DNA from: Eledone cirrhosa
Lineage: Eukaryota
Length of the DNA: 64,000 nt
Reading direction: 5' to 3'
NCBI GenBank assembly: GCA_964016885.1
Contig: OZ024741.1
Location: forward strand, 251,906,001 to 251,970,000
Both the position numbers and the translations under genes were made by a program. How positions within the stretch are numbered: the first letter of the stretch is position 1; each line of letters opens with the position of its first letter. The notes under the pieces are model-generated. The model was given only the letters and a program-made list of their open reading frames with translations. It was not told where the DNA came from and ran no database searches. Shown here in pieces: positions 1-64,000 of the stretch.

Positions 1-1435
1 GATTATCTCCTGTTTATCTCGTGATTATCTACTGTTTAGCTCCTGATTATCTCCTGATTATCTCCTGATTACCTCCTGTTTATCTCCTGATTAGCTACTG
101 ATTATCTCCTGTTTATCTCCTGTTTAGCTCCTGATTATCTCCTGTTTATCTCCTGTTTAGCTCCTGATTATCTCCTGATTATCTCCTGTTTATCTCCTGA
201 TTATCTCCTGATTATCTCCTGATTATCTCCTGATTATCTCCTGATTATCTTCTGATTACCTCCTGTTTATCTCCTGTTTATCTCCTGATTAGCTACTGAT
301 TATCTCCTGTTTATCTCCTGTTTAGCTCCTGATTATCTCCTGTTTAGTTTCTGTTTATCTCCTGATTATCTCCTGATTATCTCCTGTTTAGCTCCTGATT
401 ATCGCCTGATTATCTCCTGTTTATCTCCTGATTATCTCCTCTTTATCTCCTGATTATCTCCTGATTATCTCCTGATTACCTCCTGTTTATCTCCTGTTTA
501 TCTCCTGATTAGCTACTGATTATCTCCTGATTATCTCCTGATTATCTCCTGATTATCTTCTGATTACCTCCTGTTTATCTCCTGTTTATCTCCTGATTAG
601 CTACTGATTATCTCCTGTTTATCTCCTGTTTAGCTCCTGATTATCTCCTGTTTAGTTTCTGTTTATCTCCTGATTATCTCCTGTTTAGCTCCTGATTATC
701 GCCTGATTATCTCCTGTTTATCTCCTGATTATCTCCTCTTTATCTCCTGATTATCTCCTGATTATCTCCTGATTACCTCCTGTTTATCTCCTGTTTATCT
801 CCTGATTAGCTACTGATTATCTCCTGTTTATCTCTTGTTTAGCTCCTGATTATCTCCTGTTTAGTTTCTGTTTATCTCCTGATTATCTCCTGATTATCTC
901 CTGTTTAGCTCCTGATTATCGCCTGATTATCTCCTGGCTATCTCCTGATTATCTCCTGTTTATCTCCTGATTATCTCCTGATTATCTCCTGATTATCTCC
1001 TGATTACCTCCTGTTTATCTCCTGTTTATCTCCTGATTGGCTACTGATTATCTCCTGTTTATCTCCTGATTACCTCCTGATTATCTCCTGTTTAGCCTCA
1101 GTTTAGCTCCTGATTATCTCCTGATTATCTCCTGTTTAGCTCCTGATTATCTCCTGATTATCTCCTGTTTAGCTCCTGATTATCGCCTGATTATCTCCTG
1201 ATTATCGCCTGATTATCTCCTGATTATCTCCTGAATATCTCCTGATTATCTCCTGATTATCTCCTGTTTAGCTTCTGTTTATCTCCTGATTATCTCCTGT
1301 TTATCTCCTGATTATCTCCTGATTATCTCATGTCTATCTCCTGTTTAGCTCCTGATTATCTCTTGTTTAGCTCCTGTTTATCTCCTGTTTATCTCCAGTT
1401 CATCTCATGTTTAGCTCCTGTTTAGCTCCTATTTA
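1..1435. repeat. 11-bp tandem satellite (GATTATCTCCT/GTTTATCTCCT), runs off window start
   Basis: Continuous 11-nt period; recurring variants TAGCTACTGA and TTTAGTTTCTG indicate higher-order blocks. Confidence 0.97.
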
Positions 1436-2136
1436 GTGGTGCTTTTCATCCTCCCGGGATCTATAAAATAAGATACCATTCTATGGCAGAGAATTGTCAT
1501 ATATTATTTTCGCTGGCTTTTTTTTTTGTGCTGTGTTTGTAAACAATGATACTGGCCAAGATACATTATTCCTTCTTTTAGACCACATCATCTAAAGGGA
1601 GAGGGGTGCTTATCATTATTACCATTTAATGTCTCAATTTTCTGTAATTATATGTGTCAAACAGGCTCTTATATATTGAGGCTAGACTATTCAGATAGCT
1701 ATATCTTGCTTGAATATTCCACTTTTGGCTTGGTTTCTATGCCTGGATGCCCTTGTTAATGCCAATCACTTTACAGCACATAGTGGGAGCAGTTTAGAGT
1801 GACTCCAATACCATTGCCATAAAGGACAGACTAGATGCTTTTTGTCATGGCACCAGCATTACCACCGTATAAACATGGTTTTGTCTTTGCGTGTAATTGT
1901 TTTTCACCGCTCCAAATAATGACGTATTATCTTCGTTTTTTCCCGTTCTTTGCCAGGGAACGTTTCCACGAACCAAAGTATCATCTTCCTGTCTTCCTCC
2001 GGTTGCAACGTTTTTTGAAATATTTACTTCTGCGTTCACAGATTAACTTTTTTAGTTTCAGAAGATCCCGTTAAGTGTGAAAGCAGCGATTCTTTGCTTA
2101 AACTTTAATCTGTTATTTTAATAAATATATATATAT

Positions 2137-2337
2137 AACAAAGGAAATGTGGTAAGGAACCAGATGGACCATAATGCACCAAAGTACTCAATACTTAGGG
2201 TAGTAGGGTAGTAGAGTGGGTAATAGGAATGAGTAGGACCCCGACGGCTGAGCTCAAGCCGTTTCGACGGCTAATTCTGGACGTCCAGAATTAGCCGTCG
2301 AAATGGCTTGAGCTCAGCCGTCGGGGTCCTACTCATT

Positions 2338-2342
<5 letters not shown>
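2137..2342. mobile_element. Fold-back element family A (Penelope-derived, HHR 3' half), between (TA)n tracts
   Basis: 60-bp arms 2223-2282/2283-2342 (1 mismatch, centre GGAC|GTCC); homologous to 32666-32868, 44731-44937 and to the termini of the PLE at 27696-29521. Confidence 0.85.
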
Positions 2343-2371
<29 letters not shown>

Positions 2372-2549
2372 CATGTGTGTGTGTATGTTTGTGTGTTTAC
2401 TTTCTCTTCTTTTCTCTTTGCATTTAGTATTACATCAACAAAGGTCTTACTGTTCATTGTTTAGATATGCAAATATCCTTACTTAAAGAAAAAAATACAA
2501 GCTCTCCTCCAGCCCATGTCAACATGAAAATATGGATGTAAAACTCACA

Positions 2550-2700
2550 AAGATGATGATGACAATGATGACAATGATGACAATGATGATGATGACAATG
2601 ATGATGATGACAATGATGAGGATGATAATGATGATGATGATGATGATGATGATCATGATCATAATCATGATCATGAGGAGGTGGAGGATAATGATGATTA
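2550..2700. repeat. (GAT)n-rich microsatellite following an RTE/SINE-type tail
   Basis: GAT/GAC triplet run preceded by CCCATGTCAACATGAAAATATGGATGTAAAA. Confidence 0.85.
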
Positions 2701-3048
2701 ACAACTGTAAATGAGAGCTGTCAACTGCTCCAAAAGATGGTTGACAGGAAAGAAAGAAACTTACATTGTGTCAAATGTACTCCAAGAAGTGTGTTATTAG
2801 TTGAAGTAACAACTAAAATACAGCCCAACATCTATACCAGTAATATACTAAAAAGTTCTATAAAAGTAAACATCTGCATGGTTAAGGAGTTTCCTTCCCA
2901 AGCACATGCTTTTGGATTTAGTCCTTCACTATAATCTCAGACTGATCTATATAGAAAGGTCAATGAATGGACCTGTTATTTTTCTCTAAAAGCATTTTTT
3001 CCAATTCCACCCCGCCCGTCCCTTCAATCTTTCTAATTTCTCATTCTT

Positions 3049-3084
3049 TCTTCTGATGAAGGACTAGTATCCGAAACATTAAGG
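3049..3084 (+). ncRNA. Minimal type-I hammerhead motif (degenerate)
   Basis: TCTT-CTGATGA-A-GGACTAGTATCC-GAAAC-ATT-AAGG; same family as 12847-12882, 4288-4317 and the truncated copy near 21550. Confidence 0.65.
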
Positions 3085-3306
3085 TCCTCTTTCAGCTATT
3101 TCAAGCGTTAACCTAATATATTCCTCCTTCCATATACTGTACTGATTGTGTTGTTATTTCTGTTTACCTTTTACATACATATATATATATATAGATAATT
3201 TAATATATCAACTAACATAAGCGCACAGATGCACGCCCATGCCAGCAAATACACAGGTTATGTCATAGTACCTAGGTGGTTCAATGCAGGAGAATGCAGA
3301 ACAATA

Positions 3307-3443
3307 ATATAAAGGACGTAAAATAAGAAAATATTTTTTTAAAAAAATTAAAAAAAAAAAAAAATTTTTTTTTCTTACTAAGTAAGAAAAAAATTTTTTT
3401 TTTTTTTTAATTTTTTTAAAAAAATATTTTCTTATTTTACGTC

Positions 3444-3451
<8 letters not shown>
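3307..3451. repeat. AT-rich palindrome abutting (TA)n
   Basis: ATAAAGGACGTAAAATAAG...CTTAC-TAA-GTAAG...CTTATTTTACGTCCTTTAT. Confidence 0.9.
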
Positions 3452-3507
<56 letters not shown>

Positions 3508-3522
3508 ATATATATATATATA

Positions 3523-3692
3523 CAAGTAAAATTCTGTTATAATGAATACCATTATAACGAATTTTTCATTATAACAACATTTTTTTTCATTCCCCGACCA
3601 CATGTTCGATATGTTAGGTCAACCTCGTTATAAAGAATTTTTCGTTACAACAAATTTTTTTTTATACCCTGTGAATTTTGTTATAATGGAAG
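3523..3692. mobile_element. Degenerate pogo/Tigger-like MITE
   Basis: Repeated GTTATAACGAA-type subterminal motifs and TIR-like ends after TA. Confidence 0.5.
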
Positions 3693-3849
3693 TGAGAGAG
3701 AGTGTGGTAAAGTCATATACAGAAAGGAAAAGAGGAAAATACAGAGAGACAGATAGATATATAGAGAGAGGTATTCTGACTGTTGTAGATTTTAATGATA
3801 TTTTAATGATATTGTATATTGGCGATTTGAAGTTGATTTATATCTCGCA

Positions 3850-3999
3850 AAACTTACATTTTTTTATAACAAACCTAAAACATTCTCAATGGGATGCAGA
3901 TTTAAAAAATGAAAACTGTTTTTCTCCAGGATGGACCATTTCAGAACCTTTGAAAGACATGCGCAGACACACACATACATTCTCATTTATAGTATAGAT
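3850..3999 (-). mobile_element. Helitron-like 5' end fragment
   Basis: Minus strand begins A|TCTATACTATAAATGAGAATGTATGTGTGTGTCTG. Confidence 0.5.
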
Positions 4000-4287
4000 A
4001 TAGAAATTACTTCTTCGAAACTAGAAAAGTCTCATTTGTTTGAAATCATCAGGATATTCACATATAAATGAAGTAGTTCTAATCCTGTAGAATTTCTCTC
4101 TCCTTCTCGCTCATATATCTATATGTATATATATATACAGAGAGAGAGAGAGAGAAAGAGAGATCAAGAATAAATAAGACAAACACAGAGGTATGCGAAA
4201 AGTAAATGGAAAGCAACAAAGAAAACAACACAGTACAATGAAGATATATAATATATTAGTTTAACGCTTGATGCAGTAGGTAAAGAG

Positions 4288-4317
4288 TCTCAATGTTTCG
4301 GGAGCTTCATCAGATGA
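4288..4317 (-). ncRNA. Degenerate minimal hammerhead motif
   Basis: CTGATGA-AGCTCCC-GAAAC-ATT-GAGA plus family tail CAAGCGTTAAACTAATAT. Confidence 0.5.
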
Positions 4318-4842
4318 TGGAATGAGAAATGAAATAAGAAATAGGAAGATAGAGAAGGGTAAAAAAAGGCAGAAACTGGAAAAACTTTTTTATATAAATA
4401 TATGTATGTATGTGGGAATGTTTGTGGTGTGCATGTGTGTGTGTGTATACATATGAGAGTATGTGTGTGTACATGTGTGTGTGTGTATGTTTATTATTTG
4501 TTTATGTCTCATAACTTAGTGGTTTGACAAACAGAAGCTGATAAAATATGTGCTAGATTTTAAAAAAAAAATGATTGGAACTAATATAAAAACCAAAAGA
4601 CCATAAGCCTGCTGTAAGATCCCACTAAAAGAAGATGTTTTCAGGGGTCTGAAGAATTCCCAAACTGCATACCAGTAATATGCTAGGTTCAGAGAAGATC
4701 AAAAAATATATAACCTGCTATAAACCTGCTTGCTATGTTATAGCAAGAGAATCAATACATGTTGGCCTCTCAATGGCATGTGTCTATGACTATCATCATC
4801 CAAATGTATTCACACCCATGTACAGTCACATGTTAAAGTATC

Positions 4843-6205
4843 CACTACCAACACCACCACCAACACCAACACCACCACCGACACCATCTTCACCACCACC
4901 ACCACCACCACCACCACCACCAACTCCACCACCAACACCATCATCACCACCATCTTCACCACCACCACCACCACCACCACCACCACCACCAACTCCACCA
5001 CCAACACCATCATCACCACCATCACAATCATTGCTGCCACCACTACAGCCAACACCACCATCACCACTTCCACCACCATCACTAGCACCACCAACACTAC
5101 CACCACCACCACCACCACCACCACCACCACCAACACCAACACCACCACCAACACCATCATCACCACCATCACAATCATTGCTGCCACCACTACAGCCAAC
5201 ACCACCATCACCGCTTCCACCACCATCACTACCACCACCAACACTACCACCACCAACACCATCATCACCATCATTGCTGCCGCCACCACCACCACTACTA
5301 CCACTACTACTACCAACACCAATACCATCACCATCACCACCACCACAGCCATCAAGCCATCACCATCACCACCACAACTACCACCACCTTCACTACCACC
5401 ACCACCACCACCACAACACTCACCACTACCCCCACTATCACCACTGCCACCACTACAGCTAACACCACCATCATCACCACAACCAACACCACTACCACCA
5501 CCATCACCACTTCCACCACTACAGCCAACACCACCATCATCACCATCATCACTGCCACTACTACTACCATCACCATCACCACTACTACTACCATCACCAT
5601 CACCATCACCACTACTACTACCATCACCAACACCATCACCATCATCACTGTAACTACCATCACCACCACCTCCACAACCACCACCACCTCCACAACCAAC
5701 ACCATCACCATCATCACTGTCACCACCACCACCACTACTACCACTACCATCACCATCACCAACACCATCACCATCATCACTGTAACTACCATCACCACCA
5801 CCACCATTGCAGCCACTACAACCACCATCACCACTGCCACCACTACAGCCAACACCACCATCATCACCATCATCACTGCCACCACTACTACCACTACTAC
5901 TACCACTACCATCACCAACACCATCACCATCATCACTGTAACTACCATCACCACCACCACCATTGCAGCCACTACAGCCACCATCATCACTGCCAACACC
6001 ACTACCACCACCACTGCAGCCACTACAACCACCATCATCACTGCCACCACCACTACCACCACCACCACCACTACCACAGCCACGATAACCGAAGATGACC
6101 ACCACCATTACAAACACTACCAAGAACAACAACACTACTGCCACAGCCACTGCCATCATCCCCACCAACATCACAACTACCATCATCACCAGCATCCCCA
6201 CCAAA
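4843..6205. repeat. (CCA/CAT/CTA)n low-complexity trinucleotide tract with internal duplications
   Basis: Triplet periodicity; duplicated blocks such as TCACAATCATTGCTGCCACCACTACAGCC. Confidence 0.95.
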
Positions 6206-6207
6206 CT

Positions 6208-6402
6208 ATTTCTCTCTCTCTCTCTCTCTCTCTCCTTTCTTTTTGCCATCTTTCTCTCTTTCTATATCCCTCATTGTCTCTCTTCCTCTACACCCCTCTC
6301 TCTCTCTCTCTCTATCTTTCTCTGTCTCTTTCTCCCCCTCTCTGACTATCTGCCCTCTCCTTTCTTTCTTTCTCTCTGTCTCTTTATTCCCCCTCCCCCC
6401 AC

Positions 6403-6465
<63 letters not shown>

Positions 6466-6560
6466 CTCTCTGTCTCTGACTATCTGCCCTCTCTCTCTTT
6501 CTTTCTCTCTGTCTCTTTCTTTCCCCTCTTCTCTCTCTCTCTCTTCTCTCTCTCTCTCAA
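6208..6560. repeat. (CT)n pyrimidine tract
   Basis: Direct observation. Confidence 0.95.
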
Positions 6561-6937
6561 ACACACAGACAGACAGCTTTAAGTTTAATGCTAGAATTAG
6601 TTCTATTTCTATTTTCTTCTATTTTGCATGTTTGTATGCTTTTTTTTTATTTTTCAGTTTTATTCTTATTTTCATATTTTGGTTATTAATTTTTTTGCCA
6701 ATTCATTACATTATCCTCGTTATATCTGATGGAAGCTAACGATCTCATGGTTTATTTTTCTACCTTTAACACTGACACACACACATACACCCACACACAC
6801 ACACACACCTACACACACACCTACTCACACACACACCCAAACACACTCATACACATACACACCCATACACACACACACACACATTCATACATAAATATAG
6901 ACACTGAGGTGAAAACAAAATTGGTGGTTATTTTTAA

Positions 6938-7822
6938 TCACTACCACCACACCCACCACTATCACCACCATCACCACCACCACTATCACCACCATCACCA
7001 CCACCACCACCACTATCATCATCACCACCACCACCACCACCACCACCACTATCATCATCATCACCACCACCACCACTATCATCACCACCACCACCACCAC
7101 CACTATCACCACCATCACCACCACCACCACCACCACCACCATCATCATCACTAGCACCATCATCACCACAACTGTCATCATCATCACTACCACCACCACC
7201 ACCATCACCACCATCACCACCATCACCCTCATCATCATTACAACCATCATCATCATCATCATTACAACCATCATCATCATCATCAACACTACCGCCATCA
7301 TCTCCATCATCACCACTACCATCATCATCACCTTCACAACCATCATCATCATTAATAGCACTACCACCATCATCAACGATATCATCACTATCATCATCAA
7401 CATCATCATCACCACCATAATCACCACCATCACCATCATCATCATCACCATACCACCACCACCTCAGCCTCAACAATCACCACCACCACCACCACCACCA
7501 CCATTACCATCACCATTGCCATCATCATCATCATCACCATCAGCACCACCACCTTAACCACCACCACCACCACCATCATAATCACCACTATCACCACTAC
7601 CACCATCATCACCACCATTACCGTCACCATCATCATCATCACCACCAGCACCACCATCATCATTGCCACTAGCACCACAACCACCACCATCGCCACTACC
7701 ACCACAACCACCATCATTGCCACTACCACCACAACCACCACCACCATCACCATCATCATCATCATCATCATCACCATCACCATCATCACCATCACTATAA
7801 CCAACACCACTTCCACCACCCT
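6938..7822. repeat. (CAC/CAT)n trinucleotide tract
   Basis: Direct observation. Confidence 0.95.
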
Positions 7823-8069
7823 GAGTGTAACATCTGCTATTTTCCAGCTCAACCAAATCAACAGATATTTTACAAACCACTCAAGCCTGCTAGAATAGAA
7901 ACAAAATCCACAGCATATTACACTATACTCTCTTGGAAAGGAAGGACACATTGAGTAATATATATAATATGTATAAGTGCCTGAAGAAAGGTCACTAATT
8001 TGATGTCTTTTATTTTGGAGGTATGGTCAAGTTTGGGCCTTGAAACCTTGGGCAATGCCTTTGTTCTCT

Positions 8070-8340
8070 GTCATCATCATCATCATCATCATCACCGGTT
8101 TACGTCAATGTTTCCATGCTAGCATGGGTTAGGCAGGTTGTCCGGTTGTGGGCAATGCCAGGTCTTGTGACCATGACTTGCTCATACAGGACTGATTATG
8201 GCTCGGTTTCTACAGCTAGATGCCCTTCCTAACACCAACCTCATGCTGGATGCTTTTTTACCATGGTGCCTACACGACCACTTTACAGTGTGGACTGGGT
8301 GCTTTTTTTTGTGACACCTCCATGACTACTTTACAGTGGG
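8070..8340 (-). mobile_element. SINE/RTE 3' part with Meta-like box and (GAT)n tail
   Basis: TTTCTACAGCTAGATGCCCTTCCTAACACC; TTCCATGCTAGCATGGGTT; (CAT)n. Confidence 0.8.
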
Positions 8341-8830
8341 AGGGCATGGGGGCATATTGTCTATATGCTTCACCTTCGGCTTGTACCCGTGGGATAAATA
8401 ATATAATATATATATATATTTATAATTAATTTGAGTGTGTGTTGATTAATCACTGACACTATGAATAAACAAAGTTAATTTCAACCTGTTGTCTTATACT
8501 TGTTGTTTATATATATTTACATTAAGACTCAAATTTTAGCCTTAATATAAATGAATATTAAAACTCTACTTCGGTATTGAGTACCATCAACCACATGCAG
8601 ATATATCGACAGTCGATCGACTTTCATCAATACAGGCAGAGGAAACAATGTTTCCATTGGTCTTTCCAATTGCTACTACTATCTATCAGTCGCAACTCCA
8701 GGTAGAAGGAGCAACGTGAAATAAAGTATCTTGCTCAAGCACATAATGCACCACCCAATCCAGGAATCGAACTCACAACTTCACAGATATATATACAGAT
8801 ATATATATACATATATATATGCGTGTGTGT

Positions 8831-9073
8831 GTTGAACAATGAGAACAAATAAAACAAGGTGCAGTACTTAATTAATCCATTGTTTTATGATTATTTCAAA
8901 GACCAAAATAAACGAAGATTTTATTGATATATTGGCTAATCTATAGCAGTTATGCAACTCCATATTATTAGCAAAATACATCTGTTGAAACCGGCAAAAT
9001 ACATCTGTTGAAACGATCGTAAAACAATTCATTAATTAAGTACTAAACCTTCTCTTTGTTTTCATTGTTCAAC
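8831..9073. mobile_element. Fold-back element with HHR 3' half
   Basis: Imperfect arms ~8831-8900/9003-9073; GAAAC-GATC-GTA at ~9010. Confidence 0.65.
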
Positions 9074-9126
9074 TCTATATATATGACCCTGTAGTTTTGA
9101 ATACTCAATAACATGCAATAAGTGAA

Positions 9127-9520
9127 GGCATATGACTTAGTGGTTAGAGCATTGGGCTTGCAATCGAAAGGTTGTGAGTTCAATACTCAGACCGGGTGAT
9201 GTGTTGTTTCCTTGAGCAAGACACTTTATTTCACATTGCTCCAGTTTACTCAGCTGTAGAAAAGAGATGATAGGACTAGGGTCCCTATCATGCCACTGCA
9301 AAGTGGACATGTAAGCGCCATGGAAAAAAAGCACCCAGCACTCACTGTAAAGGAGGTTGTTGTTAGGAAGGGCATCCAGCTGTAGAAATCAAGCCAGAAT
9401 CAGTTCCTGTATGAGCAAGACAAGATCAGCCGACCGGACACTGCCCACAACAGGACAACCCGTCTAACCCAAGCTAGCGTGGAAGAATGGACGTAAAACG
9501 GTGATGATGATGATGATGAT
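9127..9520 (+). mobile_element. tRNA-derived SINE family 1 (tRNA head, CORE-like box, Meta-like box, RTE tail)
   Basis: A box TAGTGGTTAGAGC, B box GAGTTCAAT, CCTTGAGCAAGACACTT, AGGAAGGGCATCCAGCTGTAGAAA, (GAT)n tail. Confidence 0.9.
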
Positions 9521-9637
9521 ATCACTTTTCCATAAAATAAATTTTGCTTTGCTTCAATAGGATATGCATATCTACTCTACACTGAGTTCTAAGCAAGTTG
9601 TAATTTCTACTGTAATTCAGAAGAATATACACACACA

Positions 9638-9950
9638 TCATCATCATCATCATCATCATAATTATCACTGTTTATCATCCATTTTCCCATGCTAGCATGG
9701 GTTAGATGTGTTGTCCTGTTATGAGATAAACCAGATCAGATGACCAGTGCTTATCCCAGTTTCCATGGCGTTAAGTAACTGAGAGTACAAGACACCCCGT
9801 TACTACTGATACTCATTTTCAGCTGAGTATGCTGGGGCAATGTGAAATGAAGTGTTTTGCTCAAAAACACAATGCACAAAAATGTCCAGGAATTGAACCC
9901 ATGATGTTATGATCCTAAGACCAACATACTTACCACTGGACCACGCACGA
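9638..9950 (-). mobile_element. Related tRNA-SINE, diverged
   Basis: (CAT)n, CCATGCTAGCATGGGTT, GCAATGTGAAATGAAGTGTTTTGCTCAA, AATTGAACCC. Confidence 0.7.
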
Positions 9951-10027
9951 CAACTAACTTGACACTAGCATTTCTCTATTTCATAATATCATCATCATCA
10001 TCAGAGAGATCAATTATATATTATAAT

Positions 10028-10420
10028 CAAAGATCACATGGAAAAATGTCTTCTAATTGATGTATCTATCTGCACAGATGACAATATATCCATCAAGGAA
10101 ATTGAGTAATTATCCAAATATAAAGAACTGGAGATAGAAATAACCTGAATATGGATGAAGAAAACAGAAACAATCGCGATAATAATAGGTGCTCTGGGAA
10201 TGATAAAAAACACAGAAAGATAAAATAACCTCAAACCCCAGGACTTACAAATATATACAGTACACTGAAAATTGTACTACTAGGTACAGCACACATATTA
10301 TGAAGAGTATTCTCAATACAATAGAAATAACAACACCAAAAACAACACTGCACATAGCCAAGACACATAGAGCTGTGCTCAGTAATGCAGTGTCAACACA
10401 CAATAGAAATATGACTAATG
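10028..10420 (+). mobile_element. R4/Dong-like non-LTR retrotransposon 3' fragment (REL endonuclease), decayed
   Basis: Translates KCLLIDVSI..DDNISIKEIE*LSKYKELEIEI..IW..KTETIAIIIGALG...KIVLLGTAHIL; followed by TAATAAT. Confidence 0.8.
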
Positions 10421-10600
10421 TTAATAATTGTTTCTACTTTTGGCACAAGGCCAGCAATTACCCCAGTGCATTACTGGTACTTTATTTTATCGACCCCGTA
10501 AGGATGAAAGGCAAAGTTAACCTCAGTGGGATTTGACTGATGTTAATAATAATTGTTTCTACTTTTGGCACAAGGCCAGCAATTACCCAGTACATTACTG
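10420..10600 (-). mobile_element. Two truncated SINE family 2 copies
   Basis: TACTGGTACTTTATTTTATCGACCCCGTAAGGATGAAAGGCAAAG; TSD-like TGACTRATGTTAATAAT at 10412 and 10534. Confidence 0.85.
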
Positions 10601-11179
10601 AATGATTTCTCATATTGCCCTTAAGGGCCTAAGACATTGGTGACAATACAAGGACTAAAACAAAACAAGGACAAAAACAACACAGGGTGAGGTTTAAATC
10701 AAGTAAAAGAAAGAGGACATCACTGAAGATAAAACAACATCACTGATGAGAACACAATAGGAATTTTAACTATGTGATATTTTAACTATAAAGTCTTAGT
10801 AACTATGATTCAGTTATTAAATAAAGAATTGAGTACTTAACAATTTTCTGTAGATTAAATCACTTATATGTATATGCTAAAATATATAAATACAAATTCT
10901 AAATATAAAATCTTCATAACAATATTTCATTTATTAAACAAAGAAGTAAGTACTTCTGTAGTTTAAACTATATTTATAGGCTAAAATTACATAAATATGT
11001 TTCTAAATACATTTTTTAAAACTTTATGCACAATGTGTACTAAAATAATTTTATTTACTCTAAAGTGCACTATAAATGAAAGAAAAAAGTATATACTTGG
11101 AAGACAATGGTATAGAGAAATGTTTTTGTGGAGGAGAAAAGAATTCAGTTAAATTTGTGGGAGTCATTTAGTACAGACA

Positions 11180-11335
11180 GAGGTGTGTGGTTAAGGAGCT
11201 TGCTTAACAACTATATGATTTCAAGATCAATCCCACATTGTGGCACATTAGGTAAATGTCTTCTACCAGTGCTTTGGGTTGATTAAAGTCTTCTGAGCAA
11301 AAGTTGGTTGACAGAAACTATGTGGAAGCCCATCA
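11180..11335 (+). mobile_element. tRNA-SINE family 3, diverged
   Basis: GTGTGGTTAAGGAGCTTGCT...TCAATCCCAC..TGGCAC..AATGTCTTCTAC...GACAGAAACT..GAAGCCC; fragments also near 2875, 11955, 17450. Confidence 0.65.
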
Positions 11336-11419
11336 GAGAGACTGCTATTTATGTTCAAGGACAGTAGACGTAGTCATCCATTTTAACAGCACTACCCGAC
11401 CTTTGAGTGAATGACTTAA

Positions 11420-11639
11420 CCCTTTAATGTTCAAACTGGCCAAAACTGACCAGAATTCTCTACTTCTTTCTGTTGAAACTGGCTGTAACTGGTCACTCAA
11501 ACTGATGTTAAGGTATTGTTCTCAAAATAAATACTTTCAAAATCTCATAGATTCGATATTATGTGAGATAATTATGCGAGGTAAAGCCTTTAGCATGAAA
11601 ATATAATAGTATATATAGAGTAATGTGAATGCTAAAGGG
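11420..11639. mobile_element. piggyBac-type MITE
   Basis: TTAA|CCCTTTAATGTTCA ... TGAATGCTAAAGGG|TTAA (TTAA TSD, 11/14 TIR). Confidence 0.8.
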
Positions 11640-12846
11640 TTAATCTGTTAACTGATTAAATAGTACCAACAAATGTTTAGGTGGTTTCAGTGAAGTCCAC
11701 TGTGTTGCAAAAATGTTGGCCAGGTCTCAGTCTGAGGGTGGGAGTGGGGGGGTGAAACCTTTTGAAGCAAAGTTCTACGGTCAGGTGTCTTTCCAGATGT
11801 CAACCCTCACTTAATTATTTTGAATATGGTATGAATCTTTGCATATCTAATTTCTGAACAGTTGACAGATTAAGTTATCCACTTAAAGGTCAATAAGTGC
11901 TGTTAAACTGGGCGACTGAGTCTACTGCATAAGAACATAAAAAAAACAATCTCTCTGATGGGCTTCTACATAGTTTCTATCGACCAGATTTGGCTACACT
12001 GTTTATGCCAAAATGTAAAACAACTATCACTACTTGTGATGAGAGAGAATGCAAAGAGATGAAGCTAAGATAAACAAACATATTGACATACACACATGTA
12101 TATTTACATATATATATATATATATACACCTTAACCTATTTAATACTAAATCACCTTGTACCACCCCAGTTTCTATAATACAAAACTGTTTATTATAAAG
12201 TGTTTATATTAATATTGGGCACACTGCCACCTGCCAGCCACATGCAGCCTGTTTGAATTTCTGAATGACATGCCTAATTTCACAATTGCCTTGAAGTTTT
12301 TAATAGTGTAGTCTACATTGTGATGAACCACATTCTACATTATTTATATTTATCTAAAATGCTTCCATCATAATTTTATACAAGAACCTTTGAAAAAATA
12401 TGTTCTAAACACCAACTTAATGAGAAAATTTGTTATACTGCTAAATCCCTCCAAATTCTTGATTGCTTTCAAAATTGTTTTAAAATTATAGATAATGTCT
12501 TTCATTAGAAATATAGTGATGGTTTAATTAAAGACACTCAGTAGTGCAACAACAATGCAATAGTGATTTTTTTGTTTTTTCTTATTTGGTCATAAGCAGC
12601 ACATATAGCTATGTAAAATATGCTTCTGTCAAATCACTTCCATCAAATACACTTCCATAAAATATCAGACAAAGTCATATTAAAAATATCGTACCTGAGA
12701 AGCTGAGGAATCGAGGCTCAAGTTTTGAAAAACACACACACACATATATAAATATATATGTAAAAAGTATACAGAACTAACAAAGCAAATGGCCCAGTAC
12801 ATTGAAGAAATATATTAGTTTAATGCTTGAAATAGCAGGAAACGAG

Positions 12847-12882
12847 TCTTAACATTTCGGACACTAGTCCTTCATCAGAAGA
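12847..12882 (-). ncRNA. Minimal type-I hammerhead motif
   Basis: TCTT-CTGATGA-A-GGAC(TAGT)GTCC-GAAAT-GTT-AAGA; stems I and II perfectly paired. Confidence 0.75.
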
Positions 12883-13188
12883 TAGAGTTTAAAATAAAAG
12901 ATAAAATAGAAAGATAGAGTGAGATGAGAAAAAAAAGGGGAAAAAAACACATGTGCGTATTCAGTCAGTATATATATATATATATATAAGGGATAACAAA
13001 ATATCGTTATAGGTAATCCAGTTAGAGGTTGTGAATACTTCTTATCATGGATAGTTTTAGCGTACGGCGCTGTTTGACAGCAATTTTTAGACAACTTTAT
13101 CAGTGAAACAATTGTCAGACTGTAAATAAATCCCTTTTTTAGTACTGTTGACCCTGTTATTCTTCATTTTTTCAATTTTATATATATA

Positions 13189-14451
13189 CAGGGGTTGGTC
13201 AAAATAATGGAAACACCATAGCAGCATAATTTTGAAATATCTATAAAACCGTCAAAAGCTTGTTTATTTTTGTTTTTTGATTTATTATTAGTGTTGCTTA
13301 ATATGTTTTGTTAAAATTGCTGTTTCTTTTCAGATATCATCAGAAAATGGTAATTAAAATTCATTAAAATGACAGATCTATCGGACTTTCAAAGAGGTCA
13401 AATTGTTGGTGCTCGTATGGCAGGTGCTAGCGTAACGTAAACAGCCAAAATGTTTGGTGTATCAAGAAGTACTGTCTCGAAAGTAATGACAGCCTTTGAG
13501 AAAGAGGGAAAAACCTCCTCGTCGAAACAAAACTTCGGAAAAAAACCAAAACTTTCAGATAGGGACCGTCGGACTCTTACGCGAATTGTTAGAAAGGATC
13601 ACAAAAGTACAGCTCCCAAAATTACTGCAGAGCTTAATGACCACCTCGAGAACCCAGTTTCTACAAAAACTGTTCCCCGGGAGCTGCACAAAGCCGGATT
13701 TCACGGGAGGGCTGCAATCAGAAAACCACTACTTTCAAAACAAACGTTGCAAAGTGTTTAGAGTGGAGTAAAAATCTACAGAATTGGTCCCTAGAGCAGT
13801 GGAAGAATGTTATTTTCTCGGACGAGTCATCCTTTACCTTATTTCCGACCACCGGCCGAGTATACGTGTGGAGACAGCCAAAAGAAGCATTTGACCCAGA
13901 CTGACTTCTTCCAACTGTTAAACATGGAGGAGGATATGTGATGATCTGGGGGGCTATATCTTGGAAATCCGCCGGCCCAATGGTTTCCCTTCATGGCAGA
14001 ATTAATAGTCAAGACTATTTAAGCATTTTATCTGATCAAATTCATGCTATCGTTGCGGAACTGTTTCCGGAGGGAAACGCAATCTTTCAGGATGATAATG
14101 CACCAATTCACACAGTTAAAGTTGTTACTGAATGGCACGAGGAACATTCTAGTGAAGTTGAACATCTTATCTTGCCACCAGAGTCCCCAGATCTCAGTAT
14201 TATTGAACATTTATGGTGCATTTTAGAAAAACAAGTAAGGAGTCGATATCCTCCACCATCATCACTACAAGAACTGGAGACTGTTTTAGCTGAAGAATGG
14301 ACAAAAATTCCTTTGGAAACAATTCAAACTTTGTACGAGTCCATACCTCGTAAAATTCAAGCTGTAATTACTGCCAAAGGCGGTCCTACCCCATATTAAA
14401 ATTAATTTGTTTGAAATTTTAAGGTGTTTCCATTATTTTGTCCAACCCCTG
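13189..14451 (+). mobile_element. Full-length Tc1-like DNA transposon (DD36E, Incomer-like)
   Basis: 29-bp TIRs CAGGGGTTGGWCAAAATAATGGAAACACC (1 mismatch), TA on both sides, 1263 bp. Confidence 0.97.
13369..14399 (+). pseudogene. Tc1-like transposase, disrupted
   Basis: MTDLSDFQRGQIVG..., FSDES, FQDDNAPIH, SPDLSIIEH; stops at 13438 and ~13902, frameshift ~13740. Confidence 0.95.
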
Positions 14452-14453
14452 TA

Positions 14454-14794
14454 TCATTTCATCATCATTTCATTTTACGTCCGCTTTTTCCTGCTTGCAA
14501 GGGTGGGACGGGAACTGATTCTGGCTTGATTTCTACAGCTGGATGCCCTACCTAACAACAACCTCATTTACAGTGAGTGCTGGGTGCTTTTTTGCCGTGG
14601 CACCTCCACGACCACTTTGCAGTGGAATGATAGGGACACCAGTCCTATCATCTCTTTTCTACAGCTGAGTAAACTGGAGCAATGTGAAATAAAGTGTCTT
14701 GCTCAAGGAAACAACACATCACCCGGTCCGAGTATTGAAATCACAACCTTTCGATTGCAAGCCCAATGCTCTAACCACTAAGCCATGTGCCTCC
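14454..14794 (-). mobile_element. tRNA-SINE family 1
   Basis: Reverse-complement match to 9127-9520. Confidence 0.9.
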
Positions 14795-14816
14795 ATATAT
14801 ATATATATGTCTTGGT

Positions 14817-15095
14817 ATATTTGGGGGTGGTCATGTTGCCAGTATTGCCAACAATAAAAAAAACACATACACCATATCATTTTCACTTTATTTTTATTAC
14901 TAGTTATTGGTTAGTTCATCAAAGTTCTTGCGTCACACACCCAATAACTAATAATAAAAATAAAGTGAAAAAGTGAAAATCATATGGTGTTTGTTTTGTT
15001 TTTTTGTCAATACTGGCAACATGACCATCCTAAAATATAACAATGTCGGTTTCAACACACAATTTCACATCAAGAATCATGCAAAACAAATTCAT
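14817..15095. mobile_element. Fold-back element family C
   Basis: Arms ~14817-14910/14941-15038 (GGTCATGTTGCC / GGCAACATGACC) plus tail shared with 31088-31140 and 32900-32960. Confidence 0.8.
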
Positions 15096-15096
15096 A

Positions 15097-15131
<35 letters not shown>

Positions 15132-15315
15132 CACACATACACATATATATGCGTGTGTGTATCCCAGGTTCAATCGAGGGTAACCACAGTAAGTATGGTA
15201 CTGAATACACAGAAGAGTATATACAATGTTTAATATAGAAATGGCTTCTACAGGACTAGAACTGCTTCCTTCGAAGGAATATATATATATACATATGTGT
15301 GTGTGTGTGTGTGTG

Positions 15316-15354
<39 letters not shown>

Positions 15355-15359
<5 letters not shown>

Positions 15360-16146
15360 GGACGATAGCTGTATAACAAAGTGCAGGGCAATAAAGATAG
15401 ACGGTAGCCACGGAATAGGCAGACCCAGAAAAACCTGGGACGAGCTGATAAATTCCGACCTCACACACTTACACCTCTCCAAGACAATGTCACTGGACCG
15501 AGACCTTTGGCGGTACTCAGTAACAGAGAAGACCCGCCTTACCTAAATACAAAGTAAAACCTACTACAGTCAGTAGGCATCTCTAACAAAATACACCCCC
15601 GTCCCACCACCCCCACCCCATCCACACCGCCCCTTTCAATGTAAAGTTATGTTGGTGCCACAACATCCAGGCCGAAACAAATGAGATCGTGTAGTGTCAC
15701 GTCAAAAAACACACAGTACACGCTGTAATGTGGCCGTGTAGGCAACACGGTAAAAACCTCCCAGCCCCACACTGTAAATGTGGTTGGTGTTAGGAAGGGC
15801 ATCCAGCTGTAGAAAACCCGCCAGACAGTCCACGCTGTAATGTGGCCGTGTAGGCAACACGGTAAAAACCTCCCAGACCCACACTGTAAATGTGGTTGGT
15901 GTTAGGAAGGGCATCCAGCTGTAGAAAACCCGCCAGATAGTCCACGCTGTAATGTGGCCGTGTAGGCAACACGGTAAAAACCTCCCAGACCCACACTGTA
16001 AATGTGGTTGGTGTTAGGAAGGGCATCCAGCTGTAGAAAACCCGCCAGATAGTCCTATGCAAGCAAGATAATCACTCTTGCCTCAAGTGGGAAAACCCCC
16101 GTCCAAACCCATGCAAGCGTGGAACACGGACGTTAAACGTTGATGA

Positions 16147-16150
<4 letters not shown>
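15355..16150 (+). mobile_element. RTE LINE 3' end with triplicated 112-bp UTR unit
   Basis: MKDDSCITKC..GRPRKTWDE..DRDLWR; unit starts 15719, 15831, 15943; (GAT)n tail. Confidence 0.9.
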
Positions 16151-16179
<29 letters not shown>

Positions 16180-16184
16180 AAATA

Positions 16185-17440
16185 GCAACTGGCAAGGTAC
16201 AAACTCAGGAATGCCACCCTCAATGTTGGTACCCTGAATAATAAATTGGATGAAATTGTGGAACTGCTAGAGAGGTGAGAAGTGGACATTTGCTATGTAC
16301 AAAAGGTGAGAGGGAGGTGTGCCTCAGCAAGACTACTGATAAACAAACAGTATAGATACAAGTTTTACTGGATAAGAAATGATGATAGGATAGGAGGTGT
16401 AGGCATCTTACTAGCTGAGAAATGGATAGATAAATTGATAGAAGTAGTTAGGGTAAGCTGCAGAATTATCAAGCTTAGATTAGCCCTAGGTAATAAAATG
16501 GTGACAATTGCATCTACCTGTGCTTCACAGGCAGGACTGAGTAAAGAACAAAAAGACAGGTTCTATGAAGAACTTTTATAGATGACTTCAGATACCAATA
16601 AAGGTGACCTCCTCATCCTGGCTGGCAACTTCAATGGACATGTGGAGCATCTTCACAGTGGCTATGGTTATTGTTCAAGAAATAAAGAGAGATTGAAACT
16701 CCTGGAATTCTGTGACACAAATGAACTAACCATTTGCAACACAGATTTCAGGAAACCAGCCAGCCATCTGATTTCATATCAATCAGGTGAACAAAAAAGT
16801 CAAATTGACTATTTACTTGGGAGACAAGACAAATGGACTGTAAAAAATACTAAGACCCTCTCTGGGGAAGAATGCACCACTCAGCACAAGTTAGTTATTA
16901 GTGACATCAAAATAAGCATGAGACAGAACAAGACATGCAGGAAAATATGGAGATGGAGGGTCTGGAAGCTAAAGAACCTCCCGATTAAATATAAGTTTAG
17001 AAAAGTCCTACGGGATGTATTTGATGACAGAAGTGGTGAGCTAGATACCTATGACATAAGGACAATTGGAAATTCTTACATAACAAACTTTTGTGAACTA
17101 CTGACAAGACTGTGGCTGGAGTTGAGCACCAGACAGTCAGAGGGTGATCTGGTGATGGAACAGTTCAGTGTATAGAGCCATCAAAGCTAAGAGGCAGGCT
17201 TGGAAAGATTGGAAAATGGGGTAGCAGAGACTGGTACCAGGTGGCTAAGAAAGAAGCTAGATGACAAGTATACACAGCTCAGACAGAGGCTGAAGAAAGA
17301 AATTTTGCCAATATGCTGAGGTGTGGGGATCAGACACAATCGTAAATTGTTACAAGGGAAAAGGTGATGTCCTAGAGACATCACCTTAACTAATTAGAGA
17401 AAAAGTCAAATTAGATGAGATACAGTTTGGTTTTATGGAT
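16185..17440 (+). mobile_element. RTE LINE AP-endonuclease region, decayed
   Basis: ATLNVGTL, VDICYVQ, GGVGILL, GNFNGHV, SQIDYLL, QHKLVISD; stops/frameshifts. Confidence 0.9.
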
Positions 17441-17659
17441 AGATTAGAAAGTACTTGCTCAAGGTTTCATATAGTGGGATAGAAATAAAAATCCCATAAT
17501 TTTAAAGATAACTTCTTAACCACTCTGCTATATCTGTGCCTATACAACTATACCTGCGCCTACAGTTCTACCTGCACCAATACAGCAACACTTGCTTATA
17601 CACTCATACTTGCACCTATTCAGTTCCACCTCTGTCTATACAGCTATACCTGCACCTGA

Positions 17660-17960
17660 AGGCACATGGCTTAGAGCAGCAGGCTTAAAATCGTGAGATT
17701 GTGAGTTCAATTCTTGGACCGGGCTTTGCATTGTGTTCTTGAGCAAGACACTTTATTTCATGTTGCTCCAGTACACTCAGCTGTAGAAATGAGTTCAATG
17801 TCACTGGTGTCAAGCTGTATCAGCCATTGGTGGTGTGGAGAGGGGAGAGTGGTATGCATGGGTGACTGCTGGTCTTCCACAAACAACCTTGTCTGGACTT
17901 GTGCCTCGAAAGGGAACTTTCTAGGTGCAAATGCCATGGTAATCCATGACTGAAGGTGTT
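17660..17960 (+). mobile_element. tRNA-SINE (family 1 head, different 3' part)
   Basis: GGCACATGGCTTAGAGCA..GTGAGTTCAATTC..TCTTGAGCAAGACACTTTATTTCA. Confidence 0.75.
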
Positions 17961-18142
17961 CTTTACCATTATTTTTTTTTTACCTGCACCTATACAACCA
18001 TATCTGTGTATATACAACCATATATATATACAGTTACATCTGTTCCTACCCAGCATAACCAGATAACAGAATTAATACTTAACAATATGAGCAATAACAC
18101 CCACAACCAGAATCAGTGGTGGTGGGGTATATATGAATTTTT

Positions 18143-18197
<55 letters not shown>

Positions 18198-18767
18198 TAC
18201 ACACAAGAATATTGTTTCCAGTATATTTTCCCAGGGAGAGGGGGTGTCATTGGCTGGCATTCGATGCACATGCATATATACATGTATACTCCATATACAC
18301 ACACACACAACAATACATATATATGTATGTATAGTGGGTTCTCTAGTTTTTCTGTAGTGTGTGCAATTCAGGGCAAATTAAGAAGAGTAAGCTATTGGGA
18401 GCTGACAAGGAGTAGCTAGAATATGATAAAATGCAATAAACAAGATAAAAGTTGTTTTAAAATGGTACACATTTGTGCTTTGTTTGTTTAAGTGAAGGTA
18501 AAGGTATCGAAAGGTGAGTATTTGAGAGTTAATCTTAGAATTAAAATTAAGGTTAGAATTTGGATAGGTATAGTTACTATGTTATTTTGTTATGCATGTG
18601 CATATGTATATATATACATACATACACACATATATATACACATATATAGTAATAATTGATGTGAAAACTAAAAGCCAAAGTGGGCTCGATAAGGATTATA
18701 TATATATATATATATATATATATAGATATATATATATATTTATATATAAACCCATAGAGCAAATATT

Positions 18768-18888
18768 TATTAGAAGTACAGATTAAAGTTTAAGCAAAGA
18801 ATTGCTGCTTTCACACTTTAAGGGATCTTGAGTTTCAGATCCCTTAAGCAGCGATTCTATGCTTAAACTTTAATCTGTACTTATAATA
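18768..18888. mobile_element. Fold-back element family B
   Basis: AGTACAGATTAAAGTTTAAGC...GCTTAAACTTTAATCTGTACT with inner TTAAGGGATC/GATCCCTTAA; relatives near 2065, 23735, 31335, 49165, 50655. Confidence 0.8.
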
Positions 18889-18908
18889 TATATATATGTA
18901 GATATATA

Positions 18909-19498
18909 TCATCATCATCATCATCATCAACGTTTAACGTCCGTGTTCCACGCTTGCATGGGTTTGGACGGGGGTTTTCCCACTTGAGGCAAGAGTGATT
19001 ATCTTGCTCGCATAGGACTGTCTGGCGGGTTTTCTACAGCTGGATGCCCTTCCTAACACCAACCACATTTACAGTGTGGGTCTGGGAGGTTTTTACCGTG
19101 TCGCCTACACGGCCACATTACAGTGTGGACCGTGTGTTTTTTTGTCGTGACACTACACGATCTCATTTGTTTCGGCCTGGATGTTGTGGCACCAACATAA
19201 CTTTACATTGAAAGGGGCGGTGTGGATGGGGTGGGGGTGGTGGGACGGGGGTGTATTTTGTTAGAGATGCCTACTGACTGTAGTAGGTTTTACTTTGTAT
19301 TTAGGTAAGGCGGGTCTTCTCTATTACTGAGTACCGCCAAAGGTCTCGGTCCAGTGACATTGTCTTGGTGAGGTGTAAGTGTGTGAGGTCGGAATTTATC
19401 AGCTCGTCCCAGGTCTTTCTGGGTCTGCCTATTCCGTGGCTACCGTCTATCTTTATTGCCCTGCACTTTGTTATACAGCTATCGTCTTTCATGCGCAT
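18909..19498 (-). mobile_element. RTE LINE 3' end
   Basis: Near-identical inverted copy of 15355-16150 with a single UTR unit. Confidence 0.92.
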
Positions 19499-19519
19499 AT
19501 ATATACATATATATATATA

Positions 19520-19692
19520 TTTAATATAGAAATGGCTTCTACAGGACTAGAACTGTTTCATTTGGAGGAAATCTTCCTTTGAATGAAACAGTTCTAGTCC
19601 TGTAGAAGCCATTTATTTATTTATACTCTGAATATTTATACTCTGCTATGTATTGAGTACCTTACTGTGGTTACCCCCGATTGGACCCGGGA
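19520..19692. mobile_element. Fold-back element family D
   Basis: AAATGGCTTCTACAGGACTAGAACTGTTTCATT / inverse, 19530-19614; relatives at 15161-15278 and ~4000-4100. Confidence 0.75.
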
Positions 19693-19694
19693 AA

Positions 19695-19744
<50 letters not shown>

Positions 19745-19877
19745 AAAGTTATATATATATATGTGTGTGCATGTAAAAGATGGTGATGGCATTGGTGGTA
19801 GTGGAAAAATAATGGTTAATTCTACAGCCAAAGTCCTTAAGAAAAATAGACTGGATACAGAATTCAACTAAAGGCCA

Positions 19878-20760
19878 TGTAAAGTGGTCATGTAGGTGTC
19901 GCGTCAAAAAGCACCCAGTACTCATTGTAAATGTGGTTGGATTTAGGAAGGGTATCCAGGTGTAGAAACCAAGCCAAAATCAGTTCTGTATGAGCAAGAC
20001 ATGGTCACCTGACCTGGCATTTCTCACATCAGGACAACTCATCTAACTTATGCTAACATAGAAAATGGACATTAAACAGTGATGATGATATATGTATATA
20101 AATATATAGAGAGAGGTATGTAAATTGCCTACACTCTACCAATGTATTAAGTACCATTTTTAATTATGGTCATTTCCTGATCCCCACCATGACACAACCC
20201 CCACCCCACCTCCTACTGTAAAGTGGTCATGTAGGAGTCATGACAAAAGTACTCAGTACTCACTGTAAATGAGGTTGGCGTTAGGAAGGGAATCCAGCTG
20301 TAGAAACCAAACCAAAACCAGTTCTGTATGAGCAAGACATGGTCACCTGACCTGGCATTGCCCACAACCGGACAACTCGTTTAACCCATGCTAGTGTGGA
20401 AAAATGGAAGTACAACGGTGATGATGACGATGATACCAGAAAGTACATTTTTAATTATATCTTTATTTTTGTAACACCATGCATGTATATACATATATAT
20501 ATATATTTATATATACACACCACCCCACACACCTTACTTTATTCTCCCATTTCCATTCTATCCACTGCGTCGATGACACAACAGTCCACACTATAAATGT
20601 GGTTGGTGTTAGGAAGGGCATCCAGCTGTAAAAAAACCTGCCAGAGACACTTCCGTACAAGCAAGACACGGTCTCCCAACCATTCCCGCATTAAATGGAA
20701 CAAAACCGTTTAACCCATTCTAGCGTGGAAGATGGACATTAAACGATGATGATGATATCA
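19878..20760 (+). mobile_element. Three successive Meta-box/RTE-tail SINE 3' halves
   Basis: AGGAAGGG.ATCCAG.TGTA motif at ~19945, 20283, 20611, each followed by a (GAT)n tail. Confidence 0.8.
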
Positions 20761-20802
20761 TCGTCATCAAGGAAAATGAACACTAAGTGATGATGGTGAT
20801 GG

Positions 20803-20836
<34 letters not shown>

Positions 20837-21584
20837 AGTGGTGGTGATGATAATTATCATAATTTGTACGTCCACTTTCCAAGTTTGTATGTTTTGGTCA
20901 GGTCATTACAGTTTGAATCTATTCTTAGTTGAATTTATAGACATCCTATACAGGTTGGGCACTACGTGTCACCTATATGAGCAATTTTTTTGTCTAGTTT
21001 CTATGGTTAGAGTTGCTCTCCATGACACCAACCACTTTTTCAGGAGTGTTGGATATATTTTATTGTGCCACCAGCATTAGAAAAGTTTGGGTTGTTATAT
21101 CCTCAGCAGGAATTAAGAATTCTCTCAAAACTACATTGTCTTTGTTTGTTCATCAACCACTTTTACAGAGTGTACTGGGTGTATCTTATCATATACCAAC
21201 ACTAGAGATGTTACCTTGTGTTACACATGACTAAAAAGTACTCACTACTTTATTGTTTGATTCATTCAAAGTAGCATGATTATGAGGGTGAAAAGAAGAG
21301 AGAAGAGGAACCTGGGTGCGTTGAGTATGTGTGTGTACATGTATATATATATATAGATACACACACACACACATATAAAGATATACATACACACACACAT
21401 GCACACACATACATATATATATACATGGACAGATATATCCTTGTATAAATATAAATATGCATGTAAAATGTAAATGGAAAACACCACACCAAATGATACA
21501 GTACAACAAAGATATGTATTAGTTTAACACGTGATATAGTAGGAGAAGAGTCTTAATGTTTTGGATATTAGTCCTTCATATATA

Positions 21585-21976
21585 CGAGGGTAATCCCAAA
21601 AGTAAGGTCTCCAAAGCGATGGGGACGCAGAGAAACTGTTTGTATGGCTGTTGGCAACAATGTTGTGATTGGTGCTTCCTTCACTCCCAAACAAGCATGC
21701 GCGTGCTTCGCTGGGATGCTCAACCTTGGCTTGGCAGCCGTTGAGAATGGAGCTCCCATTGAACGCTACCGCCAAGTGCGAATTTCACGCAGTTATTATA
21801 TAGAGGGCAATCCCAAAAGTAGGGTCTCCTTCTGAGGAAAACATGCGTAAAGATCAGCGGATCACTCTGGATGCTCTCCGCATTTTGGTTCCTGAGGTTT
21901 CCCGAAGCACCATCCACAGGATTTTAACGGAAAAGTTGCAATATCGGAAGGAGACCTTACTTTTGGGATTGCCCTC

Positions 21977-21977
<1 letters not shown>
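21585..21977 (+). mobile_element. Internally deleted mariner element
   Basis: TA|CGAGGGTAATCCCAAAAGTAAGGTCTCC ... GGAGACCTTACTTTTGGGATTGCCCTCG|TA; HTH fragment DQRITLDAL..VSRSTIHRILTEKLQYRK; extra left TIR at 21803. Confidence 0.88.
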
Positions 21978-22020
<43 letters not shown>

Positions 22021-22072
22021 GAGAATATATATGGAGGAAATTGTAGTTTACTTGAAGCATTGCGTAGTTAGG

Positions 22073-22203
22073 TATAAACGTTTGGAGTTAGAAGGCCAAA
22101 ACAATGCAGGTAAAAGACTAATTGTCAGCAATATCTTTTGCATTTGTATTTATATTCTATATCCATACCTTCATTGTTCTGGCCTTCTAACTCCAAACGT
22201 TTA

Positions 22204-22205
<2 letters not shown>
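22073..22205. repeat. Inverted repeat next to (TA)n
   Basis: TATAAACGTTTGGAGTTAGAAGGCCA.AACAATG / exact inverse. Confidence 0.8.
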
Positions 22206-22244
<39 letters not shown>

Positions 22245-22247
<3 letters not shown>

Positions 22248-23275
22248 GCCGGTGCTCAGGTGCAATAAGTAGCAGCAAGTGCCCACAGAATACTAGCTCA
22301 TTCCATTGCACAGATGGTTCTATAGAAATAGTGAACACCTTCGTTACCTGGGTGACAAAATCAGCAGTGGTGGAGGGTGCTCTGAAAGTACAGTAGCTAG
22401 AGTCAGAACGGGATGGAAAAAGTTCAGAGAGCTTATACCACTATTGGCCGCTAAAGGTTTCTCTCTAAAAATGAAAGGCAGGCTGTATGATGCCTGCATA
22501 CGAACAGCAATGTTACATGGCAGTGAGACCTGGGCATTGTGTGCAGAGGATATACGCAGACTGGAGAGGAACGAAGCTAGCTTGCATGCTCCGCTGGATG
22601 TGTAATAGTTATATACGTGAACGGCAAAGCATAAATGAACTAAGGGAGAAATTAGGAATAAGAGAGATCAGATGTTGTTTACTCGAGAGAAGACTACATT
22701 GGTACGGTCACGTGATGTGCATAAAAGACGACAGCTGTATAAAAAAGTGCAGGGCGAAGCAGACCGAGAAAAACCTGGGACGACTTGATAAATTCTGACC
22801 TCACACACTTACACCTCTCCAAGACAATGTCACTGGACCGAGATCTTTGGCGCTCCACAGTAATACAGAAGACCCGCCTTGCCTAAGTACAAAGCGAAAC
22901 CTACAGTCAGTAGGCACCTCTTAACAAAAATACACCACCATCCCACTACCCCTACCCCATCCACACCACCCCTTTCGATGTAAAGTTATGTTGGTACCAT
23001 AACATCCAGTCCTAAATAAATGAGGTCGTGTAGGTGTGACGACAAAAAAACACATGGTCCACGCTGTAATGTGGCCGTGTAGGTAACACGGTAAAAACCT
23101 CCCAGTCCACACTGTAAACGTGGTTGGTGTTAGGAAGGGCATCCAGCCGTAGAAAACCTGCCAGACAGTCCTATACGAGCAAGACAACCAATCTTGCCTC
23201 AAGTGGGAAAATTCCTGTCCAAACCCATGCAAACGTGGAAGATGGACGTTAAACGATGATGATGATGATGATGAT
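22245..23275 (+). mobile_element. RTE LINE 3' ~1 kb, decayed
   Basis: RYLGD..GWKKFREL..KGRLYDACIRTAMLHGSETW..RRLHWYGHV; UTR and (GAT)n tail. Confidence 0.92.
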
Positions 23276-23599
23276 ATATATACATAAATATATATTTATA
23301 TATTTGTAGTAAGAAGTTAACCGAACAGGGATAGCTGTCTCTATTACTATAATGGCCTCTGTGTGAAGAAAGGAGTGGCAGTGGGGGTGGGGTTCTAACT
23401 GATTCTATCAATTCCTGCACTAAGCATCTAATGATGCTAACGTAAGACTGGAACTGATCAACACTTCCACCAAGCTTCTTAGGTTCATACAGGGGCCGAC
23501 AATTGAGGAAATAACATCACACATCCAGTAGCCCCTGTATCAAGAAAGGTAATCCCTTTCCAAATCTAAAGGTGTTTTTATTATGTTTCATAGGTTCAG

Positions 23600-23656
23600 C
23601 ATTTGAGAAGCTCAAGCTGTCATAATTGATAGTCCTCAGCGAAATGTACATTACAG
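23600..23656 (+). ncRNA. Hammerhead-like motif with U3-A8 core, weak stem I
   Basis: TTGAGAA-GCT..GCTGTCA(TAAT)TGATAGT..AGC-GAAA-TGTACA-TT. Confidence 0.4.
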
Positions 23657-23799
23657 ATTTTAATATACCAAAACCAAATGAATATGGCCTCGGATTTTTA
23701 TATACATATATATGTATGCATGTATATATATTAAAATAACAGATTAAAGTTTAAGCAAAGAGCCCTCTTTGGATTTTAGTCTTCCCATTTATTATTATT

Positions 23800-24216
23800 A
23801 CTATATATATATATAAAGTTGTAGTTCCTGTCTGTTGTTTGTTTGTTCACAAACTCTTCCTATTTCAATAATATTAAGATACCTTAATGGGGGTTAAACC
23901 TCCTATAGCAAAAATTTTCGAAGCCCATAACTTGAGTATTGTAACCTCTATTATCATGGAGATTTTCTATTAATTAAATATAAATCATCAAAAAAAGCAC
24001 CTCTCTTTTAAAGTAAAATTTGGCTAATTTAGACATTTTATCTATGGCAAACATCACTAGATTTATGACAACAAAAATTATTAGTTAATGCCTCTACTTT
24101 TTTTATATTTTCCCTTTATTTTTTCTCCATAAATTATATCACTGATTTAAAATCAATCACCATTTTCTTACAAAAAAAATGTGTGAAATGCAGCAAGGCG
24201 CGGGTAATTCGGCTAG
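23800..24216 (+). mobile_element. Non-autonomous Helitron
   Basis: 5' CTATATATATAAAG plus (GTTT)n; 3' GCAAGGCGCGGGTAATTCGGCTAG|T. Confidence 0.7.
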
Positions 24217-24231
24217 TATATATATATATAT

Positions 24232-24570
24232 ATCATCATCATCATCATTTTACAGCCGCTTTTCCCTGCTTGCAAGGGTGAGACGGGAACTGATTCTGGC
24301 TTGATTTCTACAGCTGGATGCCCTTCCTAACACCAACCTCATTTACAGTGAGTGCTGGGTGCTTTTTTGCCGTGGCACCTCCACGACCACTTTGCAGTGG
24401 AATGATAGGGACCCCAATCCCTATCATCTCATTTCTACAGCTGAGTAAACTGGAGCAATGTGAAATAAAGTGTCTTGCTCAAGGAAACAACACATCGCCC
24501 GGTCTGAGAATTGAACTCACAACCTTTCGATTGCAAGGCCAATGCTCTAACCACTAAGCCATGTGCCTCC
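24232..24570 (-). mobile_element. tRNA-SINE family 1
   Basis: Match to 14454-14794. Confidence 0.9.
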
Positions 24571-24594
24571 ATATATATATATATATATACATAT

Positions 24595-24627
<33 letters not shown>

Positions 24628-24757
24628 CTGCAGTGCTGAGACCAAGGAGACCTCAAATCATGGGCGTACTCAATGCAAGGGGAGGTGCAGAGAGGGTATG
24701 AGAGATGGGTGTAATCCCTACCACTTGGCACCGTGGATGGAATTTCACACACATACT

Positions 24758-24850
<93 letters not shown>

Positions 24851-25663
24851 TGTGTGTATGTATATATATATATATATATATACACACACAAATAAATAAC
24901 AAATATATCTATGATTTTATCTGTTATAGGATTTCTAAATTATAATTTAATCCATTTTTATTTACCATTACATTTAAATACATCAACTGAGTAACAATCT
25001 AGATTTCAACAGACTTGTACACTGGAAGCTGCTATTTCAGACATACTCTGTTGTATAAGGAAAAATATTTCTATTCATTCAAACTTAACTACTATGACAA
25101 AAGAGAGAACAATGAAAATAGTAGTTATGGAAAGTATAAATATACATTGTTTCTAACATAAGCACGTTACCAGTAATTTGAGGGGGGAGGGGGATAGAGG
25201 TTGATTAATTGACCCTAGTACTTTACTGGTACTTTAATTTATCACCCCTGGAAGGATGAAAAGCAAAGCTTACCTAGGTAGGATTTGATCTGAGACAGTA
25301 AAGCACCATAAATATTTACTACTAAGCAATTTGTTTGATGCTCTACTTATTCTGCCAATACAAATATATAAATATTTATCCATCTAACCCATGCTAGCAT
25401 GGAGGATAGAAAAATAGGCATTAAATGATGATGATAATGATGATGATTATGCAAACAGAGGAATAAGAAAGAAAAAGAGACAAAAGAAAAAAGAAAAGTA
25501 AAAAGGAGAGAAAGTGAGAGCAGGTAAACACTGTAATTTTGCCTGGATAACAGCTGCATCATGGTGGATAAGATGGCAAAAACATATTGCAATGGAAAAC
25601 AACCAGTGATGCCCACTACATTGGCCATTCAATCCTGTGGGTTCCTTTCTCAAGTATAATAAT

Positions 25664-25784
25664 TGTTTCTACTTTAGGCACAAGGCCAGCAAATACCCAG
25701 TGCATTACTGGTACTTTATTTTATCGTCCCCGTAAGGATGAAAGGCAAAGTTAACCTCGGTGGGATTTGAACTCAGAATCAGAG
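25664..25784 (-). mobile_element. 5'-truncated SINE family 2 with 18-bp TSD
   Basis: TTTCTCAAGTATAATAAT at 25646-25663 and 25785-25802. Confidence 0.9.
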
Positions 25785-26406
25785 TTTCTCAAGTATAATA
25801 ATGTTTTAGTTTCAATTTGGAGGAAGAAAACGGCAGTCTGGGGACCAGAGGTTACCAGACTGAAGATTTCAATGATGGTGAATAGAACCTAAACTGGACC
25901 AACAGTGACCCATTACAGCAATTCGTATAATCCTCATGTAATAAAGCTGCCATATGTAAGAACTTTAAGAGAGAGTAAGAGAGAGCAACAAACAGAGAGG
26001 CAGACTGACACAGATTAAAGATAACTCCCACCACTCTGAGGCCTGTAAAAACTCATCAGTAATTGATTTACAACATTTATAGTAGAATTGTGTTAGTGGT
26101 CAGGTCACAGTAGTGTGATGAAAGTTTTGACACCTCAGGGAATAAATGAAAAGTGAAACTAACAGCTTCAGCGTTTTTCTTAAATGACTTAATTGGTTAT
26201 TTCATGATGTAATTGTTTCAGTTATAACACATAGTCTCAAATCAAATCTCACTCTAGATGAGTACACACACACAATTACATGCACCACACACACATACAT
26301 AAGTCTCACTCTCTCTCTCTAAATATATATATATATCATCGCCGTTTTAACGTTCGCTTTCCCTGCTAGCAAGAGTTGGATATATATATATATATATATA
26401 TATATA

Positions 26407-27064
26407 AATGTAAGTATGTATGTATACCTATACATACATGCACACATATATATATATGTACGTATGAGTTTACTAAACAATTACTATAATGCACGGTTTG
26501 TTTGTAAACAAACAGCCCGAATTACGCCATACAGTATTCAGGCAACCATCGTCAGCTTTTTGCTCAATACTGACACAGGAACGATGTACTAGTTTCAAGT
26601 TTATTAGCTATCATCAGCATCGTATACCTTTCTGTCAGATGGTTGAACATCTGAAAGTATATACTATCCTTATGCATATTAACGGCTGAGCAGCCTAATT
26701 TGCATATCGAGTGAGTTAGTCGGCCGGACGCACCGAAAACGATAAATGGAAAAGAATGAAACAAAATTTCATTTCTCACTCTTAATACGGCTGGTACTTA
26801 AATGTAAGTATGTATGTATACGTACATAATAAGCTTGAAACTGTACGGCGTAATTCGGGCTGTTTGTTTACAAACAAACCGAGCATTATAATAAATGTTC
26901 GGTAAACCGATACGTACATATATATATGTGTGCATATATGTATATATATACATACTACTGTATGTCTGTATACATATATGTATGTACGTATACATACATA
27001 CTTTCATTTAAGTACGAGCCGTACTAAGAGTGAGAAATGAAATTTCGTTTCATTCTTTTCCATT

Positions 27065-27070
<6 letters not shown>
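26407..27070. mobile_element. Complex fold-back element with tandem hammerheads
   Basis: Inverted pairs ~26445-26535/26838-26935 and ~26742-26827/26980-27067. Confidence 0.75.
26581..26623 (-). ncRNA. Minimal type-I hammerhead
   Basis: ACGATG-CTGATGA-TAG..CTT-GAAAC-TA-GTA-CATCGT; perfect 6-bp stem I, palindromic ACTAGT stem III. Confidence 0.8.
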
Positions 27071-27154
<84 letters not shown>

Positions 27155-27199
27155 AATGGAATGGAAAAGAATGTATATATATACATATATATTGAAAGG

Positions 27200-27325
27200 A
27201 TAACAAGGACGATTGGTTGCTCCTTCATTACATTTATTGGTAGGTGACGCGCGTTTCGCCACTGATCAGTTCAAGGTTCGATCTGTATCGATCCTACCCG
27301 ACTCAATGATCGTCAGCTCGGCGGA
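27200..27325 (-). ncRNA. Hammerhead-like motif with large loop-II insert
   Basis: CTGACGA-TCATTGA...TCAGTGGC-GAAAC-GCGC-GTC then AATAAA; stem I poor; 3' part recurs at 54985-55080 and 57783-57878. Confidence 0.5.
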
Positions 27326-27439
27326 CCCTTTAAAATGCTATAAGAAAATGAAATACATGCTATGTGGTAAAGACAGAAGTTCAAGAGTTTGACAATATGA
27401 GTTGTTTTGATTGGTGAGAAGGATCAAAAGGATGTACTG

Positions 27440-27690
27440 GCTTGTAGTGTATATGGGGGGTGGATGTGATGGTGAGATGTTAGTGACGGTCGCTGGATGT
27501 GATGGGCTGTAGTGTGGTGGTGGCGGATTGGCTTTGGCCTGTAGTGTATGTGGGGGTGGATGTGATGATAAGATGTTGGTGACGGTCGCTGGCTGCGATG
27601 GGCTGTGGTGTGGTGGTGGCGCATTGACTTTGGCCTGTAGTGTACGAGGGGGTGTGATGATAAGATGGTGGTGACGGTCGCTAGGAAAAA
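27440..27690. repeat. ~95-bp imperfect tandem repeat, 3 units
   Basis: GTGACGGTCGCT at ~27483, 27579, 27671. Confidence 0.75.
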
Positions 27691-27709
27691 GCCGCTAGGA
27701 AAAAGTATT

Positions 27710-27806
27710 ACCCCGACGGCAGAGCTCAAGCCTTTTCGACGGCTATTTCTGGACTAAATTAGAATTTTTAGCCTGGTGAATAAATAGCCGAACTTGTCAA
27801 GGGGGT
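27710..27806 (-). ncRNA. Hammerhead with U3-A8 core variant in PLE terminal repeat
   Basis: CCCC-TTGACAA-G..CGGCTATTT...AAATAGCCG.C-GAAA-AGGC(TTGAGCTCT)GCC-GTC-GGGG. Confidence 0.7.
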
Positions 27807-28497
27807 ACTTCTTATATGGGAAGATTGTAGTTGTCAAGAGGATTGGTTACAATTTGTTGTAAACACAAATAAGTCTATCATGGCATTTGGTGGGAGGTAA
27901 GGGTGGCTGAACTTGCCTGTAGAACAATAGGGGAGTGAATGGAGCGGTCAAGTGTTGAAAGTGATATGTATACAGCAGATTCTAAGGATAGTGTATGAAA
28001 TGGAGGAGGGAGGTTATAGAAAAGGTAAATCGAATGAGAGTAGGAGACAATAAAAGATAATAGAAAGAAATAAAAAATATATAAAATTAGATAGTGAGAA
28101 ATGAATAAAAACATCACAATACTATCTTACAATTACAGGTTAATAAGTTGAGAATAGAAAAAACTTGTAGAAATTGAGTAAACAAATACAAAATTAAAGG
28201 GGTTTAACACGTCTGCTATAAGTAGTTAGTAAAACGTATTCGGCCAATTCTATCTTAAAATTACAGGGGTGGGGGAACTGATGCTACAAAGGCCCGATGG
28301 GCTGCATCGAGGTAGGTGAAAGAGGAAAAGCAGACGAGGAAGGAAATAGGGGGTGGAAGGAAGTGATAGGATGAGACAGGAGGAAGAAGAAGACAAAGAG
28401 GAAAAGAAAAGAAAAGAAAGGAGATACGTCTACCTAAGTAAGCTGGGGTTTCCCCTAACTTATTCGGCAAGTGAGGGAGGGGGATATCAGCCCTTAT

Positions 28498-28950
28498 CTA
28501 CCCACCCGGGTCATTATGGGGTTTGAGGGCGAGGTAAGTCCTATACAATCTGTGTTTGCATGCGGTTACCAGTTCGTCTTTCTTGTTTAGGAGTTGGTCC
28601 TCCGAAAACACCATTCGTAATGTTTCCTCTGAGCATAAGTTACACGGACGGCATCCTCCCATGTAAGAGTTAGCTCTGGACAGTAAGCTCCAAGTGAGAT
28701 TGCAGGTTATATTATTATCTTGGAGGTCCCAGATGTGGCCCAAAAGTGTAGTGGCATGTCGCCGGACCGGGTTTCGGAAAGTATGTCGGTGTTGGTAGAG
28801 CCGGGTCTTGAAACACACGCGGTTAATCCTATATAAGCTTTGTTGGAGGTGTCCGTCCTCATGTTGCACAGGAAGATCATGTTATGTTCTCAGCATTTGT
28901 TGTTGAGGGGGCACATAGATCTATCAGGGCAGTTACACCTCCTGATCGGC
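28498..28950 (-). pseudogene. Naiad-type Penelope GIY-YIG endonuclease, disrupted
   Basis: CNCPDRSMCPLNNKC*EHNMIF...AYIGLT / frameshift / FKTRLYQHRHTF..LGHIWDL..W...CNLCSEE..LLNKKDELVTACKHR. Confidence 0.88.
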
Positions 28951-29410
28951 TCTCCACTGAATTCTAGGTTATTTCTTTAATTTTGTATGGTTATGTCTAG
29001 GTTCAACCCCTTTGATTTTGTATCAGTTCTGGTACTACTAAATTCTACAAGTTTTTTCTATTCTCAACTTATTAACCTGTAATTGTAAGATAGCATTGTG
29101 ATTTGTTTTATTCATTTCTTACTATCTAATTTTATATATATTTTTTTTCTTTCTATTATCTTTTATTGTCTCCTACTCTCATTCGATTTACCTATTCTAT
29201 AACCTCCCTCCTCCACTTCATACACTATCCTTAGAATCTGCTGTATACATATCACTTTCAAAGCTTGACCGCTCCATTCACTCCCCTATTGTTCTACAGG
29301 CAAGTTCAGCCACCCTTACCTCCCACCAAATGCCATGATAGACTTAGTTGTGTTTACAACAAATTTTAACCAATCCTCTTGACAACTACAATCTTCCCAT
29401 ATAAGGAATT

Positions 29411-29507
29411 ACCCCTTTGACAAGTTCTGCTATTTATTCACCAGACTAAAAATTCTAATTTAGTCCAGAAATAGCCGTCGAAACAGCTTGAGCTCTGCCG
29501 TTGGGGT
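29411..29507 (+). ncRNA. Inverted copy of the U3-A8 hammerhead
   Basis: ACCCC.TTGACAA...GACTAAA/TTTAGTC...GAAAC..GTT-GGGGT. Confidence 0.65.
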
Positions 29508-29521
29508 CATACTTTTTCCTA

Positions 29522-29977
<456 letters not shown>

Positions 29978-30227
29978 CTTCAGTGACAGCCATCTTTGGC
30001 TGTGACCTCTTCAGGCAGTCCGAATTAGTGTGGTAATGAGGAATGTTCTAACAACTGACCAATGAGAGGAGAAGAGGGCCTTTGACACTGAAATTTGTTT
30101 GTTTGAATTCATATGATTCCAGTTCCTCAGTGAAATAACAACCCAACCAGGAACTGGGCATATCAGAGTATTGACAAAATTATACACCTCAACAACATAT
30201 GTACTTGTCTATACCACACTAATTCGG

Positions 30228-30282
30228 ACTGCCTGAAGAGGTCACAGCCAAAGATGGCTGTCACCGAAATATATATAGCAGT
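30228..30282 (+). ncRNA. Type-I hammerhead followed by AATAAA; inverted truncated copy at 29978-30035
   Basis: ACTGC-CTGAAGA-GGTCACAGCCA(AAGA)TGGCTGTCACC-GAAA-TATATATA-GCAGT. Confidence 0.85.
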
Positions 30283-30473
30283 AATAAACGAAGCTAAATT
30301 TTAAACATTTGACTTATTTATTTTATTTTATTTTACACTACTCCGGAGTAACCAAACCAACCTGCGCACTTCGTCGAGTGCTCCAATCTGCATACTGAGG
30401 TGTTGGTATACAACCAACATATACTCAAAATCTATATATACATATATATATATATACAGATATATATATATAC

Positions 30474-30518
<45 letters not shown>

Positions 30519-30751
30519 CACACACACACACATATATATATATATACATAAATATTTATATATATATATGTATATATATATATGTATATTGTTATACTTT
30601 GGGAGGGTCATGTTGCCAATAAGAAACACACGCACCAGTTGCTTTCACTTCAATTTATTATATATTTATAAATTTATAAATTTACAAATTTACAAACTTA
30701 TAAATTTCTGGTTGGTTGGTTGGTTCCACAACCAGATAGTTGTTTATATAT

Positions 30752-30796
30752 AGTCATAGTCCTTTCGTCACACACTCTGTGACCTCTTCAGTGACT
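30752..30796 (-). ncRNA. Minimal hammerhead (left arm)
   Basis: Reverse complement of 30878-30922. Confidence 0.8.
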
Positions 30797-30877
30797 GAGC
30801 ACACAACACACACACAGAAACAAAATGGCGTAGGATAGAAGAAAGGAAAGGCACAGAAACAAAGGAAAGGAATCCCC

Positions 30878-30922
30878 AGTCACTGAAGAGGTCACAGAGT
30901 GTGTGACGAAAGGACTATGACT
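30878..30922 (+). ncRNA. Minimal hammerhead (right arm)
   Basis: AGTCA-CTGAAGA-G-GTCACA(GAGTG)TGTGAC-GAAA-GGAC-TA-TGACT. Confidence 0.82.
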
Positions 30923-31416
30923 ATATATAAACAACTATCTGGTTGTGGAACCAACCAACCAACCAGAAATTTATAAGTTTGTAAATTTGTAAATTTATAA
31001 ATTTATAAATATATAATAAATTGAAGTGAAAGCAACTGGTGCGTGTGTTTCTTATTGGCAACATGACCCTCCCAAAGTATAACAATATCGGTTTCAACAC
31101 ACGATTTCAGATAAAGAATCTTGCTAAACAAATTCAGAAACGAAATATATATGTATATATATATATGTGTGTGTGTATAATCAAGATTAAACCAGTATTA
31201 AATTAGTCAGTTCATTACTCAACAGAGTACTCAATATAATAATAATACTACTAATAATAATAATTGTTTCTACTTTTGGCACAAGGACACCAATTACCCA
31301 GTGCATTACTGGTACATTATAACAATAATAATAATAATAAATGTGAAGATCTCGTTAAGGGTGAAAGCAGCGATTCTTTGCTTAAATTTTAATCTGCTAT
31401 TCTAATATATATATAT

Positions 31417-31920
31417 ATAGTGAAAGCGTGAAGAATAACATGGTTAACACTACAAGAAGGGTTTTATTTACAATATTAACAATTGTTTCATTGATTAAGT
31501 TGTCTTAAAATTGCTAATCACTTGAAATTGTGTCACTCACCTTTTTTCTTTCTTTATTACTGATGTTGTAATTTGAATTTGTAAACGCTATGTATAATTT
31601 TATTCAGTTTTCTGATGATGTGGTTAAGCATACATCGTATTTAAAATTGAGTGACACAACTTCAAGTGATTAGCAATTTTAAGACAACTTAATCAATGTA
31701 ACAATTGTTAATACTGTAAATAAAACCCTTCTTGTACCGTTGACCTTGTTATACTTCACTCTTTCACTATTATTATTCCAAGATTAACTTACATAGAAAT
31801 TCCCAAGAACTCACAAACTTGCTACCTAAGGAAACCTCTTGTTGAGTCAAACAACGCTGTATGCTAAAACTATCCACAATACGGAATATTAAAAACCTCT
31901 AACTGGATTACCTATCCCGT
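31417..31920. mobile_element. Fold-back element family E with long-loop hammerhead (31608-31713)
   Basis: Arms 31417-31539/31648-31770; CTGATGA..TGGTTAAG...CTTAATCA..G(T/A)AAC-AATT-GTT; tail similar to 55855-56020. Confidence 0.75.
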
Positions 31921-32039
31921 GTATATATATATATATATATATATACATATATACATATATATGTATATATATACATCTATATATATATACACACATACAT
32001 CATCATCTGTATATATGTTTGTGTGTATATACATATATG

Positions 32040-32081
<42 letters not shown>

Positions 32082-32438
32082 TACATATATATATATACAT
32101 ATATATATACATATATACATACATATATAGATATATATATAGATATATATATATAGACATACTCATAAACTACTAATATCTACTTACACTCTCTCACTCA
32201 TTTATTTCTTTATATTTTCCATTTCATCATTTTCTTATTATTTTTTTTAATATACCCTATCTTATATTTTACCTTTTACTTTTTACACCTGTAACTTCTC
32301 TATCTATTTACCATACATGTTTTATTATTGATGTTATTGTTTTAATTATACGCTATTTTATTATTGATGTCTTGTTTTGGTTTTAACTGTTTTTCTATAT
32401 AAGTCTTGCCTCGAGTGAATTATTTCCATATCTACATG

Positions 32439-32543
32439 CTCTGATGTGTTGACCAGTGGTAAATAATGTATTGGGGATCGATTGATGCAACCTCAAGCGA
32501 TTAGCGAACTCTAGACTCACCTGATCAACAAAACAATTGTCAG
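32439..32543 (+). ncRNA. Degenerate long-loop hammerhead (family E)
   Basis: CT-CTGATGT-GTTGACCAG...CTGATCAAC-AAAAC-AATT-GTC-AG; intact GAAACAATTGTC seen in a relative at ~13105. Confidence 0.55.
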
Positions 32544-32633
32544 TACTTTAAATAAAGCCCCTTATTGTACAGCCAACCATGTTACTCTTCATTCTTTAAC
32601 TATATATACACATATATATACATATATACATAT

Positions 32634-32665
<32 letters not shown>

Positions 32666-32666
<1 letters not shown>

Positions 32667-32868
32667 ACGAAGGAAATGTGGTATGGAACCAGGTGGACCA
32701 TAACGAACCAAAGTACTCAATACTTAGGGTAGTAGAGTGGGTAATAGGAACAAGTAGGACCCCGACGGGTTAGCTCAAGCCATTTCGACGGCTAATTCTG
32801 GACTAAAAGTCCAGAATTAGCCGTCGAAACGGCTTGAGCTCAGCCGTCAGGGTCCTACTTGTTCCTAT
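32666..32868. mobile_element. Fold-back element family A
   Basis: Same ends as 2137-2342; turn at GGACTAAAAGTCC. Confidence 0.88.
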
Positions 32869-32899
32869 ATATATATATATATATATATACATAACGGCG

Positions 32900-33030
32900 A
32901 TGAATTAGTTTTGCGAGGTTTTTGATATGAAATCGTGTGTCGAAACTAATATTGTTATACTTGGGGAGTGTGTTCTGTTATTAATTCTGGCAATATTACA
33001 CAAATATGACCCTCCCCAAGTATAACAATA
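32900..33030. mobile_element. Family C tail with short fold-back
   Basis: ATATTGTTATACTTGGGGAG ... CTCCCCAAGTATAACAATAT. Confidence 0.7.
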
Positions 33031-33229
33031 TATATATACATATATAAATATATATATATACATATGTATACATATACATATATACATATACATATGTATA
33101 TATACACATACATATATATATACATATACATATATACATATACATATGTATATATACATATATATATATACATATACATACATGCATATACATATATATT
33201 CATATACAGATATATATATATATATACAC

Positions 33230-33280
<51 letters not shown>

Positions 33281-33283
<3 letters not shown>

Positions 33284-33532
33284 TGTAGGTGTCACGACAA
33301 AAAAACACACAGTCCACGCTGTAATGTGGCCGTGTAGGCAACACGGTAAAAACCTCCCAGCCCCACACTGTAAATGTGGTTGGCGTTAGGAAGGGCATCC
33401 AGCTGTAGAAAACCCGCCAGACAGTCCTATGCGAGCAAGACAATCACTCTTGCCTCAAGTGGGAAAACTCCCGTCCAAACCCATGCAAGCGTGGAACACG
33501 GACGTTAAACGATGATGATGATGATGATGATA
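33281..33532 (+). mobile_element. RTE 3' UTR fragment
   Basis: Matches 15690-16150; (GAT)n tail. Confidence 0.88.
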
Positions 33533-34245
33533 TCATCATCATCATTTAACATCCACTTTCCTGTTTGCACTGGTTGGATGGGTCTTCACAGAATGAGTCA
33601 GTTCTGAAGTGGGGCTACTAACCTCCTGGACAGGCCAAAGTTTCACATGTCACTCATATAGAGATCCATATTCTACAAGGTGAATTTATCGTGGTTCCAG
33701 CACAAAAGAGATTGTCATATATATATGTGTGTGTGCACAAGACTATCCTGTCTCTAAAATGACAAGACTCATCACTTAACCAGAACAAATAATATTATAT
33801 CTATATATGTAGTGTCTGAGCTGCAAACACCAAGGAGACAACAAATAAGAGTAATCTCTCCAAGCTTTGAGAGATCACAAGCTGACACAGCCTGAGCTCA
33901 TGGACAAACCTCTACCTCATTAATATTTCATTAACATTCAGCACGCTCTAGGTGCATTTTGTCACCATTAGAGTAATATCCCCTAAATACATAATGCAGT
34001 GTCAAGGGAAACAATTCATGAAAATTTCTGGCATGCTAAAGGGTAATACATATATACATATATATATATATGTATGTATGACTCTGTAGCTCATTAGAAC
34101 ATTCAACGGAATGCAATATGATGAAAGCCTACTGCAAAAACAAGAACTCTCATCCCTGATCTTCTTAGAATAATTACTTCTGGACCACATGGAGTTATAA
34201 CAATGTTATTGGCCCTACTATAAGGCAGGTAGATACCAGTATTTA

Positions 34246-34476
34246 TAGGGCCGAATTTAACGCGAGGCAAAGGGGGCAATTGCTCTGGGCCCTCTACAAT
34301 TTATTTGTGCTCTCAGCTGGGCTTTTTAGTTTTAGGATGGTTAGAATTTTTGAATTTAATACTCATATGTTTAACTTTTCAATTCCAATTACTTTGATAT
34401 TTAAAATTGGGGGGTTGCTGTGTATTCTAATTTTTTTATGTATGAGGGGCCCCCAAAAGGTTTAAATCCGACCCTG
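34246..34476. mobile_element. hAT-type MITE
   Basis: TIRs TAGGGCCGAATTTAA / TTAAATCCGACCCTG; 8-bp TSD AGTATTTA/AGTATATA. Confidence 0.78.
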
Positions 34477-34504
34477 AGTATATATATATTTATATATATG
34501 ACTT

Positions 34505-34712
34505 TAGAGCAGCTCTCACTGCCTCTATCCAGGTCTAGAGGTAGACCAAGAAAGACCTGGGAAGAGGTGGTGAGAGCTGATATCAAGTTGCTGAGACCCA
34601 GAAAGGAGTTGACAAAGGAATGTGACAAGTGGAGAGATCCTGTTTTTGAAAAAGACCCATCTAACCCATGCAAGTGTGGAATAATTGATGTAAAAACGAT
34701 GACGATGATGAT
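34505..34712 (+). mobile_element. RTE LINE 3' end
   Basis: RSRGRPRKTWEEVVRADIK...DKWRD; CCCATGCAAG, (GAT)n. Confidence 0.85.
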
Positions 34713-34859
34713 GCATACACAATTTCAGTGCTGGATGGGATATTTGAGGGGGGTAGTAGTAATAACAACAACAAAGATAACAGTCAAACTATTGATACAA
34801 TATTAATAACAACAATAACAATTACTTATACCACCACATGACTGAAATATGGGGTAAGG

Positions 34860-36290
34860 GAAGAGATAAGCAAAGTTGACCTCTGTAGGATTTGAACTCA
34901 GAACTTTAAGGGATGTAACTAAAAACTACAAAACAATTTATTGGACAATTTACTGATTTTGTCAAAGCAGCTTTCTATCAATAATATTAATAATTGTTTT
35001 TACTTTAGGCACAAGGCCAGCAGTTTGAAGGGAAGGGGAAAGTCGATTAAATCGACCCCCAGTACATTACTGGTACTTTATTTTATTGACCCCGTAGAGA
35101 TGAAAGGCAAAGCTAACTTCGGCGGGATTTGAACTCAGAACGTAAAGGGCCGTGACACTGTGCTACGAACCATGGTGTCCGTCACTCTACTGATACTGCC
35201 AATCCACTGCTCTTTTAAATGATAATAATAATTGTTTCTACTTTAGGCACAAGACCAGCAATTATCCCAGTGTATTACTGGTACTTTATTTTATCGACCC
35301 CGTAAGGATGAAAGGCAAAGTTAACCTCGGCGGGATTTGAACTCAGAATGGCAAGGGCCGTAACTCTATGCGTCAAAGCATGGCGTCCGACCCCTCTACC
35401 AATACTGCCAATGATAATAATAATGATTTCTAATTTAGGGTCAGGGCCAGCAATTTTATTTTTGGTGGGGAAGGGTTTGTATCAACTACAGTAGCTGACT
35501 TATACTTAATTTTATTGATCCTTAGAAGGATGAAATACAAAGTTAGCCTCAACAGAATTTGAACTCAGAACATAAAGAGCTGGTCCAAATACTTGTTTCT
35601 AATTTTGGCACAAGGCCAGTAATTTTAGGGGAACGAAAAAGTATATTACATCATCTCCAGGACATAACTCATATTATTTTTATCAACCCCTGAAGGATGA
35701 TTGACAAAGTTGACCTCAGTATGATTTGAATTCAGAACTTAAAGAGATACAACAAATATTGTTATGTCCACTGGTTTAACAATTCTGCTACTCCACCACC
35801 TTTACTAATGTAGGTACAAGGCCAACACATTGGGGCGACAGAGGGAAGTTGATAACATGGACTCCAGTAGTTAACTGGTACTTCATTTTATTGACTCCTG
35901 AATGGTGAAACACAAAGTTGACATAAGTGAGATTTGAACTCAGAACATAAAGACCAAAAACAAATACTGCAAGGTATTTTACTTAATGCTGTACTAATTC
36001 TGTCAATTTATCATAATCTAGTAATGATAATAATTCCTTTCTAACACTGGCACAAGGCTAGCAATTTGGGGGAGAGAACATTTGATTAAATCGATCCCAG
36101 TGCATTACTGGTACTTATTTTGTTGACCCTGGAAGGATGAAAGGCAAAGCTGTCCTTGGTGGGAATTGAACTCAGAACTACACATAGGGAATACTAAAAC
36201 AAGGCTACACATTTTTGGGTAGGAGTTACAGTTGATTAGATTGATACCAATATATAACTGGTATTATATGTTATTGAACCTGGAGGTAAA
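34860..36290 (-). mobile_element. Cluster of ~8 co-oriented SINE family 2 copies
   Basis: Recurrent CACAAGGCCAGC..ACTGGTACT..GATGAAA..AAAGTT.ACCTC..TTTGAACTCAGAA. Confidence 0.9.
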
Positions 36291-36889
36291 AAAGATAAAT
36301 AATTGCTAGTGGCATTGTTAGTGTGGTGATAGTAATGTTGTTGGTGTGGTGTTTGTGTTGTTCTTAGTGTGGTAGTAGTGTGATGTAGGGGTAGTGTTAA
36401 TATAGTGGTAGTGATGTTTTTGGTGTGGTGCTTGCGTTGTTGTTAGTGTGGTAGTAGTGCTATTATTAGTGTGGTGTAGGGATAGTTTTAGTGTGGTATA
36501 GGGATAGTGTTAGTGTGGTGATAAGGAGATTGTTGGTGTGGTGTTTGTGTTGTTGTTAGTGTGGTAGTAGTGCTGTGGTCAGCGCAGTGTTAGTGTTATT
36601 GTTGGTGGAGTGTTAGTGTTGTTGATAGTGTGGTGTTAGGGCTGTTGCTAGTGTGGTTGTAGTGTGGTGTTATTGCTGCTGTTGCTAGTGTGGTTGTAGT
36701 GTGGTGTTAGTGCTGTTATTAGTGTGGCCATAGTGATGTTGTTGGTGTCGTGTTTGTGCTGTTGTTAGTGTAGTAGTAATGTGGTGTTTGTGCTGTTGTT
36801 AGTGTAGTAGTAATGTGGTGTTAGTACTGTTGTTAGTGTAGTAGTAGTAGTGTGTTCGTAGTGCTGGTGTTAGTGAAGTTGTTAGTGTG

Positions 36890-39440
36890 TGGTTAGTGCT
36901 GTTGCCAGTACAGTGTTAGTGGTGTTAGTGTGTGGTTAGTGCTGTTGCCAGTACAGTGTTAGTGGTGTTAGTGTGTGGTTAGTGCTGTTGCCAGTACAGT
37001 GTTAGTTGTGTTAGTGTGTGGTTAGTGCTGTTGCCAGTACAGTGTTAGTGGTGTTAGTGTGTGGTTAGTGCTGTTGCCAGTACAGTGTTAGTGGTGTTAG
37101 CGTGTGGTTAGTGCTGTTGCCAGTACAGTGTTAGTGAAGTTGTTAGTGTGTGGTTAGTGCTGTTGCCAGTACAGTGTTAGTGAAGTTGTTAGTGTGTGGT
37201 TAGTGCTGTTGCCAGTACAGTGTTAGTGAAGTTGTTAGTGTGTGGTTAGTGCTGTTGCCAGTACAGTGTTAGTGAAGTTGTTAGTGTGTGGTTAGTGCTG
37301 TTGCCAGTACAGTGTTAGTGAAGTTGTTAGTGTGTGGTTAGTGCTGTTGCCAGTACAGTGTTAGTTGTGTTAGTGTGTGGTTAGTGCTGTTGCCAGTACA
37401 GTGTTAGTTGTGTTAGTGTGTGGTTAGTGCTGTTGCCAGTACAGTGTTAGTGGTGTTAGCGTGTGGTTAGTGCTGTTGCCAGTACAGTGTTAGTGAAGTT
37501 GTTAGTGTGTGGTTAGTGCTGTTGCCAGTACAGTGTTAGTGGTGTTAGTGTGTGGTTAGTGCTGTTGCCAGTACAGTGTTATTGGTGTTAGTGTGTGGTT
37601 AGTGCTGTTGCCAGTACAGTGTTAGTGGTGTTAGTGTGTGGTTAGTGCTGTTGCCAGTACAGTGTTAGTGGTGTTAGCGTGTGGTTAGTGCTGTTGCCAG
37701 TACAGTGTTAGTGGTGTTAGTGTGTGGTTAGTGCTGTTGCCAGTACAGTGTTAGTGGTGTTAGTGTGTGGTTAGTGCTGTTGCCAGTACAGTGTTAGTGG
37801 TGTTAGTGTGTGGTTAGTGCTGTTGCCAGTACAGTGTTAGTTGTGTTAGTGTGTGGTTAGTGCTGTTGCCAGTACAGTGTTAGTGGTGTTAGTGTGTGGT
37901 TAGTGCTGTTGCCAGTACAGTTTTAGTGGTGTTAGTGTGTGGTTAGTGCTGTTGCCAGTACAGTGTTAGTGGTGTTAGTGTGTGGTTAGTGCTGTTGCCA
38001 GTACAGTGTTAGTGGTGTTAGTGTGTGGTTAGTGCTGTTGCCAGTACAGTGTTAGTGGTGTTAGTGTGTGGTTAGTGCTGTTGCCAGTACAGTGTTAGTG
38101 GTGTTAGTGTGTGGTTAGTGCTGTTGCCAGTACAGTGTTAGTGGTGTTAGTGTGTGGTTAGTGCTGTTGCCAGTACAGTGTTAGTGGTGTTAGTGTGTGG
38201 TTAGTGCTGTTGACAGTACAATGTTAGTGGTGTTAGTGTGTGGTTAGTGCTGTTGCCAGTACAGTGTTAGTGGTGTTAGTGTGTGGTTAGTGCTGTTGCC
38301 AGTACAGTGTTAGTGGTGTTAGTGTGTGGTTAGTGCTGTTACCAGTACAGTGTTAGTGGTGTTAGTGTGTGGTTAGTGCTGTTGCCAGTACAGTGTTAGT
38401 GGTGTTAGCGTGTGGTTAGTGCTGTTGCCAGTACAGTGTTAGTGGTGTTAGTGTGTGGTTAGTGCTGTTGCCAGTACAGTGTTAGTGGTGTTAGTGTGTG
38501 GTTAGTGCTGTTGCCAGTACAGTGTTAGTGGTGTTAGTGTGTGGTTAGTGCTGTTGCCAGTACAGTGTTAGTGGTGTTAGTGTGTGGTTAGTGCTGTTGC
38601 CAGTACAGTGTTAGTGGTGTTAGTGTGTGGTTAGTGCTGTTGCCAGTACAGTGTTAGTGGTGTTAGTGTGTGGTTAGTGCTGTTGCCAGTACAGTGTTAG
38701 TGGTGTTAGTGTGTGGTTAGTGCTGTTGCCAGTACAGTGTTAGTGGTGTTAGTGTGTGGTTAGTGCTGTTGCCAGTACAGTGTTAGTGGTGTTAGTGTGT
38801 GGTTAGTGCTGTTGCCAGTACAGTGTTAGTGGTGTTAGCGTGTGGTTAGTGCTGTTGCCAGTACAGTGTTAGTGGTGTTAGTGTGTGGTTAGTGCTGTTG
38901 CCAGTACAGTGTTAGTTGTGTTAGTGTGTGGTTAGTGCTGTTGCCAGTACAGTGTTAGTTGTGTTAGTGTGTGGTTAGTGCTGTTGCCAGTAGAGTGTTA
39001 GTTGTGTTAGTGTGTGGTTAGTGCTGTTGCCAGTACAGTGTTAGTGGTGTTAGTGTGTGGTTAGTGCTGTTGCCAGTACAGTGTTAGTGGTGTTAGTGTG
39101 TGGTTAGTGCTGTTGCCAGTACAGTGTTAGTGGTGTTAGTGTGTGGTTAGTGCTGTTGCCAGTACAGTGTTAGTTGTGTTAGTGTGTGGTTAGTGCTGTT
39201 GCCAGTACAGTGTTAGTTGTGTTAGTGTGTGGTTAGTGCTGTTGCCAGTACAGTGTTAGTGGTGTTAGTGTGTGGTTAGTGCTGTTGCCAGTACAGTGTT
39301 AGTGGTGTTAGTGTGTGGTTAGTGCTGTTGCCAGTACAGTGTTAGTGGTGTTAGTGTGTGGTTAGTGCTGTTGCCAGTACAGTGTTAGTGGTGTTGGTGT
39401 GTGGTTAGTGCTGTTGCCAGTACAGTGTTAGTGGTGTTAG
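36890..39440. repeat. 43-bp GT-rich minisatellite, roughly 59 units
   Basis: GTTAGTGCTGTTGCCAGTACAGTGTTAGTGGTGTTAGTGTGTG; 46-bp GAAGTT variant; degenerate flanks 36310-36890 and 39440-39660. Confidence 0.98.
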
Positions 39441-39824
39441 TGTGGTGTTAGGGTTATTGACAGTGGGGTGGTAGTAAAGTTATAATTATGGTATGAATGA
39501 GATGGTAGTGCTAGTTTTAGTATGGTGTAAGTGGTGTTATTAATGGTGTGGTAGTGGTGTTAGAATGGGGGTAGAAGCATTGTTAGGGTGGTGTTACTGT
39601 ACTAACCGGGGTGCGTAGTGTTGTATGTGGTGTTAACATAGGTTGTAGTATAGATGGTGTTCTGATATATCTGGGGAGTTAAGGGCTAATGGCAAGGGGA
39701 GAAAAAGTTTCCTGCTTTCGTTCTTTCTTTCTTTCCTTCTCTTTATTGGTAATTAGCATTGTTCTTGTTTGTAAAGGTGGCGGTGGTTCCGGCCGGGTGG
39801 TTTAAGATTAGGTGTATATGCATG

Positions 39825-39981
39825 AGTGTGTGTCTGTCTATCTATCTGTCTGTCTATCAACCTATCTATCTCTCTCTCTCTCTCTCTCTCACTCTCTATC
39901 TATCTGTCTATCTCTCTCTCTCTCTCGCTCTCTCTATCTAACTATCTATCTATTTATCTATCTATCTTTATGTCCATGTGT

Positions 39982-40015
<34 letters not shown>

Positions 40016-40082
40016 TGCTGGAGAATTATACATAAGAAGAGTGACTTTCAGGGAAAGTCATTATCACAATGATGGTGTGACA

Positions 40083-40152
<70 letters not shown>

Positions 40153-40837
40153 CATACATTACATATATATGTACATACATATATTCATACATATATAGAT
40201 AGATAGATATACATACATATATAGATAGATAAATATATGCATACATACATAGATAGATATACATACATACATACATACATACATACATACATACATACAT
40301 ACATACATACATACATACATACATAGATATACATACATATATAGATAGATAAATATACATACATACATAGATAGATAGATATACATACATAGATAGATAG
40401 ATATACATACATACATACATACATACATACATACATACATACATACATACATACAAACATACATACATACATACATAGATATACATACATATATAGATAG
40501 ATAGACATACATAGATAGATAGATAGATAGATATACATACATACATACATAGATATACATACATATGTAGATAGATATACATACATACATACATAGATAT
40601 ACATACATATGTAGATAGATAGTTATACATACATATATAGATAGATATACATACATACATACATACATACATACATAGATATACATACATATGTAGATAG
40701 ATAGATATATATACATACATAGATAGATAGATATACATATATACATACATACATATATATATACATATATATATATACATATGTATATCAAAGTTATATA
40801 CATACACAAGTATATATATATGTGTGGGTGGGTGTCT

Positions 40838-40893
<56 letters not shown>

Positions 40894-41163
40894 AGGAAAT
40901 GGACATTAAATGATGATGTTGAGGAATATATATACACACACACACAGATATGTGTGTGTGTAAGCATGTAGTTAGTAGCTAGTTAGATAGATAGATAGAT
41001 AGATAGACAGCTAGACAGGTAGATAGATAGATAGATAGATATGTTTCTTTATTAGCCACAGGGGCACAAAAGAAGGGGACAAATAGAAATGGGGAGTTTA
41101 CGTACAATAAAAACGTGTATAATACTATCACAAATGCAATAGATAGAGAGATAGATAGACAGC

Positions 41164-41239
<76 letters not shown>

Positions 41240-41308
41240 CAGACAAGGCAGCAGACAGACAGATATTGGAAGAGATAAAGAAACAGGGGGCACAAGAGCG
41301 AGAGAGGG

Positions 41309-41346
<38 letters not shown>

Positions 41347-41657
41347 GGACAGAGAGAGAGAGAGAAAGTTATGAGCTGAGAAAGAGAAATACTGATAGAG
41401 TGAGTGTGTATATAAAAGAGGGAGAGGAGATAGATATAGAGGAGATAGATATAGAAAAAGAAAGACAGATAGATATATTTCTTTATTAGCCACAAGGGGG
41501 CACAAGAAGAGGGGACAATACAAAGACAGATAGATAGAGAGACGGATAGATACATGGAAAGATGGATAGTCCAAGAGAATGGTAGACAGACAGCAGAATG
41601 TCAGACAGCTAGACAGATGGACAGATAGACACATAGATAGATCAGAGGTATTTGTAT

Positions 41658-41707
<50 letters not shown>

Positions 41708-41786
41708 GTATATATGTATATATACACAATTATACATATAGAGAGCGAGAGAGAGAGAGAGGTAGATACAAGTATACATACATATA

Positions 41787-41818
<32 letters not shown>

Positions 41819-41871
41819 GATATATATGTGTATATATATATATATATATAGATATAGATATATATATATAA

Positions 41872-41905
<34 letters not shown>

Positions 41906-41946
41906 ATGTGTATATGTATATAAATATATATATAAGTATATGTATG

Positions 41947-42001
<55 letters not shown>

Positions 42002-42030
42002 TTGTTTATGTATATATATATAAGTATATG

Positions 42031-42097
<67 letters not shown>

Positions 42098-42107
42098 GTA
42101 TATATAA

Positions 42108-42192
<85 letters not shown>

Positions 42193-42220
42193 AGTATATG
42201 TATGTATATATATATATATT
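39825..42220. repeat. Compound microsatellite field (TA, TACA, GATA, GA)
   Basis: Direct observation. Confidence 0.95.
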
Positions 42221-42264
42221 AAAATATAAATATTAATAAAATAGATGTTCTTTTGATCAATTAC

Positions 42265-42317
42265 ATTTTATTATACATATTTCAGAGGTACAACAGTACG
42301 TCCTCATCAGACAAAAT
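42265..42317 (-). ncRNA. Minimal type-I hammerhead
   Basis: ATTTTGT-CTGATGA-GGACGTAC(TGTT)GTACCTCT-GAAA-TATGTA-TA-ATAAAAT; 7-bp stem I. Confidence 0.78.
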
Positions 42318-42557
42318 ATAATGATACATGACATACCCTGAGATGTTAAATGGTTAATATTTAATCAAGGTAGTCATATATTAATACTTATATTTTAATA
42401 TTAATAACTCCTTAAAATTTATTTTACTCATTGAGTGCTTCCAATCTACTGTAAAACTCATTCTTTGACATAATTATCGAATATTGTTTAAGAACTTAAT
42501 ATTTATATCAGTATATGTTTGTATATATATATATATATATGTATATATAAATATGTG

Positions 42558-42588
<31 letters not shown>

Positions 42589-42778
42589 ATATATATGTGT
42601 ATATGTATATATATTTATATAAATATATGTATGTATATATGTAAATATATATATAAGTATATGTATGTATATATATATATCAGTATATGTATATATATAT
42701 ATATCAGTATATATATAGATATATAGATAGATAGATAGATATACACATACAAATAAGTAGAGAGAAAAGAAAACTCAC

Positions 42779-42799
42779 CTTATCTATGTCATCTTCCAT
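42779..42799 (-). CDS. Candidate short first coding exon (MEDDIDK)
   Basis: ATC-ATG-G context and consensus donor AAG|GTGAGT; no downstream exon identified. Confidence 0.3.
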
Positions 42800-42897
42800 G
42801 ATGTTGTTGATGCTATATACACATATATACACACACATACACACACCTCTCTCTCTCTCACTCTCTCTCTCTCTCTCTCTTTGTTATCACTGATGTA

Positions 42898-42934
<37 letters not shown>

Positions 42935-42950
42935 TTACTACTACTACTGT

Positions 42951-42981
<31 letters not shown>

Positions 42982-42982
42982 G

Positions 42983-43030
<48 letters not shown>
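42898..43030. repeat. (ACT)n microsatellite
   Basis: Direct observation. Confidence 0.97.
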
Positions 43031-43552
43031 TACCCACTTAACTACATGCTTCTACTGTTGATTTTTCCCCTCTTTCTGTCTGGACTAGTGTATGTGTGTG
43101 TATGTACACATGTGTCTGTGCATGTGTGTGTATGTACACATGTGTCTGTGCATGTGTGTGTATGTACACATGCGTCTGTGCATGTGTGTGTATGTGTACA
43201 TGTGTCTTTGGATATGTGTGTATGCATACATGTGTGTATGTACATATGTGTCTATGTATACATGTGTATGTGTGTATGTATACATGTGTGTATGTAGATA
43301 TGTGTCTATGTATACATGTGTATGTGCATATATGTGTATGTATACATGTGTCTATGGATATGTGTCTATGTATACATGTGTCTATGGATATATGTGTATG
43401 TAGACATGTGTGTATGGATACGTGTGTATACATATGTGTATGTAGATATGTGTCTATGTATACATGTGTATGTGCATATGTGTATTTGTGTCTATGTATA
43501 AATATGACTACATGTGTATACATGAGAGTATCTGTGTGTATGTGTTTGTCTA

Positions 43553-44297
43553 TACATGTGTGTATGTGTATGTGTGTCTGTCTATATATAAGTCTACATG
43601 TATGTCTGAACACATGCCTGTGTCACATGTATACATGTCTATGTATATATAGATGTATACGTGTATATGAATCAGCTGTATACAAATATATATATATATA
43701 TATACATGTGTGTATGTGTATGTGTGTCTGTCTATATATATGTCTACATGTATATCTGAACACATGCCTGTGTCACATGTATACATGTCTATGTATATAT
43801 AGATGTATACGTGTATATGAATCAACTGTATACAAATATATATATATATACATGTGTGTATGTGTATGTGTGTCTGTCTATATATAAGTCTACATGTATG
43901 TCTGAACACATGCCTGTGTCACATGTATACATGTCTATGTATATATAGATGTATACGTGTATATGAATCAGCTGTATACAAATATATATATATATATACA
44001 TGTGTGTATGTGTATGTGTGTCTGTCTATATATATGTCTACATGTATGTCTGAACACATGCCTGTGTCACATGTATACATGTCTATGTATATATAGATGT
44101 ATACGTGTATATGAATCAGCTGTATACAAATATATATATATATACATGTGTGTATGTGTATGTGTGTCTGTCTATATATAAGTCTACATGTATGTCTGAA
44201 CACATGCCTGTGTCACATGTATACATGTCTATGTATATATAGATGTATACGTGTATATGAATCAGCTGTATTATACAAATATATATATATATATATA
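43553..44297. repeat. ~148-bp tandem repeat, 5 units
   Basis: GAACACATGCCTGTGTCAC at ~43608, 43758, 43905, 44052, 44198. Confidence 0.92.
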
Positions 44298-44689
44298 CAC
44301 ATGTATGTTTGGGCATGTATACCGTTGTATACAAACGTTTGTGTGTATATATACATACACGTATGTGTCAGCTGTATACATGTGAGTCTATACAGTTCTA
44401 ATAAAATATACATGTATACATGTGTATAACTGTACATGTGGGTTTGTGTGTATCAGCTGTATACATGTGTATCAGCTTTGTGGGTATGTCTGTATATAGG
44501 TGTGTGTATATGTATGAACATGTATGTGAATGTATGTGTATGGATGTGACAGATGTCTGTAAATCAGCTGTAGTGAATACCCGTCTCCGTGTGTATGTAT
44601 ATGTATATATGTGTGTGTGTGTGTGTGTTTGTGCCTGTGTCTGTCTGTGAGTGTTTGGGTATACATATCTGCCTGCATGTGCTCGTGTG

Positions 44690-44730
<41 letters not shown>

Positions 44731-44732
<2 letters not shown>

Positions 44733-45018
44733 CAAAGGAGGTGTGGTAAGGAACCAGATGGACCATAACGCACCAGAGTACTCAATACTTAGGGTAGTAG
44801 AGTGGGTAATAGGAAAATGTTCAAGACCCCGACGGCAGAGCTCAAGCCGTTTCGATGGCTATTTCTGGACACAAATAGTCCAGAAATAGCCGTCAAAATG
44901 TCTTGAGCTCTGCCGTTGGGGTCAAACATTTTCCTATATATATATATATATATATATATATGCGTCCAGAATTAGCCGTCGAAACGGCTTGAGCTCAGCC
45001 GTCGGGGTCTTACTTGTT

Positions 45019-45021
<3 letters not shown>
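44731..45021. mobile_element. Family A fold-back plus separate half copy (44964-45021)
   Basis: Same ends as other copies; half copy starts at GTCCAG turn point. Confidence 0.88.
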
Positions 45022-45094
<73 letters not shown>

Positions 45095-45414
45095 TACATA
45101 TCATCATCATCATATATATATATATATGTATATATATATGTATGTATGCATGTGTTTTTGTCTGCATGTATTTCTGTTTTTGTCTGTTGCGTTTGTGTAT
45201 GCGTATGTATGTACATATGTTTTTATCTGCATGTTTTTGTCTGTTGTGCTTGTGTGCAACTGTACAGACATGTCCGAGCGTGCGGGAGGGGGAGGGGCGG
45301 TGTTTGTGTGCATGTTAATCTCCGCTTGTAATAGTATGAGCATCTACCAGAATATCTGTATATATGTGTCTGTGTGTCTGTCTAGACATCTTCCAAACTG
45401 TGTGTGTGTGTATA

Positions 45415-45450
<36 letters not shown>

Positions 45451-45542
45451 TGAGTCTGCATATGTGCATGTGTGTGCGTGATCCACTGTCTGTAAGTATA
45501 TGTGTATGTCTGTGTGTGGAAATGTGAAAATGCTGATGCATG

Positions 45543-45591
<49 letters not shown>

Positions 45592-45857
45592 ATATTTATA
45601 TATATACATGCTTATATACATGTATATAATATCTATGCATATTTATACATGTGTGTATGTATGTGTACTCATAATATGTGGGTGTATATGTGTGTATATG
45701 TCTGTGTGTACATTTGTAAATGTGTATATGTATGTATGTGTCTATATATAAATCTACATGCTATGCTGATATACATGTATATATCTCTCTCTATATATGT
45801 ACATACTTATATACATGTATCTCTCTCTCTCTCTATCATCATCATCATCATCATCAT

Positions 45858-45894
<37 letters not shown>

Positions 45895-46473
45895 TGCTTA
45901 TATACATGTATATATATATATATATATATATGTACATGTTTAGATACAAAAATATATATATATATAAGCATTTATATATGTATATATGTATATATGTGTA
46001 CTCATAACATGTGAGTGTACTTGTGTCTATGTGAATATATGTTTGTGTGTACATTTGTAAATGTATGTATGTGTGTATATGTATATATATATATATGTAC
46101 ATTTAAACATGTATGTATATATATATTAGTGTGTCTACATGTGACTGGTTAGTCAATTGTCTTATACACTAAACCTCTCTTCACTTTTTTCTTTCTACAA
46201 GTATGCATATATAAAGGTGTGTATACACATATATGTGTATATATACATGTGTCTATATATGTATAAGTGTATACATCTTGTGTTCATATGTATGTATGTA
46301 TGTGTACATATGTAAGTATGTATGTATATATCTATACATCTATACAACTCTATATGTACATGTACATTTTTTCTGTCTATATACATGGTATTCACATGTG
46401 TACATCTATATATGTATACATGTATCTATATATTTCTTTCTTTATGTATATACACACATATATATATATATAT

Positions 46474-46525
<52 letters not shown>

Positions 46526-46606
46526 GTGTCTATATATATATATGTATATGTATATATATATATATGTATAAGTATATGTATATGTATATGTATATATGTA
46601 TGTATG

Positions 46607-46637
<31 letters not shown>

Positions 46638-47251
46638 GTCTGTGTGTATGTGTATACGGGTGATGGGTGAGTCAATTGTCTTATACACTACACCTCTATT
46701 CAGTTCTTTCATTCTTTCTTTTCTTTCTTCTTTCTCTCTATCTTTCTATCATTTTATTCTTTCTTTCTTTCTTTCCTTCTATATGCATGTATGTGTGTAT
46801 GTATGAATCCATGTGTACATGTATATGTTTCAACATGTGTGTGCGTGTTTATAGATATGCATGTGTACAGCTCTGTATACATGTGGACAAGTATTTGTGT
46901 ATATATATGTGTAGGCATCTTTATGAGCATGCTCTCTACTTCCATACAATTATATAGGCCTATGTATATATGTATGTGTTCATGTATGTATGTGTACGTA
47001 TATATTCGTGTACATGTATGTATGTGTACGTGTATGTATGTGTACGTATATATTCGTGTACATGTATGTATGTGTACGTGTATGTATGTATGTGTACGTA
47101 TATATTCGTGTACATGTATGTATGTGTACGTGTATGTATGTATGTGTCCGTATATATTCATGTACATGTATGTATGTATGTGTACATATGTGTACATGTG
47201 TCTAAGTATAAATTTCTACAGGTGTATATGTATGTGTCTCTGTGTGTGTGA

Positions 47252-47307
<56 letters not shown>

Positions 47308-47410
47308 TCATGTGCCTATGTATATATTTGTATACGTGTATTTGTGTGCATACATCTCTATGTATTTGTACAAATGTTTATGTATGTATATATATATATA
47401 TATATACACA
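45022..47410. repeat. TA/TG/TATG low-complexity field
   Basis: Direct observation. Confidence 0.9.
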
Positions 47411-48030
47411 CACATGTGATGGGTCACTTAGTTGTCTAATAGACTACACTTCTCATCTCTTCTAATCTCTTCTTTCTTTCTTTCTTTTTTTCTTCCTTCC
47501 TCTAGTTTTTTCTTACTTTCCTTTTTTTATTTCTGTATGTATGTATAATGCATGTGTATATACATATATGCATCCATGCATGTATGTATGCATGCATGCA
47601 TTATGTATGTATGTATGTATATACAAATGAGTATATGTGTATGCATATAGGTATGTTTAGGCATGTGTATGTGTATCTTTTACATAAGTACTTGTGCAGT
47701 ATATATATATATATATGAGTTTATATGTATGCATTTGTATGCATGTATATGTGCATATGCATGTATGAATTCATGTGAGCAAATATGCAATACATGTGTT
47801 GTACAATTTTCTTTAACCATCCCTCACAGACTTATTCTCCTCTTCAATCTCCACTTTATACACACATTATTACACACATACAAACACCACACTCACACAC
47901 ATAATACCTATATACATGTACACATGAATTATCTGATCTTTCACACACAGTATATGTCCCACACTACATGCTAACACATAAAGACAGTGATATATATATA
48001 TATATGTATGTTATATATATATGTATATAT

Positions 48031-48327
48031 ATCATCATCATCATCATCATTTCATTTTATGTCCGCTTTTTCCCTTTTTCCCTGCTTGCAAGGGTGGGAC
48101 GGAAGCTGATGCTGGCTTGATTTCTACAGCTGGATGCCCTTCCTAACACCAACCTCATTTACAGTGAGTGCTGTGTGCTTTTTTGCCATGGCACCTCTAC
48201 GACCACTTTGCAGTGGAACTATGGGGACCCCAGTCCCTATCATCTCATTTCTACAGCTGAGTAAACTGGAGCAATGTGAAATAAAGTGTCTTGCTCAAGG
48301 AAACAACACATCACCTGGTCTGAGAAT
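48031..48327 (-). mobile_element. tRNA-SINE family 1, head truncated
   Basis: Match to 24232-24570. Confidence 0.88.
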
Positions 48328-48625
48328 TATATATATATATGGTATGTTATATATATATATATATATATAGACAAAATTGTTTCTTTCCTCATTCACTCTC
48401 ATCCGGGAACGGTTTTGTATGGCGTCAGTTTGTGATTTGAACTCGGGAATTTTATATTCTCTGAGTGAGAAGAACCTTCTAAAGAGAGTCCCCTTCTCAA
48501 TGGAAATCCACTTGGATTATCCATTTATTTTGGGATTTGAAACTGCGCGGTAAAGGCACATATAGTAAGTACAGCGAACTTTTTAAAATTTATTTTAAAA
48601 CTTTTTCTCTGTTTTCTAGACCTTG

Positions 48626-48659
<34 letters not shown>

Positions 48660-48661
<2 letters not shown>

Positions 48662-49001
48662 CATCATCATCATCATCATTTTACGTCTGCTTTTCCCTGC
48701 TTGCAAGGGTGGGACGGGAACTGATTCTAGCTTGATTTTTACAGCAGGATGCCCTTCCTAACACCAACCTCATTTACAGTGAGTGCTGGGTGCTTTTTTG
48801 CCGTGGCACATCCACGACCACTTTGCAGTGGAATTATGGGGACCCCAGTCCCTATCATCTCATTTCTACAGCTGAGTAAACTGGAGCAATGTGAAATAAA
48901 GTGTCTTGCTCAAGGAAACAACACATCATCCGGCCTGAGAATTGAACTCACAACCTTTAAATTGCAAGGCCAATGATCTAACCACTAAGCCATGTGCCTC
49001 C
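48660..49001 (-). mobile_element. tRNA-SINE family 1
   Basis: Match to 24232-24570. Confidence 0.9.
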
Positions 49002-49120
49002 ATATATATATATGGAGTTGCGACCGATAGATAGTACTAGCAACTGGAAAGACCAACGGAGACATTGTTTCCTCGGTCCGATTTGACGAAAGTCGATCGA
49101 TAAAAAAAATATATATATAT

Positions 49121-49170
<50 letters not shown>

Positions 49171-49237
49171 ATTTGAAGACTAAAATCCAAAGGGTGAAAG
49201 CAGCGATTCTTTGCTTAAACTTTAATCTGTTATTTTA

Positions 49238-49284
<47 letters not shown>

Positions 49285-50192
49285 CATACATATATATGAT
49301 TATAAGTGACTGAAGATGTCAGAAGGATTATCCAAATGTAAAACCTTGTCTCAAAATGTCCCGTCCAACACGCATGGCAGCATGAAAAAGTATACGCTGA
49401 TATGATGACGATGATTATGATATATATACATACATATATATATGTGTGTGTGTGAGAATATATGTATCATTATAATGGTTATTATAGTCATTATCTTTGT
49501 CTGATTTACCACGTTGGTACAGCTGGATGGGTCAATGTTCTATGGCCTGATGTTCTTCCTGATGTCAACTTTTTTAGTCTCTGTCATAAGATACATGCAT
49601 TTAGTGTACCTATTCTTAGCACCAGAATGGACACAATATTTACTACATTTCCTGTGGCATTTGAACTGTTCACACCCAATGGATTCAGTAATATTCAAAA
49701 CAATCCCACTTTCTTAATTCCTTTCCTTCTTACCCACTCTAGCCTACTCTTAATCTCTACCCTATCTTTCTCTGTCACTCTCTTTATACCTTCTCTATCC
49801 CCATATATGGTAAACATCAAACCTTCACCTATAACAATGGCCAAAGAATAATTGTTCCACATCACAGCACATGGATTGATAGTGTGAAACTCTTTACCCC
49901 ACTCCCTCTCCTCTCTACTATCACACTAACTGACTGTATCTCATGCTATTATATTTACATTTTCTTAAACGAAAATCTCTTTACTGAATTCTACCGTGTA
50001 GTGAATAGTTGAATTCCACTACTATAGGCTTTCTGATGAAGTGTAATAAATAATTAAGCATTGCATATGATTCAACAATATATATTGTAGTCAGCATATC
50101 TAAGCAATTTATAATAGACATATGTCAAAGCAAATAAATTCATAGTCTTACCGACATTTTCTTTTTCTTTGTGCAGTACTTGCTTTAATGTA

Positions 50193-50277
<85 letters not shown>

Positions 50278-50567
50278 ATATGTATATATTATGTGGTTAT
50301 TTCGGTTAAATCGTTGAAACTACAGATGGTCTAAAGGCTGATGAGAAAATTTAATGTTTGTGAGATCCCCTCTCGTCTATCTTATCCCTTTCTCATATCT
50401 TCCTATCGCTTTTACAGGCCAGCACACTTCTAGCCACTGATTTCTATCCTTTGAGGTAAATTTTATCTGCTGCAGCCATTGACGGTATTTTACTGTTTTA
50501 TATATATATATCATCATCATCATCATCGTTTAACGTCTATCTTCCACACACATATATATATATATAC

Positions 50568-50599
<32 letters not shown>

Positions 50600-50792
50600 C
50601 ATCATATAAATATATATATATATATTTATATATATAAATATATATATAGCAATAATAATAAATGTGAAGACTAAAGTCCGAAGAGAGCTTGATAAGGGTT
50701 ATCTAAACTATAATAAAGGAAGGTCTGCGGGACTGCGTACGGTTTTTTTTTTTTAAATCCCGTTAGTAAAATAAGTTGGATTACTTTGAATA

Positions 50793-50948
50793 AATAATTG
50801 TTTCTACTATTGGCACAAGGCCAGTAATTATCACAGTGCATTACTGGTACTTTATTTTATCGACCCCCGTAAGGATAAAAGGCAAAGTTAACCTCGCCGG
50901 GATTTGAACTCAGAATGGGAAGAGCCGTAACTCTATGCGTCAAAGCAT
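50793..50948 (-). mobile_element. SINE family 2
   Basis: Match to 35225-35385. Confidence 0.88.
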
Positions 50949-51276
50949 GAATATTACATAATTGATCTACTAAATTTCATCAAACAAAAATAATTTCGTA
51001 AAAATAAATAATTTAAAATTGACTTCTTTTCAAAGTTGCACTTCCGGTATATCGTTGCCACCACCACTTCAACTACCATATATATAGAAAGAGTGAGTGT
51101 GTGATGTCAACACTTCCGGTGGCGATCACTTAAATAAGCATACTAATTTTCTGTCACTAATTTTCTCCGAATGCGTCTTTTTTTAATGTATCATGGATTA
51201 CGTTACTGATTACATAAGACAGTGTAACAACGTCTTCGTTCAATTTCTGTTTATATTGTCAATTACGATGTATATA

Positions 51277-51476
51277 NNNNNNNNNNNNNNNNNNNNNNNN
51301 NNNNNNNNNNNNNNNNNNNNNNNNNNNNNNNNNNNNNNNNNNNNNNNNNNNNNNNNNNNNNNNNNNNNNNNNNNNNNNNNNNNNNNNNNNNNNNNNNNNN
51401 NNNNNNNNNNNNNNNNNNNNNNNNNNNNNNNNNNNNNNNNNNNNNNNNNNNNNNNNNNNNNNNNNNNNNNNNNNNN
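51277..51476. other. Assembly gap (200 N)
   Basis: Run of N. Confidence 1.
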
Positions 51477-51534
51477 GCGTTATAATAAGCGTCCGCTAAA
51501 CTGATACGTACATATATGTATGTGTACCTGTATG

Positions 51535-51604
<70 letters not shown>

Positions 51605-51654
51605 TGCTACTGTACGTCTGTATACATATATGTATGTATGTATACATACATACT

Positions 51655-51694
<40 letters not shown>

Positions 51695-51744
51695 TATATA
51701 TATATATTTATATATATTTATTTATATATATATACATATATATT

Positions 51745-51775
<31 letters not shown>

Positions 51776-51785
51776 TAATAAATAT

Positions 51786-52193
51786 TTGTGTTGGCATGTA
51801 AACAGAACTGCAGACACTATGTTTCTGGATATTACCCGTCATCAGCACAGTTCAATGTTCACCTGCCAACTGTCAGAGCTCGTGAAAATATATGATATAT
51901 TTTCTAAAATATATAGTGACTGATTGGTCTCATTTTTTATTTTTATTTGAATAAGGCAAAGCTGGCCATTAATCGCTCGTATACAGGAAACTGACTGGCC
52001 AGTCTGCTGATATACAAATCTGGCTGATCAGTGGATCTGCTAATATGCAGATCTGACTGATCAGTTACTGTATATTTTAGAAAATATTTATTTCACTAGC
52101 TCTGACAGTTGGCAGATGAACAGTGAACTGTACTGATGACGGGTAATATCCAGAAACATTAGTGTCTGCAGTTCTGTTTATATGATAACACAA
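51786..52193. mobile_element. Fold-back element with a hammerhead in each arm
   Basis: Arms ~51786-51930/52055-52193; HHRs 51805-51853 (-) and 52125-52174 (+). Confidence 0.85.
52125..52174 (+). ncRNA. Type-I hammerhead
   Basis: GAACTGTA-CTGATGA-CGGGT(AAT)ATCCA-GAAAC-ATTAGT-GTC-TGCAGTTC; 8-bp stem I. Confidence 0.82.
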
Positions 52194-52507
52194 GAGCAAG
52201 TATGAGGGGCTCATTCTACTGACATGGCTTTAAAAAAGAGGCTGTTTGCATAATTGCAAATGAATTTAATATTATTATTATTTAATTATGTAATAAACAA
52301 CAATTATTGTGTTGTTTATTACATAATTAAATAGTTCTGTAGCATACATAGAGCACTCTCCCTTCCTTTACCCTTTCTATGGAAATACTTCATATTATTA
52401 TTAATATTCGGATAACTCAAATTGCATTTATTGTATTCAGCCATGTAGAGTGAACATTTTCTTTTTTTTTAATATAAATATATACATATATATTTTTTTA
52501 AATATAA

Positions 52508-52538
<31 letters not shown>

Positions 52539-52637
52539 AGGCATGCTAGCGTGGAAGATGGACCTTAAACGATGATGATGATGATATACATACATATATA
52601 TTGGAAAATATGTGAAATCCTTGGTACAACAGTTAGG

Positions 52638-53011
52638 TATATTTAAAAAAAAGGAAAAGAATAACTTCACTTGTAGCTCTAAACAATTTAATTTAATTTT
52701 ATAATATAATGATTATATAATTCGGTTTTGTAGATCTAGTAAGTTCTTTGTTAATTTCGGTGGGGAGATTTTTAAAGATTCCTAGTTAACTTTCCTTGAG
52801 AACTTTCTTGCATTCGTCGTTTGACAATCACCACCGACGAATGCAAGAAAGTTCTCAAAGTTAACTAGGAATCTTTAAAAATCTCCCCACCGAAGTAAAC
52901 AAAGAACTTACTAGATCTACAAAACAAATTGGTATAATCATAATCTTATAAAATTAAATTAAATTGTTTAGAACTACAAGTGAAGTCATTCTTTTCCTTT
53001 TTTTGAATATA
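52638..53011. repeat. Long imperfect palindrome (~180-bp arms)
   Basis: Centre GCATTCGTCG...CGACGAATGC at ~52810-52845. Confidence 0.9.
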
Positions 53012-53022
53012 CATTTATATAT

Positions 53023-54387
53023 TTGAAAAAGGAGGCCTGGAAATGTCATTATGAGAGGCTGATGAATGTGGAGAACGTGTGGGAGAGAGAGAAACTACCC
53101 CCAGTAGACCTGACAGAAGGACCAGCTATTGAGATTGACGAATATAGGGTCCAAGAGGCAATTAAAGAAATGAAAAATGGCAAGGCCGCTGGACCGTCGG
53201 GGATAGTTGCTGAGATGCTGAAGGCATCAGGAGAAGTAGGTATTAAACTGGTTACATGCATCGTCAATCAAGCTATATAAGGGGATGCTCTGGAGAGGAG
53301 CAATTATAGAGGCATAAAACTGATGGATCAGGTTATGAAAGTGGCAGAAAGGATATTAGCGCAACTAATTAGAGAAAGTGTGAAACTAGATGAGATGCAG
53401 TTTGGTTTTGTGCCTGGGAAAAGTACAACAGATGCGCTCTTCTTAGTGAGACAACTACAAGAGAGGTTCTTAGAGAAGAATAAGCCACTATACTTAGCTT
53501 TTGTTGACCTAGAGAAGGCCTTGATAGGGTACTCCGATCTGTCATCTGGTGGTCCCTAAGGAAACTAGGTGTGGAAGAATGGCTTGTGGGGACAGTGCAA
53601 ACTTTGTACAGAGGTACTCTAAGTAAAGTGAGGGTAGGAGTGGAGTTTAGTGAGGAATTCCAGATACAAGTAGGAGTACATCAGGGTTCGGTCCTCAGCT
53701 GGTCCTGTTCATTATAGTCCTCCAAGCCATAACAGAGGAGTATAAGACTGGCCGCCCATGGGAACTTCTCTATGCTGACGATCTGGTTCTTATAGCAGAA
53801 TCAGTAGAAGTGCTAGAGAATAAATTCTGGCTATGGAAACAGCAGTTGGAATTAAGAGGACTGAGAGTGAACATAGCTAAGACAAAGTTTTGATGAGTAG
53901 TAAAGAGGACAAAACTCTGATTCTTTTAGGGAAATGGCCATGTTCGATATGCAGAAAAGGAACTGGCATAAATTCCATAAAATGTACACGATGCAGATCT
54001 TGGGTACACAAGAGATGTAGAGGGATAGCAGGCAAACTAACAGGTAGGGAAAAATACGTATGCAGTAGATGTACAGGCAAAATTGGCAGTAGTAATCGCA
54101 GTGATAGACACATTTTTCCAATGCAGGTAGATTCTATAGAATTGGTTGATAGCTTCCGGTACCTAGGTGATCAGCTTAGCATGGGATAGGGGTGTTCTGA
54201 GGCCATAGTATCTAGAATAAGGATGGGTTGGGAGAAGTTTAGGGAGCTGCTTCCTCTGCTGACAAAGAAAGGTTTCTCCCTGAGTACGAAAGGCCGGTTA
54301 TATGATGCCTGTGTGAGATGTGCGATGCTGCATGGTAGTGAGACATGGGCAGCAACTGTGGAGGATATGCGACAGCTGGAGAGAAAT
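53023..54387 (+). mobile_element. RTE LINE RT region, decayed
   Basis: GKAAGPSGI, QFGFVPGKSTTDA, FVDLEKA, GVHQGSVLS, LLYADDL, Cys-rich finger, FRYLGD. Confidence 0.95.
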
Positions 54388-54664
54388 CATTAGATAAAAT
54401 ATATACAGTATTTCTTCTCCCAATCAGTATAAATCAACCACACAAAAAATCATTTAAACGAGGCTATAAGTTTCAAATGTACTTATGAAGAAATAATAGA
54501 CAAATGATATAGCTCCTTTTCCGTGACGTACATCTACAAAATATTTACCTAATATTCCTAGTAGCCTGTAGAAATTGACTAGACATATAGTTAACTACAC
54601 GTAATTAGGTACAATATCGAAGTTAGAAGAAAAATTGTACATAAACCTTACCAGAATCTCCATA

Positions 54665-54749
54665 ATCTCTACCACCTGGTGGTTTCGTTCACTTTTTGGA
54701 TATATCCCGTCTTGGATAAATCCTCAAGGCTCAGAACTCATCAGGAGAT
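54665..54749 (-). ncRNA. Intact-core type-I hammerhead with branched loop II (duplicate 57462-57546)
   Basis: ATCTC-CTGATGA-GTTC...GAAC-GAAA-CCAC(CAG)GTGG-TA-GAGAT; all three stems perfectly paired. Confidence 0.88.
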
Positions 54750-55118
54750 ACTTCAGTTGGACTAAGATTTTTCTACCATGATCCCCGCCAGAAATGAATT
54801 CAAAATAGCTAAGAACTATCACGTGGCCAGTGGTCAAGGCAGAAAGTTTGTGATTGGTGCCTGTCGGCAAGTAGGCTGGTTGATAGAAAGTGCAGCCGAA
54901 TACTGCCTAATGTTTTACTCAACCTTACGGGAGTATATATTAAATTTAAGGTTATATATATATATATATAAATATAGGATTACAGAGTCGGGCTAGATAC
55001 AGATCGAACCTTGAGCTGATCAGTGGCGAAACGCGCGTCACCTACCAATAAACGTAATGAAAGAGTAACCACTCGTCCTTGTTTTGATTTTACTATGTAT
55101 ATATGTACATATATATAT

Positions 55119-55277
<159 letters not shown>

Positions 55278-55375
55278 TAGATATATATATGAATTTGTTT
55301 TGCAAGGTTTTTTGATATCAAAAAGCGTGTGTCAAAACAAATACACACACGCAAACACAGAGACGGGGACAAGAA

Positions 55376-55406
<31 letters not shown>

Positions 55407-55469
55407 AATAAAATAAAAATGGCGTAGACATTACAGTACAATACAATACAATGGGAGGAAACATAATAG

Positions 55470-55513
55470 TACCACTGATGATGTTGCAGATGTGCAACGA
55501 AAGAACTTTGATA
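55470..55513 (+). ncRNA. Minimal hammerhead, family C (duplicate 58248-58291)
   Basis: TACCA-CTGATGA-T-GTTGCA(GATG)TGCAAC-GAAA-GAAC-TT-TGATA. Confidence 0.75.
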
Positions 55514-55715
55514 GACTATATATATATATTTATATCTGTATTTTTAACCGTTGGTCAGTCTATGATAAACATTGATTGCCAAATATATTAACTATGGAGA
55601 TATAAAATATATATAAGATACAGAAGCGTACACCAACCAAACAGTGAATGTGTTCTGTTATTATTTCTGGCAATATTATTACAACAATATGACCCTCCCA
55701 AAGTATAATTATATA

Positions 55716-55753
<38 letters not shown>

Positions 55754-55790
55754 TATATATATATGTATATATGTATATATATGTATATAT

Positions 55791-55857
<67 letters not shown>

Positions 55858-56242
55858 ACAACCAACCATGTTACTCTTCTTTCTTTAACTATTATTACTC
55901 CAAGTATAACCTGCATAGAAATTACCGCGAACTCGCGGTCAAACTAAGTCAAACTAAGCCGCACGTTAAAACCATCCACAACACGGAGTACTCTAACTGG
56001 ACTACCTCTAAATGGATCACCTATAACGATAACTTGTTATCCCATATATATATATATAAATATATCCCAGCCAACTTTTCAGGAAGCATGATGGAAGATA
56101 TTTTACTCAAACATTCGATTTTGATTTTAATTTTAAACCTTTCTTTACTGTTACCAACTCTTTTAAATTAACTTTTTTCACTGAATTTGACAAGATGGAT
56201 CTTAATACATTGAAACTGGTAATTTTATCATATACATATACA

Positions 56243-57184
56243 TCTAAGACCGGATGCCCATGGGAACTCCTATATGTGGATGATCTCACACCTATAGCTG
56301 AATTTATGGTTGGAACTAGAGAAGAAATTCCAATTTATGGTGGAACTAGAGAAGCAGAGACTAGAAAGAAAGGGTCTCAAAGTCAACCTGACAAAGACTA
56401 AGGTCCTCGTAAGTAGACGAGAAAACAGAACCCAGATCCCCTCAGGGAAATAGCCTTGCTCAGTATTTGGGAAAGGTGTAGGTAGGAACTCCATCAGCTA
56501 TTGTTCATTATAGTCCTCCAAGCCATAACAGAGGAGTTTGAGACTGGCTGCCCATGGGAACTTCTCTATGCTGATGATCTGGTTCTTATGGCAGAATCAG
56601 TAGAGGTGCTGGAGAATAAATTCTGGCTAAGGAAACAGCAGTTGGAATCAAGAGGACTGAGAGTGAACATAGCTAAGACAAAAGTGTTGATAAGTAGAAG
56701 ATAGGACAATACTCTGATTCCATCAGGGAAATGGCCATGTTCGATAGGTAGGAAAAGAACTGGCATAAATTCCATAAAATGTACACGATGCAGATCTTGG
56801 ATACACAAGAGATGTAGTGGGATAGCAGGCAGACTAACAGGTAGGGAGAAATACGTATGCAGTAGATGTACAGGCAAAATTGGCAGTAGTAATCGCAGTG
56901 ATAGACACACTTTTCCAATGCAGGTTGGTTCTATAGAATTGGTTGATAGCTTCTGGTACCTAGGTGATCAGCTTAGCATGGGATAGGGGTGTTCTGAGGC
57001 CATAGTATCTAGAATAAGGATGGGTTGGAAGAAGTTTAGGGAGCTGCTTCCTCTGCTGACAAAGAAAGGTTTCTCCCTGAGTACGAAAGGCCGGTTATAT
57101 GATGCCTGTGTGAGATGTGCGATGCTGCATGGTAGTGAGACATGGGCAGCAACTGTGGAGGATATGCGACAGCTGGAGAGAAAT
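56243..57184 (+). mobile_element. Two fused RTE RT fragments
   Basis: TGCPWELLYVDDL piece joined at ~56495 to a second TGCPWELLYADDL piece. Confidence 0.9.
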
Positions 57185-57915
57185 CATTAGATAAAATATA
57201 TACAGTATTTCTTCTCCCAATCAGTATAAATCAACCACACAAAAAATCATTTAAACGAGGCTATAAGTTTCAAATGTACTTATGAAGAAATAATAGACAA
57301 ATGATATAGCTCCTTTTCCGTGACGTACATCTACAAAATATTTACCTAATATTCCTAGTAGCCTGTAGAAATTGACTAGACATATAGTTAACTACACGTA
57401 ATTAGGTACAATATCGAAGTTAGAAGAAAAATTGTACATAAACCTTACCAGAATCTCCATAATCTCTACCACCTGGTGGTTTCGTTCACTTTTTGGATAT
57501 ATCCCGTCTTGGATAAATCCTCAAGGCTCAGAACTCATCAGGAGATACTTCAGTTGGACTAAGATTTTTCTACCATGATCCCCGCCAGAAATGAATTCAA
57601 AATAGCTAAGAACTATCACGTGGCCAGTGGTCAAGGCAGAAAGTTTGTGATTGGTGCCTGTCGGCAAGTAGGCTGGTTGATAGAAAGTGCAGCCGAATAC
57701 TGCCTAATGTTTTACTCAACCTTACGGGAGTATATATTAAATTTAAAGGTTATATATATATATATATAAATATAGGATTACAGAGTCGGGCTAGATACAG
57801 ATCGAACCTTGAGCTGATCAGTGGCGAAACGCGCGTCACCTACCAATAAACGTAATGAAAGAGTAACCACTCGTCCTTGTTTTATTTTACTATGTATATA
57901 TGTACATATATATAT

Positions 57916-58052
<137 letters not shown>

Positions 58053-58149
58053 TAGATATATATATGAATTTGTTTTGCAAGGTTTTTGATATCAAAAAGC
58101 GTGTGTCAAAACAAATACACACACGCAAACACAGAGACGGGGACAAGAA

Positions 58150-58184
<35 letters not shown>

Positions 58185-58483
58185 AATAAAATAAAAATGG
58201 CGTAGACATTACAGTACAATACAATACAATGGGAGGAAACATAATAGTACCACTGATGATGTTGCAGATGTGCAACGAAAGAACTTTGATAGACTATATA
58301 TATATATTTATATCTGTATTTTTAACCGTTGGTCAGTCTATGATAAACATTGATTGCCAAATATATTAACTATGGAGATATAAAATATATATAAGATACA
58401 GAAGCGTACACCAACCAAACAGTGAATGTGTTCTGTTATTATTTCTGGCAATATTATTACAACAATATGACCCTCCCAAAGTA

Positions 58484-58534
<51 letters not shown>

Positions 58535-58557
58535 ATATATATATGTATATATGTATA

Positions 58558-58633
<76 letters not shown>

Positions 58634-59017
58634 ACAACCAACCATGTTACTCTTCTTTCTTTAACTATTATTACTCCAAGTATAACCTGCATAGAAATTA
58701 CCGCGAACTCGCGGTCAAACTAAGTCAAACTAAGCCGCACGTTAAAACCATCCACAACACGGAGTACTCTAACTGGACTACCTCTAAATGGATCACCTAT
58801 AACGATAACTTGTTATCCCATATATATATATATAAATATATCCCAGCCAACTTTTCAGGAAGCATGATGGAAGATATTTTACTCAAACATTCGATTTTGA
58901 TTTTAATTTTAAACCTTTCTTTACTGTTACCAACTCTTTTAAATTAACTTTTTTCACTGAATTTGACAAGATGGATCTTAATACATTGAAACTGGTAATT
59001 TTATCATATACATATAC

Positions 59018-60349
59018 ATCTAAGACCGGATGCCCATGGGAACTCCTATATGTGGATGATCTCACACCTATAGCTGAATTTATGGTGGAACTAGAGAAGA
59101 AATTCCAATTTATGGTGGAACTAGAGAAGCAGAGACTAGAAAGAAAGGGTCTCAAAGTCAACCTGACAAAGACTAAGGTCCTCGTAAGTAGACGAGAAAA
59201 CAGAACCCAGATCCCCTCAGGGAAATAGCCTTGCTCAGTATTTGGGAAAGGTGTAGGTAGGAACTCCATCAGCTATTGTTCATTATAGTCCTCCAAGCCA
59301 TAACAGAGGAGTTTGAGACTGGCTGCCCATGGGAACTTCTCTATGCTGATGATCTGGTTCTTATGGCAGAATCAGTAGAGGTGCTGGAGAATAAATTCTG
59401 GCTAAGGAAACAGCAGTTGGAATCAAGAGGACTGAGAGTGAACATAGCTAAGACAAAAGTGTTGATAAGTAGAAGATAGGACAATACTCTGATTCCATCA
59501 GGGAAATGGCCATGTTCGATAGGTAGGAAAAGAACTGGCATAAATTCCATAAAATGTACACGATGCAGATCTTGGATACACAAGAGATGTAGTGGGATAG
59601 CAGGCAGACTAACAGGTAGGGAGAAATACGTATGCAGTAGATGTACAGGCAAAATTGGCAGTAGTAATCGCAGTGATAGACACACTTTTCCAATGCAGGT
59701 TGGTTCTATAGAATTGGTTGATAGCTTCTGGTACCTAGGTGATCAGCTTAGCATGGGATAGGGGTGTTCTGAGGCCATAGTATCTAGAATAAGGATGGGT
59801 TGGAAGAAGTTTAGGGAGCTGCTTCCTCTGATGACAAAGAAAGGTTTCTCCCTGAGTAGGAAAGGTCGGTTATATGATGCCTGTGTGAGATGTGCGATGC
59901 TGCATGGTAGTGAGACATGGGCAGCAACTGTGGAGGATATGCGACAGCTGGAGAGAAATGAAGCAAGCATGCTGCGTTGGATATGTAATGACAATGTACA
60001 TGAAAGACCAAGCATGGATGAATTGAGAGAGAAACTGTGTATAACAGGGATAAGTTGTAGTGTGCGGGAGAGAAGACTGTGATGGTATGGATATGTGATG
60101 CACATGGAGGATGACCGCTGGGTAAAAATGTGCCAAGAAATGCCAGTAGAAGTAAGACGCAGTAGAGGAAGACCACGATAAACATGGGCGGAGGTGGTGA
60201 GAGCAGGCCTCAGATCACTGAAGCTCACGGAGGAGATTACGAAAGACCATGACAAGTGGAGAGATGCTGTGTTGAATAGGATCCATCCCACCCTTGCAAG
60301 CAGGGAAAAGTGGACATAAAAAGATGATGATGATGATGATGATGATGAT
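59018..60349 (+). mobile_element. Fused RTE fragments running to the element 3' end
   Basis: As above, then MLRWIC..RERRL*WYG..RGRPR; CCCTTGCAAGCAGGG, (GAT)n. Confidence 0.92.
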
Positions 60350-61129
60350 CGTGTATATTTATACATATATATACATATATATATATACATATATATATAC
60401 ATATATATACATATATATATATATATACATATATATATGGTGGCTGCCAACTCATTTTCGAGTACGGCCACTACTTTCTATCCATGTAGGAGAACCCCTA
60501 CCGATGCACTGAACGAGTGTGACTTATTAGTCCAGCCAGCAACTTGAAAACTCTGGTACAAACACTACACTTGTGACAATTATTGACACATAGTGCTGGG
60601 CCCATGGTACCATGTGACAACAAGTGCAGAGATCTCTAGATATAAAGCAATGCCTGTGCATTGAAGCTTTTATAGTGAGCAAAGGCACTGCACAAAGCCA
60701 GTCCCACTCTCTTAACCAAGATGATATTTACCAAAAAGAAGAACAAGTCAACATCATTGGATACCATCAGGGTTGCAGGTGTGATATCAGAGTTTTCCTT
60801 CTCTTAGAATTCTGCCTTGCCAAAGGCTAAGGGGTCATCTCTCCCGGTGATTTTGGATGGCCATTGACTCTTAAGAGCTCTTTTGCCCTTTGACAGGTTT
60901 TGTTTTTAGTCCTGCAGGATGTCCAAAGTCACCCTCCTCACCAAGAAACCTTGGTGAGGTTGCCAGTTTAGTCGCCAACGACCCGACCATGAGACAGGTT
61001 GTACTGGGATACATGTTACCATAGCACCAACTGGTGACCTGACATATATATATACATATGTATATACACATATATATACACATATATATACATATATATA
61101 TACATATATATATACATATATCGAAATCC

Positions 61130-61890
61130 ACGTGTTGAAATTGATAAGAGTCCTGGGGATAGACATGAGCGATGATGCATCTTTTTCTTCACACATCATG
61201 AGAGTGGCATGGCGACAATGTGCAGGCGACTCGCTGGCTGGATTATGAGGACTTTCCAGACAAAAGACTGAGGGACCATGTTGATACTCTGAAGGACATT
61301 TGTCCTAATATTCCTGGACTACTGCTCCCAGCTGTGGTCACCCCATAGTATCAAACTGACCACAGAGCTTGAGGCAATCCAACAAAGCTATACCAAGAGG
61401 ATTGCCACATTGAAGATGAGCTACTGGGAGAGACTAAAAGAACTGAAACTCTACTACTTGGAACGAAGATGGAAGGGATATGCAGTGATATACATATGGA
61501 AAATTCTGGAGGGACTAGCACCAAACTTTGGCATTGAGAGCTGGACCAACCCCTGTGGGGTGCGAAATGTCCCGTCTTTCATATCTAGAATAAAGAGCAT
61601 ATATTGCAATAGCCTGTCATTCAAAGGCCCTCAACTCTTCAACAATCTGCCAAGAAATTTGAGATATCTGCATCGTGTGTACATGGATGTTTTCAAGAAA
61701 CATCTTGACACTCTGCTATCCAGGATCCCAGATGAGCCTACAGCATGGTACAAAGGTAACCTTAGGGCAGCAGCAATCGTCTCCCTCTTACACCAATGGC
61801 CAGCTAACACAGGCTGGAGATAGAATGTGTAGCAACAATGGCAGTGTCCCACCATGGCCTCATCTGGATGGCTGGAACAGGTAAAAGAGT
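61130..61890 (+). mobile_element. CR1-type LINE ORF2 C-terminus, decayed
   Basis: LGIDMSDDASFSSHI..GWIMRTF..LDYCSQLWSP..LEAIQ..MSYWERLKELKLY.LERR..IYIWKILEG..GPQLFN.LP. Confidence 0.88.
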
Positions 61891-61922
61891 GATATACATA
61901 TATATATCTATATATCTATATA

Positions 61923-61954
<32 letters not shown>

Positions 61955-61957
<3 letters not shown>

Positions 61958-62122
61958 GTTAGATGGGAATTGTCCCACTTGAGGCAAGATTGGTCAGGTG
62001 ACCGTGTTTCGCTCATATAGGACCATCTGGCAGGTTTTCTATGGCTGGATGCTCTTCCTAACACCAACCACATTTACAGTGTGGACTGTGTGTTTTTTTG
62101 TTGTGACACATACACGACCTCA
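61955..62122 (-). mobile_element. RTE 3' UTR fragment
   Basis: CCCACTTGAGGCAAG..GGATGCTCTTCCTAACACCAACC. Confidence 0.8.
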
Positions 62123-62169
62123 TTAATAATTTGTCACTTAGATAATTTGTCAACATAAATAATTTGTCA

Positions 62170-63698
62170 CTTAGTTCTTTTATGTTTGCCGTTCACGTAT
62201 ATTACTATTATACATCCAACGGAACATGCATGCTTTGTTCCTTTCCAGTCTGCACAGGTCCTCTGCCCACAATGCCCATGTCTCACTGCCATGTAACATT
62301 GCTGTTCGTATACAGGCATCAAACAATCTGCCTTTCATTTTTAGAGGAAACCTTTTGTGGCCAACAGTGGTATAAGCTCTCTGAACTTTTTTCCATCCCG
62401 TTGTGATTCTGGCTACTGTACTTTCAGAGCAGCCTCTACCACTGCTGATTTTGTCACCCAGGTAATGGAAAGTGTCCACTATTTCTATAGAACCATTTGG
62501 GCAATAGAAGGAGCTAGTATCCTGTGGGCACTTGCTACTTATTGCACCTAAGCATCGGCCACATATAAAATCTATGTTCTTAGATAGCTTACCTGTGATC
62601 CCACTACATCTTTTATGCACCCATACTTTGCATTTGGGACATAAAATTGAATTTCTGCCTACTCCTTTCCTACACACTGAGCATGGCCATTTCTCAGAGG
62701 GCACCTGTGCCCTATTTTCCTTTCTACATACTAGAACTTTAGTCTTAGACAAGTTAACTTTATGGCCTTTTGATTCTAGGCAATGCTTCCATGTTCGGAA
62801 TTTCTTCTCTCGTTCAGCCATAGATTCAGCTATGAGAGTTAGATCATCTGTGTATAGAAGTTCCCATGGGCAGCCAGTCTTAAACTCCTCTGTTATAGCC
62901 TGAAGGGCAGTAATAAATAGTAGGGGGCTAAGGACAGAGCTTTGATGAACACCAACTTTTACGCTAAATTCTTCACTATATTCATTGTTAATTCTAACCT
63001 TACTGACTGTTTCTTTATACATGGCTTGTATAGCTCTCACAAGCTATTCATCTACACCTAGTTTTCTAAGAGCCCACCAGATAATGTATTGGGTTCTCTG
63101 TCAAAGGCTTTCTCCAAGTCAACAAAAGCTAAGTATCGGGGTTTACTTTTAGCTAGTTACTTCTGTAGTTGTCGTACAAGGAAAAGAGTGTCTGTGGTAC
63201 TTTTACCTGACACAAACCCAAATTGCATTTCATCTAGATCAATTCGCTCTCTTATTAGTTGTGCTATAACTCTTTCTGTGACCTTCATGACCTGGTCAAC
63301 TAACTTAATGTCCCTATAGTTTCCCCTATCTAGAGCATCTCCTTTACCCTTGTAGTAGTTAATGATGATGCTGTTACGCCAGTCATTTGGTATGACCCAA
63401 TTCTGTATTACTTGGTTTCCTATCCGGGTGACCATAGTATGTCCCACCATTCCAGATGCTTTCAACATCTCAGCAACTATCTCCGAAGGTCCAGCTGCCT
63501 TGCCTGTCTTCATATCTTTGATTGCCTTACTTATTATACTACTTTTAACTTGCACCGCTGGTCCTTCTATTGGATCGATTTGGGGCAAACTATCTTTTTC
63601 CCATTTATTCTCCTCATTTAGTAGTCTCTCGTAGTGACACTTCCAAGCTACCTTCTTATCAGTATCAGTGAGGGCAAGTATGCCATCATCATTACGGA
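62170..63698 (-). mobile_element. RTE LINE RT region, decayed
   Basis: ORFs 63157-63588 and 62180-63040: GKAAGPSEI, QFGF, GVHQSSVLSP, LLYTDDL, Cys-rich finger. Confidence 0.95.
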
Positions 63699-63716
63699 CA
63701 TATATATATATACAAA

Positions 63717-63885
63717 CCTTATTTCCTGGAGCCGAAGACGCTGCTTTTTTCCTAAAATAAGTCTCAAAACTCTACTATGCGTCCTGGAGACCGAAGGTTG
63801 TTTATTATTTTTTTTTTCAAATTTTGGTTGTCAAAATTAGGTAGCGTCCTCGAGAAGGAAGCATCTTCAGCACCGGGAAATACAG
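63717..63885. mobile_element. pogo-like MITE
   Basis: Imperfect TIRs CCTTATTTCCTGGAGCCGAAGACGC / GCATCTTCAGCACCGGGAAATACAG|TA. Confidence 0.7.
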
Positions 63886-63957
63886 TATATGCATATATAT
63901 GTATATACACACATATATATATGTATATATATATATATGTAAACATCTCTCTCTCTC

Positions 63958-63999
<42 letters not shown>

Positions 64000-64000
64000 T

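Follow-up and report, generated by a model that had tools for sequence, protein, structure and literature searches.

A long-armed type I hammerhead motif in a high-copy dispersed animal repeat that is probably a Penelope-like terminal repeat

The stretch of DNA analyzed here (hereafter the window; 64,000 nt of animal DNA, rich in microsatellites and littered with transposons) carries a complete type I hammerhead motif at 54665..54749 on the minus strand. The motif lies within a high-copy dispersed repeat of ~570 bp (54385..54954, minus strand), which has a fixed end at 54385, likely its 3′ end, and reaches a (TA)n tract at the other. We consider it probable (about 0.6) that this repeat, with its predicted long-armed hammerhead, is the pLTR of a Penelope-like retroelement (PLE), most likely as a 5′-truncated fragment. 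The motif, the repeat nature of its host sequence, the fixed end, the decay of this copy, and a local tandem duplication are established. An earlier reading made from the letters alone (the sequence-only reading) had recognized the hammerhead correctly and had missed its membership in a high-copy dispersed repeat.

On the minus strand, the motif comprises stem I (5 bp; 54749-54745/54669-54665), the core CUGAUGA (54744-54738), stem II (4 bp; 54737-54734/54690-54687), GAAA (54686-54683), and stem III (5 bp counting A15.1-U16.1; 54683-54679/54675-54671) closed by the loop CAG (54678-54676), with the predicted cut at GUA after A 54670 (scissile bond 54670/54669). All type I elements were found, namely CUGANGA, GAAA, and a UH core around three helices, with helix I open. 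The canonical core, perfect stems of 5, 4, and 5 bp, CAG loop, and GUA site that the sequence-only reading described are borne out by the sequence, and not one of 2,747 dinucleotide-shuffled versions of the window yielded the 5/4/5 Watson-Crick motif, for which the analytic expectation is 1.4e-6 per window. For an animal repeat the hammerhead is unusually built, with a loop II of 43 nt and no unpaired base before helix II. Rfam left the motif unmatched both at the gathering threshold and at E ≤ 10, likely because of the long helix II insert.

Folding predicts that this 43-nt insert (54691..54733, minus strand) is unbranched, forming a single extended hairpin under an asymmetric internal loop, in which 54723-54714 pairs with 54707-54698 on the minus strand (ViennaRNA). 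A branched loop II with two hairpins had been proposed instead, but the models favored the one long hairpin (−18.8 vs −11.3 kcal/mol); when the ensemble was restricted to the hammerhead, p was > 0.99 for each of five long-hairpin pairs examined and 0.0 for each of six branched pairs, and the GGAT/ATCC pairing as originally written would require 2-nt loops. Both hairpin arrangements can be drawn because the two arms of the insert are near-copies of a single self-complementary 10-mer, and in the model the family letter at 54724 gives the long hairpin one extra pair.

The repeat was delimited by contig comparison, in which contigs of four of the ten listed runs (X1, X4, X5, and X7, from four organisms) were placed on 54300-55092 at 80% likeness. 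Run X1 (organism A) contributed 6,984 contigs, a count that includes the LINE and the neighbouring family, and every bin of 54381-54947 was covered; since the summed depth there was 484 to 62,979, compared to 4.6-16 for the single long contigs listed, this interval is a high-copy repeat. Matching pieces were also found in the runs of organisms B, C, and E. Contigs from X4 (organism B, one), X5 (organism C, one), and X7 (organism E, two) stop at 54385 with mutually unrelated flanks, the exceptions at this end being one X7 contig that begins at 54392 and one X5 contig that matches 54375-54413 only. Peak summed depth fell from 63,000 near 54385 to 22,000, 16,000, and then 12,000 towards 54920, as expected for 5′ truncation, and this gradient is a soft one, as depth was summed over contigs and also follows the divergence of this copy. 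Where depth dips over the ribozyme, this copy has a cluster of differences, and the dips are probably an artefact of contig placement. Three of the seven listed joints connect opposite strands, and the only one with readable geometry (X4 record 10, a depth-2 contig) runs forward over 54603-54633, then in reverse over 54484-54385, and then into flank, which, for an element read on the minus strand, would represent two pieces joined at their 5′ (high-coordinate) ends. No partial tandem copies of the repeat were seen among the joints listed.

Together, the fixed end at 54385, the depth falling away from it, and the head-to-head joints argue for a Penelope-like terminal repeat. Inverted truncated copies are described for PLEs (PMC8557442, PMC8969392, and PMC3846280), and hammerheads are general in PLE pLTRs (PMC4209133). 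The end at 54385 falls on ATT in the ribozyme sense, and ATT is the target that the PLE enzyme of Anolis cuts most frequently (PMC11167929); the predicted ribozyme cut site lies 285 nt upstream of this end on the same strand. In such an element, read on the minus strand, reverse transcription would start near 54385 and usually halt early, leaving 5′-truncated copies that lack the reverse transcriptase (RT) and endonuclease. In the active family, the ribozyme would have processed tandem precursor transcripts by cutting behind the GUA at 54670, most likely in a dimeric or protein-assisted form and not as a free monomer, and a G.U-rich rod between the ribozyme and the 3′ end may be part of the RNA that the enzyme recognizes. 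No RT or GIY-YIG open reading frame (ORF) was found within the 570-bp element, and none would be expected in a short truncated copy. Other features weigh against this assignment. The ends of the element (54385-54406 and 54933-54954) share a weak inverted similarity (16/22), which a pLTR does not predict and which counts weakly against a PLE. In addition, the 5-bp helix III is closer to the monomer-competent fungal type than to the minimal hammerheads of animals.

The copy in the window is most likely a dead relic. At least 6 of the 85 motif positions differ from the family majority among the 40 of 102 difference rows listed, 34 of which were analyzed (two outside the element, three minority rows, and position 54751 were left out). 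T>C or A>G rows fell on TG/CA sites in 8 of 15 cases, compared to a background of 62 of 361 A/T positions (17%), which indicates that this copy has lost CpGs. The six listed differences inside the motif spare the core, stem I, and stem II entirely (chance of such avoidance 0.06); one in stem III turns A-U into G.U and keeps the pair, and another is in loop III. The description of the hammerhead as pristine thus fits its core, but not a copy that is off the family majority at these positions and biased by CpG decay. A contig from organism E (X7) over 54690-54830 showed seven differences and one gap, the gap being outside the motif, and the five differences that are listed all lie outside the core and stems.

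A second motif copy identical to 54665-54749, at 57462..57546 (minus strand), was also claimed and is indeed present. Self-comparison of the window assigns it to the second unit (57182-57752) of a tandem duplication of ~2.8 kb, in which 53706-57184 recurs at 56502-59959 with 98% identity. The duplication junction is marked by a chimeric LINE fragment (56502..57185, plus strand; 68-72% identical to 62273-63657, with Pfam RVT_1 and PHD), which agrees with the downstream copy as far as position 527 (32 of 32 diagnostic sites) and with the upstream copy from position 554 onwards (4 of 4). This switch points to unequal crossing-over between two LINE copies, or to an assembly jump there. The chimeric LINE and the tandem duplication (or a misassembly) rule out an independent transposition of the second ribozyme copy, and the duplicate is not independent evidence. 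In LINE remnants at 62183-63043 (minus strand) and 53026-54387 (plus strand), the RT domain is immediately followed by a PHD finger (Pfam RVT_1 and PHD); these remnants are presumably of the RTE clade.

The rod named above is a predicted ~245-nt, G.U-rich hairpin 3′ of the ribozyme (54400..54643, minus strand), with about 87 pairs, of which 15 are G.U. Its folding energy was −62 kcal/mol on the minus strand vs −44 kcal/mol on the plus strand, and its z of −3.4 was matched by 0 of 100 shuffles, while z ≤ −3 was reached by 2 of 41 random non-microsatellite windows. When read as a DNA palindrome, the same interval was unremarkable (alignment score reached by 40 of 200 shuffles), and that interpretation was rejected. 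Family and cross-species differences appear largely to spare the rod, in tests that cover the listed rows, use unphased letters, and take the structure from this copy: 5 of 17 family-majority differences fell in the rod helices, although paired positions make up 174 of 266 (p 0.002), and at 3 of these 5 the pair is kept. With the majority letters applied, the rod folded at −59.8 kcal/mol, equalled by 11 of 300 matched random controls; with the organism-E differences (11 of 23 listed), it folded at −63.1 kcal/mol, equalled by 0 of 300. On the shared-pair measure, the observed values were reached by 17 of 300 (family) and 20 of 300 (organism E) controls. We regard the rod as the more interesting lead.

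The rod also bears on the foremost competing explanation, which we judge unlikely, namely a non-autonomous non-coding retroelement (a ~570-nt retrozyme- or SINE-like monomer) that depends on the enzyme of a Penelope-like element, with ribozyme and rod as parts of a structured, possibly circular RNA. Such an RNA would fit the strand specificity of the rod, the z of −3.3 for the fold of the whole element, and the lack of a protein match in any frame tested, and two reports (PMC7229834; bioRxiv 10.64898/2026.07.22.740005) describe retrozymes as self-paired RNAs derived from pLTRs that also occur as solo monomers. However, none of the seven listed joints (rows at 54940-54983 left out) ran head-to-tail from 54385 to the other end, the sequences flanking 54385 bear no relation to the opposite end of the element, and its length of 570 nt is above the ~170-400 nt reported for the circles of animal retrozymes (PMC7229834). 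No array of short tandem units, each with a type I hammerhead, was found in the window. A search for a tRNA-related (SINE) head returned no ARAGORN genes and no Rfam tRNA family at E ≤ 10, and decayed heads can escape such searches.

A miniature DNA transposon that captured a hammerhead, with 54385-54406 and 54933-54954 as decayed terminal inverted repeats, is improbable. The inverted similarity of the ends does stand out, as only 7 of 127,956 window 22-mers are that good, four of them from the two copies of this element, and 2 of 388 TA-tract edges reach 16/22, both of them in this element. Nevertheless, the sequence shows no target-site duplication, AT content is very high at both ends, depth is about five-fold higher at one end, and the inverted internal joints and RNA-strand-specific rod fit an RNA intermediate. 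The weakest explanation, the 5′ end of a host gene with a promoter, the ribozyme in its 5′ UTR, and a first intron, would account for the ordered succession of CCAAT, CACGTG, an ATG (6 nt beyond the cut site), and strings resembling a donor and an acceptor, and would parallel the hammerheads just upstream of start codons in fungal viruses (PMC13725137), but it is very improbable for a high-copy repeat whose fixed end lies 180 nt past the candidate acceptor, in which the spliced frame of this copy stops after 10 codons, promoter and donor motifs are at chance level, and no protein match was found.

Of the strings behind this gene model, the promoter-like and donor-like ones had been pointed out by the sequence-only reading. 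The promoter-like CCAAT ... CACGTG pair upstream of the ribozyme (54820..54857, minus strand) is present as described, but the pattern CCAAT-N(0-30)-CACGTG gave two matches in the window, both in this element, vs 0.6 expected, and the strings alone are at chance level. Likewise, the donor-like CTG/GTAAGG exists at 54651, but donor-like 7-mers are at chance level in the window (145 vs 184 expected), and the +5 position (54647), G in this copy, is A in the family majority (997 of 1,284 depth units). The candidate 86-nt intron seen directly in the sequence (GTAAGG ... TTTCTACAG; 54566..54651, minus strand) nearly coincides with the 5′ arm of the rod, and none of the seven contig joints listed is a splice joint across it. 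As for coding content, none of the six read-through frames of the element matched Pfam, and protein word and homology searches with the element frames gave no credible match, four frames having been covered beyond Pfam in part or by Pfam only. The sole match of one frame in 1.84 billion representatives (P0003) is an internally repeated protein that matched a hydrophobic stretch and was rejected as an artefact. A frame that begins at the AUG within the hammerhead core is first closed in this copy at 54726-54724, where both the family majority and X7 have a sense codon; a further stop follows at 54597, and the frame is without a homologue.

The overlap of intron and rod permits a more specific form of the Penelope-like terminal repeat, one that we would call a long shot: the intron 3′ of the long-armed hammerhead might pair with the last 80 nt of the element as the structure at which reverse transcription starts, so that only unspliced RNA would be copied. 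If true, this pairing would be a structural reason why these retroelements keep introns, and if the rod overlaps a real intron, the intron-retention puzzle of PLEs becomes directly testable.

How the ribozyme would cleave is a separate question from the identity of its host. It had been suggested that the motif could act as a monomer, with a folding prediction dominated by an alternative structure as the result that would speak against it, and the folding models point to such dominance. The best fold of the free 85-mer is not a hammerhead, as the core CCUG pairs with CAGG of loop III, and the hammerhead lies 2.6 kcal/mol above it, with a modelled ensemble share of 0.7% (37 °C); when 10-50 nt of flank are added to each side (25 °C), its share is at most 2e-4. 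These nearest-neighbour values ignore stabilization by the core and Mg2+, which matters for a gap of this size. For a dimer of the 85-nt unit, in contrast, the double hammerhead is the minimum-energy fold (−53.8 vs −46.6 kcal/mol for two monomers). With flanks of 10-30 nt, the best dimer fold of this copy is more stable than the double hammerhead by 7.4-8.1 kcal/mol, a margin of 1.4-2.2 kcal/mol once 13 family letters are introduced (majority letters, unphased, with four further in-range majority letters left out). A 2017 paper is said to have shown that small PLE hammerheads cleave as dimers.

That the family ribozyme nonetheless acts as a stand-alone monomer, like fungal and protist PLE hammerheads, is possible though somewhat doubtful on these models, and concerns catalysis only. 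The three complete helices would favor it, as would the small energy gap of the bare 85-mer and the family letter at 54660, which alone weakens the competing pairing and raises the modelled monomer share from 8e-5 to 0.11 with 30-nt flanks; moreover, a fungal PLE hammerhead with a large helix III cuts as a monomer (PMC4209133). On the other hand, with all 13 family letters together the monomer share was ≤1% at every flank length tried, the core CCUG is taken up by the CAGG of loop III in the best monomer fold, and the insert stands in place of the canonical short loop II used for loop-loop contacts. The family offers a clean test case for monomer vs dimer cleavage.

The presence of hammerheads in Penelope-like repeats is well established. 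The motif described here shares with the PLE pLTR hammerheads of Cervera and De la Pena 2014 (PMC4209133) the type I topology, canonical core, and helix I of 3-5 bp, as well as location in a dispersed 5′-truncated repeat and a predicted ability to form double hammerheads. It differs from the 56 metazoan motifs of Fig. S3 in that paper, in which loop II spans 3-9 nt (43 nt here) and helix III does not exceed about 3 bp (5 bp here); no unpaired base precedes helix II and no ORF is linked in our case. The contrast is partly a search artefact, because the descriptor used there would miss long inserts. With the fungal and protist PLE hammerheads (PMC4209133) and those of chrysoviruses and fusariviruses (PMC13725137), it shares a stable helix III, a variable helix II, and no recognizable loop I-loop II contact, but monomer activity was shown for those long-helix-III hammerheads, whereas ours is a predicted motif from an animal host with a much longer helix II extension. 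The animal non-LTR retrozymes (PMC7229834 and bioRxiv 10.64898/2026.07.22.740005) likewise have a type I hammerhead, high copy number, self-paired RNA, and no protein, but form tandem units of 170-400 nt, in contrast to the fixed end with unrelated flanks here; the 2.8-kb duplication is a genomic rearrangement, unlike a retrozyme array.

A further parallel is the Anolis Poseidon element PAc (PMC11167929), with an insertion 3′ end shortly downstream of the hammerhead and ATT at that end. Its ORF starts inside the ribozyme, while here a candidate start codon lies inside the ribozyme and an ORF is not demonstrated, and reverse transcription starts about 90 nt past the cut site in PAc vs about 285 nt here. 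Cleavage of the PAc hammerhead is reported there as dimeric or protein-assisted. By analogy, our motif resembles PLE hammerheads in its working, and membership in the PLE class is likely. What is new is the combination of a 5-bp helix III with a 43-nt helix II arm, which is not among the published animal examples compared; searches of the open-licence literature gave no description of an animal hammerhead that joins a helix III of 5 bp to an arm of 40 nt. As Rfam models miss this architecture, descriptor searches probably undercount such motifs.

Pattern scans of metagenomes returned 64 loci, none of them homologous to the repeat (the best BLAST matches were 17-nt pattern overlaps). A handful of these, including L032 (67-120 and 634-700, minus strand), L006 (431-481), L008 (790-840), and L053 (1303-1355), resemble unrelated hammerheads with a 27-43 nt loop II in a stem test, which suggests, at the level of sequence, that long helix II arms are not unique to this family. 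The two copies in L032 are about 570 nt apart and have differing inserts. Viral pattern matches (1+1 loci) did not fold as hammerheads and were rejected, and the scan of prokaryote genomes found 0 loci.

The window holds further ribozyme-like and transposon sequences. A second family, of very high copy number (summed depth ~295,000 in X1), contributes a minimal hammerhead at 55010-55045 (plus strand), where it stands head-to-head with the studied element across the TA tract, at 57807-57842 (plus strand), and at about 27240-27275 (minus strand); all three copies have CUGAUCA for CUGANGA, with C at position 8 opposite C3. A Penelope-like remnant at 27696-29521 contains a GIY-YIG-like C-terminal frame (28500-29000, minus strand) between 513-bp inverted repeats; this frame had no Pfam match and is, judging by its motifs, presumably of the Neptune type. 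The end of the remnant recurs elsewhere in many short head-to-head copies (2223-2368, 32744-32893, 44809-45048), and at about 28272-28310 lies a G+C-rich motif of structured appearance, for which Rfam gave no match at E ≤ 1. A Tc1-type transposase remnant lies in two frames at 13441-14399 (plus strand; HTH_Tnp_Tc3_2, DDE_3). Two other type I hammerheads were seen, one at 42260-42322 (minus strand) with a 12-bp AT-rich stem I and one at 30228-30282 (plus strand) whose helix II is extended by 20 nt and whose helix III contains an AUAU palindrome, an inverted partial copy of the latter being found 200 nt away at 29970-30035.
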